From Candidatus Undinarchaeota archaeon (GTDB lineage: Archaea; SpSt-1190), in the NCBI GenBank assembly GCA_964449215.1, contig CAYVAH010000004.1, positions 1 through 46,772 of the forward strand: a stretch of 46,772 nucleotides of DNA, read 5' to 3'. The notes under the pieces are model-generated. The model was given only the letters and a program-made list of their open reading frames with translations. It was not told the origin of the DNA and made no database searches. Shown here piece by piece: positions 1 to 46,772 of the stretch. Every line of letters starts with the position of its first letter. The stretch's first letter is position 1. The translations under genes and the position numbers were made by a program.

Positions 1-757
1 CCTGAAATACCAGGACACAAGTTACAACATCTACGTTGCTGCCAACGGGGACGACTACAACATCTCGTTGAAGGACGGTACCTTCGACGTGATAACCATA
101 ACGCCCCACGATGCTGCAACCGGTTTTGACCATCTTGGATCCAAGGACAACGATGCTGAAGCTGATGAGCTTAAGATTGGTACTGAGAGTGTGGGAACGG
201 CCAAGACGGACATCTTGACGCACTACGGAACAATCATTGGAAACCCGAACAGCAACGGCGACAGCGACAAGGTTGTCTTGGAGGTTCCGGATGAGCAGGT
301 CAAGGTCTATGTGTACCTTGGTGCACCTGGAATGACCACGACGACCGGCGAAGTGTCCTACACATACAGCGGCTTGAACGCTGAAGTCGCGGTGCTCGAC
401 AGCGAGGCCGACACGAGCGGGTCAACCCCGTTGGTGATAGTTGGTGGTCCGTACGCCAACGCCCTTGCGGCCAGCCTGATCGGGAGTGACGACGCGACGA
501 TAAAGGACTACTTCGGCTACGACGAAACCACCGGTGCAGGAAAGGGTATCGTGAAGCTTTACGACGCTTCAGCCACACCCTGGAATGTGGAAGCCATGGT
601 GGTCGCCGGTTGGGCTGCCAAGGACACTAGGGCTGCTGCCTACATACTCGGTCAGTACTTGACCGGTGTGAAGGACCTGAGCGCTCTGGATGGTAAGAGC
701 AGCATAACCGTGACTGCTATGAGTGCGACCAGCATAAGCAGCGAAGAGATTGCGTAA
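1..757 (+). CDS. S-layer protein, C-terminal part (5' end outside window)
   Basis: Open frame from the window edge. C-terminal motifs VAVLDSE, LVIVGGPYAN and MVVAGWAAKDTRAAA resemble the euryarchaeal S_layer_C domain; acidic and Thr-rich. Confidence 0.8.
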   Translation, partial: LKYQDTSYNIYVAANGDDYNISLKDGTFDVITITPHDAATGFDHLGSKDNDAEADELKIGTESVGTAKTDILTHYGTIIGNPNSNGDSDKVVLEVPDEQVKVYVYLGAPGMTTTTGEVSYTYSGLNAEVAVLDSEADTSGSTPLVIVGGPYANALAASLIGSDDATIKDYFGYDETTGAGKGIVKLYDASATPWNVEAMVVAGWAAKDTRAAAYILGQYLTGVKDLSALDGKSSITVTAMSATSISSEEIA

Positions 758-765
758 AAACGCAC

Positions 766-785
766 CTTCTTTTTTCTTTTATTTT
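766..785 (+). terminator. Oligo-T archaeal intrinsic terminator after the S-layer gene
   Basis: CTTCTTTTTTCTTTTATTTT shortly after the TAA at 757, between convergent genes. Confidence 0.55.
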
Positions 786-1420
786 CAAATTCTGGCTTTC
801 TTGTCTCCGTGTGATACGAAGCAATTCATGTCCCACCAGATATACCTGGCAAATGGCGCATGTTCTTCGTTTCCCAGTGCCTTTATCAGATTCTTCCTGA
901 ACTGTCCCACTGTTTTTTCGTGGGCATTCTCAACATTATTCCCTTTTATTAAGGACTCCACGAACCGTATTGATGGACCGAGAAACAGCTCTGCTGTTGC
1001 ATCCGATAGGGGTCTGGTGAGTCTCGACGGGTCAAAAACGAACACAAAGTCCTCAGAATATCCTGTAAAGCTAAGGGCTCCATTTTTCACAGCGTTCGGG
1101 CCTAGTTCTTTCGCGGACTTGCAGGATATTGCATAAACTATTTTTGAGTGCAGTATCTTTTCATTTTTTCCTGCTGTTATGAGCGGTTTGTCGTTATGTC
1201 CCCTTACTGTTCTACTGTCTCCATGCCCATTGAGAACTATGAGATTTGGGGAGAATTCCTTTATCATTCCCTCAAGCTCTTCTCTTGTCGCGCGTTCTCT
1301 GGGGAGGTCAATTACCCTAATCCTCCGGCTTTTGGCGATTTTGAGGGTACCTTCACTCCATTTCGACAGGTAATATGTTGTGTCATCATGTTCAGGCCTT
1401 GTTACAAGGTATGTTGCCAT
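785..1420 (-). CDS. Putative caspase-hemoglobinase-fold (CHAT/C25-like) cysteine peptidase, stand-alone, 211 aa
   Basis: LIVLNGHG (strand plus His-Gly), IVYAISCKSA (strand plus Cys), then GALSFTGY; order and spacing fit clan CD proteases. Confidence 0.6.
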   Translation of the reverse strand: MATYLVTRPEHDDTTYYLSKWSEGTLKIAKSRRIRVIDLPRERATREELEGMIKEFSPNLIVLNGHGDSRTVRGHNDKPLITAGKNEKILHSKIVYAISCKSAKELGPNAVKNGALSFTGYSEDFVFVFDPSRLTRPLSDATAELFLGPSIRFVESLIKGNNVENAHEKTVGQFRKNLIKALGNEEHAPFARYIWWDMNCFVSHGDKKARI

Positions 1421-1626
1421 AGGGTACCCCCTTTCTTCAGCGCTCTCAGAAACTCCAGCTCTATTTCAACAATCTTCTTCCCTATCTTGTCTCCACCTTT
1501 GACATGTTTTATCAGCTCATCCCTGCTGAAGCTCCCGTGTCCCCCGATTGACATTTTTTTGTCCGGGGGTAGTGCTTTCAGCCTGACAATGACGAGCTCC
1601 TTGAGTTCATTGGGTACCTCACTCAT
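1402..1626 (-). CDS. Small hypothetical protein (74 aa), middle gene of the three-gene cassette
   Basis: ATGA overlap with the upstream gene, 19-nt overlap with the downstream peptidase gene; protein-like helical composition. Confidence 0.7.
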   Translation of the reverse strand: MSEVPNELKELVIVRLKALPPDKKMSIGGHGSFSRDELIKHVKGGDKIGKKIVEIELEFLRALKKGGTLWQHTL

Positions 1627-1805
1627 ATTATCCCCAACTTTTCGAGTTTTTTTAAGATTTCTTCTCCCTTTGTTGTTTCATTATAAACCTCAACGTATGC
1701 GGCGTTCCAGGTTAGGGGCTTTCCATCCAGAACCACTATTATTTCCTTTCGCAGGTTGAGTGGGAGGTCGGAATATATCTTGATGAATCTCTCCTTTAGT
1801 CCCAC
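1623..1805 (-). CDS. Small hypothetical protein (60 aa), first gene of the three-gene cassette
   Basis: Protein-like composition; its TGA overlaps the next ATG (ATGA). Confidence 0.7.
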   Translation of the reverse strand: MGLKERFIKIYSDLPLNLRKEIIVVLDGKPLTWNAAYVEVYNETTKGEEILKKLEKLGII

Positions 1806-1844
1806 ATAGGTATTTGTCAGATAGCTATAAATGTGTTTTCTAAA

Positions 1845-1858
1845 GCAAAACTTTTAAA
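1845..1858 (+). promoter_or_regulatory. BRE/TATA box of rpl10e (probably a leaderless transcript)
   Basis: GCAAAAC followed by TTTTAAA (1852-1858), starting 28 nt before the ATG at 1880. Confidence 0.55.
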
Positions 1859-1879
1859 CGCCTGCTTCGTGGGTGAGCT

Positions 1880-2422
1880 ATGGGTCTGAGACCTGCCAAG
1901 TGCTACCGGGATGTAAAGGGGAAGCCATACACGCGGAAGGCCATCCGTGTGATGAAAAAGGCCTTCATCAGGGGTATCCCCGGGCCGAAAATACGCATTT
2001 TTGACATGGGAAACAAGAGCAAGAGGGAGTGGAAGCTCGGTGCGGACCTGGTTGCGAAGGACAGAGTGCAGGTCAGGCATAACCAGCTGGAGTCCGTCCG
2101 TATGGCGGTTTTCCGCCACCTGAACAAGTATGTTGGACGGCAGAACTTCTTTTTCCGCATCCGTGCATACCCGCACCACGTCCTGCGGGAAAACCCGATG
2201 GCTACCGGTGCCGGGGCGGACAGGTTCCAGCAGGGTATGAGGCACGCCTTTGGGAAGCCGATAGGGACCGCGGCCAGGCTGAGGCCCGGTAAGGTTCTCC
2301 TTTCGGTCTATGTGGATGACCGGAGGTATCTGGGGGCCATTAAGGAGGCTTTCCGCATAGCGAGGAACAAGCTCAGCGGCGGGTATTCCATCCAGCTCCG
2401 TGAGGATGTCGGGAGGGTCTGA
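1880..2422 (+). CDS. rpl10e: 50S ribosomal protein uL16 (L10e)
   Basis: MGLRPAKCYR, YPHHVLRENPMATGAGADRFQQGMRHAFGKPIG signature. Confidence 0.97.
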   Translation: MGLRPAKCYRDVKGKPYTRKAIRVMKKAFIRGIPGPKIRIFDMGNKSKREWKLGADLVAKDRVQVRHNQLESVRMAVFRHLNKYVGRQNFFFRIRAYPHHVLRENPMATGAGADRFQQGMRHAFGKPIGTAARLRPGKVLLSVYVDDRRYLGAIKEAFRIARNKLSGGYSIQLREDVGRV

Positions 2423-2454
2423 AAGCTTATTTATCTGCCCTGCACCCCCTTTAT

Positions 2455-2856
2455 GTGTTTGGCTTTCTGTCACGGCTGTTTGGGAAGGAAGAGGTTCCCC
2501 GGAGCTCCGAGGAAAAGCTGGATGCCATATTCAGCATGGTCCGGGAAATAAGGGACGAGCTGAAGCCGATGGGGCCCACGGGGGAAAGAATGAGCAGGCT
2601 CGAGCTTATAGTGTCCGCAGTTTCGAAGATGAACCCTCAGGAGAGAGAGGCACTCATGCAGGAGCTTGAGTCGCTTGAGGTGGATGACCAGATACTCTCA
2701 TGCATAGAAAAGCCCAAGACCATCGAGGAGATTGCCCGGACAATAAACAGGAGTTATGGCTACACGGCCAATCGTCTCCGGAGCCTTCTGAAGCAGGGCA
2801 GGACCATGCGGAAGCGTGATGCCGTCACGCGGAAGTATGTTTATGTCCGGCTCTGA
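2455..2856 (+). CDS. Winged-helix DNA-binding protein with N-terminal amphipathic helix
   Basis: C-terminal PKTIEEIARTINRSYGYTANRLRSLLKQG plus beta-wing; N-terminal MFGFLSRLFG. Confidence 0.6.
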   Translation: MFGFLSRLFGKEEVPRSSEEKLDAIFSMVREIRDELKPMGPTGERMSRLELIVSAVSKMNPQEREALMQELESLEVDDQILSCIEKPKTIEEIARTINRSYGYTANRLRSLLKQGRTMRKRDAVTRKYVYVRL

Positions 2857-3793
2857 ACAGGCCGGGCAGGTCAGTGTCCACCCGGATTTTCTGGAAATAA
2901 TCCGCCTTTTCCGGTGGCACCCTTAAGTCCGAAAGGGATCCGGCATATGCTATCATTGTGCCGTTGTCCCCTGCGAACTCTTCCGGGACCACCCTGAATC
3001 TTGCTCCCCGTTCGGCACACATTTTCTTGAACATCCCCACAAGCCGTTTGTTCCGTGCCACCCCACCCACCAGCAGGGTTTCGTCTTTCCCGGTGTGCGC
3101 CAGGGCCCTTTCAGTGACTTCCACCAGCATTGCAAAGGCATGCTCCTGAAAGCTGAACGCCACATCCTCCGGGCGATGGCCCTCGAGGAGTCGGATTGCA
3201 TGGGTCGTCAGCCCGGAGAAACTCAGGTCCATCCCCTTCACAACGTATGGCATTTCCAGGAACTTACCCTTTCTGGCGAGTTTTTCTATCTCAGGCCCCC
3301 CGGGGTGGCCCACTCCGAGTTTCCTGGCGAGCTTGTCGAGGGCGTTTCCAAGGGCTATGTCCAGGGTCTCACCAAGGATTCTCCAGCCACCACAGTGTGT
3401 GATTATCTGCGTATTTCCCCCACTCACATAGACTATCACCGGGTCCTTGAGTCCGGTGGTTTTCAGCCCTATTTCCAGGTGGGCGACGGCGTGGTTTACC
3501 GGTATGAGGGGAACCCCAAGCTTCAGGGCCAGGAATCTGGCGACCACCGTTCCCACCCTCAGGCAGGGGCCAAGTCCTGGGCCGCAGGAGTACGCCACGG
3601 CATCCGGTACACCGACCAGTGCTTTCTTTACGACCCTCCCTGCAACCCGGGCGTGGTGGTCTGCCGCCTTTCTCGGGTGTATTCCCCCTTCTTCCGGCTC
3701 ATACATTTCCACCACGTTACTCTTCAGCTCCCCGCCCTCCACAAAACCGGCGCCGAAGCTGTGAGCTGTGCTTTCTATCCCCAGGACCCTCAT
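2825..3793 (-). CDS. kae1: tRNA N6-threonylcarbamoyltransferase Kae1/TsaD (not fused to Bud32)
   Basis: MRVLGIESTAH, GGIHPRKAADHH, GPGLGPCL, VNHAVAHLE, VSGGNT, GETLDIALGN, GDNGTMIA; start moved to the ATG at 3793. Confidence 0.96.
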   Translation of the reverse strand: MRVLGIESTAHSFGAGFVEGGELKSNVVEMYEPEEGGIHPRKAADHHARVAGRVVKKALVGVPDAVAYSCGPGLGPCLRVGTVVARFLALKLGVPLIPVNHAVAHLEIGLKTTGLKDPVIVYVSGGNTQIITHCGGWRILGETLDIALGNALDKLARKLGVGHPGGPEIEKLARKGKFLEMPYVVKGMDLSFSGLTTHAIRLLEGHRPEDVAFSFQEHAFAMLVEVTERALAHTGKDETLLVGGVARNKRLVGMFKKMCAERGARFRVVPEEFAGDNGTMIAYAGSLSDLRVPPEKADYFQKIRVDTDLPGLFRAGHKHTSA

Positions 3794-3839
3794 GGAGTCC
3801 TTTGGTAAAGCTATTTTAATTATTTGGTGAATCTCCACT

Positions 3840-5063
3840 GTGATAACTCCTTTCACCCTGTTCACCTGGGTGGTGCTGACACTTTCGACCTACATATCCA
3901 TCTACTACCTGCTGATGTATCTTGAGGGGGGGAAGCGGGAGGGACTGCCGGAGGAGGAACCGGAGGTCACGATTGCGGTCCCGGCGCACAACGAGAAGGG
4001 AAGCATATACAGGTGCTTGGAGTCCATATACGGGCTTGATTACCCCCAGGACAAGCTCCGCGTGATTTTTGTTGATGATGGTTCCACTGACGGGACCGCA
4101 GAAGTGGTGAAGGAGTTTGTGAAGAAACATGCTGACCTGCAGGTTCTGATGGTCAGGCACCGGAAAAACAAAGGCAAGGCTGCTGCCCTGAACACTGCCC
4201 TGAAGCTCACGAAGACGCCATACTTTGTCACCATGGACTCCGATTCATTTGTCGATCCCGGGGCTCTGAGGGAGCTGTTGAAATGTGCCAAAGGGTGTGC
4301 GGTTGTGACCCCCGCAGTCATCCCGGCACGTTCTGATAGGAGATTTCACCGCCTGCAGGCAATTGAGTATGTTTACGGAAATTACCTCGCCAACCTGCTC
4401 AGCGGCTTTGACGCCCAGATGGTTGCCCCCGGGCCGTTTTCACTTTTCAACACTGAGATGCTGAGGGAAGTTGGCGGGTTCGATGAGACATCCCCGACTG
4501 AGGACCTCGAAATAATTTACCGCCTGCGCGAAGGGGGTCACAGAGTGATGATGAACTACAGGGCGGTGGTCCGGACAGAAACCCCTTCTTCGCTGGGAGA
4601 GCTGATAAGGCAAAGGAAGCGCTGGCATCTCGGCTTTTTTGATGCCCTTGAGAAACACAGGGGGTTCCTGGTTCACAGGAGCGAGTTCGGTGCCCAGACT
4701 GCCCTGAAGGCGCTCTTCTTTTCAATCTCGGCGGCTTTCCTGATTCTTTTTATATGGGGAACCTACAGGGGCTTTCTTCCAGTTTATACATTTTTCAAGG
4801 CAGTTGGTCTGGACGTCCTCCCCTATCTGCGGGACCTCCAGCTGAAATTTGACCTTCTCGGCATAGACCCGCAGGTTTTGCTCTACACCTCAATTACCAT
4901 TGTTCTCACCTTGTTTTTTATAGTGGCATCCTTCAGGAAATCGGAGGAACTTCATATACGTCCCCTGGATTCCATAATATTCTTAATGTCGTATGGCTTT
5001 GCATTGTCGGTGGCCACCGTCCTCGCGGTGGTCTCGTGGATAAGGAGGGACTATAAGTGGTGA
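3840..5063 (+). CDS. Processive GT2 glycosyltransferase (cellulose/PNAG/hyaluronan synthase-like), membrane-bound
   Basis: DDGSTD, DSD, TED and QRKRW (D,D,D,QxxRW) motifs with N- and C-terminal TM helices. Confidence 0.88.
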   Translation: MITPFTLFTWVVLTLSTYISIYYLLMYLEGGKREGLPEEEPEVTIAVPAHNEKGSIYRCLESIYGLDYPQDKLRVIFVDDGSTDGTAEVVKEFVKKHADLQVLMVRHRKNKGKAAALNTALKLTKTPYFVTMDSDSFVDPGALRELLKCAKGCAVVTPAVIPARSDRRFHRLQAIEYVYGNYLANLLSGFDAQMVAPGPFSLFNTEMLREVGGFDETSPTEDLEIIYRLREGGHRVMMNYRAVVRTETPSSLGELIRQRKRWHLGFFDALEKHRGFLVHRSEFGAQTALKALFFSISAAFLILFIWGTYRGFLPVYTFFKAVGLDVLPYLRDLQLKFDLLGIDPQVLLYTSITIVLTLFFIVASFRKSEELHIRPLDSIIFLMSYGFALSVATVLAVVSWIRRDYKW

Positions 5064-5692
5064 AGCGGGCGGTTGCTGCGGCTTTCCTCACAGCCCTGGT
5101 TTTCCTGTCTGGACTATCTTTGGGTTTCTTCTGGGACACCCTGCGGACTCAGCGTTCCGAGCAGAGGATAGATGAGCTGGTTGTCTATTCCTCCGCTCTT
5201 TTCCTCGAGAGCAGGCTTATTGAGGATGCGGGGTGCGAGTCGTTGAGGCCCGTGCTGGATGAAGCCATGGAAGACCTGTCGGAGGCCCTGCAAAGATATG
5301 AGTTCTACACGAAGCAGTCGAGGGTGAATCTGGACAGCGAAAACCTTCTCTACCGCCGCTACCTGATGGCAAATCTCCGTTACTGGTTTTTTTACAAGGA
5401 GTTCAAGGAAAGGTGCGGGTTGAACAGCACGATAGTGCTTTTCTTCTTCGGTCCGGACTGCCCGGACTGTGACGTGATGTCGGACCGCCTGACCCTTCTC
5501 AAGAAAAAATACGGTGGTGACGTGATGGTGTTTCCAATCAATATGGAACTTGCCGCGAGAGATCCTGTGGCGAACACCCTGAAGAGCATTTACAACGTCA
5601 CCTCCTATCCTTCGCTGATTGTCAATGGCAAAAAATACGGATACCTCGAAAAGAAGGAGCTGGAGGGACTCGTGTGCGGCGGGACATGCTAG
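5057..5692 (+). CDS. Membrane-anchored thioredoxin-fold protein
   Basis: N-terminal TM helix, CPDC motif, YNVTSYPSL cis-Pro loop. Confidence 0.75.
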   Translation: MVKRAVAAAFLTALVFLSGLSLGFFWDTLRTQRSEQRIDELVVYSSALFLESRLIEDAGCESLRPVLDEAMEDLSEALQRYEFYTKQSRVNLDSENLLYRRYLMANLRYWFFYKEFKERCGLNSTIVLFFFGPDCPDCDVMSDRLTLLKKKYGGDVMVFPINMELAARDPVANTLKSIYNVTSYPSLIVNGKKYGYLEKKELEGLVCGGTC

Positions 5693-6840
5693 CCTTCTGG
5701 GTCATCTACGCGGTGCTCCTCCTGATTTTCGTTTCCCGCCCGGTGCTTGTGGGGTGGGATCCCTCTGAATATCTGGCTTACGGGAAGTGGCTTTTCTCCG
5801 GGTATGGATTCCGGGCGGAATACCGCCCCCCTGTCTGGCCCCTGCTTCTGGGTGCCCTGTGGAAGCTGGGATTCCCCATGCCCTTCACGATGAAGGCTTT
5901 GACTTTTTTGATATATGCGGCAATACCCCTGGTGCCATTGCGGTCATTTGAGGATTCCCGCAGGTATATAGGGCTCCTCATCGCCTCGCATCCGCTCTTT
6001 GCCAGCTGGACACATCTCCCGCTCAGTCATCCAATTGCCACGCTGTTTTTTGTGCTGGCTTACTCCAGCTCAGGGGTTCTCTCCGGCATTTTTGCGGCGT
6101 TTTCGGGGCTCTCGCGCTTTACTTTTCTCCTGTACCTGCCGTTTATCTGCTGGAAGGACCGGCGGAGATGGGCCGGTTCCCTCTCCGTCCTTTCGCTCTT
6201 CTTTCTCTGGTCCTGGTCCCTGTATGGTGACCCCTTTCTTCCCCTCAAAAGCGCTTCTGAGCTGATAAATGAACCTGAATACCTGTGGTTCTGGGAGAAA
6301 GAGCCCTGGTTTTACCTCAAGGCCTTTGCATTTTCCCCCCTGCTTGTTCTCGGTTTTCTTTCACGCTCCCGGTTCACCATATCCGCTCTTGCTTCCCTCC
6401 TTTACTTCAGCTTCCTTCCACACAAAGAGTTCAGGTTCTTCATTGACGTGTTGCCCTCAATTTCCACGGTCACGGTGGAGGCCTTCAACAAGCTCCCCCT
6501 GGTGATTGCTGCCGCGAATCTGCTGGTTGTGCCCTTCTTCTACCATGCTGCCCAGCTCCCGCCTGAGGCCTGGGACTTTATTCCTGACGGTGCCACCGTT
6601 GTGGGGATGACACCTGAGGTGAATGCCTACAGGAATGTTTATTTCAAGAGGTGGTTTTACCCGGCGGAGATACCCGATGCCGAATATTGCATATACTTTG
6701 ACAGTGCCATACCCTGTGCCACCGAAAGCTGCAGGGAAAAGAAGCTCAGGTTCAGGGATTCCTGCGACCCCCTATACTCCAACGGGGCTTTCGGACTGGT
6801 GGTCGGGCTCACTCGACATCCATCCGCGGTGCCAGGATAA
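5686..6840 (+). CDS. GT-C-fold polytopic glycosyltransferase (PMT/ALG9/PIG-B-like)
   Basis: WDPSEY after TM1, RPP motif, PHKEFRF motif, many TM helices. Confidence 0.7.
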   Translation: MLAFWVIYAVLLLIFVSRPVLVGWDPSEYLAYGKWLFSGYGFRAEYRPPVWPLLLGALWKLGFPMPFTMKALTFLIYAAIPLVPLRSFEDSRRYIGLLIASHPLFASWTHLPLSHPIATLFFVLAYSSSGVLSGIFAAFSGLSRFTFLLYLPFICWKDRRRWAGSLSVLSLFFLWSWSLYGDPFLPLKSASELINEPEYLWFWEKEPWFYLKAFAFSPLLVLGFLSRSRFTISALASLLYFSFLPHKEFRFFIDVLPSISTVTVEAFNKLPLVIAAANLLVVPFFYHAAQLPPEAWDFIPDGATVVGMTPEVNAYRNVYFKRWFYPAEIPDAEYCIYFDSAIPCATESCREKKLRFRDSCDPLYSNGAFGLVVGLTRHPSAVPG

Positions 6841-7549
6841 ATGCCACCGCCACATCCGGTTCAGAGAACTGGAGCATCAGGGGGTAGTCGGACTTGAATG
6901 CCAGGGCGGCTCTGTCCCCGATTCTTGTCTTTGCAATCTTCCCCATGTATTCCGTGGAGTATTTTGCCCGGGCATTTTCCTGCATTTCAATCTCCTCGAG
7001 CCCCTCACCCTTCCGCATTACCGTCTCAACATCTCCAAGGTTTCCCTGGGCGAGGAGCCGGAGCTCGTTGTTTGCTGCGAGGAGAGTCAGAGCGTCGCTG
7101 ACCACCGAGGCATCCTCTATGGCTTCCTTCAGCAGTTTGGCGTCCAGCTCTGCCTTTACTGTGAAGCTCAGGTTGGGTTCGGGGCGTGGTCCACTCTCGA
7201 GGGCGAGCAACGGGATTGAGAAGCGCCTCGTGTTCTTGCCCTTATAGACCAGCTCCATCTTCCCGTTTGCAACCTTCATGTCTATGGAGTCTGCCTTCCT
7301 TGAGCGTCGGAGGACCTGCATGAACCTCTCCATATTCACGCCTATGAAACTTTCTTCATCAATTTTGTATTCATCGAAGGCGCTCTTCTTTATTTCCATA
7401 ACAACCATTGCCACATTTGCGGGGTCCATGGCTCTCAGGATCAGTCCATCCTTCCCGAGTTTGAAGGTCACTTCGTCCTTCACCAGCTCATATGCCGCTT
7501 TTATGGCCTCAATTATTGGTTTGGGGCTGCTTATCTTCGCTTCGAACAT
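6809..7549 (-). CDS. pcn: DNA polymerase sliding clamp PCNA
   Basis: LRAMDPANVAMV, AKYSTEY, DYPL and C-terminal FILAPR; start at ATG 7549. Confidence 0.96.
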   Translation of the reverse strand: MFEAKISSPKPIIEAIKAAYELVKDEVTFKLGKDGLILRAMDPANVAMVVMEIKKSAFDEYKIDEESFIGVNMERFMQVLRRSRKADSIDMKVANGKMELVYKGKNTRRFSIPLLALESGPRPEPNLSFTVKAELDAKLLKEAIEDASVVSDALTLLAANNELRLLAQGNLGDVETVMRKGEGLEEIEMQENARAKYSTEYMGKIAKTRIGDRAALAFKSDYPLMLQFSEPDVAVAFILAPRMDVE

Positions 7550-7856
7550 TTTTCCACACCTCCAGTGTCTGTCTGAACCTGCTCGGTTCAAATCCCTTGA
7601 CCTTTCTGATTATCTCAGCGTCCACGCCCGAGCTCCCTGCCCAGCCTATTGCGACCACCTGATCACCCGGTCGGTAGGAGTCGAGCTTCTCTATTAGGTC
7701 AAGGTTGTTTAAAAACAGCTCGATGGACGAGCTGCCATCATCCAGGACGAGTTTTCCCTCCCCCGGAGACACGGATACCACAGTTCCATAGAGCTTCACC
7801 CTCTTATCCTCCGGGCTGACCTCGGAAGCTGTCCTGGCTTTTGTCGGTATCCTCAT
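7509..7856 (-). CDS. Small OB-fold protein, RPA14/RPA3-like replication protein A subunit
   Basis: RVKLYGTVV, LVLDDGS, GDQVVAIG, AEII OB-fold pattern with C-terminal helix; directly upstream of PCNA. Confidence 0.7.
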   Translation of the reverse strand: MRIPTKARTASEVSPEDKRVKLYGTVVSVSPGEGKLVLDDGSSSIELFLNNLDLIEKLDSYRPGDQVVAIGWAGSSGVDAEIIRKVKGFEPSRFRQTLEVWKNVRSEDKQPQTNN

Positions 7857-7891
7857 CACAGAAAGGGAAACAACAGCTTTTTATAAAGAGA

Positions 7892-8464
7892 ATGCAGGTT
7901 ATTCCTGTGAGGCTCCCCGTGCTTCTGTTGCTGATGGTGCAGGCTTTTGCTGTTTCCGTGTCCATCTCCCCGGGATATGTCCGGATGCCTGTCGGTTCAA
8001 ACCAGAGCTTTGAAATTCAGATGGTTGGGGATGGGAAACTATATGAGCTGAGCGTTTATGGCTCCTACCTGAGCTGGCAGAAGCAAAAAATCTGGGTTGG
8101 TCCCACCGGCAAAAGCGTTCAGGTGGTTTTTTCTCCCCTCCAGCAGGGTGAATACACCATATCCGCCGAGATGGGTGACGCCCACGGAGAGGCCGTTGCT
8201 CACGTCTACGCTCCCTCGGCGAGTTCCGTGATGGAGGAAATAAAGCGCCTCAGGTCGCAGTTCTCGGACCCCGAAGCGCTGAAGATACTTGATGAGGCTG
8301 AGAGACTTTACAATGAAAGCCGTTTTGGTCTTGCGGAGATGAAGCTCAGGGAGCTGGAAGGTTACAGCCCACCGGAGACCAGGCTGCCGGAAGCGCCCAA
8401 GTTCTTCCTTGTCGCCCTCCTCGCGGTTGCTGCGGTAGTGGCTGCCAAGCTCCTACTCGGTTAG
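7892..8464 (+). CDS. Secreted/membrane-anchored hypothetical protein
   Basis: Signal-peptide-like N-terminus, beta-rich (Ig-like) domain, helical segment and C-terminal TM helix. Confidence 0.6.
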   Translation: MQVIPVRLPVLLLLMVQAFAVSVSISPGYVRMPVGSNQSFEIQMVGDGKLYELSVYGSYLSWQKQKIWVGPTGKSVQVVFSPLQQGEYTISAEMGDAHGEAVAHVYAPSASSVMEEIKRLRSQFSDPEALKILDEAERLYNESRFGLAEMKLRELEGYSPPETRLPEAPKFFLVALLAVAAVVAAKLLLG

Positions 8465-8560
8465 TTCCAGTTCGCCGAGTCTCGAGACCACAAAATAACC
8501 GACCCCGAGGAAGAACAAGGAGCCACACACCAGCCCGAGTTCCGCTAATATCTCATTCAC
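8453..8560 (-). CDS. Candidate 35-aa single-TM microprotein (not in ORF track)
   Basis: GTG at 8560 overlaps the end of hef; MNEILAELGLVCGSLFFLGVGYFVVSRLGELELTE; fills the intergenic gap. Confidence 0.35.
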   Translation of the reverse strand: MNEILAELGLVCGSLFFLGVGYFVVSRLGELELTE

Positions 8561-10574
8561 CCCTGTATCTTGAGTCAAGCACCTTTCTTATCTCGCTTGC
8601 CTTCTTTTCCCCTATTCCTTCGACACCCATCAGCTCATATAGGGATGCGTCGAATACCTGTATAGGCGAACCGAAGATACCTAATAACCTTTTCGCCAGG
8701 ACCGCGTTGACTCCCGGCAGGGACGAGACAAGAACTTCCTGATGTTCCTCGAGTGTGGTCGCTTTTGGAACCTTGATTGAGGGTTTTTTCCCCTTTTCCC
8801 ATTCCCTCTTTGCTATGACCTCGAGGAGCTTCGCGGTTTCTTCCCGGTTCTCCGTGAACAGCACAGGTATCCCCCAGTCCAGCACAAGGCTTGCGAGTGC
8901 CCCCCTCACAGCATTCGGGTGTATCCTCCTCCCATGCGACCTCCTCCCTTCAACTATTATCAGGGGCTTTTCATAGGCCTCTTTTAGCTTGGCCGCCTGG
9001 TCGAAGAGCCTTCCATCCACCAGGCTGCTCACGAAGTCATCAGCAGTCTTTCGTTCAACGGCAATCCTGTCACTGATTACGAAGTCCCCGACCTCTATTC
9101 GCTTCACCCTGGCATTGCCCAGGTATCTTGTCATGGCAATTTCCCTGTCATCGACTATAATGCATCCCCCCCCGTAGTCCCCCAGAGTTGCCTGCTTCTT
9201 CTTCCTTGGTTTGATCCCTTTGAGCAGGGAAGCCATCTTCTTTTCTCTGGACTTCGCCGCGTAGTAGTACCCCCCTTCCCTGGTCCCCCTGGTTATGAGC
9301 ACGAACACCTTTCCCCCCTTCCGGAGTCTTCCGCGGCGCTGTATGTGCCTTATCGCACTGGGGACAGGTTCATAGAACACCAGTGTGGACACGGAGGGCA
9401 GGTCTATTCCCTCTTCACCGACTGAGGTTGCCACAAGGACATCGTGCCTTCCCGAGCGGAACTCCTCTACTATCCTTTTCTGGTCTTTCTGGCTCATCCC
9501 GTTTTTCTGCCCTATGAACCTGGCGGCATTTATTCCGTGGGAGTTGAGGTGGTCCACAAGAAAGTCCACCTGATTGCGGTAGTTTGCAAACACTATTGCA
9601 GGGAGCTGTTCTTTGCCCAGCAGTTTGACCAGTTTCTCAAGTTTAGGGTGTTCCTCCTCGGGAGGTGCGGGTAGTGTTTTGAGAAGCTCTGAGGCGGCTT
9701 TCGTGCGGTCAGCCCGGAGCTTTTTCAGATATTCGCCGTAGGCTGTGGACCCCTGTGTTTCTATGAGTTCCAGGGCGTGAAATGCCTTCAGTGCGGCTGC
9801 CAGGGCACTCAGGGACTCATAATCGCCGGAAAGCTTCCCCTGGAGCTCAAGTAGGTCTCGCTTTTTCAGCATGCTGAGGTCAGCGCTTTTCAGGTGTCCC
9901 GCAGCTTTCAGCCTCCTCAGGGGTCCCCTGAGGCTCTCCTTGACCGCGGAGACGCATCTCTGATATTCCCTGCTCAGAGTAACCGGAACCCAGTTCAGGA
10001 GCTTCTGTTTCACATATGGCCGGACATCCTCATCCTCCTCGGTTCTCACCTCGACGTTTTCTATTGAAAGGCTTTCCAGGACCTCCGCAATCTTTTCCTC
10101 ACTGCTTCCGGGGGAGGCTGTGAGGGCGAGTATCAGCGGGTTCTTCGCCTTTTTCACATAGTGAGAGGCTATGAAACAGTAAGGATAATCCCCGACAGCC
10201 CTGTGGGCTTCATCGAACACCAGCAGCGAGAAATCACCTATGTCTATTCCCCTCAAAATGTCCCGGTGGACGGTTTGCGGAGTGGCCACGAGCCATGGCA
10301 GTTCCCATACTTCTTTCCTTTTCTCAAACTTCACAGAGCCGTGGAGGACTCCCGGCTTCACACCCGTCAGTTCTTCAATTGTTCTCGCGTGCTGTTCCAC
10401 GAGGGGTTTTGTGGGGGACATGAAGAGAACCTTGCCCTCCTTCTGCCTCACAAGCCCGGTCATTATGGCTATCAGGGTCTTTCCCATTCCCGTGGGGAGG
10501 ACCACAAGTGTGTTCCCACGGACGGCTGTTGAGACTATCTTTTCCTGGTAGAGGCGGGGTTTGATTCTCAGCAC
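8553..10574 (-). CDS. hef: Hef helicase/ERCC4 nuclease (FANCM/XPF homolog)
   Basis: PTGMGKT, DEAH, TASPG, EEGID, QRRGR; ERCC4 GDF and VERKT; C-terminal HhH2. Confidence 0.95.
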   Translation of the reverse strand: MLRIKPRLYQEKIVSTAVRGNTLVVLPTGMGKTLIAIMTGLVRQKEGKVLFMSPTKPLVEQHARTIEELTGVKPGVLHGSVKFEKRKEVWELPWLVATPQTVHRDILRGIDIGDFSLLVFDEAHRAVGDYPYCFIASHYVKKAKNPLILALTASPGSSEEKIAEVLESLSIENVEVRTEEDEDVRPYVKQKLLNWVPVTLSREYQRCVSAVKESLRGPLRRLKAAGHLKSADLSMLKKRDLLELQGKLSGDYESLSALAAALKAFHALELIETQGSTAYGEYLKKLRADRTKAASELLKTLPAPPEEEHPKLEKLVKLLGKEQLPAIVFANYRNQVDFLVDHLNSHGINAARFIGQKNGMSQKDQKRIVEEFRSGRHDVLVATSVGEEGIDLPSVSTLVFYEPVPSAIRHIQRRGRLRKGGKVFVLITRGTREGGYYYAAKSREKKMASLLKGIKPRKKKQATLGDYGGGCIIVDDREIAMTRYLGNARVKRIEVGDFVISDRIAVERKTADDFVSSLVDGRLFDQAAKLKEAYEKPLIIVEGRRSHGRRIHPNAVRGALASLVLDWGIPVLFTENREETAKLLEVIAKREWEKGKKPSIKVPKATTLEEHQEVLVSSLPGVNAVLAKRLLGIFGSPIQVFDASLYELMGVEGIGEKKASEIRKVLDSRYRGE

Positions 10575-10631
10575 TTCAAGCTCTGGGAGAGGAGTTTAAA
10601 GAGATAAATACTACCTTGCCGCTGAATTACT

Positions 10632-11300
10632 ATGGCATACGAAATGTTGCAGGCCTTTTTCGCGGAGGCCGGTTCGACGATTCTGATGGAACTACTGACC
10701 GCCCTGGTGATTTTGCTCGCAGGTGTGATTGCGGGCAAAATAGTGGGCTTGCTGGTGAAGAGACTGCTGGTTGCACTGAAACTGCGCGAGGGGATTGAGA
10801 ACCTCGGAGCGGACCCAACGTTCCTCGGAATTGACCTCGTGGAGCTTGCAAGGATATTCTCGGAGTGGTACACATACCTCTACTTCCTGCTGACGGCCCT
10901 TACAGTCATAGCGGTGCCGGCGCTGGAGTCGTTCATAGACGAAGTGAAGTATCTCAGCGTGCTGGTTGTTGAAGCGATAATCATAACCTACATAGGAATA
11001 CAGGTGTCCAACTACATCCGGAAGAATCTCGAGCTATACTCCAAGTATCCGCTGCTCGGTGCTGTGGTGTATTACTTCCTGATATACCTGACAGCCGTCC
11101 TGGCGCTGAGTGTGATTTACCCGCAGGCAGCCCAGTTGCTCAACTACCTGCTGCTTGTGGTGGTTGCATCCGCCGGCCTTGGTGTCGGGCTGGGTGCAGC
11201 CATAGCAATCGGGCTTGGGACTAAGGACCTGGTGGCAAAGACAGTCAGTGGATACAAGTTTAGGGCCCCGCGGGCAAGGAGGGCAAGGAAGAGGAAATAA
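10632..11300 (+). CDS. Membrane protein with MscS-associated TM helices (CmpX-like)
   Basis: ALVILLAGVIAGKIV and AIAIGLGTKD patterns; about 5 TM helices. Confidence 0.65.
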   Translation: MAYEMLQAFFAEAGSTILMELLTALVILLAGVIAGKIVGLLVKRLLVALKLREGIENLGADPTFLGIDLVELARIFSEWYTYLYFLLTALTVIAVPALESFIDEVKYLSVLVVEAIIITYIGIQVSNYIRKNLELYSKYPLLGAVVYYFLIYLTAVLALSVIYPQAAQLLNYLLLVVVASAGLGVGLGAAIAIGLGTKDLVAKTVSGYKFRAPRARRARKRK

Positions 11301-11303
11301 CCC

Positions 11304-11322
11304 CTCTTTTTTCTTATTTTTT
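11304..11322 (+). terminator. Oligo-T terminator
   Basis: CTCTTTTTTCTTATTTTTT just after the TAA at 11300. Confidence 0.5.
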
Positions 11323-11360
11323 GACCAAAACTGATAATTATTAACCTGCCGGAGAGTTAT

Positions 11361-12989
11361 ATGCGCAGGCTGTTCTTGGTGTTCCTTCTTTCCGCGTGTT
11401 TTGCCCTGCAGGTCGGGGGCGATTTTCTGGTGAGGTTTGATTTTTCGGTTTCCGGGGCAGGAAACGGGGAGATAACTGTGGAGGAGTTTCCCGGGAACTT
11501 TTCGGGCCAGACTGGCTATTGTGGACCGACAAAGATAAAGTTTCCGCCATATGAGTCCGAGCTTTCCTGTTCCGTGAGCACCTACCCTCAAAGGGACCTT
11601 GATTACCGGAGCTATGAGGAAACCCCCCTGACTGAGGTGGACTCCGCAATGGAGGAACTTGCCCGTGAGGTTGCCCGGGGAGTTGATTTCGAGAGGGTGG
11701 TGGCCCTGGCATCTTGGGTGAAGGAGAACGTGGAATACGACCTCGGGGTGGGGGACAGCCAGGAGAGTGCGAAATGGACTTTTTACAACAGGAGGGGAAC
11801 CTGTGATGAGATTGCCCACCTTCTCATAGCCCTTTCCCGTTCCGCGGGAATCACGTCGAGGTACGTGGCGGGATACGTGTGGGATGGAGAAAAATGGCTC
11901 CCGCATGCCTGGGCTGAGGTGTGGACAAGATATGGCTGGGTTCCCGTGGATGTGGGTTTCGACGAGTATGGGTACGTGGATGGCAACCACATAGCGGTTT
12001 ACAAGGGTGCAGACGGCGACCACAACTTTCTCTCCTTTTACCACTACGGGCCGGCCGAGGTGACGCATTCCTTCAGCATCCGCAGGCTTTTCGAGGACAA
12101 TCGCTCCCTCGTGAAGAATGTCAGTCTGGGGGAAGCCATGGGGAATTCCTCCCTGCTTGTGGAGCTCGACGTTCAGAACCCCTTCCCGAATGAAATTGCA
12201 TTCTTTCCCACCCTTGTTCCTCCCACTAATTTCAATGTGGAACTTCTCTACCCGGACGGGCCCGTGGTTCTCGTTCCGGGAAAGAACAGGCTCTATTTTG
12301 TGCTTGAGCTCCAGAGGGTTCGCCAGAACTACCTTTACACAATACCCGTTGTCATACGGCTCGGCCCGGAGGACGTGCCGGTCGAGTTCAATGTATCCGG
12401 AAACTATGACTGCCCACCTCCCAGGGAAGAAGAGCCATACAGGTATGATGTTTCCGGGTGCATCGACCTGGACAGGAAGGGAGTGGCTTCCAGCCCCGCG
12501 ACCCGCGGGAATTTCTTCTGCGGCGGGTGTTTCTACAGTTTTGAGGAGCCAGCCTCCCGCTCATTCCGGCTCGATTACCCGGATTTCTGTGAACATAACT
12601 GCACACTCCGGGTTGGGATAGTGGGTTCTGGGAGCTACAGCGTGGAGGTCAACGGGGAAAGCAGGCAGGGGGTTGTGAGTGCATATCAGGAGCTCGAGTT
12701 TCCCCTTGTTGTCGGGGAGAACAGGGTGGTTCTGGATGGGGTGGAGAGAAAGATTGAAGTTCGCTCCCCCCCTGAGATGGAGCTGTCCCGGGAGCTTCAG
12801 GGGCGGAAAGTGTGCTTCGAGTCAAACTGGGAAGGGGCAGGATGCTACGAGCTTTCCTGCGGTGAGAACAACATAACCCTGGAGCTTCGGTACGGTTCTG
12901 TGAAGAGGGAGCTGCAGGAGCTGGTTGTGCGGGAGTGCAACCTCTGGGAGCTATTTATGGAGTTCCTCCACGATATCATCAGCTTTTAA
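11361..12989 (+). CDS. Secreted transglutaminase-like (Cys-His-Asp) protein
   Basis: Signal peptide; GTCDEIAHL, HAWAEV and WVPVD triad motifs; Cys-rich C-terminal region. Confidence 0.85.
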   Translation: MRRLFLVFLLSACFALQVGGDFLVRFDFSVSGAGNGEITVEEFPGNFSGQTGYCGPTKIKFPPYESELSCSVSTYPQRDLDYRSYEETPLTEVDSAMEELAREVARGVDFERVVALASWVKENVEYDLGVGDSQESAKWTFYNRRGTCDEIAHLLIALSRSAGITSRYVAGYVWDGEKWLPHAWAEVWTRYGWVPVDVGFDEYGYVDGNHIAVYKGADGDHNFLSFYHYGPAEVTHSFSIRRLFEDNRSLVKNVSLGEAMGNSSLLVELDVQNPFPNEIAFFPTLVPPTNFNVELLYPDGPVVLVPGKNRLYFVLELQRVRQNYLYTIPVVIRLGPEDVPVEFNVSGNYDCPPPREEEPYRYDVSGCIDLDRKGVASSPATRGNFFCGGCFYSFEEPASRSFRLDYPDFCEHNCTLRVGIVGSGSYSVEVNGESRQGVVSAYQELEFPLVVGENRVVLDGVERKIEVRSPPEMELSRELQGRKVCFESNWEGAGCYELSCGENNITLELRYGSVKRELQELVVRECNLWELFMEFLHDIISF

Positions 12990-13011
12990 TAAGGGCGTGT
13001 TTCTTCCTTTG

Positions 13012-13905
13012 GTGATGAGAGAGGTTGTTCTGGCATTGCTCATCCTGCTCTTCGTGAAGCCCATTCTTGCTCCCCTGGCGTATGCTGCAGTGCTTTCCGT
13101 GGCTCTCTATCCGGCATATGAAAAACACAGAAAATGGTATGTTGCCGCCCTCCTGATATTGCTTGCAGTGGTTGCTCTTCTCTTCACAGGGTATCAGCTC
13201 ACCTTGAAGCTCTTCGACCAGATAACCTGGCTGAATGACTTCTACTCAAAGTTAAGTCCAGAGGAGCAGATCCAGCTTATCCAGCTGAGTTCCAACCTTC
13301 CTCTCCAGGACTATGCCTTGCGTGTTGTCACGTCAATTCCCTCCCTGGCTGTTGATTTTGTCCTTTTTGTGATTTTTTCATATTTTCTCCTGGTTGACGG
13401 CTGGAGACTGAAAAAGGCCGTTTATAATTTCCTCCCCAAGGAGAAGGCCGCGAAGCTTGTCAAGAAAGGCTGGTACAACCTGAATGCGGTGGTCATGGGT
13501 TTCTTTGTGTCCACCTTTGTTTATCTGGTAATTTGCACTTCCCTCCTGTATTTCACGGGTTCGCCATCCCCCCTCGTGGTGTCCATTCTGGCGGCACTTT
13601 TCGGGATTCTTCCCGTTCTCGGTGCATGGATGGCACTTGCCTACCCCGTGTTTGTTCATCTCAGCTCCGGAAACTATGTTTCAGCCATCATAATAGTGGC
13701 TTTCCAGCTCTTGTGGAATTCGGCGGTTGACTTTTATTTCAAGGCCCGTTACAGGGGCACGCTCCACCCTGCCGTTCTCCTCGGGAGCATGGCGGCGGGC
13801 ATAAAGTGGTTTGGGTTTTCGGGGATAGTTATAGGCCCTCTCCTGGCCACCGCATTTGAGACGGTGATGAACATCGAGAAATCCCGGATAGATGTTGCCA
13901 ACTGA
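13012..13905 (+). CDS. AI-2E (PerM) family transporter
   Basis: YFLLVDG, GILPVLG, LHPAVLLG and FGFSGIVIGP motifs; start GTG 13012 or ATG 13015. Confidence 0.85.
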   Translation: MMREVVLALLILLFVKPILAPLAYAAVLSVALYPAYEKHRKWYVAALLILLAVVALLFTGYQLTLKLFDQITWLNDFYSKLSPEEQIQLIQLSSNLPLQDYALRVVTSIPSLAVDFVLFVIFSYFLLVDGWRLKKAVYNFLPKEKAAKLVKKGWYNLNAVVMGFFVSTFVYLVICTSLLYFTGSPSPLVVSILAALFGILPVLGAWMALAYPVFVHLSSGNYVSAIIIVAFQLLWNSAVDFYFKARYRGTLHPAVLLGSMAAGIKWFGFSGIVIGPLLATAFETVMNIEKSRIDVAN

Positions 13906-13962
13906 GTATATTAAAAGCTTTTGGCGTTTGGCTTTAATACGTCCTCAAGCATATATTGTTTT

Positions 13963-14598
13963 GTGGACCCTGTAAACTTGGCGATGCTCGACCTCAACAA
14001 GGTGGAGCCCCGCATATTCAGGCTCATAGATGGGGGGGAGCTGGACCCCTGGGACATAGACATAGTCCGGCTTTGTGACCTCTACATAACCGAGATAAAG
14101 GCGAAGAAGGACCTTCGAATCTCCGGGAATGCCCTCCTCACCGCGGCAGTGCTTCTCCGTTTCAAGAGCAAGGTTTTTGAAGAACGGAAGGAGCGTGTGG
14201 TCACACCGAAGCCGGAGCTTGCGGTGCCGGATATTGAGATAATTCCCGTTTCGCGCCGTATAGAGCGGAAGGTCACTGTATTCGAGCTGCTCGAGGCGTT
14301 GAAGGAGGCTTTTGAGCTCGAGCGCCAGAGGGCGGCGGGTCAGAAGGCCGAGCCAAAGATCCGTTTTTACGCCTTCGATATGAGCAAGGCCCTTGAAAAG
14401 GTGCTGGCGGAACTGCCGGATGAGGTGTCCATAGAAAAGCTCGGAGCGATAACGCTTTTAGCCTTGCTGCACCTTGCTATGAAAGGAGCGATTGAAATTG
14501 AGCAGGATGAGTGGAATGGAGCCATCAGAATTAGAAAGTTGGGTGGAAGCGGCCCTGTTTATGGCTGGGAAGCCGGTAAGAAAGCAAGAGCTGGCTGA
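13963..14598 (+). CDS. scpA: Segregation and condensation protein A (kleisin)
   Basis: LDPWDIDIV, GNALLTAAVLLRFKS and C-terminal LLALLHLA wHTH; start uncertain (13963 or 13984). Confidence 0.88.
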   Translation: MDPVNLAMLDLNKVEPRIFRLIDGGELDPWDIDIVRLCDLYITEIKAKKDLRISGNALLTAAVLLRFKSKVFEERKERVVTPKPELAVPDIEIIPVSRRIERKVTVFELLEALKEAFELERQRAAGQKAEPKIRFYAFDMSKALEKVLAELPDEVSIEKLGAITLLALLHLAMKGAIEIEQDEWNGAIRIRKLGGSGPVYGWEAGKKARAG

Positions 14599-15010
14599 GA
14601 TGCTCGGTGTCGGGTTTCTTGAGGTTCAGGAGGCTCTCAGTCGGATCAAACCCAGATACAGGGGTCCCATAGTTATCAGGGAGACTGAGGAGACGGCGTT
14701 TATGATGGTGGAAGACAGGTATGTGAATTCCCTCTGGTTCCTCGGGAAAGGCGAGCTTTCCTCGGGGGAGCTGAAAACGCTTGCCATGATAGCGTATTAC
14801 GCCCCCGTGAAGCAGAGCGACATAGTCGGGTCGCGTGGAAACAGGGCGTATGAGCACATAAGGAAGCTCGAGGATATGGGATTGCTGAAGGGTGAAAAGT
14901 TCGGCCATACCCGGTTGCTGAAGCTTTCCCGTAAGTTCTTTGAGTATTTCGGTGATAAGATTGTTGAGCGGATTAGAAATTCACAGGCTTCTCAGGTCGA
15001 TGAAGCTTGA
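14507..15010 (+). CDS. scpB: Segregation and condensation protein B
   Basis: VEAALF, LKTLAMIAY, PVKQSDIV.SRG, FFEYFG; start 14507 or 14516. Confidence 0.9.
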   Translation: MSGMEPSELESWVEAALFMAGKPVRKQELAEMLGVGFLEVQEALSRIKPRYRGPIVIRETEETAFMMVEDRYVNSLWFLGKGELSSGELKTLAMIAYYAPVKQSDIVGSRGNRAYEHIRKLEDMGLLKGEKFGHTRLLKLSRKFFEYFGDKIVERIRNSQASQVDEA

Positions 15011-15797
15011 GGGTCTGCGGCTGGGCAGGGTGTGGAGGACAGGGGACGCTTTCGTGTTTGAAGCCGGGAGGAAGTTCCTGATAGTGAGGCCGGGTGCCAT
15101 TTACCTTTCAAGTTATGCTCCCAGGGGGAGTGCTGACAGCTTTTCAATGTTCCTCCGCAAACGGGTTCAGGGGAAGGTCGTGCGCTCCGTTAGACAGCAC
15201 GGGCTCGACAGGGTGGTTTTCCTGGACCTCGGGGACTGCCAGCTGGTTTTTGAGCTTTTCGCCAGGGGGAACGTCATATACCTGGAGAACGGAAAGGTTG
15301 CCGGTTTCCTCCACCCGTCGAAACGTTTTGTCAGGGGCGGAGAATACACCCCTCCCGGGAGCGTGGACTATCTTTCCCTTCCGGTGGAGGATTTCCGTAA
15401 GCTGGTTGCAGGGAAAACCAAGGCGGAACTGGCACGCCTTCTCGGGATAGGCAAGCTCGTGGAGGAACTTCCCCTTGAGCCCCGGGACATGCTTTCGAGG
15501 CTAAGGGCGATGGCTGAGGAACCGCTCGATCCCCGGGATGTGGAAAGAAGGTTCAAGGCGATTGACACGGAATCACTGAGGAAGAAGGAGGAGGAAAAGC
15601 GCTCTGCGAAAAAAAAGAGGCTGGAAAAGAGCATCGAGGAGCTGAAACACAGGATATATGACTACGAGGGTGATGCTCGCCGGCTTGTGGCCGCCGCGGA
15701 AAGGATAATGGAGGACCTGCCCCGCTACCAGTCCTTGCTGGAGAAAGCATTCCGGAAGGGTAAGAAAAAGATAAAAGTCAGCTTGCCTGATACTTAA
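14961..15797 (+). CDS. Shortened Rqc2/RqcH (NFACT-N plus coiled coil) homolog
   Basis: LSGLEI start, FSMFLRK, QHGLDRVV, ELFARGNVI, YTPP; no NFACT-R domain; TTG start after GGTGA. Confidence 0.7.
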   Translation: MLSGLEIHRLLRSMKLEGLRLGRVWRTGDAFVFEAGRKFLIVRPGAIYLSSYAPRGSADSFSMFLRKRVQGKVVRSVRQHGLDRVVFLDLGDCQLVFELFARGNVIYLENGKVAGFLHPSKRFVRGGEYTPPGSVDYLSLPVEDFRKLVAGKTKAELARLLGIGKLVEELPLEPRDMLSRLRAMAEEPLDPRDVERRFKAIDTESLRKKEEEKRSAKKKRLEKSIEELKHRIYDYEGDARRLVAAAERIMEDLPRYQSLLEKAFRKGKKKIKVSLPDT

Positions 15798-16958
15798 GTG
15801 ATGGAAGACTTCTTATGGGTGGCCTTGGTTTCCCTGGCTGGCCTGGTTTCCCTCTACTGGTCCGGGTTCGGCACCCTTCAGGGGCCTTTTATTGTGGCTT
15901 TTCTGAGCTATCTTGCTCTTATCTTCATAATAAGCTCCGTTCTTCTCAGGTCTTTCAGGTGGGGGTTCAAGGCCAGTTTTTCCGCCCTGATAACTGTTTC
16001 GTTCCTTTCCCTGATACACAAGCTCAGCTTTCCTTCCTATGACTCCTTAGCACCTGTGGCTTATTTTCTGGTACTCCTCCTGTCCTTCTTGATCAATATG
16101 ATAATTCTCTACGGCCGTTTCGTGAAAAAGAAGCCGCTTTTTGTTGTGTATGCCGAGTATAAGTTCGCAATTACATTCGTGGTTGTGTCCACGATCCTGG
16201 TGGGCCTGCTTATTGCTTCCCAGCCACTTCTCGAGCAGTTCGGTCTGCTCTCGATGGTGGGCGCTGCCTTGGCATACCTGGTCATGCTGTTCTTCCTCGC
16301 CCCCTTCATCCGCCTCGAAGGGGAGTTCCGGAGTCTGGAAGAAATCTCCCGCGAGGAAAAGAGGGTGAAAAACTTCATTCGCCGCTATGGGAAGGACCGG
16401 CAGCTGTATCCCTTTTTTGCATCGTGGCTCGGTGCCGCTGTGGAGACTGTGGAGGACTACATCGATTCGCTTGAAGCCAAGGGCTATCTTGGACACAATT
16501 TCTTCTCTGCTCACAACTTCTTTTTCTGGTTCTTCACTTTCGTGTCATTCCTGGCGGGGGTGGCTTCCGCGAACGGGTCACTCGCCCTGAGCGTTGTGCC
16601 ATTTGCTCCACTTGTGGTCGGGATAGTCCTCTTCGCCCCCCAGAGCTTCATGAGGCGCAGAACCCGTCGCCTCTCAGGTGTGATGGTCCTGCTTGTGGCC
16701 ATGCTTGTTCTTTATCTCTGGGGCTACATCCCTCTGAAGTTTGGAGCAATTTCAGCCCTCCTGGCTCTCGTTTCCATTTACTTCGCCTACAAGGATGACG
16801 AAGTGGTGTCGATGGTCTTCGCTTCGTTCTTCACGGGTTCACTCTTCGTGCTTGGTTATTCCCTGTGGAAGGTCCCCGTGGTCCTCACAGGGGCACCGTG
16901 GCTGATAACAGCGGCGGTCTTCCTGCTTTTGATGTATGAATATTACACCCGTGGTTAA
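15798..16958 (+). CDS. Polytopic membrane protein with an internal wHTH-like soluble segment
   Basis: About 12 hydrophobic segments interrupted by a charged stretch ASWLGAAVETVEDYIDSLEAKGYL. Confidence 0.6.
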   Translation: MMEDFLWVALVSLAGLVSLYWSGFGTLQGPFIVAFLSYLALIFIISSVLLRSFRWGFKASFSALITVSFLSLIHKLSFPSYDSLAPVAYFLVLLLSFLINMIILYGRFVKKKPLFVVYAEYKFAITFVVVSTILVGLLIASQPLLEQFGLLSMVGAALAYLVMLFFLAPFIRLEGEFRSLEEISREEKRVKNFIRRYGKDRQLYPFFASWLGAAVETVEDYIDSLEAKGYLGHNFFSAHNFFFWFFTFVSFLAGVASANGSLALSVVPFAPLVVGIVLFAPQSFMRRRTRRLSGVMVLLVAMLVLYLWGYIPLKFGAISALLALVSIYFAYKDDEVVSMVFASFFTGSLFVLGYSLWKVPVVLTGAPWLITAAVFLLLMYEYYTRG

Positions 16959-16987
16959 TTTCTTAAATCCCTGGGCCGGAAAGGGAA

Positions 16988-17668
16988 ATGAAGCTTGGAA
17001 GGTTTGTGCGTCTCGAATATACTGGCTTCCTTGAGAACGGGGAGGTCTTCGATTCCACGGACCCGAAGGTGGTGGAAGGAGCCTTTGGTTCCGCGGTTAT
17101 AATTCTGGGTGCAGGGCACGTGATAAAGGGTCTTGAAAAGGCCCTCCTGAACATGAAACCCGGGGAGACGCGGGAGGTGGACATCCCGCCCGAGGATGGT
17201 TTCGGCAGGCGCGACCCGAAGAAAATAAAGTTCTACAAGCTCAGCCAGTTCTCGAGGGAAGGCATCCGCCCCTATCCCGGGTTGAAGGTGACGGTTGACG
17301 GACAACTCGCGACTGTGAAGGCCGTTTCTTCAGGGAGGGTCATACTGGATTTCAACCATCCCCTGGCCGGGCGAAGGCTTCACTACAAGGTCAAGATGCT
17401 GGAAGAGGTCAGGGACCCGGAGGAGCAGGTCAAGGAACTCCTTCGTTTCCACTTCGGCAAGGACCTTGAGTTCAAAATTGAGGGAGACCAGCTGACCATA
17501 AAAGGAGTGCCGGAATACTCCCAGGAGCGGTTGAAGGACGAGTTATCCACATACACAGCTTTTAAAAATCCCCGTTTTGTTACTTTAGAAGGTGAGCGTT
17601 ATGAAGAGTATAATCAAGGCGGCGAAGAAGACGGCAAAAAGGAGAGCCAGGAAGGCAAGGGAGGATGA
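16988..17668 (+). CDS. FKBP-type peptidyl-prolyl isomerase (archaeal long type, SlyD-like)
   Basis: YTG, GEVFDST, VIKGLEKAL, PEDGFG, DFNHPLAG. Confidence 0.93.
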   Translation: MKLGRFVRLEYTGFLENGEVFDSTDPKVVEGAFGSAVIILGAGHVIKGLEKALLNMKPGETREVDIPPEDGFGRRDPKKIKFYKLSQFSREGIRPYPGLKVTVDGQLATVKAVSSGRVILDFNHPLAGRRLHYKVKMLEEVRDPEEQVKELLRFHFGKDLEFKIEGDQLTIKGVPEYSQERLKDELSTYTAFKNPRFVTLEGERYEEYNQGGEEDGKKESQEGKGG

Positions 17669-18713
17669 TTTTGAAGAGTTTTTGGCGAGTCACGTGCCAA
17701 AGATCAAAGTCATGGGGGTGGGAGGTGCCGGCGGCAACACGGTGATGCGCCTGCTCGAAATGGGAGTGAAAGGTGCGGACCTTATTGCGATAAACACCGA
17801 TGCTCAGGACCTCTCAAAGATAAAGGCACACGAGAAGATTCTCATAGGCAGGGACGCCACGAAGGGTCTCGGTGCCGGTTCTGACCCGACTATCGGTGAG
17901 GAAGCCGCCCGCGAGGACGAGTCCCAGCTGCGGAAGGTGGCGGCGGATTCGGACCTCATATTCGTCACCTGCGGTCTCGGTGGGGGCACGGGTTCCGGTG
18001 CGGCTCCTGTCGTGGCCGAGGTGGCCAAGAAGTCGGGTGCCCTCACAATTGGTGTGGTTACAATGCCCTTCGACAATGAGGGCTTGCTGCGCTGGGAGAA
18101 CGCCCGGTACGGTCTGGAGCGCCTGAAGAACAATGTTGATGCCGTGATTGTCATACCGAACCAGAAACTGCTTGATATTGTGCCTGACCTTCCCATCACG
18201 ACGGCTTTCCGTGTTGCTGACGAGATACTTGCCAATGCCGTGAAGGGTATAACCCGTATGGTCACCAGTCAGGGGCTGGTGAATGTGGACTTTGCGGACC
18301 TGAGGGCGGTCATGCGTGATGCCGGGGGCGCTCTGATAGGCGTGGGTGAGAGCGACAGTGAAAAGCGTGCTGATGAGGCTGTCCAGAAGGCGGTTAACAA
18401 CCCCTTGCTTGACATAGATATCAGTGGTTCCAACGGCGCTTTGATATACATAGAAGGTGGCAAGGACCTGAAGCTTGAAGAAGCCTACAAGGTCGTTGAC
18501 ATGATTTCCCAGTATCTTGCCAAGGATTCAAAGCTCATATGGGGTGTTGGTCTGCCTGACGAGTCCATGGGCAACGCCATAAAGGTGATAGTGATTGTCA
18601 CGGGCGCCAACCTGAAGGACTTTTACTACCCGCAGAAGGAGGAGCTTGACCGGAAGGAAAAGGAGCGAATGAGCAAGGAGCTGGGGATAGAATTTATAGA
18701 GGTTGAAGAGTGA
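17601..18713 (+). CDS. ftsZ: Cell division protein FtsZ (FtsZ1-type locus)
   Basis: GVGGAGGN, INTD, GLGGGTGSG, NVDFAD; GGTGA RBS before ATG 17601. Confidence 0.98.
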   Translation: MKSIIKAAKKTAKRRARKAREDDFEEFLASHVPKIKVMGVGGAGGNTVMRLLEMGVKGADLIAINTDAQDLSKIKAHEKILIGRDATKGLGAGSDPTIGEEAAREDESQLRKVAADSDLIFVTCGLGGGTGSGAAPVVAEVAKKSGALTIGVVTMPFDNEGLLRWENARYGLERLKNNVDAVIVIPNQKLLDIVPDLPITTAFRVADEILANAVKGITRMVTSQGLVNVDFADLRAVMRDAGGALIGVGESDSEKRADEAVQKAVNNPLLDIDISGSNGALIYIEGGKDLKLEEAYKVVDMISQYLAKDSKLIWGVGLPDESMGNAIKVIVIVTGANLKDFYYPQKEELDRKEKERMSKELGIEFIEVEE

Positions 18714-18865
18714 TGTTCGAGGACTACAGGCGGGTCCTCAAGATAGCCCGCCGCCCTTCCTGGGAGGAGGTCAAGCGTTCCGCGTGGCTCGTGGGGCTTG
18801 GCATGCTCCTCATAGGGACCATGGGCCTGATTGTCAACCTCATTTTTCAGGTGATAGGCATATGA
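18713..18865 (+). CDS. secE: Protein translocase SecE/Sec61-gamma (50 aa, not in ORF track)
   Basis: MFEDYRRVLKIARRPSWEEVKRSAWLVGLGMLLIGTMGLIVNLIFQVIGI; conserved ftsZ-secE-spt5 position. Confidence 0.93.
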   Translation: MFEDYRRVLKIARRPSWEEVKRSAWLVGLGMLLIGTMGLIVNLIFQVIGI

Positions 18866-19302
18866 TATTCGCTGTGAGAGTTACCCTAGGCAGGGAGGAA
18901 ACTGTGATGGAAAAGATAGCCGAGGCCACGAGGCGCTTCGGCTACAAGGTGTTCTCGGTCTTCCTGCCAAAGGATGTGAAGGGCTATATTTTTGTGGAAG
19001 CTGAAAGCATGGATGACATCAGGATAGCTATCAGGGGGATAAACAATGCAAGGGGTGTCGTGGACCGGCCTGTGAGCATAGGTGAAGTGGAAAAGTTCCT
19101 CGAGGCCAAGCCGGTCGAGATAAAGATAAGCAAAGGGGATCTCGTGGAAATCGTGTCCAATCCGTTCAGGGGTGAAAAGGCAAAGGTTATACGTATTGAC
19201 CCCATCAAGCGCGAGGTGACTGTGGAAATGGTTGAGGCTGCTGTTCCCATACCTATGACGCTGCCAATAGAGGCGGTGCGTCTGATAAAAAGTGGTGGTT
19301 GA
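18862..19302 (+). CDS. spt5: Transcription elongation factor Spt5/NusG
   Basis: MIFAVRVTLGRE, KGYIFVEA NGN domain, KOW GDLVEIVSNPFRGEKAKV; ATGA overlap with secE. Confidence 0.95.
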   Translation: MIFAVRVTLGREETVMEKIAEATRRFGYKVFSVFLPKDVKGYIFVEAESMDDIRIAIRGINNARGVVDRPVSIGEVEKFLEAKPVEIKISKGDLVEIVSNPFRGEKAKVIRIDPIKREVTVEMVEAAVPIPMTLPIEAVRLIKSGG

Positions 19303-19761
19303 ATGGCTCAGGTCATAACTTTGCTGGTTCCTGGTGGTGAAGCGACTGCCGGTGCGGCTATAGGAGGGGCTCTTGGTCCCCTGGGAATCCCTGTTGGCAA
19401 GGTGATTGGAAAGATAAATGAAGCCACAAAGGAATTCAAGGGGATGCAGGTTCCCGTGAAGGTCATAGTGGACCCCGCAACGAAGGAATTTGAGCTTGAG
19501 GTGGGCATGCCTCCCGTTTCTGCGCTGATAAAGAAGGAGCTGGGCCTGGAGAAGGGCACCGGTGATGGTTCGGTGGTCGGGGATATCTCCTGGGAGAAAC
19601 TGCTGGAGATTGCCCGGAAGAAACAGGAGAGCTGTCTGGGTTCCGACCTGAAGCAGGTGGCGAAAGAGGTCGTGGGCACATGCCAGAGTATGGGTGTGAC
19701 AATCGAAGGCAAGCCTGCCAAGGAGTTCTTGAAGGAGATTGACTCTAGGAAGGTGGAGTGA
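19303..19761 (+). CDS. rpl11: 50S ribosomal protein uL11
   Basis: GALGPLG, INEATKEFKGMQVPV, PPVSALIKKELG, GTCQSMGV. Confidence 0.96.
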   Translation: MAQVITLLVPGGEATAGAAIGGALGPLGIPVGKVIGKINEATKEFKGMQVPVKVIVDPATKEFELEVGMPPVSALIKKELGLEKGTGDGSVVGDISWEKLLEIARKKQESCLGSDLKQVAKEVVGTCQSMGVTIEGKPAKEFLKEIDSRKVE

Positions 19762-19762
19762 C

Positions 19763-19969
19763 TTGGAGATTCTTGTGGATGCTGAGGAGCTCCGGAAGAT
19801 TGAAGCGGAGTATGGTCCCCTGCGGAGGGTCGGGAAGGAAAAACTCAAGTGGCTGATCCCCCCGGAGTGGTCAGAAAAGAGCTTTGACGGGGTGCTCGTG
19901 GAGATCCCGGCAGAAAAGGCCCAGGAAATTTTTGAAAAGTTCAGGGTTAAGCTGCTCAGAAAAAGATAA
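19763..19969 (+). CDS. Small hypothetical protein
   Basis: Protein-like ORF filling the gap after rpl11; likely TTG start at 19763. Confidence 0.5.
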   Translation: MEILVDAEELRKIEAEYGPLRRVGKEKLKWLIPPEWSEKSFDGVLVEIPAEKAQEIFEKFRVKLLRKR

Positions 19970-19980
19970 AAGTCCCCGGG

Positions 19981-20691
19981 TTGAATGGGAACGTGCTGGT
20001 TTCGGATTCCTTCTCGAAGGGGTGGGAAGTTTACAGGAAAAATTTTTACGGGTTGCTGATCCTCAATGCTCTCCGGCTCGTTGCCCTGCTGAGCCTCTCG
20101 TTGCTCGCGGTTCTGATGTTTTTTCTGTTCCTCCCGGATATGCCTTCCATGACCATCGGTGGTATGGTGTCCTTGGTGTTTTACGGGTTGTCCATCCTCG
20201 CCCTTTTCATAGTTGCCTCGCCTGTCCTTCTCTATTCCCATTTTGCTGGTTCTGTTCTCGCCCTTTCAAGGAGGTTGAAGGTGGAGCGGGCGCTGGAGCT
20301 CCTCAAAGAAAAATATTTCAAGCTCATCATTGACGCATTGATTTACTGGGCTGTTTTCCTTTTCCTTGTGGTGGAGTCCCTTTTTTTGATGCTTGGTTCC
20401 CCGTTCCTCGGCACGCTCCTGCTTCTTGTGGCGGTATATGTTGCTGTTAGGCTGAACTTCTGGGATGTCCTGGTGTTCGTGGGTGAGGAGCACCCCCTGA
20501 TGGCCTCCTGGAAACTCACTGAAGGGAGGTTCTGGCAGTCCTTTCTCTTCGTTATTGTCGCCAACATCACGCTCCAGCTGCTCCTTTTTGTCCCGATGCT
20601 GGGTTTCTTCCTCTGCTTCCTGGCCATGCCATTTATAACCTCCTCGAAGGCGGTTTTCGCCACCAAAGGATTTAATAAGAAGCGGCGCTAA
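19981..20691 (+). CDS. Integral membrane protein (DUF975/GPDPase-membrane-like)
   Basis: FSKGWEVYRKN and ASWKLTEGRFW repeats with hydrophobic helices. Confidence 0.6.
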   Translation: MNGNVLVSDSFSKGWEVYRKNFYGLLILNALRLVALLSLSLLAVLMFFLFLPDMPSMTIGGMVSLVFYGLSILALFIVASPVLLYSHFAGSVLALSRRLKVERALELLKEKYFKLIIDALIYWAVFLFLVVESLFLMLGSPFLGTLLLLVAVYVAVRLNFWDVLVFVGEEHPLMASWKLTEGRFWQSFLFVIVANITLQLLLFVPMLGFFLCFLAMPFITSSKAVFATKGFNKKRR

Positions 20692-20698
20692 TACTGGA

Positions 20699-21781
20699 GT
20701 GGCATTGCTCCTCGCTCTCGGGTATATGCTCTCCTCCCTTTTTGGCATCGGTGTTCTTCTCCTTCCCCGTCTGGTTCAGCAGATAGGTATAGGCTATTTC
20801 ATAATCCTGCTGACGGCGGTGGCAGTTGCACTGAATCTCGCCACCTATGTGATACTTGAGCTCATAGAGATTACGGGGGAAGATGTTGAGGGGAGTGTCC
20901 GGAGCTTCCTTGGCAAGTATGGGGTGCTTTCCACGGCGTCGTTTGGCGTTTTCACGTATGCTGCACTATCTGCCTACATTCTTGCCGCCGGTGACCAGCT
21001 CTCTGCCTGGCTCGGCGGCCCTCCGAACTACTGGAGTTCTCTTTTCTTTGTCCTTGCCGTTATACCGGCGGTTGGCGGCCTGACGCTCGCCGCGACGACC
21101 TCAACATACCTTTCACTTTTCCTCGTGGCTGTGCTTCTCTTTGTGATACCGATCAACCTGAAGTTTGATTCCCTGATTATCCCGTTCTACGGGGGTCTTG
21201 AAGCCGCCCCACTTTTTGTGATGCTCGCTGCATTTGCCCTGGCAGGGCATTTTTCCATCTATCAGGTCCATCGACTGGTAAGGGAGGAGAGGAGCAAGGT
21301 GGTGGTGTTCTTCGCGGCGTTCCTCTTTGCCTTCCTTTCATACGTGGCGTTTGGCATAACAACCGCTTCCGTTTCAGCTTCTCTCTCCCATCTGAGTACG
21401 GCAACACTCGCCCAAATCTACCCGCCTTTCTATGCCTTGCTCGTTTCTGCCGTTGCGGTGCTGGCCTTCTACACCTCGTTTGTTGTGGTGGCGCACTCCT
21501 TCATCAAGACCTTTGAGGCTTACATGCCGCAGAAGGTGGTTTATGCCCTGCTACTTTTCCCGGTGGCGTTGCTTTACCTCCTTGTGAGATACTATGGGCT
21601 CCTTGACCTGACAACCCTTGTTGGAAGGATTGGCGGTGCGAGCCTTCTTATTTTCCTGGCACTGGCCTGTTTTTCACACTACAGGGCCTCCGAGAAATTC
21701 CAGACCAAGTTTCCGCAGAATGCTTCTATGGCCCTCGGTGTTGTGCTTGTGGTGTTTGCCATTATCGGAGCTTTTCTATGA
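20699..21781 (+). CDS. Aromatic amino acid permease-like transporter (APC/HAAAP)
   Basis: FGIGVLLLP TM1 motif, YAALSAYI, about 11 TM helices. Confidence 0.7.
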   Translation: MALLLALGYMLSSLFGIGVLLLPRLVQQIGIGYFIILLTAVAVALNLATYVILELIEITGEDVEGSVRSFLGKYGVLSTASFGVFTYAALSAYILAAGDQLSAWLGGPPNYWSSLFFVLAVIPAVGGLTLAATTSTYLSLFLVAVLLFVIPINLKFDSLIIPFYGGLEAAPLFVMLAAFALAGHFSIYQVHRLVREERSKVVVFFAAFLFAFLSYVAFGITTASVSASLSHLSTATLAQIYPPFYALLVSAVAVLAFYTSFVVVAHSFIKTFEAYMPQKVVYALLLFPVALLYLLVRYYGLLDLTTLVGRIGGASLLIFLALACFSHYRASEKFQTKFPQNASMALGVVLVVFAIIGAFL

Positions 21782-22505
21782 TGAGTCCGGAGCTTTCTGC
21801 CAGATTCATCACCCTTTTTTTGTGTTCGCTCGGGATGCCCTTCCACTCGAGGATGAGGCGTTCCGGGCGCGGTGTGGTTCTTTCAATCATCTGCGAGAGC
21901 ATTTTTCCGTCGAGCCACTGTAACGCATATTTTGGGCAGATATGCCCGAGATTCTTCCCATCCAGGGTGAGTCTGGTGAACTTGGGAGCGTAGTGGGGAC
22001 CCCCCACACCTATTGAGGCTTCCCCTTCCGGTTCCACATCCAGCAGGTGTCTGACTGTCTCGGCTGCGGCCTTTGCCCCTGCTCTGCTCCGCCATCCCCT
22101 CGTGTCTGAGCCAAGCTCTACAAAGATGGTTGGCAGGTTGAATGTGGGACCGTGGTGGGTGACTTCCAGGGTGACAAGGTGCTTCAACCCCTTCCTCTCC
22201 TTGATTTCCCGGAGCTTCCTCAATGCCTCCCCGAGGAAGAGTGCGGGAGCCACACCAAGCTTCCCTGGCTCCCCACCGTTTTTTGCCTCACCGAAATTTC
22301 CGGGTGAGTGGACGCTCAGGGACACGAAACCCGCGGAGCTTGAGTGGGGGCTCGCAACAATCACCAGCCTGTTTTTCACCCCACGAAGCTCCTCGAGCTC
22401 AACAATTGGGGAGTTACACACAAGGACATCCGCAACATCCCCGAGCTCCTTCAGAATGTTCATGCTCGCTTCTTCGAGGCTGGACCCCACCACGAGCTTC
22501 TTCAT
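21762..22505 (-). CDS. dtdA: D-aminoacyl-tRNA deacylase DTD2
   Basis: SPHSS, SVHSPGN, EVTHHGPT, FVELGS, GGPHYAP, GHICPKY. Confidence 0.92.
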   Translation of the reverse strand: MKKLVVGSSLEEASMNILKELGDVADVLVCNSPIVELEELRGVKNRLVIVASPHSSSAGFVSLSVHSPGNFGEAKNGGEPGKLGVAPALFLGEALRKLREIKERKGLKHLVTLEVTHHGPTFNLPTIFVELGSDTRGWRSRAGAKAAAETVRHLLDVEPEGEASIGVGGPHYAPKFTRLTLDGKNLGHICPKYALQWLDGKMLSQMIERTTPRPERLILEWKGIPSEHKKRVMNLAESSGLIIEKLR

Positions 22506-22546
22506 GCACAGGTGTGCAATCCATTTAAATAATGTTTTCTAATTAT

Positions 22547-23935
22547 GTGGTGAAGCTTCGTAGGGTCAGTGAGGTTGTGTGGGAGATAAAGAAGGAGCCA
22601 CCGATGAAGGTTCCGGTCCGCGTTTATGCTTCCGAGTCCATCCTTGAGAAGATGCGGGGCGACCGCACGCTGAAGCAGGCTGTTAATGTCGCCTCCCTGC
22701 CCGGTGTGCTGCCGGAGGTTTCTGTGATGCCGGATGGTCACGAGGGGTATGGCTTCCCCATCGGGGGGGTGGCTGCGTTTCCCGTGGAAGGGGGGCTGGT
22801 GAGTCCCGGGGGAATTGGCTACGATATAAACTGTGGCATGCGGTTGCTCCTGACCGGATTGTCCCATGAGGAGGTTGAGCCTGTTCTCAGTCGTCTCACG
22901 AGGTCCCTTTTCAGGGCGGTGCCGAGCGGTGTTGGATCACGCGGGCTCCTTGATGTTTCAAAGGGTGAGTTCCTGGATGTGATCACGCAGGGCATGAAGT
23001 GGGCTGTGAGGCAGGGATATGCCACAAAGGAGGATGCAAGGCACATGGAGGAAGGGGGGAGCATGCCAGCAACTCATGACTCGGTGAGTCACAAGGCCGT
23101 GATGAGAGGATTGGGTCAGCTTGGGACGCTTGGTGCGGGGAATCACTTCCTCGAAGTCCAGCGCGTTGGAAAGCTGTTTCATCCAGCAGCTCAGAAGTTT
23201 GGACTCGAGGAAGGTGAGGTGGTGGTGATGATTCACACTGGTTCGAGGGGTTTCGGTCACCAGATAGCCAGTGACCACATAAGGGCGATACTGTCCAAGG
23301 TGAAGGGGATTGACCTCCCGGACAGGGAGCTTGCTGCTGCCCCTCTTGACAGCAGGGAAGGTGAGGACTACTTGGATGCCATGAAGTGCGCGGTGAATTT
23401 TGCTTTTGTGAACAGGCAGATTATCACATACTATGTCCGTCAGGTTTTCGACGAGCTGCTCGGTGCGGAACTGAAACTCATGTACGACGTTGCTCACAAC
23501 ATAGGGAAGTTCGAGAAGCACGGGGAACCTGTGTTTGTCCACCGCAAGGGTGCGACCCGTGCCTTCGGACCGGGAAGGGAAGACCTCCCCGAGGACTACC
23601 GGTCGGTCGGGCAGCCGGTGATAATCCCCGGCTCTATGGGGACGGCCAGTTATGTCCTCGTTGGAAGGGGCAACCCGGCGACGTTTGAGAGCACCTGTCA
23701 TGGTGCAGGCAGGGTGATGAGTCGCTCGGCTGCGAGGAGGAGCTTCCGTGGGAGGGAAATAAAAGAGCAGCTGGAGAAAAGGGGCATAATGGTTGAGGCG
23801 AAAGACCGGCCACTCATAGCGGAGGAGGCGCCGGGGGCATACAAGGACATAGACGAAGTGGTGCGGGTGGTTGAGGCTGCCGGGATATCGGATGTGGTTG
23901 CCCGGCTTGTTCCGATGGGTGTTGTGAAGGGATAA
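22547..23935 (+). CDS. rtcB: RNA-splicing ligase RtcB
   Basis: MPDGHEGYGFPIG, GYDINCG, GNHFLE, HTGSRG, HRKGAT, HGAGR, EEAPGAYK. Confidence 0.97.
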   Translation: MVKLRRVSEVVWEIKKEPPMKVPVRVYASESILEKMRGDRTLKQAVNVASLPGVLPEVSVMPDGHEGYGFPIGGVAAFPVEGGLVSPGGIGYDINCGMRLLLTGLSHEEVEPVLSRLTRSLFRAVPSGVGSRGLLDVSKGEFLDVITQGMKWAVRQGYATKEDARHMEEGGSMPATHDSVSHKAVMRGLGQLGTLGAGNHFLEVQRVGKLFHPAAQKFGLEEGEVVVMIHTGSRGFGHQIASDHIRAILSKVKGIDLPDRELAAAPLDSREGEDYLDAMKCAVNFAFVNRQIITYYVRQVFDELLGAELKLMYDVAHNIGKFEKHGEPVFVHRKGATRAFGPGREDLPEDYRSVGQPVIIPGSMGTASYVLVGRGNPATFESTCHGAGRVMSRSAARRSFRGREIKEQLEKRGIMVEAKDRPLIAEEAPGAYKDIDEVVRVVEAAGISDVVARLVPMGVVKG

Positions 23936-24161
23936 GTTTATTAAGCTCTATTTGGAAGGGCTGGCAGTGACATATACTTTGCCTCTCAGTTTCAGGGACA
24001 GGCGGAAGCCGCATGCATCAATACTGGTGTTTATCTGGCCATTCATAGTTGCTGTTTTCTGTGTGACACTCTCCGGGCTCTTTTTTGGTTTCTTTCCTTA
24101 ATGGGCTGTTTATTTTCAGGACCTGGGTGAAACTTTTTAACAGGTCTGGCTTAAACCTGAG

Positions 24162-24803
24162 GTGATAATTGAGGAACTCATCAAGGTTTCCAAGCAGTAT
24201 CCAATGGCGAGGGCACTTGATGGTGTTTCTTTGAAGATAAGGAGCAAGGAGCTCCTGCTAGTGATGGGCCCAAGCGGTTCGGGAAAAAGCACACTTCTTC
24301 ACATAGCAGGGGTTCTTGACGTCCCTTCGAGTGGCAAGGTCCTGCTTATGGGGAAGAGGGTTCCCCACGATGAGCGAAAGAGGGCAAAGCTCCGTTCCGA
24401 ATTTATTGGTTTTGTTTTTCAGGACTTTGGTTTGATATCAAGCCTCAGTGCCAGGGACAACATTCTGCTGCCAACCCTCTTCAACGGTCAGGATGCGGGG
24501 GAGCGGTTGGACGAGATTGCAGAGCAGCTTGGCATTTCCAGGCGTCTCCACCACTACCCGAAACAGCTTTCCGGTGGTGAGAAGCAAAGGGTTGCCATCG
24601 CCCGTGCCCTGATAAATGACCCGAGGCTCATCTTTGCTGACGAGCCGACGGGGAACCTTGACTCCAAGACAGGCGACAAGGTGATGCAACTCCTCCGGGA
24701 GCTTGCTGACTCCGGGAAGTCCATCGTGGTGGTGACCCACAATCAGGAGCATGAGAGGTTTGCGGACAGGGTGGTCCGTCTGAGGGACGGCAGGATTTTG
24801 TAA
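24162..24803 (+). CDS. ABC transporter ATP-binding protein (LolD/MacB family)
   Basis: [32 protein letters not shown]. Confidence 0.95.
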
Positions 24804-24834
24804 ATCTTTTTATAGGTTGTCCTGTTGAACTGGT

Positions 24835-26100
24835 ATGAAAAGGTTCCTTCTCCTGCTGCTCCTTTCATCGGTTTATGCCGTTTCTCTCGACTACAGCTCC
24901 CTTTATACAGCTCCTCCAACAATTCAGGACAGGGGCTATCTCTATCTGACATTCTGTTCCCGTTCAAATGAGGCGAGGACTTTCACGTTTACGCCCCAGG
25001 GGTTTGTGTCTTCTCCGGACCGACTGACGCTGGACTTCTCCGGGACCTCCACCGTCCCGGATTGCAAGCAGGCTGTCGTGTTTGTTTCCTCCGATTCCCC
25101 GGGCATGTACAACCTTCTGGTTGAGGCGGGAAGCGATGACTGGACAGTCCCCGTGGAGTTTGCGAAGCTCGAGCCAATCTCAATATCTGTCTCCCGCTCC
25201 GTTCTCTACACCGGTTATGACCCCGTTGACCTCACAGTCCATGGCACCGGTGAAAATGTGTGGCTGACCGTGAATTCCTCCGTGGTTGGAGTGAAGAGGC
25301 TTTACAAATCCAGCCTGCCCGCTACCTTCTCGCTGGTGTTCCATTTCCCGGAGCCCGGCTTCTATGAAGTCCCCCTGACCATTCAGTATGACCGGAACAA
25401 CTTTACTGTGACGCAGGTGCACACTCTCGGGATGCGTGTTGAAGAGGCACCCATCAAGGTCTCCCCGGAACTGAGGGTTCCCTCTGATGGGTACACAAAC
25501 CTTACCATCAGCCTTGAGCTTCCAGAGACCATATACAGTGGCGAGGTCTCCCTGAGTTCCCCGTGCCTTGAGGGGAGCACCTCTGTCAGCGTGGAGAATT
25601 TCCGCTCCGGAAATGTGAGCTTTCTTGTCAAGGGTTCCTGTGACCCGGGTGTATATGGGATGAATGTTACGGCGGAGGACTTCCAGAAGACCGTTCCCTT
25701 GCACGTTTATGGCCCTGAAGGGTATGAACTCTTTTTCAACACCATGGAGAGGGCGGGGGAGCACAGTGTGGAAGTGATAATTGCCAATGAGGGCAGCCAG
25801 ACAATGAAGGCGGTTTCTGTCCGGCTTCTGGACGGGAACTACAAGATTGTCCGTGAAGGTGCTTTTATCGGAGACCTGGAGTTCGGTGACTATGATTCTG
25901 CCGAGCTTGTTTTTGTTCCAAGGTCGAACCCCGTAGATGTGAATATCAAGATATCCTATACACTCGGTGGCGAGCGCAAGGAAGTTGTTCGGGTGGTTCC
26001 TTACTTGTATGAGTCCGGTTCCAGCAGATGGATTTATCTCCTGCTGGTGGTCCTCGCTGCGGGTGTGTGGTATGTCAAGCGTCGTGGAACTCGTCATTAA
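24835..26100 (+). CDS. COG1361-like secreted Ig-fold protein with C-terminal TM anchor
   Basis: Signal peptide, IANEG and FIGDLEFGDYDSAE motifs, C-terminal TM plus basic tail; lies between the ABC ATPase and permeases. Confidence 0.7.
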   Translation: MKRFLLLLLLSSVYAVSLDYSSLYTAPPTIQDRGYLYLTFCSRSNEARTFTFTPQGFVSSPDRLTLDFSGTSTVPDCKQAVVFVSSDSPGMYNLLVEAGSDDWTVPVEFAKLEPISISVSRSVLYTGYDPVDLTVHGTGENVWLTVNSSVVGVKRLYKSSLPATFSLVFHFPEPGFYEVPLTIQYDRNNFTVTQVHTLGMRVEEAPIKVSPELRVPSDGYTNLTISLELPETIYSGEVSLSSPCLEGSTSVSVENFRSGNVSFLVKGSCDPGVYGMNVTAEDFQKTVPLHVYGPEGYELFFNTMERAGEHSVEVIIANEGSQTMKAVSVRLLDGNYKIVREGAFIGDLEFGDYDSAELVFVPRSNPVDVNIKISYTLGGERKEVVRVVPYLYESGSSRWIYLLLVVLAAGVWYVKRRGTRH

Positions 26101-27241
26101 GTTTGTTACCCACCGAAGGCTTCGCAGTCTTCTCACGACCGTGGGAATCGCCATAGGCGTTGCCCTTGTTTTTAGTCTCATAGCGATCAACAGGGGATTC
26201 ATAATCTCGCTTTCGAGTATGCTCAGCAATCTTGGTGATAATTTTGTTACTGTGCTGCCAAAGCAGGCGAACTTCGGTTTCAGCACCTCTTCATATTTTA
26301 CCCAGAAGGATGCGGATGCCATCAGGCGGCTTCCCTTTGTGAAGATAGCTGTTGCTGGGTACAGCACAGTTGTCCCGGCAAAGATTCACGGAGAGGAGCT
26401 GTTCTTGATGGCGAGAGGTGCCAACCCGAAGGACATGGATGAACTTTTTAACGAGGTTCAGGTTTATGGGTTCCACAGTGGCAGGGCAATACACGAGGGT
26501 GAAAGGGGCAAGGTCGTGGTGGGGTACAATCTCGCTGACAAGTATCACCTGAGTCCGGGGAGCCAAATAGAAATTGCCGGTGAGAAGTTCCGTGTTGTGG
26601 GTGTGCAGTCCAAGGTGGGCAACAATCAGTATGACAATCTTATAACAGCCAATGTTGAGGACCTCTGGGACATAACCGGGGAGCATGACAAATACTTCTT
26701 GATTCTCCTGAAGGTCAGCGAGATGAAAACGGAGGAGCTGAAGAGGGAGCTTAAGAGGATCCGTGGAAAAGAAGACTTTGAAATTCTCACACCCGAGAAT
26801 ATTGCCCGCCAGGTGTCCGAGATACTGGGCGTGGTGAATGCTGTGTTTCTCGCTGTTGCGAGCATAAGCATCCTTGTGGGCAGCGTAAATGTTGCCAACA
26901 CAATGTACATGGCCGTGACTGAAAGGGTTCGCGACATAGGGATAATGAAGGCTGTTGGGGCAAACCGGAAGCAAATTTCAACAATATTCATGCTTGAGTC
27001 GGGTGTTTTGAGCATGGTTGGTGGGTTCTTCGGGGTGTTGCTGGGCTTGCTGGTAACCTGGGGTTTCAGCTACTACGGGGCGGTTTCCGGGGCATTTATC
27101 AGTTTTGGTTACCCTCTGAACCCCGACCTTATACTTTTCACGATAGTGCTGTCCTTCGTGGTTGGTGTGGTTTCCGGTTACTTCCCCGCGAGGTATGCGT
27201 CCGGTATGGAGCCCGTCAGGGCTTTGAGGCAGGAGATATAA
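26072..27241 (+). CDS. ABC transporter permease (MacB/FtsX family), copy 1
   Basis: RSLLTTVGIAIGV, ERVRDIGIMKAVGA, PARYAS, PVRALR. Confidence 0.93.
   Translation: MSSVVELVIKFVTHRRLRSLLTTVGIAIGVALVFSLIAINRGFIISLSSMLSNLGDNFVTVLPKQANFGFSTSSYFTQKDADAIRRLPFVKIAVAGYSTVVPAKIHGEELFLMARGANPKDMDELFNEVQVYGFHSGRAIHEGERGKVVVGYNLADKYHLSPGSQIEIAGEKFRVVGVQSKVGNNQYDNLITANVEDLWDITGEHDKYFLILLKVSEMKTEELKRELKRIRGKEDFEILTPENIARQVSEILGVVNAVFLAVASISILVGSVNVANTMYMAVTERVRDIGIMKAVGANRKQISTIFMLESGVLSMVGGFFGVLLGLLVTWGFSYYGAVSGAFISFGYPLNPDLILFTIVLSFVVGVVSGYFPARYASGMEPVRALRQEI
26129..26172 (+). repeat. 44-bp exact direct repeat, copy 1 (copy 2 at 27305-27348)
   Basis: CTTCTCACGACCGTGGGAATCGCCATAGGCGTTGCCCTTGTTTT is identical in both permease genes. 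Confidence 0.9.
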
Positions 27242-28408
27242 ATGTCGCTGGAAAAAATCGTCGGGCTGGTTTTCAAGTTTCTGGTGCACAGGAGGGTCCG
27301 CAGCCTTCTCACGACCGTGGGAATCGCCATAGGCGTTGCCCTTGTTTTCAGCATAATCAGTGTGAATGAGGGTATGATGGCTTTGGTTTCCCAGCAGCTG
27401 GAGGACCTCGGGGGAAATGTGGTTACAATCATACCAAAGATAGGGGGCGTGAGGACGGCAGGTTCTTTCACCGAAGAGGAGGTCGATGCTGTGAGGTCAC
27501 TGGCATCCGTCAAAGAGGCGGCCGGGATATACAGCACGGTCCTCCCCGTGACCATAAGGGGGAAGACGGACTATATGGGTGTCTACGGTTATGACTCGCA
27601 TGCTATCGAGGAGGTCATTAGTGGAATCAAGTCCTTCAGGGTCGAGAAAGGGAGATTCATCAGTGCAGGAGAGAGAAAAAAAGTTGTGCTCGGTTACAAG
27701 ATAGCAAATGACAATAATCTTGGGCCGGGCAGTGTGATAAAAATTGACGATGTGGATTTTCGTGTGGTTGGGGTGCTGGCGGAGATTGGAAGCAGTGAAG
27801 ATGACTCGTCCATAAACACCGATGTGGAGGACCTGTGGGAACTCACAGGGGAGGATAAGACCTACCAGTTTATACTCGCCAAGGTGGTCGAGCCGGATGA
27901 AGACAGGATAAGGAGGGCTATAAAGAAGGTCAGGGGCAGGGATGACTTCGACGTGATGACCCCCGAAAGTATGATGGAACAGGTAAACCAGATTCTCGGG
28001 TTGTTGAATGCTGTGTTTCTTGTGATAGCAGGTGTGAGCATAGCCGTTGGCAGTGTCGGGGTGGTCAATACGATGTATATGTCCGTGTTCGAGAGAGTCC
28101 GGGAGATAGGAATCATGAAAGCTGTTGGAGCCACCGACTGGAACATAATGCTGATATTTTTGCTGGAATCCGGGCTGCTGAGTCTTGTTGGGGGTGTGTT
28201 CGGAATGCTCCTGGGGTTTTCCCTGGCTGTTGGGATAACAAAGTTGGCGGCTATGGCTGCAGGTCTTACGAAGCTGGAACCCGTGTTTTCCTCGGGCCTC
28301 GTGGTTCTTTCACTCGGGCTGTCCTTTGTTGTTGGGGTCCTCGCTGGCATTTTCCCTGCCCGATACGCCTCCGGGTTGGAGCCTGTGGATGCCCTCCGCT
28401 ACGAGTGA
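27242..28408 (+). CDS. ABC transporter permease (MacB/FtsX family), copy 2
   Basis: RSLLTTVGIAIGV, ERVREIGIMKAVGA, PVDALRYE. Confidence 0.93.
   Translation: MSLEKIVGLVFKFLVHRRVRSLLTTVGIAIGVALVFSIISVNEGMMALVSQQLEDLGGNVVTIIPKIGGVRTAGSFTEEEVDAVRSLASVKEAAGIYSTVLPVTIRGKTDYMGVYGYDSHAIEEVISGIKSFRVEKGRFISAGERKKVVLGYKIANDNNLGPGSVIKIDDVDFRVVGVLAEIGSSEDDSSINTDVEDLWELTGEDKTYQFILAKVVEPDEDRIRRAIKKVRGRDDFDVMTPESMMEQVNQILGLLNAVFLVIAGVSIAVGSVGVVNTMYMSVFERVREIGIMKAVGATDWNIMLIFLLESGLLSLVGGVFGMLLGFSLAVGITKLAAMAAGLTKLEPVFSSGLVVLSLGLSFVVGVLAGIFPARYASGLEPVDALRYE
27305..27348 (+). repeat. 44-bp exact direct repeat, copy 2
   Basis: Identical to 26129-26172. Confidence 0.9.
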
Positions 28409-28440
28409 AGCCAATATAAAACAGGGGTGTCATTTTTGAT

Positions 28441-30381
28441 GTGAGATATTCCAGACAAAAAGGGTTGGTGGACCAAAAAAGGCTTGAAAGGGCAGTGGTG
28501 GTAGTGGCCGGTGTTGGAGGGCTCGGGAATCCCGCTGCCACATACCTCGCTCTTGCCGGGGTTGGGGAAATCCGGCTTGTTGATGATGATGTTGTGGAGG
28601 AGAGCAACCTGAATCGCCAGTTTCTTTTCACGGAGAAGGACCTGAGAAAAAAGAAGGTTCGGGTGGCTGCGAAGAGGCTCAAGGAGTTAAACCCCGGGAT
28701 AAAGGTGGCGGCATACGAGAAAATTGACAGGAACGTGGTGGAAGGTGCTGATGTGGTCCTTGACTGCCTTGATAACTGGTCCACCCGCCGGGAGCTCTGG
28801 GCGCTTTCCTTCTCACTCGGGGTTCCTGTGGTTCACGGGGCTGTCGATGGGGTATCCGGTCAGGTTGCTGTTTTCTTTGATCGCGGGGATGCCGCTCCCT
28901 TTGGGGATAAGCAGGGTCAAAGCTGCGTGGTTCTTGGAGCCGCTGCGGGTGTGATCGGTTCACGCATGGCTCTGGAAGCCCTGGATGTCCTGCATGGTCG
29001 TGCCAGGGCGAAGATGATTTCCTTTGATGGGCGCTCGCTCCAGGAGTTCCCGGTGAGGGGTGAAAAATGGACTCACATACTGGTCAGGGTCTCGGAGCTG
29101 TGGCTGAAGAGCAAGCCGACCCGGAGGAAGTTGCTCGGGCTTTTGTCCCGGAACGTGGAGCGGGTTGCCGGACGGCCTCGGGTGGAAGACGCCCGTCTTG
29201 TCCTGCGGTTCTCCCCCGATTGCCTGGAAAAGCTCTCCAGGGTTTTCGGCGTGAAGTCTCTGAGCCCTGCCTTGAAGGTGGGTCTTGATGAGCTGGAATC
29301 ACGGTTCAGGGAGTTCAGCAAGCAGGTGGCCGGAAGAAGATTTCGCGTTACGGTTCACCGCTCCTGGAAGGGTTACCCGAAGAAGTCCCCTGAGCTGGAG
29401 AAGGAGCTCGGAGCTATTGCAAGTGAGTTTGGAAGGGTTGATTTGACAGGCTATGAGGTGAATCTGGAGGTGGAAATTCACCGGGACGGCGCATATCTTT
29501 TCACACGGAGGATTCCCGGTCCCGGCGGGATGCCCTATGGCTCTGAGGGGAAGGTTCTGGTGCTTTTTTCCGGCGGTATAGACTCTCCGGTTGCTGCCTG
29601 GATGATGGCCCGGCGTGGCGCTGCCCTGGAGCTGCTTTTCCTGAATCCACTGGGTCCTGTTCTCGAATCCCGTGTTAATGCTGTCTTTGACTCAGTTTCC
29701 CACTGGTTCCCCGGTGCCAGGCTTCACGTGATTGATATCGGGGATGAGGTGGAAAAGATTCGCTCAAATGTGAAGGAAGGAAGCAGGCAGACGGTTTACA
29801 AGCGCTTTATGTATAGAGTTGCACAGGAGGCTGCCCGGAGGCTCGGATGCTCTGCCATTGTCACAGGCGAGAGTCTCGGGCAGGTTTCATCCCAGACGCT
29901 CCGGAGCCTTTCCGTTATTGATGGCGCTGTGGGTATCCCGGTCTTCCGCCCCCTGATAGGTATGGACAAGGACGAAATAGTTTCCCTTGCCAGGAGGATA
30001 GGCAGCTTTGACCAGAGTTCTGGGATAAAGGAATTCTGCTCCATAGAGAGCCACAGCAACGCCAGTCCCCTGATGAAAGAGATTGAGGACGAGGAAAAGA
30101 AGCTGGAGTTCGACTGCGGTGCTGTTGTCTCGCGGATGAGGGAAGCGAAGTCCATTGTCACAGAGCCTTTGCCCTTGCCTGATGGGGGGTTCGTGGTGGT
30201 GAAGCTCTGGGAGGGAATTCCAAAGCTCCGGCATGGAAAAAAATACCTGTTTGTTTGCAAGAGCGGTAATAGATCCGCGGAGGAGGCCTTGAAGGCGAGG
30301 AAAGCGGGTTTTGAGGCATATTCGATGGACTACCGGACTGCCCTCAAGAAGGGCGTCCTTGGAGGCCCCTCCAGGGGCTGA
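28441..30381 (+). CDS. thiI: Fusion of a ThiF/MoeB E1-like adenylyltransferase with tRNA 4-thiouridine synthase ThiI (THUMP, PP-loop, rhodanese)
   Basis: E1: RYSRQ, GVGGLG, SNLNRQ, DCLDN. ThiI: SELWLKS, SGGIDSPVA, TGESLGQVSSQT, RPLIG, EFC. Rhodanese: CKSGNRS. Confidence 0.88.
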   Translation: MRYSRQKGLVDQKRLERAVVVVAGVGGLGNPAATYLALAGVGEIRLVDDDVVEESNLNRQFLFTEKDLRKKKVRVAAKRLKELNPGIKVAAYEKIDRNVVEGADVVLDCLDNWSTRRELWALSFSLGVPVVHGAVDGVSGQVAVFFDRGDAAPFGDKQGQSCVVLGAAAGVIGSRMALEALDVLHGRARAKMISFDGRSLQEFPVRGEKWTHILVRVSELWLKSKPTRRKLLGLLSRNVERVAGRPRVEDARLVLRFSPDCLEKLSRVFGVKSLSPALKVGLDELESRFREFSKQVAGRRFRVTVHRSWKGYPKKSPELEKELGAIASEFGRVDLTGYEVNLEVEIHRDGAYLFTRRIPGPGGMPYGSEGKVLVLFSGGIDSPVAAWMMARRGAALELLFLNPLGPVLESRVNAVFDSVSHWFPGARLHVIDIGDEVEKIRSNVKEGSRQTVYKRFMYRVAQEAARRLGCSAIVTGESLGQVSSQTLRSLSVIDGAVGIPVFRPLIGMDKDEIVSLARRIGSFDQSSGIKEFCSIESHSNASPLMKEIEDEEKKLEFDCGAVVSRMREAKSIVTEPLPLPDGGFVVVKLWEGIPKLRHGKKYLFVCKSGNRSAEEALKARKAGFEAYSMDYRTALKKGVLGGPSRG

Positions 30382-30769
30382 ACTCCACTTCCTTTTTCGC
30401 AGCGAACTTTTTTATTTCCTTGATAACCCCCTCAGAGAACCTGAAGAGATGGCTTGGGGCGGAGCTGTCACTGCTTCCAAAACCCCTCACAAATTCGAAT
30501 TTACTGGCAAGGTGGGTGGCGAGCTCCTCCTCAAAGAACTTTCCCTCCGGGAAGGTCAGCACCATAACGACCTCACCAGCTTCAGTCAGATGGTCAATAT
30601 GCCACTTCTTTTTCTTTCCTTTACGCAGGTGTCTTTCTATCCTCCCCCCACCCTGGTTGGATCCCACATAAGCATACCACCCTTCGAAGTTGAGTTTTCC
30701 CAGTCTTCCAACCTTCAGTGTTGTTCGGGGAACCTTGAGCACCAGCACATAGACCCCCCTCGGAAACAT
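30344..30769 (-). CDS. GIY-YIG (DUF123/Uri) family endonuclease-like protein
   Basis: GVY, YAYVGS, RIERH, WHIDHL, FGSSD, SHLF. Confidence 0.85.
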   Translation of the reverse strand: MFPRGVYVLVLKVPRTTLKVGRLGKLNFEGWYAYVGSNQGGGRIERHLRKGKKKKWHIDHLTEAGEVVMVLTFPEGKFFEEELATHLASKFEFVRGFGSSDSSAPSHLFRFSEGVIKEIKKFAAKKEVEFSPWRGLQGRPS

Positions 30770-30804
30770 TTTAAGTCGATTCGTGGGTGTTTAAAGTGGT
30801 GACG

Positions 30805-30993
30805 ATGGTCCGGGTTGAAGTCGAAGGCAGGGTCAAGAATGCAGAGGCGAGGACGGTCAGGGAATTGATGGATCATCTGGGTGTGAACCCTGAGGAATAT
30901 GTGGCAGTTCTGAACGGGGAGGTTGTCACCGAGGCGGAGCCTCTTTCCCCCGGCGACTCTGTGAAACTTGTGCGGGTGTGGAGCGGTGGTTAG
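30805..30993 (+). CDS. Ubiquitin-like sulfur carrier (ThiS/MoaD/SAMP/TtuB)
   Basis: Beta-grasp pattern TVRELMDHLG, VLNGE, GDSV and C-terminal SGG; start 30796 or 30805. Confidence 0.92.
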   Translation: MVRVEVEGRVKNAEARTVRELMDHLGVNPEEYVAVLNGEVVTEAEPLSPGDSVKLVRVWSGG

Positions 30994-31888
30994 CTGCTCA
31001 TGTGGGAGGCGGGCGGTTTTTGGTGGCAGGTGTGCGGAGCACTTCAAGGAATGGCTGGAGGACTCCATTGTTGCGGAGCTGGAGAAATTTGTGGAGCCTT
31101 CGGACGTGTTGGCCGTGGCTGTGAGCGGCGGGAAAGACTCAACGGCTCTCCTTGACGTGGTTCATAAATGGGGCGGAGCCAAAATGTTTGCGGTGTCGGT
31201 GGATGAGGGTATTGCGGGTTACAGGGACAGGACTTTAAGCTTCTTGCAGGGGTTCTGTGAAAAGCGGGGTATAGAGCTCCATATCTTCAGCTTCGAGGAG
31301 GAATTTGGATGCACTCTGGATGAGATGCTCGAGACCCGTCCCCGGGAAAGGGCATGCACTGTGTGCGGGGCGCTGCGGAGGTTCCTGCTGAACAAGCGGT
31401 CAAGGGAGCTCGGTGCCACCAAGATACTGTTTGCGCATAACAGGGATGACGAGCTCCAGACCTTCTTGATGAACCTGCTCTCTGGCAATCTGGCGCAGAT
31501 AAGCAGGAAGGGTGAGCTCATAGGGGTGGTGGATCACCCGCTTTTCGTGGTTCGTCTCAAGCCGCTTTTTAGAATACCCGAGAAAGCCACGGCCGTCTAT
31601 GCCTTGCTGAACTATCCCGGGTTGCCGGATGTGGAATGTCCTTATCTCGAAGAAAGTGCCAGGTTCAGAGTGCGTCACCTGCTGAACTCACTTGAGCTCC
31701 AGAACCCCGGTGCCAAGGAGCGGATGCTTGAACTTTACGACAGGGAGATTCTTCCGGCGCTGAAGCCCTCCGCCCTGGGTTTTCACGGTAAGCTGAGGGA
31801 GTGCGGGAGATGTGGAGAGCCTTCAAGCAGGGAGCTGTGCAAGGTCTGTGAGCTTCTGGATTCACTTTGTCCCGCGGTGAAGTCTTGA
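30986..31888 (+). CDS. ttuA: tRNA 2-thiouridine synthase TtuA/Ncs6 (TIGR00269-like)
   Basis: SGGKDS PP-loop, DEGIAGYR, CTVCG and ECPY cluster Cys residues, N- and C-terminal Zn fingers. Confidence 0.9.
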   Translation: MVSCSCGRRAVFGGRCAEHFKEWLEDSIVAELEKFVEPSDVLAVAVSGGKDSTALLDVVHKWGGAKMFAVSVDEGIAGYRDRTLSFLQGFCEKRGIELHIFSFEEEFGCTLDEMLETRPRERACTVCGALRRFLLNKRSRELGATKILFAHNRDDELQTFLMNLLSGNLAQISRKGELIGVVDHPLFVVRLKPLFRIPEKATAVYALLNYPGLPDVECPYLEESARFRVRHLLNSLELQNPGAKERMLELYDREILPALKPSALGFHGKLRECGRCGEPSSRELCKVCELLDSLCPAVKS

Positions 31889-32161
31889 CTGCATCCTTTC
31901 ACAGAGGTGGCATATGTCCTTTTCCTTCACCGAGCCTTTCTTCATCCCGTTTGAGGCTATTTTCATCACTTCTGACTTCTCTTCTCTTGTCAGCGAGATT
32001 TTTGCTCTTTTCCCCTTGAGATACTGGGTCACTGCTGCGGGCGTTATATGAAGCATCCTTGCCACTTCGTTCTGCTTTTTCCCCATTTTAACCAGGACCG
32101 CCACGAGTTCCTTCCGTATGGCCGGCAGGATTCTCCGCGAAGAAACTTCACAGCTCATCAT
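31862..32161 (-). CDS. HTH transcriptional regulator (COG2522-like) with Cys residues
   Basis: SCE, ILPAIRKEL, QNEVARMLHITPAAVTQYLKGKR, ICHLC; divergent from sufC. Confidence 0.8.
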   Translation of the reverse strand: MMSCEVSSRRILPAIRKELVAVLVKMGKKQNEVARMLHITPAAVTQYLKGKRAKISLTREEKSEVMKIASNGMKKGSVKEKDICHLCERMQSRLHRGTK

Positions 32162-32189
32162 GTGTCCCTTTCTGCCGGGCTTTTATATT

Positions 32190-32218
32190 GTTAACTTTTA
32201 ACATGGTTAATTATTTAA
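32190..32218. promoter_or_regulatory. Candidate operator (TTAAC-N3-GTTAA) next to the sufC TATA box
   Basis: TTAACATGGTTAA at 32198-32210, GTTAAC at 32190-32195 and TTATTTAA at 32211-32218 in the divergent intergenic region. Confidence 0.45.
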
Positions 32219-32239
32219 TCCTTCCTTTTTTTTCCGGAT

Positions 32240-32920
32240 GTGCTCAGAGTGAAAGGGCTGTCGGTGGTTGTTGATGGAGTGGAGGTTCTTCACGATGTGG
32301 GCCTCGAGCTGAACCGGGGGGAGCTGGTTGCCGTTATGGGTCCGAACGGCTCGGGGAAGACCACGCTTGCAAGGGCAATTATGGGCGATCCACGGGTTAA
32401 GGTCAGGGGAGGTATAGGGTTCAAGGGAAAGGAGTTGAAAGGGCCACCTGAGGAGAGGTCACGTGCTGGAATCTTCCTGTGCTTTCAGAATCCCCCTGGA
32501 ATTGAAGGGATAAATACGGGGTATTTTCTTGAGACTCTTGGGGCGCTTGACGGGGTGGAGGAACTGGCGAAGAAGCTCGGGGTGAAAAAGCTTTTGTCAA
32601 AGGACCTGAATGTGGGGTTCTCTGGAGGGGAAAAAAAGAAGATGGAGATACTCCAGTTGTTCCTGAAGGACCCGGAGCTGGTCATTCTTGATGAGATTGA
32701 CTCCGGCCTTGACATAGACTCCTTGCATATTGTCGGGGAGCTGATAAAGTCCCTCAAGTCCAGTGGGAAGGCAGTTCTGGTGATAACGCACTATACCCGC
32801 GTGTTTAAAGAGGTCAAGCCTGACAGGGTGTATGTTCTGGTCGGGGGGAAGATAGTCGGGTCGGGTGGCCCGGAACTCCTCTCAAAGCTTGATGGATATG
32901 GATTTAAGGAGTGGAAATGA
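32240..32920 (+). CDS. sufC: Fe-S assembly ATPase SufC
   Basis: GPNGSGKT, FQNP, LNVGFSGGEKKK, DEIDSGLDID, ITHY. Confidence 0.95.
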   Translation: MLRVKGLSVVVDGVEVLHDVGLELNRGELVAVMGPNGSGKTTLARAIMGDPRVKVRGGIGFKGKELKGPPEERSRAGIFLCFQNPPGIEGINTGYFLETLGALDGVEELAKKLGVKKLLSKDLNVGFSGGEKKKMEILQLFLKDPELVILDEIDSGLDIDSLHIVGELIKSLKSSGKAVLVITHYTRVFKEVKPDRVYVLVGGKIVGSGGPELLSKLDGYGFKEWK

Positions 32921-34308
32921 TGGAGCTTCCTTTTCTTGAGGGCAGGGAAAAGAGGTTCTGGTTCCGGTCGAGAAAGCGTAGTGAGTTTTCTGTTGAGGGC
33001 CCGCTCACACCCAAGAAGGTAAAGGAAATTTCCCGTTTCAAAGGAGAACCGGGCTGGATGACCAGGTTTCGTCTGAAAGGATTTGAGTTTTTCCGGGGGA
33101 TTTCCCTGCCTGATTTTGGTCCGGACCTCAGTGGTATTGATTTTGAGAATATGATTTATTACTCCAAACCTGCGGATAAAGCCAGGAGCTGGGATGAAGT
33201 TCCCCGGGACATAAGGAGGACTTTCGAAAAGCTTGGCATGAGTGAAGCGGAGATGCGGCTCCTTTCCGGGGTGGAGCTCCAGTATGATTCTGAGATTGTC
33301 TTTGAAAGGGCAAGGAAAGAACTGGAAAAGCTTGGAGTGATTTACATGAGCATGGATGATGCTGTGAAAGAGCACCCCGGGATTGTTCGCAGGTATCTCG
33401 GGAAACTCGTCCGTCCGGATAACAACAAGTTTTCCGCCCTTAATACTGCTGTGTGGAGCGGTGGAACCTTCATCTATGTTCCTCCCGGGGTTCGGGTTCC
33501 CTTCCCGCTCCACACATATTTCCGCATAAACCTCGAGGGATTCGGGCAGTTCGAGAGGACCCTGATTGTTGTTGGGGAAGGATCTGAGGTCACCTATGTG
33601 GAGGGATGCACGGCTCCCCTATATAGCAGGGCGACATTGCACGCCTCCGTGGTTGAGGCGGTTGCTTTGCCCGATTCAAGGCTGAAGTATGTCACCCTCC
33701 AGAACTGGAGCAAAAACGTGTATAACCTTGTCACAATGAAAGCCCTGGCGCAGCGTGGTGCGTTTGTTCAGGGAATAAGCGGGAATTTCGGTAGCAAGGT
33801 TACGATGAGGTATCCTTCTATTTATCTGGCAGGGGAGAGAGCCAGGGGGGAGTCAATGTCCGTGACAATCTCTTCGAAAGGGCAAGAAATGGATTTGGGT
33901 GCCCGGATTGTGCATTCGGCCCCGGAGACCAGTTCAAGAACGGTTTCCAAGACGATTTCCTTGGACGGTGGTGTGTCAACGTTCCGTGGGCTTCTCCGGA
34001 TTCTCAGAGGGTCCGGGTTCAGCAGGGCGGGTATCAGCTGCGATTCCCTGCTCTCCGGTGACTCCCGGGCGAATTCCGTGCCGGTGATTGATGTGAAGGA
34101 AAAGACGGCGGAGCTGAGTCACGAGGCCAAGGTGGGGGAAATTGACATGGACAAGCTGTTCTACCTGATGTCCCGGGGTGTGAGCGAGTCAAAGGCCATG
34201 GGCATGCTGATCTTCGGGTTTGTCCGGGACTTTGTTGAGGAACTTCCACTTGAGTATGCTCTGGAACTTCAGAAGTTGATAGAGATGGACATGGGGGGCG
34301 GAGTATGA
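32917..34308 (+). CDS. sufB: Fe-S assembly scaffold SufB
   Basis: NKFSALNTAVWSGGTFIYVP, GQFERTLI, YVEGCTAP, QNWS, CDSLL, HEAKVG, FYLMSRG; ATGA overlap with sufC. Confidence 0.96.
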   Translation: MMELPFLEGREKRFWFRSRKRSEFSVEGPLTPKKVKEISRFKGEPGWMTRFRLKGFEFFRGISLPDFGPDLSGIDFENMIYYSKPADKARSWDEVPRDIRRTFEKLGMSEAEMRLLSGVELQYDSEIVFERARKELEKLGVIYMSMDDAVKEHPGIVRRYLGKLVRPDNNKFSALNTAVWSGGTFIYVPPGVRVPFPLHTYFRINLEGFGQFERTLIVVGEGSEVTYVEGCTAPLYSRATLHASVVEAVALPDSRLKYVTLQNWSKNVYNLVTMKALAQRGAFVQGISGNFGSKVTMRYPSIYLAGERARGESMSVTISSKGQEMDLGARIVHSAPETSSRTVSKTISLDGGVSTFRGLLRILRGSGFSRAGISCDSLLSGDSRANSVPVIDVKEKTAELSHEAKVGEIDMDKLFYLMSRGVSESKAMGMLIFGFVRDFVEELPLEYALELQKLIEMDMGGGV

Positions 34309-35006
34309 AAAGGCTGAAGGGTCGGGTCAAGCAGCCGGAGGGGTTTGAGGATTTTCCTCCAGGGCTGGTTTCCCTTCCCGGTGAGAGGCTGGAGGGTGTG
34401 AAATTTCTCTACGTAGGGGATGTTTCCGGGCGGACACATATTTCGCTCAAGGATTCCGTGGCGGGCATGGTCTGTGATGCCTCAGGCTCCATGGAACTGG
34501 AGCTTCGGGGGGACAACAGGCTCAGGAGAATAATTACCGTACCGGAGGGTTCAAGGTTGAAACTCAGCTATGTCTCCCGCGGGGGAGGAACTGTCGAGGA
34601 CCTTGTTTACCTGAAGGAGGGGGCCGAGCTTGTCTATGATGGCAGGTTCCGCGTTCGCTCGGGTGCGTTCACGGCTTCTGTCAGGGTGGTTCACGAGGGG
34701 AAAAAGTCCTCCAGCAAGGTGGACCTGAGGGGTGTGGTCCGTGGGAAGGCGAGGATACTCCCGACGGGCGAGCTGCTTCCAGGTTCCGTGGGCTCCAGAA
34801 CCTCACTGAACGGTTTTGTGGTTGTGTTTGGCAGGGGGGAGGTGAAAGCTGTTCCGGAGCTGCTTGTTGGGGAGCAGGAGGCGGCTGCAAGTCACAGTTT
34901 CAAAAAGCTCCGGTTGACTCAGGGGCAGCAGTTTTATCTCTCGTCCAGGGGCCTGGGGGAAAACAATATAGAGAAGCTTTACGAGAGGTTTATTCTGGGT
35001 GGTTGA
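34305..35006 (+). CDS. sufD: SufD-like protein (short)
   Basis: Beta-helix region, AVPELLV, ASHS, FYLSSRGL; lies between sufB and sufS. Confidence 0.8.
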   Translation: MKRLKGRVKQPEGFEDFPPGLVSLPGERLEGVKFLYVGDVSGRTHISLKDSVAGMVCDASGSMELELRGDNRLRRIITVPEGSRLKLSYVSRGGGTVEDLVYLKEGAELVYDGRFRVRSGAFTASVRVVHEGKKSSSKVDLRGVVRGKARILPTGELLPGSVGSRTSLNGFVVVFGRGEVKAVPELLVGEQEAAASHSFKKLRLTQGQQFYLSSRGLGENNIEKLYERFILGG

Positions 35007-36170
35007 ATGGATGTAAGAAAAGACTTTCCGTTTCTTGAGCGCGGGATTGTTTATTTTGATAATGCCGCCACGACACAGAAGCCAAGGCAGGTGATTGATG
35101 CCATCACGGATTTCTACCGAAGCCATAATGCCAACATCCACAGGGGCATCCACATTTTGAGTGAGGAAGCGACGGAGCTGTATGAAGAGAGCAAAAGGAA
35201 GGTGGCTGGGTTCCTGGGTGTTCCGAGCTGGCGGGATGTGATTTATGTCAAGAATGCCACGGAGGGGCTCAATCTTGCCGTGACCCTGATTCGTCCCCGG
35301 GGAAAGATTCTGACAACGGTCATGGAGCATCACTCGTCACTCCTGCCGCTGATGAGGGCCCGCAGCTCGGGTGCCACGCTGCAATTTGTTGGTCTCACGC
35401 CCGATGGTGAGCTGAATATGGAAGATTTCTATTCAAAGCTGAAGGGGGCGGAGCTTGTGGTGGTCACCCATGCTTCGAATGTGCTGGGAACGATAAATCC
35501 GGTGAAAGAGATTGTGAAAGCGGCTCATGATGAGGGGGCACTGGTGGTGGTGGATGCCGCCCAGTCTGTTCCTCACCTGAAGGTTGATTTCAAGGACCTT
35601 GGTGCGGACTTCCTTGCCTTCTCCGGTCACAAGATGCTCGCACCTTCAGGTACCGGGGCTCTTTGCGTTCGTGGCGAGCTTGTTGAGGACCTGGTTCCCC
35701 CTGTTGCGGGTGGTGGGTCGATTGAGGATGTGACCCTCGATGAAGTGAGGTGGGCAGGTCTTCCCGAAAGGTTTGAGGCGGGCACCCCGAATCTTGAAGG
35801 GGCGGTGGGCCTTGGTGCGGCTGTGGACTACCTCTCCCGCATTGGAATGGACAGGGTGAGGAGGCACGAACTTTCACTGCTCAAGGAGTTCTTCTCTCTT
35901 GCAGAGGATACACCCATGAGGATATACGGTCCTAAGGAGAGGACGGGTCTTGTGTCCTTCACCCTCCCAAATATTCACGCTCATGATGTGGCGGACTTTC
36001 TGAACTCCAGGAAGATAGCCGTCCGGAGTGGCAAGCACTGTGCACACCCCCTGCACTATCATCTCGGTGTCCCCGCAACTGTCAGAGCGAGTTTCTACAT
36101 ATACAACACCGTTGAGGAGCTGGGGCTGTTCTTTGATGCCCTCGGGGAATTGCTGGAGGTGTTCTCTTGA
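35007..36170 (+). CDS. sufS: Cysteine desulfurase SufS (group II)
   Basis: YFDNAATTQKP, MEHHS, DAAQS, FSGHKM, RSGKHCAHP. Confidence 0.96.
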   Translation: MDVRKDFPFLERGIVYFDNAATTQKPRQVIDAITDFYRSHNANIHRGIHILSEEATELYEESKRKVAGFLGVPSWRDVIYVKNATEGLNLAVTLIRPRGKILTTVMEHHSSLLPLMRARSSGATLQFVGLTPDGELNMEDFYSKLKGAELVVVTHASNVLGTINPVKEIVKAAHDEGALVVVDAAQSVPHLKVDFKDLGADFLAFSGHKMLAPSGTGALCVRGELVEDLVPPVAGGGSIEDVTLDEVRWAGLPERFEAGTPNLEGAVGLGAAVDYLSRIGMDRVRRHELSLLKEFFSLAEDTPMRIYGPKERTGLVSFTLPNIHAHDVADFLNSRKIAVRSGKHCAHPLHYHLGVPATVRASFYIYNTVEELGLFFDALGELLEVFS

Positions 36171-36523
36171 AGCTTGACCAGCTCCTTCGCATATACCGGA
36201 AGGCGAGGGAGTCACAGGGAAAGAGAGAGCATGACAGGAGCCACACCGGCAGGAATCTCAGCTGTGGTGATGAAGTTACTGTGTATGTGAAGCTTGATGG
36301 TGACACGGTGAGTGACATATCCTTCGAGGCGAGTGGCTGTGCTATAAGCACTTCTTTCACCTATTTGATGGCAGAGAGGCTGAAGGGCAGGGATGTGAAG
36401 GAAATCCTTTCCCTCAGTGATGAGGAGTTCCTCAGGCTGATGGGCCTGGGGGAGATAAGCCCGGGAAGAATAAGATGTGCTTTGATTCCCCTTGTCACAC
36501 TCAGGCGCGCCCTCCGCAGGTAG
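36167..36523 (+). CDS. sufU: SufU/IscU-like sulfur-acceptor/scaffold protein
   Basis: NLSCGD, GCAIS, RIRCA. Confidence 0.88.
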   Translation: MKLDQLLRIYRKARESQGKREHDRSHTGRNLSCGDEVTVYVKLDGDTVSDISFEASGCAISTSFTYLMAERLKGRDVKEILSLSDEEFLRLMGLGEISPGRIRCALIPLVTLRRALRR

Positions 36524-36624
36524 CCTTTTATAGCTTTCCTGCCGGTGTTCGCATGAGGGTTGTCGGCGATGCTCTTGCTCCACTCTTAGCGAAGAACCTT
36601 TAAACCCGGGCGCCCCTTTTTTGA

Positions 36625-37227
36625 ATGCCAACTGCAGTGTTTGACTTTGATGGCACCCTCGCATACATGCCCAGTTCGCTGGTCTGGGCTCTGGAGATTC
36701 CCCTGCTCAAGAAGTTCCTGCTGCTTCCCCTCATTGTTTTTGAAAAACTCACAGGGAGGTCAGCATACCAGAAGAAGGTCTTTGAGTGGCTTGTTGGCAC
36801 CCCCGTGTCCCGGTCTTTGAGGCGGATGGCCGGTGTCCCTCCCGTCCCCGAAGGTTTGAGGTATTTCAAGGAGCTTGCTTCCAAGGGGTACCGGATGGTT
36901 GTGATGAGCTATTCCCCTGCAATTTTTGTGGAGGCATGGCTCCAGGCCCAGGGGCTTTCTGCCGACGTTATCTGTCCGGACTTTATAGTTTCCAGGGGGA
37001 AGATTGAGGCCGTCTCGGATGACGAGGTAACCCGCATATACCTGGATGAGCCGAAGGACGCGAAGAGAAAGGTGGCGGAGATTCTTAACCTGCGGCCCGA
37101 GATATCCGTGGGGGACAGTAGGAGCAGGGACCATGTGGGTGGAAAATACAGGGACATAAAGGAACTCCAGGCAAAGTATAGGAGCAAGGCGGCGCAGATT
37201 GCTGGAAATCTACATAAAGTTTTCTAA
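36625..37227 (+). CDS. HAD superfamily hydrolase
   Basis: VFDFDGTL motif I, VMS motif II, K, VGDSRSRD motif IV. Confidence 0.8.
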   Translation: MPTAVFDFDGTLAYMPSSLVWALEIPLLKKFLLLPLIVFEKLTGRSAYQKKVFEWLVGTPVSRSLRRMAGVPPVPEGLRYFKELASKGYRMVVMSYSPAIFVEAWLQAQGLSADVICPDFIVSRGKIEAVSDDEVTRIYLDEPKDAKRKVAEILNLRPEISVGDSRSRDHVGGKYRDIKELQAKYRSKAAQIAGNLHKVF

Positions 37228-38316
37228 CCTGCTCTGGCTGGAGGTCATCCTCCAGACAACGCTTTTTTTCTTCCAGTTTTCCCAGTCCAGCTCCCCACGG
37301 AGGCAGCTCTCCAGTTCCTCCAGTGACCCGAAGCTTTCCGGTCTTCCCTCGAGAGCCCTCCCCACGGACTCCCGTATGTGCCACACACCCACCGGATAAA
37401 TGTATTTTTTCCCAATCTTCCTGATGACCAGGGCAGCGGCCTGCCTTCCACGGTCCGCCAGCTTCTTGAGCACCTCGAGCCTTGCTGCATAGTAGGCCCC
37501 TGTTATGTTGCTCGCATAGCCCTTCTTGAATCCGCCATATTCGTGGTCCGATATGATGCCGTGCTCATACCATCTTTCCAGCATTTCAAATCCCCAGCTC
37601 CAGGGGATGAGCACCACCCAGAATCTGTTGTCCCAGTGTTCCATTCTGTATAACTCATAATTTCTTATTGGGGGTTTCCCTCTTATTCTGGAAAAATATT
37701 TCCTTGCCAGCACGGAGTCCACCGCGGTTATCGCCCACCTGGTGGGAACCATCTTTCTCTGTGCAGGGAGCCCGAGGTTTCCTGTGCTCAGGGCCTGAAC
37801 CAGATAGTTGAAGCCATACCTTTCAAGCCTCAGGAGAGCCTCCTGTGCCTTCAGGTCATAGCTGTCAACCACTGAATAAACCCGCCCGGGAACCTTCACC
37901 CCGTCTTCCGGGACTATTGACTCGGCCGGGACGCTTGCAGATATGCTCGGGGTCGCTGCCGGCATCGATCGGAGCCGGACATCGAACAGCACCGGATTGA
38001 CACTGAGTGATGCCTCCTCGTGTTCCCTGATTCCCTTGACCTGAAATGTCCTGAGCTGGTTTGCCCTTAACACCACGAAGTCCTCGAGGCTCATGTCGAA
38101 TGGTTCTCCACCTGGCTCTTTGAGGAGAAGGCTGGGTCCAACAGCCACCCTGGGGTAACCTTTCCAACCTACAAGGTAGTTGGGTGGTGATGGGGCTTCG
38201 ATGTCCTTCCCCATCTGTTTTATGGACTTCATCCGATCATAGAGCGGGCAGTGGGACAGACCGCACCAGAGCCTTCCCTTACACCTAATGCAGGTTTCTT
38301 CGCTTATCAACGCCAT
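37210..38316 (-). CDS. nreA: Archaeal DNA repair protein NreA
   Basis: CIRCKGRLWCGLSHCP, VGWKGYP, MVPTRWAITAVD, GAYYAARL, VGVWHIRE, C-terminal PIP box QSRLENF. Confidence 0.93.
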   Translation of the reverse strand: MALISEETCIRCKGRLWCGLSHCPLYDRMKSIKQMGKDIEAPSPPNYLVGWKGYPRVAVGPSLLLKEPGGEPFDMSLEDFVVLRANQLRTFQVKGIREHEEASLSVNPVLFDVRLRSMPAATPSISASVPAESIVPEDGVKVPGRVYSVVDSYDLKAQEALLRLERYGFNYLVQALSTGNLGLPAQRKMVPTRWAITAVDSVLARKYFSRIRGKPPIRNYELYRMEHWDNRFWVVLIPWSWGFEMLERWYEHGIISDHEYGGFKKGYASNITGAYYAARLEVLKKLADRGRQAAALVIRKIGKKYIYPVGVWHIRESVGRALEGRPESFGSLEELESCLRGELDWENWKKKSVVWRMTSSQSRLENFM

Positions 38317-38396
38317 TTAGAGCCCCGGTTATTTATAAGCTGGACGCGGAGCTTGCCGTTTCGAAACTTTTTTAATCGCAATACCTTCTGTGTAGA

Positions 38397-38732
38397 ATGA
38401 CAATCAAGTTTTGCCCGAAGTGCGGGTCGATGATGATTCCGGAGAAGGGTGCCTCTGAAATAGTCTGGAAGTGCCGGAAGTGCGACTACACTGAAAAGGG
38501 CAAAACTGCAAGGGGACTCGTGCTGAAAGAGAAGGTGAATGAGAAGGTCACGATTCCTGTGTTTGATGCCGAGGAGAACAAGGACAAGCTTTCAACCATT
38601 GAGGTGGAGTGCCCGAAATGTGGCAATGACCGGGCGGTCTGGTGGATTCAGCAGACCCGTTCGGGGGATGAGCCCGCCACGAGGTTTTTCAAGTGTGTGA
38701 AATGCAACCACACTTGGAGGGAATACTCCTAA
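38397..38732 (+). CDS. tfs: Transcription factor S (TFS)
   Basis: Two Zn ribbons; QTRSGDEPATRFFKC with acidic DE hairpin. Confidence 0.95.
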   Translation: MTIKFCPKCGSMMIPEKGASEIVWKCRKCDYTEKGKTARGLVLKEKVNEKVTIPVFDAEENKDKLSTIEVECPKCGNDRAVWWIQQTRSGDEPATRFFKCVKCNHTWREYS

Positions 38733-39697
38733 ACAAACCACAGCAGGATGGCGAAGAACGCAGAAATCGCCCACATAAACCCCACCACCTGTTTCTCCGT
38801 GTATTTTCCATTCATGAAGAGGTGTGGCAGGGAGTAAATGCCTTCGTGCTTGTATAGCTTCCCGTTCTCAACATAGCCAACGGTGGGTTTCTTGAACTTT
38901 CCCCTTGCTTTTAGCAGGCCTTCAATCAGGAAGGGTATTGAGGCAATCAAGGTGGGCTTCTCCATGTTTCCCACCACCGCGATGGTGCCGAGAACCGCCC
39001 CGAGGAAGTATGTGAGACTGTCCCCCGGGAGGAACCTGGCGGGATACCTGTTGAGCAAGAACACCCCTGCAACGGCGCCGAGCGCGGCGAAGGCTATGAC
39101 TTTTGCGGCGAGGCTGGAGTGGAAGTAGGCATACAGGGACAGCGAGGTCAGGTAGATCACACCCATTCCCGACTCAAGGCCGTTCAATCCCGCGAGCAGG
39201 TTTACCATGTTTGAAGCTCCAACTATGGCCACTGGCACTATCAAGAGGGGGTAGAGCAGACCGAAGGACACCGTTCCCACGATTGGCAGGGACATCGAGG
39301 ACACGCCCATCCGAAGGGCTGCGAGGGGAAGTGCTGCGGGGAGACAGAGCAGGGGCTTCTGCCATTGCTTCAACCCTATGCGTTTTCCTTTGGCTGTGTT
39401 GACATCATCGAGGAATCCCACGAGGGTCACGAACATTATTGTGAGTATGCTCGCCACAACTCCCAGAAGCTCGTTGTAATCCCTGAATATGTATGTTTTT
39501 AGGAAGATGTAAGCCATTGAAGCGAAGTAGAAGGCGAGAAAGGCGGGAATTCCGGCGCTTGTTGGCAGCTCCGGGTGCCCCTCCTTGTGGAGGTCCTTCC
39601 CCACCAGTCCAGCGTTCCTGAAATATCCTTTCATCCACGAGCCCAGCAGGTATCCTGAGACCAGTGCCACGGCAGTTTCCAGCACGAAGCTTTCCAC
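38729..39697 (-). CDS. UDP-GlcNAc:polyprenyl-phosphate GlcNAc-1-P transferase (AglH/GPT, glycosyltransferase family 4)
   Basis: GKDLHK, GFLDD, NMVNLLAGLNGLE, NRYPARFLPGDS. Confidence 0.9.
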   Translation of the reverse strand: MESFVLETAVALVSGYLLGSWMKGYFRNAGLVGKDLHKEGHPELPTSAGIPAFLAFYFASMAYIFLKTYIFRDYNELLGVVASILTIMFVTLVGFLDDVNTAKGKRIGLKQWQKPLLCLPAALPLAALRMGVSSMSLPIVGTVSFGLLYPLLIVPVAIVGASNMVNLLAGLNGLESGMGVIYLTSLSLYAYFHSSLAAKVIAFAALGAVAGVFLLNRYPARFLPGDSLTYFLGAVLGTIAVVGNMEKPTLIASIPFLIEGLLKARGKFKKPTVGYVENGKLYKHEGIYSLPHLFMNGKYTEKQVVGFMWAISAFFAILLWFV

Positions 39698-39759
39698 GTT
39701 TGCAAGATTCCCCAGAATTTATAAAATAGTTTAATATACTACCAGCTCCAGAGAGTTCT

Positions 39760-41709
39760 ATGGCGGAAAAGAAAAAGCCTACTCTTGGTGCGACCGTTGC
39801 TCCGCCTAATGAAAAGGCCGATTTTTTTGCCCAGCTGCAAAACACCTTTGAGAGGGGTGTTGTGAGCGCTGAGGTTGATTTATCCGGTCTTATAAGCGAA
39901 AAGGGCGGCGGGAGTGTGACCACTTCAATGTTCGGCGAAGCAGCTCGGGTTACCACGGGCCCCGCCGGGGTTTCAGACCAGACGATTCAGAAGATGAAGA
40001 CCATAGCCAACACCTTTGGCGGGAAATTCACGGTCCACGCTCCCATGCAGGCGAATCCTTCAGACATAATGGAAGTGGGCAGGACTCAGGCCGCCCAGCT
40101 GCTGAAGAAAAGCCTTGAATACACCGAAAAACTGGGGGGGAAGGTTCTCACGGTCCACCCCATGGGGCAGATGGAATATTACTTTGTTGACCCATTTGTG
40201 GGCACGAAGATGAACGTCCCGAATCCATTTTTTTTGGCTGCCAACCGGAAGGAGCTTCACCAGATGATGAGGAAGTTCGGTGTGAAGGACCCCCTCCTGA
40301 AGGAGCAGATTGAAAAGCAGTGGTCCAACTGGGTTCAGGTTCTTCCAACCTACTTTGCGGAAAAGTTCGCCCCCATGGCCGCCCGGAGCCTCGAGGACTT
40401 CTCTGAGAACGTGGCTTCCTGGAAGATTGGTGAGCTCATAAACAGGTACAGGAACAACCCGCAGAAAATCAGGGAGAAGGCAATAGAAATTATGGGCACC
40501 CTTGCCGCTCCAGTGGCGGGAGCGTTTGAGAGGAAGCTGCGCGAGGTGCTGATTAATGGCACGCTGACTCCCACTGCCAAGCAATATGCCTCGAGGACGG
40601 CCATTGATTACCACCGGAGGAGGGCTGAAGAAATGTGGACTAAGGTGGCCATGGCTTCCCTTGATCCAATAGCAAAGGACGGGTCGGTTCCGCGCCCACC
40701 GGAGGAACTCCGGAGGCTCGCCTCGAAGAAGCACCTCACCAAAGATGAAAGGCAGAGGTATAGAACGCTCCGGGAGAAATACAGGAAGGAGATTGAGGCT
40801 GTGAGGGCGGAGGCATGGGGGAAAACCATAACCCGCCAGAGGTTTGGGCCGTTCAAGGAATCTGAGGAGGAAATAAAGAATGCTGTAATCAAGACGTTCA
40901 GGCAGATATTTGAGTCCATAAAAAAGGAGAACAAGGGCCTTTACAGGTCCCTGAAGAATCGCAAGATAAAGATAGGCATTGAAAACCTGTTTCCCATGGC
41001 TCCCGAGAAGGGTTATATGCAGGGCTTTGCCTATTTCTACCGGCCGGAACATATCGCGGAGATAGTGAAGGCAATCCGGAAAGAGGCTAAGGATCAGGGG
41101 CTCCCTGAGGACATAGTTACGGTGACATTCGATGTGGCTCACGCGGCGGCCAGCGGCATAAAGCCGAGTGAGTTCCTCAAGAAGCTGAGAAAGTCAGGGG
41201 TGAAACCCGAGCATGTGCACATAGTTGGTGGTCCCGGATACGGGCATGAGCATATAGCCTGGGGAGACTGGCTTGACGAGGTGAGCAGGATGGACCCCGG
41301 TATTGTGAAGAAGCTTATGGATGTCGGGGTCATCAACATAGAGGGGGGTGCTGGTCTGCACGACGTTGAGGTGACCCTGAATGCGCTCTGGGACCGCGGG
41401 CTTCCCGTGGAGGCCATGATGGCTATGGCAGGGGCTCCGGACAGGTTCACGCCAGAACTCGTTCAGTACTCCGGTTTCCCCAAGGGCGCATATGCGGATG
41501 TTGCTCCAGCCTATTTTGGAACCATTATGCCCCAGAGGGCATTCTATTCCTTCCAGTATGAAGCTGTGCCAATGCCAATGAGGGGTGCCTTTGGTGGCTA
41601 CACGGCCCCTGCCCTTTTCGGCGGGGGATACACAATAGGTCCGCAGAGGACACCTTCCCTGTGGCCGTCGGCTCAGCCTTTTCTGTATTCGGCGAAGAAG
41701 GAGGAGTGA
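39760..41709 (+). CDS. Xylose-isomerase/endonuclease-IV-like metal-binding TIM-barrel protein with large helical insertion
   Basis: TVHAP, TVHP, GIENL, TFDVAHA, HVHI, HEH and IEG metal-ligand pattern; long insert between TVHP and GIENL. Confidence 0.7.
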   Translation: MAEKKKPTLGATVAPPNEKADFFAQLQNTFERGVVSAEVDLSGLISEKGGGSVTTSMFGEAARVTTGPAGVSDQTIQKMKTIANTFGGKFTVHAPMQANPSDIMEVGRTQAAQLLKKSLEYTEKLGGKVLTVHPMGQMEYYFVDPFVGTKMNVPNPFFLAANRKELHQMMRKFGVKDPLLKEQIEKQWSNWVQVLPTYFAEKFAPMAARSLEDFSENVASWKIGELINRYRNNPQKIREKAIEIMGTLAAPVAGAFERKLREVLINGTLTPTAKQYASRTAIDYHRRRAEEMWTKVAMASLDPIAKDGSVPRPPEELRRLASKKHLTKDERQRYRTLREKYRKEIEAVRAEAWGKTITRQRFGPFKESEEEIKNAVIKTFRQIFESIKKENKGLYRSLKNRKIKIGIENLFPMAPEKGYMQGFAYFYRPEHIAEIVKAIRKEAKDQGLPEDIVTVTFDVAHAAASGIKPSEFLKKLRKSGVKPEHVHIVGGPGYGHEHIAWGDWLDEVSRMDPGIVKKLMDVGVINIEGGAGLHDVEVTLNALWDRGLPVEAMMAMAGAPDRFTPELVQYSGFPKGAYADVAPAYFGTIMPQRAFYSFQYEAVPMPMRGAFGGYTAPALFGGGYTIGPQRTPSLWPSAQPFLYSAKKEE

Positions 41710-41718
41710 GGTGATGGT

Positions 41719-42543
41719 ATGAGAAAGAAGGAGGACGTGATGAAAGAGGCGAAGGAAACAAAGATGCGTCTCGAGGACATAGGCAAAATATATGATTATG
41801 TGGCGGAGGTCACCAAAAAATTCGGGACCTTTATCAAGGCTGTGGCTGTGTTCGGTTCCTTTGCCCGGAAGAAGAAGGAGGGGAGTGACATAGACATAAT
41901 GGTGATAGTGGATGACTCATTCGCCCCGCTTGACAAGGCGCTTTATGTGGCCTTCCAGGCGGAGATGACCCGGCTTTCTGCCCGGTATCCCAAGTTCCAC
42001 GTGACCACTGTGACAATCAGCCAGTTCTGGGACTCTGCGCGCCGTGGTGACCCGCTGGTCATACAGGTTCTCAGGGATGGTGTGGCTCTGGTTGATATGG
42101 GGTTCTTTGCCCCTCTGAAAAGGCTTCTGATACAGGGGAAGATCAAGCCGACGGAGGAGGCGATAAGTGCCACACTCTCCCGGGCGTTTTTCAACATAAA
42201 TGGCTACAACAACGCGTTGCTGGCGGCTGCGAATGCCCTTTACTGGGCGGCGGTGGAAGCGGCTCACGCGGGGATAATGCGTTACGGGAAGGTTCCCGGG
42301 TCCCCCTGGGAAGTGGCGCAGCTCCTGAGGGACACACTCGCCAAGGACGGGGTGATAACCATGGAGGACGTGCGCGTCTACGAGGAGGTCTTTGGTCTGG
42401 AGAAGGGCATATCCCGGGGGGAAATCACGCATGTAGAACCCGGGAAGCTTGATGAACTGCACCGGAAAGTCGTGGAGTTTGTCACGAAAATAGATACCTG
42501 GGTGAATGTGGAAGGGATAAAAAGGAAGCTTGGTGGTGAATAA
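41719..42543 (+). CDS. Minimal nucleotidyltransferase (MNT) plus HEPN-like domain protein, copy 1
   Basis: FGSFAR, SDIDIMVIVDD; helical C-domain LYWAAVEAAHA. Confidence 0.8.
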   Translation: MRKKEDVMKEAKETKMRLEDIGKIYDYVAEVTKKFGTFIKAVAVFGSFARKKKEGSDIDIMVIVDDSFAPLDKALYVAFQAEMTRLSARYPKFHVTTVTISQFWDSARRGDPLVIQVLRDGVALVDMGFFAPLKRLLIQGKIKPTEEAISATLSRAFFNINGYNNALLAAANALYWAAVEAAHAGIMRYGKVPGSPWEVAQLLRDTLAKDGVITMEDVRVYEEVFGLEKGISRGEITHVEPGKLDELHRKVVEFVTKIDTWVNVEGIKRKLGGE

Positions 42544-42544
42544 G

Positions 42545-43774
42545 ATGCCAAAGAAGGCCAAGGAAAAAACAAAGGAAAAGAAGGAGGCGGTCAGCAAGAA
42601 GGACCTCGAGAAGGCGAAGAAAAGGCGGGAGCTTTTTTTGAGGGCCAAGGTGAAGGTGGCTGAGCGGTTCTCCAACGCTGCCAGGCAGAAGCTTGGTGCG
42701 ATGATCAAGGGCGTTGCTGTGATTGGTAGCATAGCCCGGGGGGACTTCAAGCCCGGGTCTGACATAGATGTGCTCGTGGTGATAGATGACACGCAAAGGG
42801 ACGTGCCGGACGAGCTGAAGGAGAAGCTTCTGGCCATGCTTACTGATATGGGAAAGAAGATAGACAAGAAGATGCAGGTTCAGATTCACACAATTACGGA
42901 GCTTTTCCAGTTCGCGAAGGACGGGGACAATATTGTTTACAATTTTCTCCGGCATATGAAGGTTGTGTATGACGGGGGTGTGCTCAAACCCCTCCAGAAG
43001 CTCCTGAATGCGGGGGAAATAAAGCCGACGAAAGAATCCGTTATCCGCTCTATGGAGGGGGCTGACTTCTACATGAAAAAGGTTATTCAGTATGTGGAAT
43101 GGATAATCGAGAGGTATTACCGTGCCGTGACATGGGCAAGCAACGCGTTCATAATGAGTCTTGGCGAACACCCCGCTGCGCCACCTGAGATTCCGATTGT
43201 GCTCAAGAAGTATGCTGACCAGGGGATTCTCCCCCCGGAGGTCCCGGCAATAGCTGCCGAGGTCATAACCACGCACAAGGCTGTGGAGCACGGGGACCTC
43301 AAGCCCACTGTGGAGCATGCCAGAAAGCTGGAGCCCAAGGTCGTGAAGTTCGTGGAGCTCCTGCGGAAGGAGGTGCTTGGTTCTGTGATGGAGGAAGGGC
43401 TGAAGGGCTCCATGAAAGCCAAGATAAAAACAATGCCGAAGATAATTTTTGAGTTTGCTGACGGGCGCGCCTTTGCCTGGCTCCTCGATGATGGTGTTTA
43501 TGTGGCTCATTATTCGGGGGACAAGCTCAACAAGGTCTTCAAGTCTTCTGTGAAGAAGGGGGAGGTTGGAGGATTCAAGCCCATAAAGAGTGAGGAACTG
43601 TTCAAAGCCATGGAGGCCAGCGAGCTGAAGCCACTGATAAATATGAAGCTGATAAAGATGATATACGCCGCTCTGCCGGCAGGGGTGAAGGCCCCTCTGA
43701 AGAAGGTAGCAATAGAATACCCGGGCAGGGCCATGGTGGACCTGGGGAAGCTCCCCAGCCTTTCGGGAAAGTGA
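42545..43774 (+). CDS. MNT plus HEPN-like domain protein with extra C-terminal domain, copy 2
   Basis: IGSIARGDFKPGSDIDVLVVIDD; YYRAVTWASNA, HKAVEHG; C-terminal extension of over 100 aa. Confidence 0.8.
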   Translation: MPKKAKEKTKEKKEAVSKKDLEKAKKRRELFLRAKVKVAERFSNAARQKLGAMIKGVAVIGSIARGDFKPGSDIDVLVVIDDTQRDVPDELKEKLLAMLTDMGKKIDKKMQVQIHTITELFQFAKDGDNIVYNFLRHMKVVYDGGVLKPLQKLLNAGEIKPTKESVIRSMEGADFYMKKVIQYVEWIIERYYRAVTWASNAFIMSLGEHPAAPPEIPIVLKKYADQGILPPEVPAIAAEVITTHKAVEHGDLKPTVEHARKLEPKVVKFVELLRKEVLGSVMEEGLKGSMKAKIKTMPKIIFEFADGRAFAWLLDDGVYVAHYSGDKLNKVFKSSVKKGEVGGFKPIKSEELFKAMEASELKPLINMKLIKMIYAALPAGVKAPLKKVAIEYPGRAMVDLGKLPSLSGK

Positions 43775-43787
43775 ACCTCCTGAAGAA

Positions 43788-44243
43788 TTACAGCTCCTTA
43801 AGGGTTCTCCGGGCTTTCAGATACTTCTCAAGAAGCTGCGGGCTCTCCTTGCACCCCGGGCAGATGAAGTGTTCCAGCGGTGGTCTTTTACCCGGCTTGC
43901 CCTTTGCCTTTCCCTCCATCAACCCGGCAAAAAATCTGGAGCAGCACTCCGGGTAGCCGAACAGCTTTCCGAGTGCCTTTATTTTCTCACCGCCTTTCAA
44001 TTTTTCGGATGCATGGTACCTGTTGAGTGCTTCCCTGCTCCCGAACAGGATGTCTGTTTTGCATCCCTCGCGGGTCACTTCCACTTCCAGCCCCAGTTCC
44101 TTCAACAGTTCCACCACAACCTCATCAGGACCCTCGAAGCCATCCAGTTTGCTCACCGGTTTGATTCCTTGCACAGTCAAAAATGCCAGGAGGGCAACCC
44201 GCCTGTCCAGCCTGCCCAGCTTCCTGATTGCTTCCACCACCAT
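43788..44243 (-). CDS. DUF483-like hypothetical protein
   Basis: LGKLFGYPECC motif and HFICPGC. Confidence 0.6.
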   Translation of the reverse strand: MVVEAIRKLGRLDRRVALLAFLTVQGIKPVSKLDGFEGPDEVVVELLKELGLEVEVTREGCKTDILFGSREALNRYHASEKLKGGEKIKALGKLFGYPECCSRFFAGLMEGKAKGKPGKRPPLEHFICPGCKESPQLLEKYLKARRTLKEL

Positions 44244-44286
44244 GGGAGGCAGCAACCCTTATAAATTTTCCAAGAAAGCCCTGAGG

Positions 44287-44460
44287 ATGAGTGACCCAGT
44301 TTCCAAGCGGCTGTTTGACCGGGTTTTCATATGCATGAAGTGCAATGCCCGGATCAGGGCGAACCCCGAGAAGGTCAAGGCCGGCAGGGTCAAGTGCCGC
44401 AAATGCGGTTACTCTGGGCTGAGGCCCAAGAAAAGACTCCGGAAAGGTAAGGCGAAATGA
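44287..44460 (+). CDS. rpl40e: 50S ribosomal protein eL40
   Basis: ICMKCNAR and CRKCGYSGLRPKK; true start at ATG 44287 inside the longer ORF. Confidence 0.9.
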   Translation: MSDPVSKRLFDRVFICMKCNARIRANPEKVKAGRVKCRKCGYSGLRPKKRLRKGKAK

Positions 44461-45206
44461 TAGGGGCGTTCGAGCCAGCCAAGACGGTTTTCTATGCCCT
44501 CCTTTTAGCCTTTGTAATCCTCTTTTTTGGCGGGAACATAGCAGCCCTCCTCCCTGCTTTGCTTCTTATTCTGGCGAGTCACGGCTTTGAATCATTCCAC
44601 CGTGCCGATGTCAATCGCGTGTATGGGAAAGCACCTCCCGACAGGACTGCAGTTTTCAGGGTTTCATTGTTTCTGGCGGTCCTGGCCGCGGCATTTTCCT
44701 TCTACTTCGGGTTTTCCTACTGGTATGTTCTCATTGTTGCTCTGGCTTTCGCAGGTTCATACCTCTCATCGAGATATCAGTTCGCCTCGGACTTCCTGCT
44801 CTCCCTGATCTACCCGGCTCTGATGGTGCTTCACTCCGCTGACAGGACCCTGCTTGCTCCGGTTTACTGGTTCGTGTTCTTTCAGGAACTCGCTTCCCGT
44901 TCTGTGGTTCAGCTATCCCGCCCATTTGGTATGGAGAACCTGAACCTCCCCCAAATACTTGGTCCGGAGGGGGCTGCAAACTTCGTGCTGGTCCTTGAGT
45001 GCCTCTCCGCCCTGTGGCCCGTCCTGATGGCGAGATACGTGCTGGGTCTCCCCTTCTTTGCCTTTTCCCTCTCCGCGATGGTTCTTGCTGCTGCCGTCTA
45101 TGCGCTTGCTGTCTCCCATATTGAGCGGTCCGGTCTTCTGCTCAGAGTTTCCTCCCTCATTTTCTTGCTGTCGCTCTGGCTGTCCCTGATGGGGTCGGGC
45201 TTTTAA
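44457..45206 (+). CDS. UbiA/DGGGP-synthase-like membrane protein with degenerate Asp-rich motifs
   Basis: TM topology, DVNR..P and NLPQILG positions match the UbiA layout; directly upstream of the geranylgeranyl reductase gene. Confidence 0.5.
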   Translation: MIGAFEPAKTVFYALLLAFVILFFGGNIAALLPALLLILASHGFESFHRADVNRVYGKAPPDRTAVFRVSLFLAVLAAAFSFYFGFSYWYVLIVALAFAGSYLSSRYQFASDFLLSLIYPALMVLHSADRTLLAPVYWFVFFQELASRSVVQLSRPFGMENLNLPQILGPEGAANFVLVLECLSALWPVLMARYVLGLPFFAFSLSAMVLAAAVYALAVSHIERSGLLLRVSSLIFLLSLWLSLMGSGF

Positions 45207-45227
45207 ATTCTCCCCGCGCCTCTTTTC

Positions 45228-46253
45228 GTGGAGGTCATAGGTGCCGGACCCGTCGGTCTCTGGGTGGCGAAGAAAGCTGCGGATGCCGGTCTGAAAGTCA
45301 GGGTCCACGAGGCCCGGCCGCTGATAGGGGAACCGGATCACTGCACGGGTCTTCTGTCGAACAACATAGACCGCATTGTGGAGCCTGAGGTTGTTCTTCA
45401 CTACATCAACGGTGCCCGCTTCTTCGCCGGGAAGGAAGAGATGTTGATAGAAAGAAAAAAGGTTGCGAAGGTCATTGACAGGGTGGAGTTCAACAAGCAG
45501 CTCTGCGAGGAGGCCATGGCAAGCGGTGCCAGGGTGCACACTGGAAGGCGCGTGCTCTGGAGGGATTTCCAAGGGGATGTTGTGGCGGCTGACGGTGTGA
45601 TGGGCAGCACCCGGACGGATTTCGGGCAGAAGCTCAGGTTCCTCCCGGCGATGCAATACGACCTGAATGAGCGTCCGGAGGAGGATTTTGTGGAGCTCTG
45701 GTTTGAGCCCTGGAATCCCGACTTCTTTATCTGGGTTGTCCCCCGGGGGAACCATGTGCGTGTTGGCACCGCCTCCAGGGATCTCCGGCCGCTTCAGGCG
45801 TTTATAGGCAGGAGATTCGGGCGTTTCAGGCCAGTGGCGAAGCATGTCGGTCTTGTGGTCACGTCCGGTCCAGTAAAGAAAACCTGTTTTGAGGCAGGGG
45901 ATCGCCGGGTCTTTCTTGTTGGGGATGCAGCCGGACAGGTGAAGCCCACAACGGGGGGAGGCGTTTACACGGGGATGCTCTGTGCTGAAAAGCTTGTTGA
46001 AGCCTTGGTGGGAGGAAACCCGCAGGGGTATGAAAGAAGGTGGCGTTCTGCTCTCGGCAGGGAGTTTTTGCTTCAGAGACTTGCCCGCCGTTTGATGCTC
46101 CGGAACCCACCGGCATTTGTGAGGTTCCTGCGGCGCAGCAGGCTCCACCTGGAGCGTCAGGGGGACATGGACTACCAGTCCCGTGCGGTGCTCCGCCTTT
46201 TCTTTCCCGCGTTCATGTGGTTGCTTGAGTCCCTCTCACCGCAGAAATTTTAA
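45228..46253 (+). CDS. Geranylgeranyl reductase family flavoprotein (DGGR-like)
   Basis: GAGPVG, HCTG, IDRVEFN, AADG, WVVP, LVGDAAGQVKPTTGGG. Confidence 0.88.
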   Translation: MEVIGAGPVGLWVAKKAADAGLKVRVHEARPLIGEPDHCTGLLSNNIDRIVEPEVVLHYINGARFFAGKEEMLIERKKVAKVIDRVEFNKQLCEEAMASGARVHTGRRVLWRDFQGDVVAADGVMGSTRTDFGQKLRFLPAMQYDLNERPEEDFVELWFEPWNPDFFIWVVPRGNHVRVGTASRDLRPLQAFIGRRFGRFRPVAKHVGLVVTSGPVKKTCFEAGDRRVFLVGDAAGQVKPTTGGGVYTGMLCAEKLVEALVGGNPQGYERRWRSALGREFLLQRLARRLMLRNPPAFVRFLRRSRLHLERQGDMDYQSRAVLRLFFPAFMWLLESLSPQKF

Positions 46254-46274
46254 ACCCGCTTTTGTTTGTTCGAC

Positions 46275-46772
46275 ATGAAGGTGCTTGTTGGATCGACCAA
46301 TCCGGTCAAGGTTCAGGCTGTGAAGGAAGCGTTTTCAAAGTTCTTTGAGGACGTGGAGGTGAAGGGCAGGAAGGTTAATAGCGGTGTTCCCGACCAGCCG
46401 TTCGATGATGATACCTTCAAGGGTGCCCGGAACAGGGCGCGTGCCCTTATGGATGAAGAGGCCGATTTCTATGTGGGCCTGGAGGGGGGCGTCACCGAGC
46501 TGCTCGGCAGGACTTTCACTTTTGGCGCGTTCTGCATAATCGACCGTGCTGGCAGGGAGTCCTTCGGGGCGTCCCCCCTGCTCCTGCTCCCGTCCAGGGT
46601 CGTGGAGGGTCTGCGCGAGGGCAAAGAGCTGGGGGACGTGATGGATGAACTCACGGGCGAGCACAACACCAAGCAAAAAGGCGGTGCTTCCGGCTTTTTC
46701 ACCAACGGGGTCGTTCCGCGGAAGGACTTCTACCTCCAGGGACTCTGCGTGGCCATGGCACCCTTCCTGCAC
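46275..46772 (+). CDS. yjjX: Inosine/xanthosine triphosphatase (YjjX/DUF84), 3' end outside window
   Basis: MKVLVGSTNPVKVQAV, SGVPDQP, GARNRA, VGLEGG, ELGDVMD; not in ORF track because it has no stop in the window. Confidence 0.92.
   Translation, partial: MKVLVGSTNPVKVQAVKEAFSKFFEDVEVKGRKVNSGVPDQPFDDDTFKGARNRARALMDEEADFYVGLEGGVTELLGRTFTFGAFCIIDRAGRESFGASPLLLLPSRVVEGLREGKELGDVMDELTGEHNTKQKGGASGFFTNGVVPRKDFYLQGLCVAMAPFLH

Follow-up and report, generated by a model that had tools for sequence, protein, structure and literature searches.

A three-gene cassette of a predicted stand-alone clan CD protease and two small partner proteins, found mostly in DPANN archaea and CPR bacteria

We describe a cassette of three co-oriented, overlapping genes (A, B and C, encoding proteins of 60, 74 and 211 aa) that combines a predicted stand-alone cysteine protease of clan CD with two small partner proteins and recurs, in the same gene order, mostly in DPANN archaea and CPR bacteria. 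The trio is apparently undescribed and comprises a new protease family and two new partner families, within the known protease-plus-partner conflict modules. Judged by analogy, it most likely works like the PCaspase/PCi pair or a type II toxin-antitoxin pair. The reading that we favour, although at somewhat less than even confidence, is that C is a toxic protease kept in check by A and B, i.e., an undescribed toxin-antitoxin-like switch.

The cassette lies in a stretch of 46,772 nucleotides from a Candidatus Undinarchaeota archaeon (contig CAYVAH010000004.1; henceforth the window). The original prediction, made from the DNA letters, had placed the three genes between the terminator of an S-layer gene and rpl10e without stating their strand; they are indeed there, on the minus strand. 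The features discussed below are as follows:

1623..1805, minus strand: gene A, 60 aa, starting with GTG; likely regulates the protease or acts as its partner.
1402..1626, minus strand: gene B, 74 aa; may be a distant paralogue of A and is predicted to bind the protease C-terminal helix.
785..1420, minus strand: gene C, 211 aa; predicted stand-alone clan CD (caspase/CHAT/gingipain-fold) cysteine protease.
1223..1225, minus strand: codon of His66 (NGHG), predicted catalytic histidine from conservation and from its place in the model after strand 60-64.
1121..1123, minus strand: codon of Cys100 (AISC), predicted nucleophile from conservation and from its place in the model after strand 94-98.
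1826..1831, minus strand: TTTATA, likely archaeal TATA box, which stands 20 nt ahead of the GTG start codon of A (read by eye).
751..784, plus strand: hairpin and T-tract terminator of the S-layer gene (hairpin listed at 751-764); left insertion boundary.
1852..1858, plus strand: TTTTAAA, likely TATA box of rpl10e; right insertion boundary, outside the cassette.

The cassette is convergent with the S-layer gene (which ends at 757) and divergent from rpl10e (which starts at 1880). Both gene overlaps had been predicted to the nucleotide: A and B share 4 nt (ATGA, 1623-1626), while B and C share 19 nt (1402-1420). Read by eye, the TTTATA box ahead of gene A implies that the cassette has its own, nearly leaderless promoter, and G-rich runs resembling ribosome-binding sites precede B and C. 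Across the 80 genome loci described below, we likewise saw by eye purine-rich and TATA boxes about 25 nt upstream of A in many archaeal copies, whereas many CPR copies had TATAAT-like boxes near the start; promoter type at the trio thus seems to track host domain, with mostly nearly leaderless starts.

With respect to composition, the cassette has a GC content of 45.1% compared to 52.5% for the whole 788-kb genome, a value that is low but not extreme (equally low values occur in 42 out of 1499 equal-sized genome windows). The GC counts that had been used to call it a low-GC cassette (22/60 at 1141-1200 and 19/60 at 1621-1680, versus 42/60 at 2161-2220) were exact, but the two low windows fall below the cassette mean. 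GC at third codon positions ranges from 45% to 57% in the cassette versus 65-75% in four neighbouring genes, and cassette GC was below that of its flanks in 49 out of 65 loci. The arrangement is also not an assembly chimera, given that contigs from run X3 (a run not marked as a possible source of the window DNA) bridge both junctions, one spanning the S-layer/protease junction (268-1039) and a second the small-gene/rpl10e junction (1460-2369). Downstream of rpl10e lies an unannotated 133-aa ORF (2455-2856) with a C-terminus that looks winged-helix-like by eye; it follows rpl10e in all 9 relatives from the same family, at 57-72% identity.

To characterise C we modelled its structure with AF2, using 120 homologues as input, and obtained a model with pLDDT 97.4 and pTM 0.92. 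The original prediction had proposed a clan CD protease based on the NGHG, AISC and GALSFTGY motifs; all three are present in the protein, and the structural comparisons agree with the proposed fold. Specifically, the top Foldseek matches were SAVED-CHAT (E 5.6e-7), caspase-4, TPR-CHAT, clostripain-type C11 and gingipain, while VIA realignment to SAVED-CHAT (8tl0) yielded Z 17.3 and rmsd 2.3 over 173 aligned residues at 16% identity. Scores were similar for gingipain RgpB (4ief; Z 17.2, with gingipain entries at Z 17.2-14.4 across the whole of C), followed by legumain (Z 14.0) and separase (Z 13.9). The SAVED-CHAT, RgpB, legumain and separase alignments each cover residues 1-211, meaning that C is a single bare clan CD domain. 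All of the 50 VIA rows for C were SAVED-CHAT, gingipain, legumain-type or separase entries, except for two of DdvA (an anti-sigma factor) and one of GPI transamidase.

The putative catalytic dyad is strongly conserved. Among 151 divergent sequences (the window C plus its best 150 representatives), His66 and Gly67 were each found in 151 and Cys100 in 150; among 120 close sequences, the histidine was found in 119 and the cysteine in all. In the model, His-Gly follows one strand (60-64) and Cys a later one (94-98), which is the order typical of clan CD. The SAVED-CHAT dyad (H375/C422) falls within the range aligned to C (305-513), which would be compatible with superposed dyads. We thus predict, from modelled fold and dyad conservation together, that C is a member of clan CD.

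By sequence, C appears as a separate family inside clan CD, and not as CHAT, C25 or C14. The window protein had no Pfam match to CHAT (PF12770), C25 (PF01364) or C14 at E<=1; within the family, C25 (best E 7e-7) and CHAT (best E 0.0098) were each hit by 1 out of 132 members, and C14 was absent from the family matches listed. The family comprises 1261 clusters at 50% identity (E<=0.001, a count that takes in more distant relatives), and none of its best 150 representatives is longer than 246 aa. About 8000 longer candidates were scored without finding a fused or longer C, which is weak evidence that such forms are absent; a separate search for B fusions, likewise of about 8000 candidates, gave one longer B-containing protein that looks like an assembly chimera. 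For the window proteins A, B and C, Pfam returned only sub-threshold DUF matches and NCBIfam, PADLOC and PHROGs none, and PDB sequence searches with the protein and two profiles found nothing significant. Clusters in the ESM Atlas that resemble C at TM 0.9 (among them a 235-aa, mostly viral one, a 375-aa one from Bacteroidota and a 452-aa one with carboxypeptidase-regulatory-like domains) are unnamed and form a wider unnamed branch of clan CD. In two loci, L106 and L107, C belongs to a divergent subfamily whose N-terminus is rich in Cys; their A protein has a weak match to the B profile (E 0.005 in L106), and in L107 a Pro replaces the catalytic His, possibly through a sequencing error.

None of the three families contains a 19-residue hydrophobic stretch above 1.61 on the Kyte-Doolittle scale (70 members each), and A, B and C accordingly lack a membrane segment. 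Neither does C seem to have a signal peptide, as judged from its hydrophobicity and N-terminus and not with a dedicated predictor. Together with the single domain over residues 1-211, this agrees with the earlier claim that C has neither signal peptide nor sensor domain, and we predict it to be a cytoplasmic protease.

The small proteins have no Pfam or NCBIfam match at cut-off. The AF2 model of A (pLDDT 93.5) has a helix-helix-beta-hairpin-helix-helix arrangement that matched no solved fold above background (Foldseek best E 0.9; VIA wide best Z 4.0), which is no proof of a new fold; the Atlas model of B, above the naming bar, matched only unnamed clusters. Among 70 members of each family, residues F7, P15, R19 and W33 are invariant in A, while in B G49 is invariant and a SIG motif is kept in at least 90%. 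We found a weak, colinear match between the A and B profiles (P=0.0018; score 19.5 versus a shuffle maximum of 18.2, exceeding 59 out of 59 column shuffles), suggesting that A and B may be old paralogues.

We then asked how often the three genes occur together. The original prediction had mentioned similar unannotated trios in CPR and DPANN genomes, and this was borne out: in the best 80 of 90 genome loci, which were found by C alone, A and B lay directly upstream of C in the same order in 78, the remaining two being contigs cut at their ends. In the best 80 of 296 metagenome loci the trio was intact in 71, truncated by the contig start in 8 and decayed in 1, with the A-B-C order kept in 74 out of 74. 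A and B overlapped by 4 nt in 32 out of 70 loci, and B and C by 4 or 8 nt in 39 out of 70. There was no conserved fourth gene: the next commonest family occurred in 6 of the 80 genome loci and none in more, ruling out a larger conserved operon. Most record titles for these loci named Woesearchaeota/Nanoarchaeia, Aenigmatarchaeota, Micrarchaeota or CPR bacteria, and a few named Omnitrophota and others. One genome (L062, L063) carries two near-identical trios, each on its own contig and close to AAA_14/DUF4143 ATPase genes.

A, B and C all evolve under purifying selection, with dN/dS ratios of 0.07 for A and of 0.07 and 0.11 for the other two (7 close pairs), and the mean identity of the three proteins across domains is 44-52%. 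Their evolutionary distances are correlated (Mantel rho 0.27-0.47, permutation maxima at most 0.20), as expected of any linked block.

The distribution of the trio is patchy. In even samples that include the centre genome, C was found in 14 out of 251 genomes of an archaeal class and in 8 out of 301 of a CPR phylum (one weak C match, G480 with E 4.7e-4, was left out of the count), and it was found in 2 out of 17 genomes of the window's phylum. B adjoined every clear C match in the even samples (14/14 archaeal, 8/8 CPR), leaving out three weak B matches inside unrelated long ORFs.

The window site itself supports the earlier suggestion of horizontal acquisition. C was found in none of the 9 family relatives. 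Seven of these have the S-layer gene directly next to rpl10e, and the remaining two have other genes upstream, indicating that the cassette is an insertion at the window site. The empty sites span 87-157 bp in six relatives and keep the hairpin/T-tract after the S-layer stop, and in all 7 a TTTTAAA-like box stands at a comparable distance before the rpl10e ATG; the insert is thus positioned after the S-layer terminator and before the rpl10e promoter. Identity of the window C is 53-57% with its best matches from Woesearchaeota/Nanoarchaeia and Aenigmatarchaeota but 32% with the second copy found in its phylum, and in a quick tree (without a clade test, and from which we claim no donor) it nests in a starred archaeal group. 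Taken together, these sequence comparisons support acquisition of the cassette by horizontal transfer.

As for the mode of transfer, the window site has no terminal repeats and no target duplication, which rejects a transposon-like element there, and a tRNA within 500 bp was found in just 8 out of 79 loci, which rejects tRNA-targeted integration as the general route. The second copy from the window's phylum (L082, G005:C15:83720-87334) has tRNA genes at a distance of about 1 kb on either side and adjoins an ORF that looks transposase-like by eye; its 32% identity and its context suggest a separate acquisition. The joined empty-site form was not seen in four vent runs, in which cover was low and patchy.

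A close relative of C was found neither in IMG/VR (three pattern scans) nor in plasmids, and 50,697 phage records contained one distant C match and none for B. Atlas clusters with many viral members do match C by structure, so viral relatives have probably been sampled too thinly. The distant match, in Caudoviricetes sp. vir519 (L093:7669-8612; host Methanofastidiosa), is 23% identical to C, keeps His and Cys, ends in a C-terminal hydrophobic stretch and is overlapped by a single 66-aa gene that weakly matches both the A and B profiles (E 0.0026 and 0.0001; five-sequence test). It may represent a two-gene, membrane-anchored version of the system, and this one example suggests that the core is a small domain plus the protease. 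One alternative reading is that C is an effector delivered into the symbionts' host cell, with A and B as chaperones or immunity proteins; DPANN and CPR are episymbiont lineages, and the hydrophobic stretch of the viral version would fit. We consider this very improbable, as the cellular family has no signal or membrane segment, no secretion genes are conserved nearby and the trio is present patchily.

A further alternative is a regulatory module unrelated to defence, in which C would carry out controlled proteolysis, for example in stress, dormancy or host attachment of the symbiont, and A and B would be adaptors or regulators. Strong conservation, a host range almost entirely within DPANN and CPR, and the many copies amid housekeeping genes all agree with such a role. 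We nevertheless hold it to be quite unlikely, as presence in 14/251, 8/301 and 2/17 genomes, at ever-different and often decaying sites, is the pattern of a selfish or defence element and not of a core regulator.

The original prediction had also called for a survey of defence genes around the trio. The enrichment near the trio was modest: defence, toxin-antitoxin or mobile genes made up 18 out of 72 annotated nearest neighbours versus 5 out of 43 annotated genes at least 3 kb away (Fisher p=0.096 among annotated genes, 0.073 among all; 144 nearest and 99 distant genes scanned, 72 and 43 of them Pfam-annotated, categories sorted by hand). Individual copies adjoin integrases, restriction genes, ParE, Fic or Phd, and many, including that of the window, sit among housekeeping genes. 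In L016 (488-3106) the trio lies between cas1 and cas4, on the opposite strand. The window A, B and C matched 0 families in PADLOC (2023 library), and at most 1 out of 132 C homologues matched any one PADLOC model at E<=0.01. This context is suggestive only, and a defence role is plausible but weakly supported.

To assess how A and B might relate to the activity of C, we examined decay of the trio in 101 distinct loci, counted after removing 5 repeats from 106 rows. In five of them (L070, L079, L103, L147, L148) C was broken while A and B were intact, and the converse, an intact C with A or B broken or missing away from a contig end, was seen in none of the 101. As C accounts for 636 out of 1044 coding bases, a 5:0 polarity would be expected by length alone with a probability of about 0.61^5, or about 0.08, and is not significant; some of the breaks may also be assembly errors. 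In the other decayed loci, A stood alone (L140), B was intact beside remnants of A and C (L112), A and C were both broken (L036), or all three genes were broken (L119). The same decay (an A deletion and a C frameshift) was seen in two assemblies, L036 and L230, which probably represent one organism.

Covariation across 134 non-redundant triples (Neff 93) pointed in the same direction. The strongest signal linked B-E56 with C-R192 (z 8.2 versus a maximum of 6.5 in 6 neighbour-swap controls), with E56 paired with Arg or Lys at position 192 in 86 of the 134 triples; Arg192 lies on the last helix of C, beside the conserved Leu194 and Trp196. A-Thr45 and C-Glu185 also covaried (z 7.8 versus control 6.9), nothing between A and B exceeded controls, and the 6 B-C pairs that scored z>5 were within the control range of 3-12. 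Decay polarity and the B-C pair are thus a hint from sequence in favour of a toxic protease restrained by an inhibitor.

A switch of this kind could operate as follows. The overlapping genes would be co-translated, yielding near-stoichiometric A, B and C; B, with A as a related partner, would dock on C and hold the protease off. If A and B were lost, degraded or titrated (e.g., when a virus shuts down host expression), C would be freed and would cleave cellular proteins, leading to growth stop or cell death, and the module would persist as a toxin-antitoxin-like addiction or abortive-infection cassette. An antitoxin doubling as sensor would account for the missing sensor domain in C. There are precedents for the separate elements: in the accessible text of 10.1101/2023.06.23.546230, PCi is a small co-encoded inhibitor of PCaspase, a prokaryotic caspase-like protease of broad specificity, and in that of PMC12642450 a caspase without an effector gives phage resistance. 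Against such a switch speak the conservation of all three proteins across domains, which is unlike that of fast-evolving arms-race sensors, the weak enrichment of defence neighbours, the scarcity of nearby tRNAs, and a second C-like gene in L008 without its own A or B directly ahead. This gene (L008:137-781) is divergent, keeps His and Cys, and has a full trio 0.7 kb downstream. A broader formulation, that the trio defines a new three-component toxin-antitoxin or abortive-infection class (a bare caspase-fold toxin with two related new-fold mini-proteins as antitoxin/sensor, shared by symbiotic DPANN and CPR, and with an archaeal virus carrying a membrane-anchored cousin that has a single partner), we find possible but doubtful.

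The same data bear on two other readings. In one, A and/or B are latent effectors or substrates activated by site-specific cleavage by C, as in EACC1-caspase and Pepco-protease modules, whose layout, with one or more small genes immediately ahead of a caspase-like gene (PMC12642450), is that of the trio; loss of C with A and B intact would be harmless here as well. Several lines of evidence make it unlikely: A and B have no transmembrane stretch, as opposed to EACC1, which has a TM helix (PMC7159879), and to Pepco, which forms a beta-barrel; neither matches Pfam; and proteins of 60-74 aa, with a compact predicted fold in A, leave scant room for a pro-domain plus a toxin. In the known modules the proteases are also fused to sensors, and the 8000 candidates yielded no fused C (again weak evidence), while loss of A or B beside an intact C should have been tolerated and none was seen.

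In the other, A and B are a sensor or activator that recognises a foreign protein or oligomerises, and so switches on C against host or viral targets. Since C has no sensor domain its input must come via a partner, oligomerisation switches on CHAT proteases (according to the accessible text of 10.1101/2023.06.23.546230), and the B-C contact hint fits equally well. Yet a C that is harmless without A and B should be found to have lost them, which was seen in 0 of 101 loci, and A and B are conserved at least as well as C, which is unusual for sensors of foreign proteins; we thus regard an activating role as improbable.

Returning to the restrained toxic protease, the trio can be compared with several known systems. 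In type II toxin-antitoxin systems, small gene(s) lie upstream of and overlap a larger gene, with their own promoter and a patchy, mobile distribution. The trio is alike in its coupled small upstream genes, its own likely promoter, its patchiness and mobility, and a downstream gene that is seemingly lost first, but it has three genes, its putative toxin is a clan CD protease and it matches no toxin-antitoxin family. Gingipains are secreted proteases. Their R/K catalytic domain (family C25; 4ief, 1cvr, 4rbm) resembles the whole of C at 8-12% identity, whereas C corresponds to the catalytic subdomain only, without signal peptide, prodomain or Ig/adhesin domains. The best structural match, SAVED-CHAT of the Haliangium type III-B CRISPR locus with its PCaspase and PCi (8tl0; 10.1101/2023.06.23.546230), shares the His/Cys dyad with C, but the trio lacks a SAVED or other sensor, any CRISPR/CBASS link, and the second protease, the sigma factor and the kinase. 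PCi is moreover described as CI-2-like in the accessible text of that study, while A is predicted to be mostly helical and has no fold match.

The EACC1-caspase, Pepco-protease and alpha/beta-hydrolase-caspase modules (PMC12642450; PMC7159879) resemble the trio in having a small or separate upstream gene and in their horizontal spread. According to the accessible parts of these sources, their proteases are mostly sensor-fused and the partners are membrane pore-formers or enzymes; the trio instead combines a bare protease with two soluble partners of about 60-75 aa from different families. Assignment of the trio as an EACC1, Pepco, MBL or hydrolase module was rejected; compared with EACC1 and Pepco modules, it showed no partner match in Pfam or NCBIfam, no TM-like segment and no sensor fusion. 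Borvo, with its CHAT protease BovA (PADLOC), likewise has a CHAT-like protease, and 1 out of 132 C members touches two BovA models (E about 0.001-0.002), but PADLOC has no model that the window proteins match, and nothing resembling a Borvo partner is conserved nearby. A literature search, with subscription journals and supplements outside its coverage, found no description of the trio; the families might stand unnamed in the protein-family tables of PMC8204110 or PMC7159879.

Most of the prokaryotic caspase-like immune proteases described so far are activated through a fused sensor or by a second messenger. C has neither, while its partners and catalytic residues are kept across domains, suggesting that its control logic is likely to be different. 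The C family is large and unnamed, and occurs in lineages with little-known immunity and cell-death biology, and the whole system takes up 1 kb. If A and B are inhibitors, they would constitute a new small scaffold or a new inhibitor family acting against clan CD proteases; if the toxin-antitoxin or abortive-infection reading is true, the trio would rank as roughly the smallest known death switch of the caspase type.
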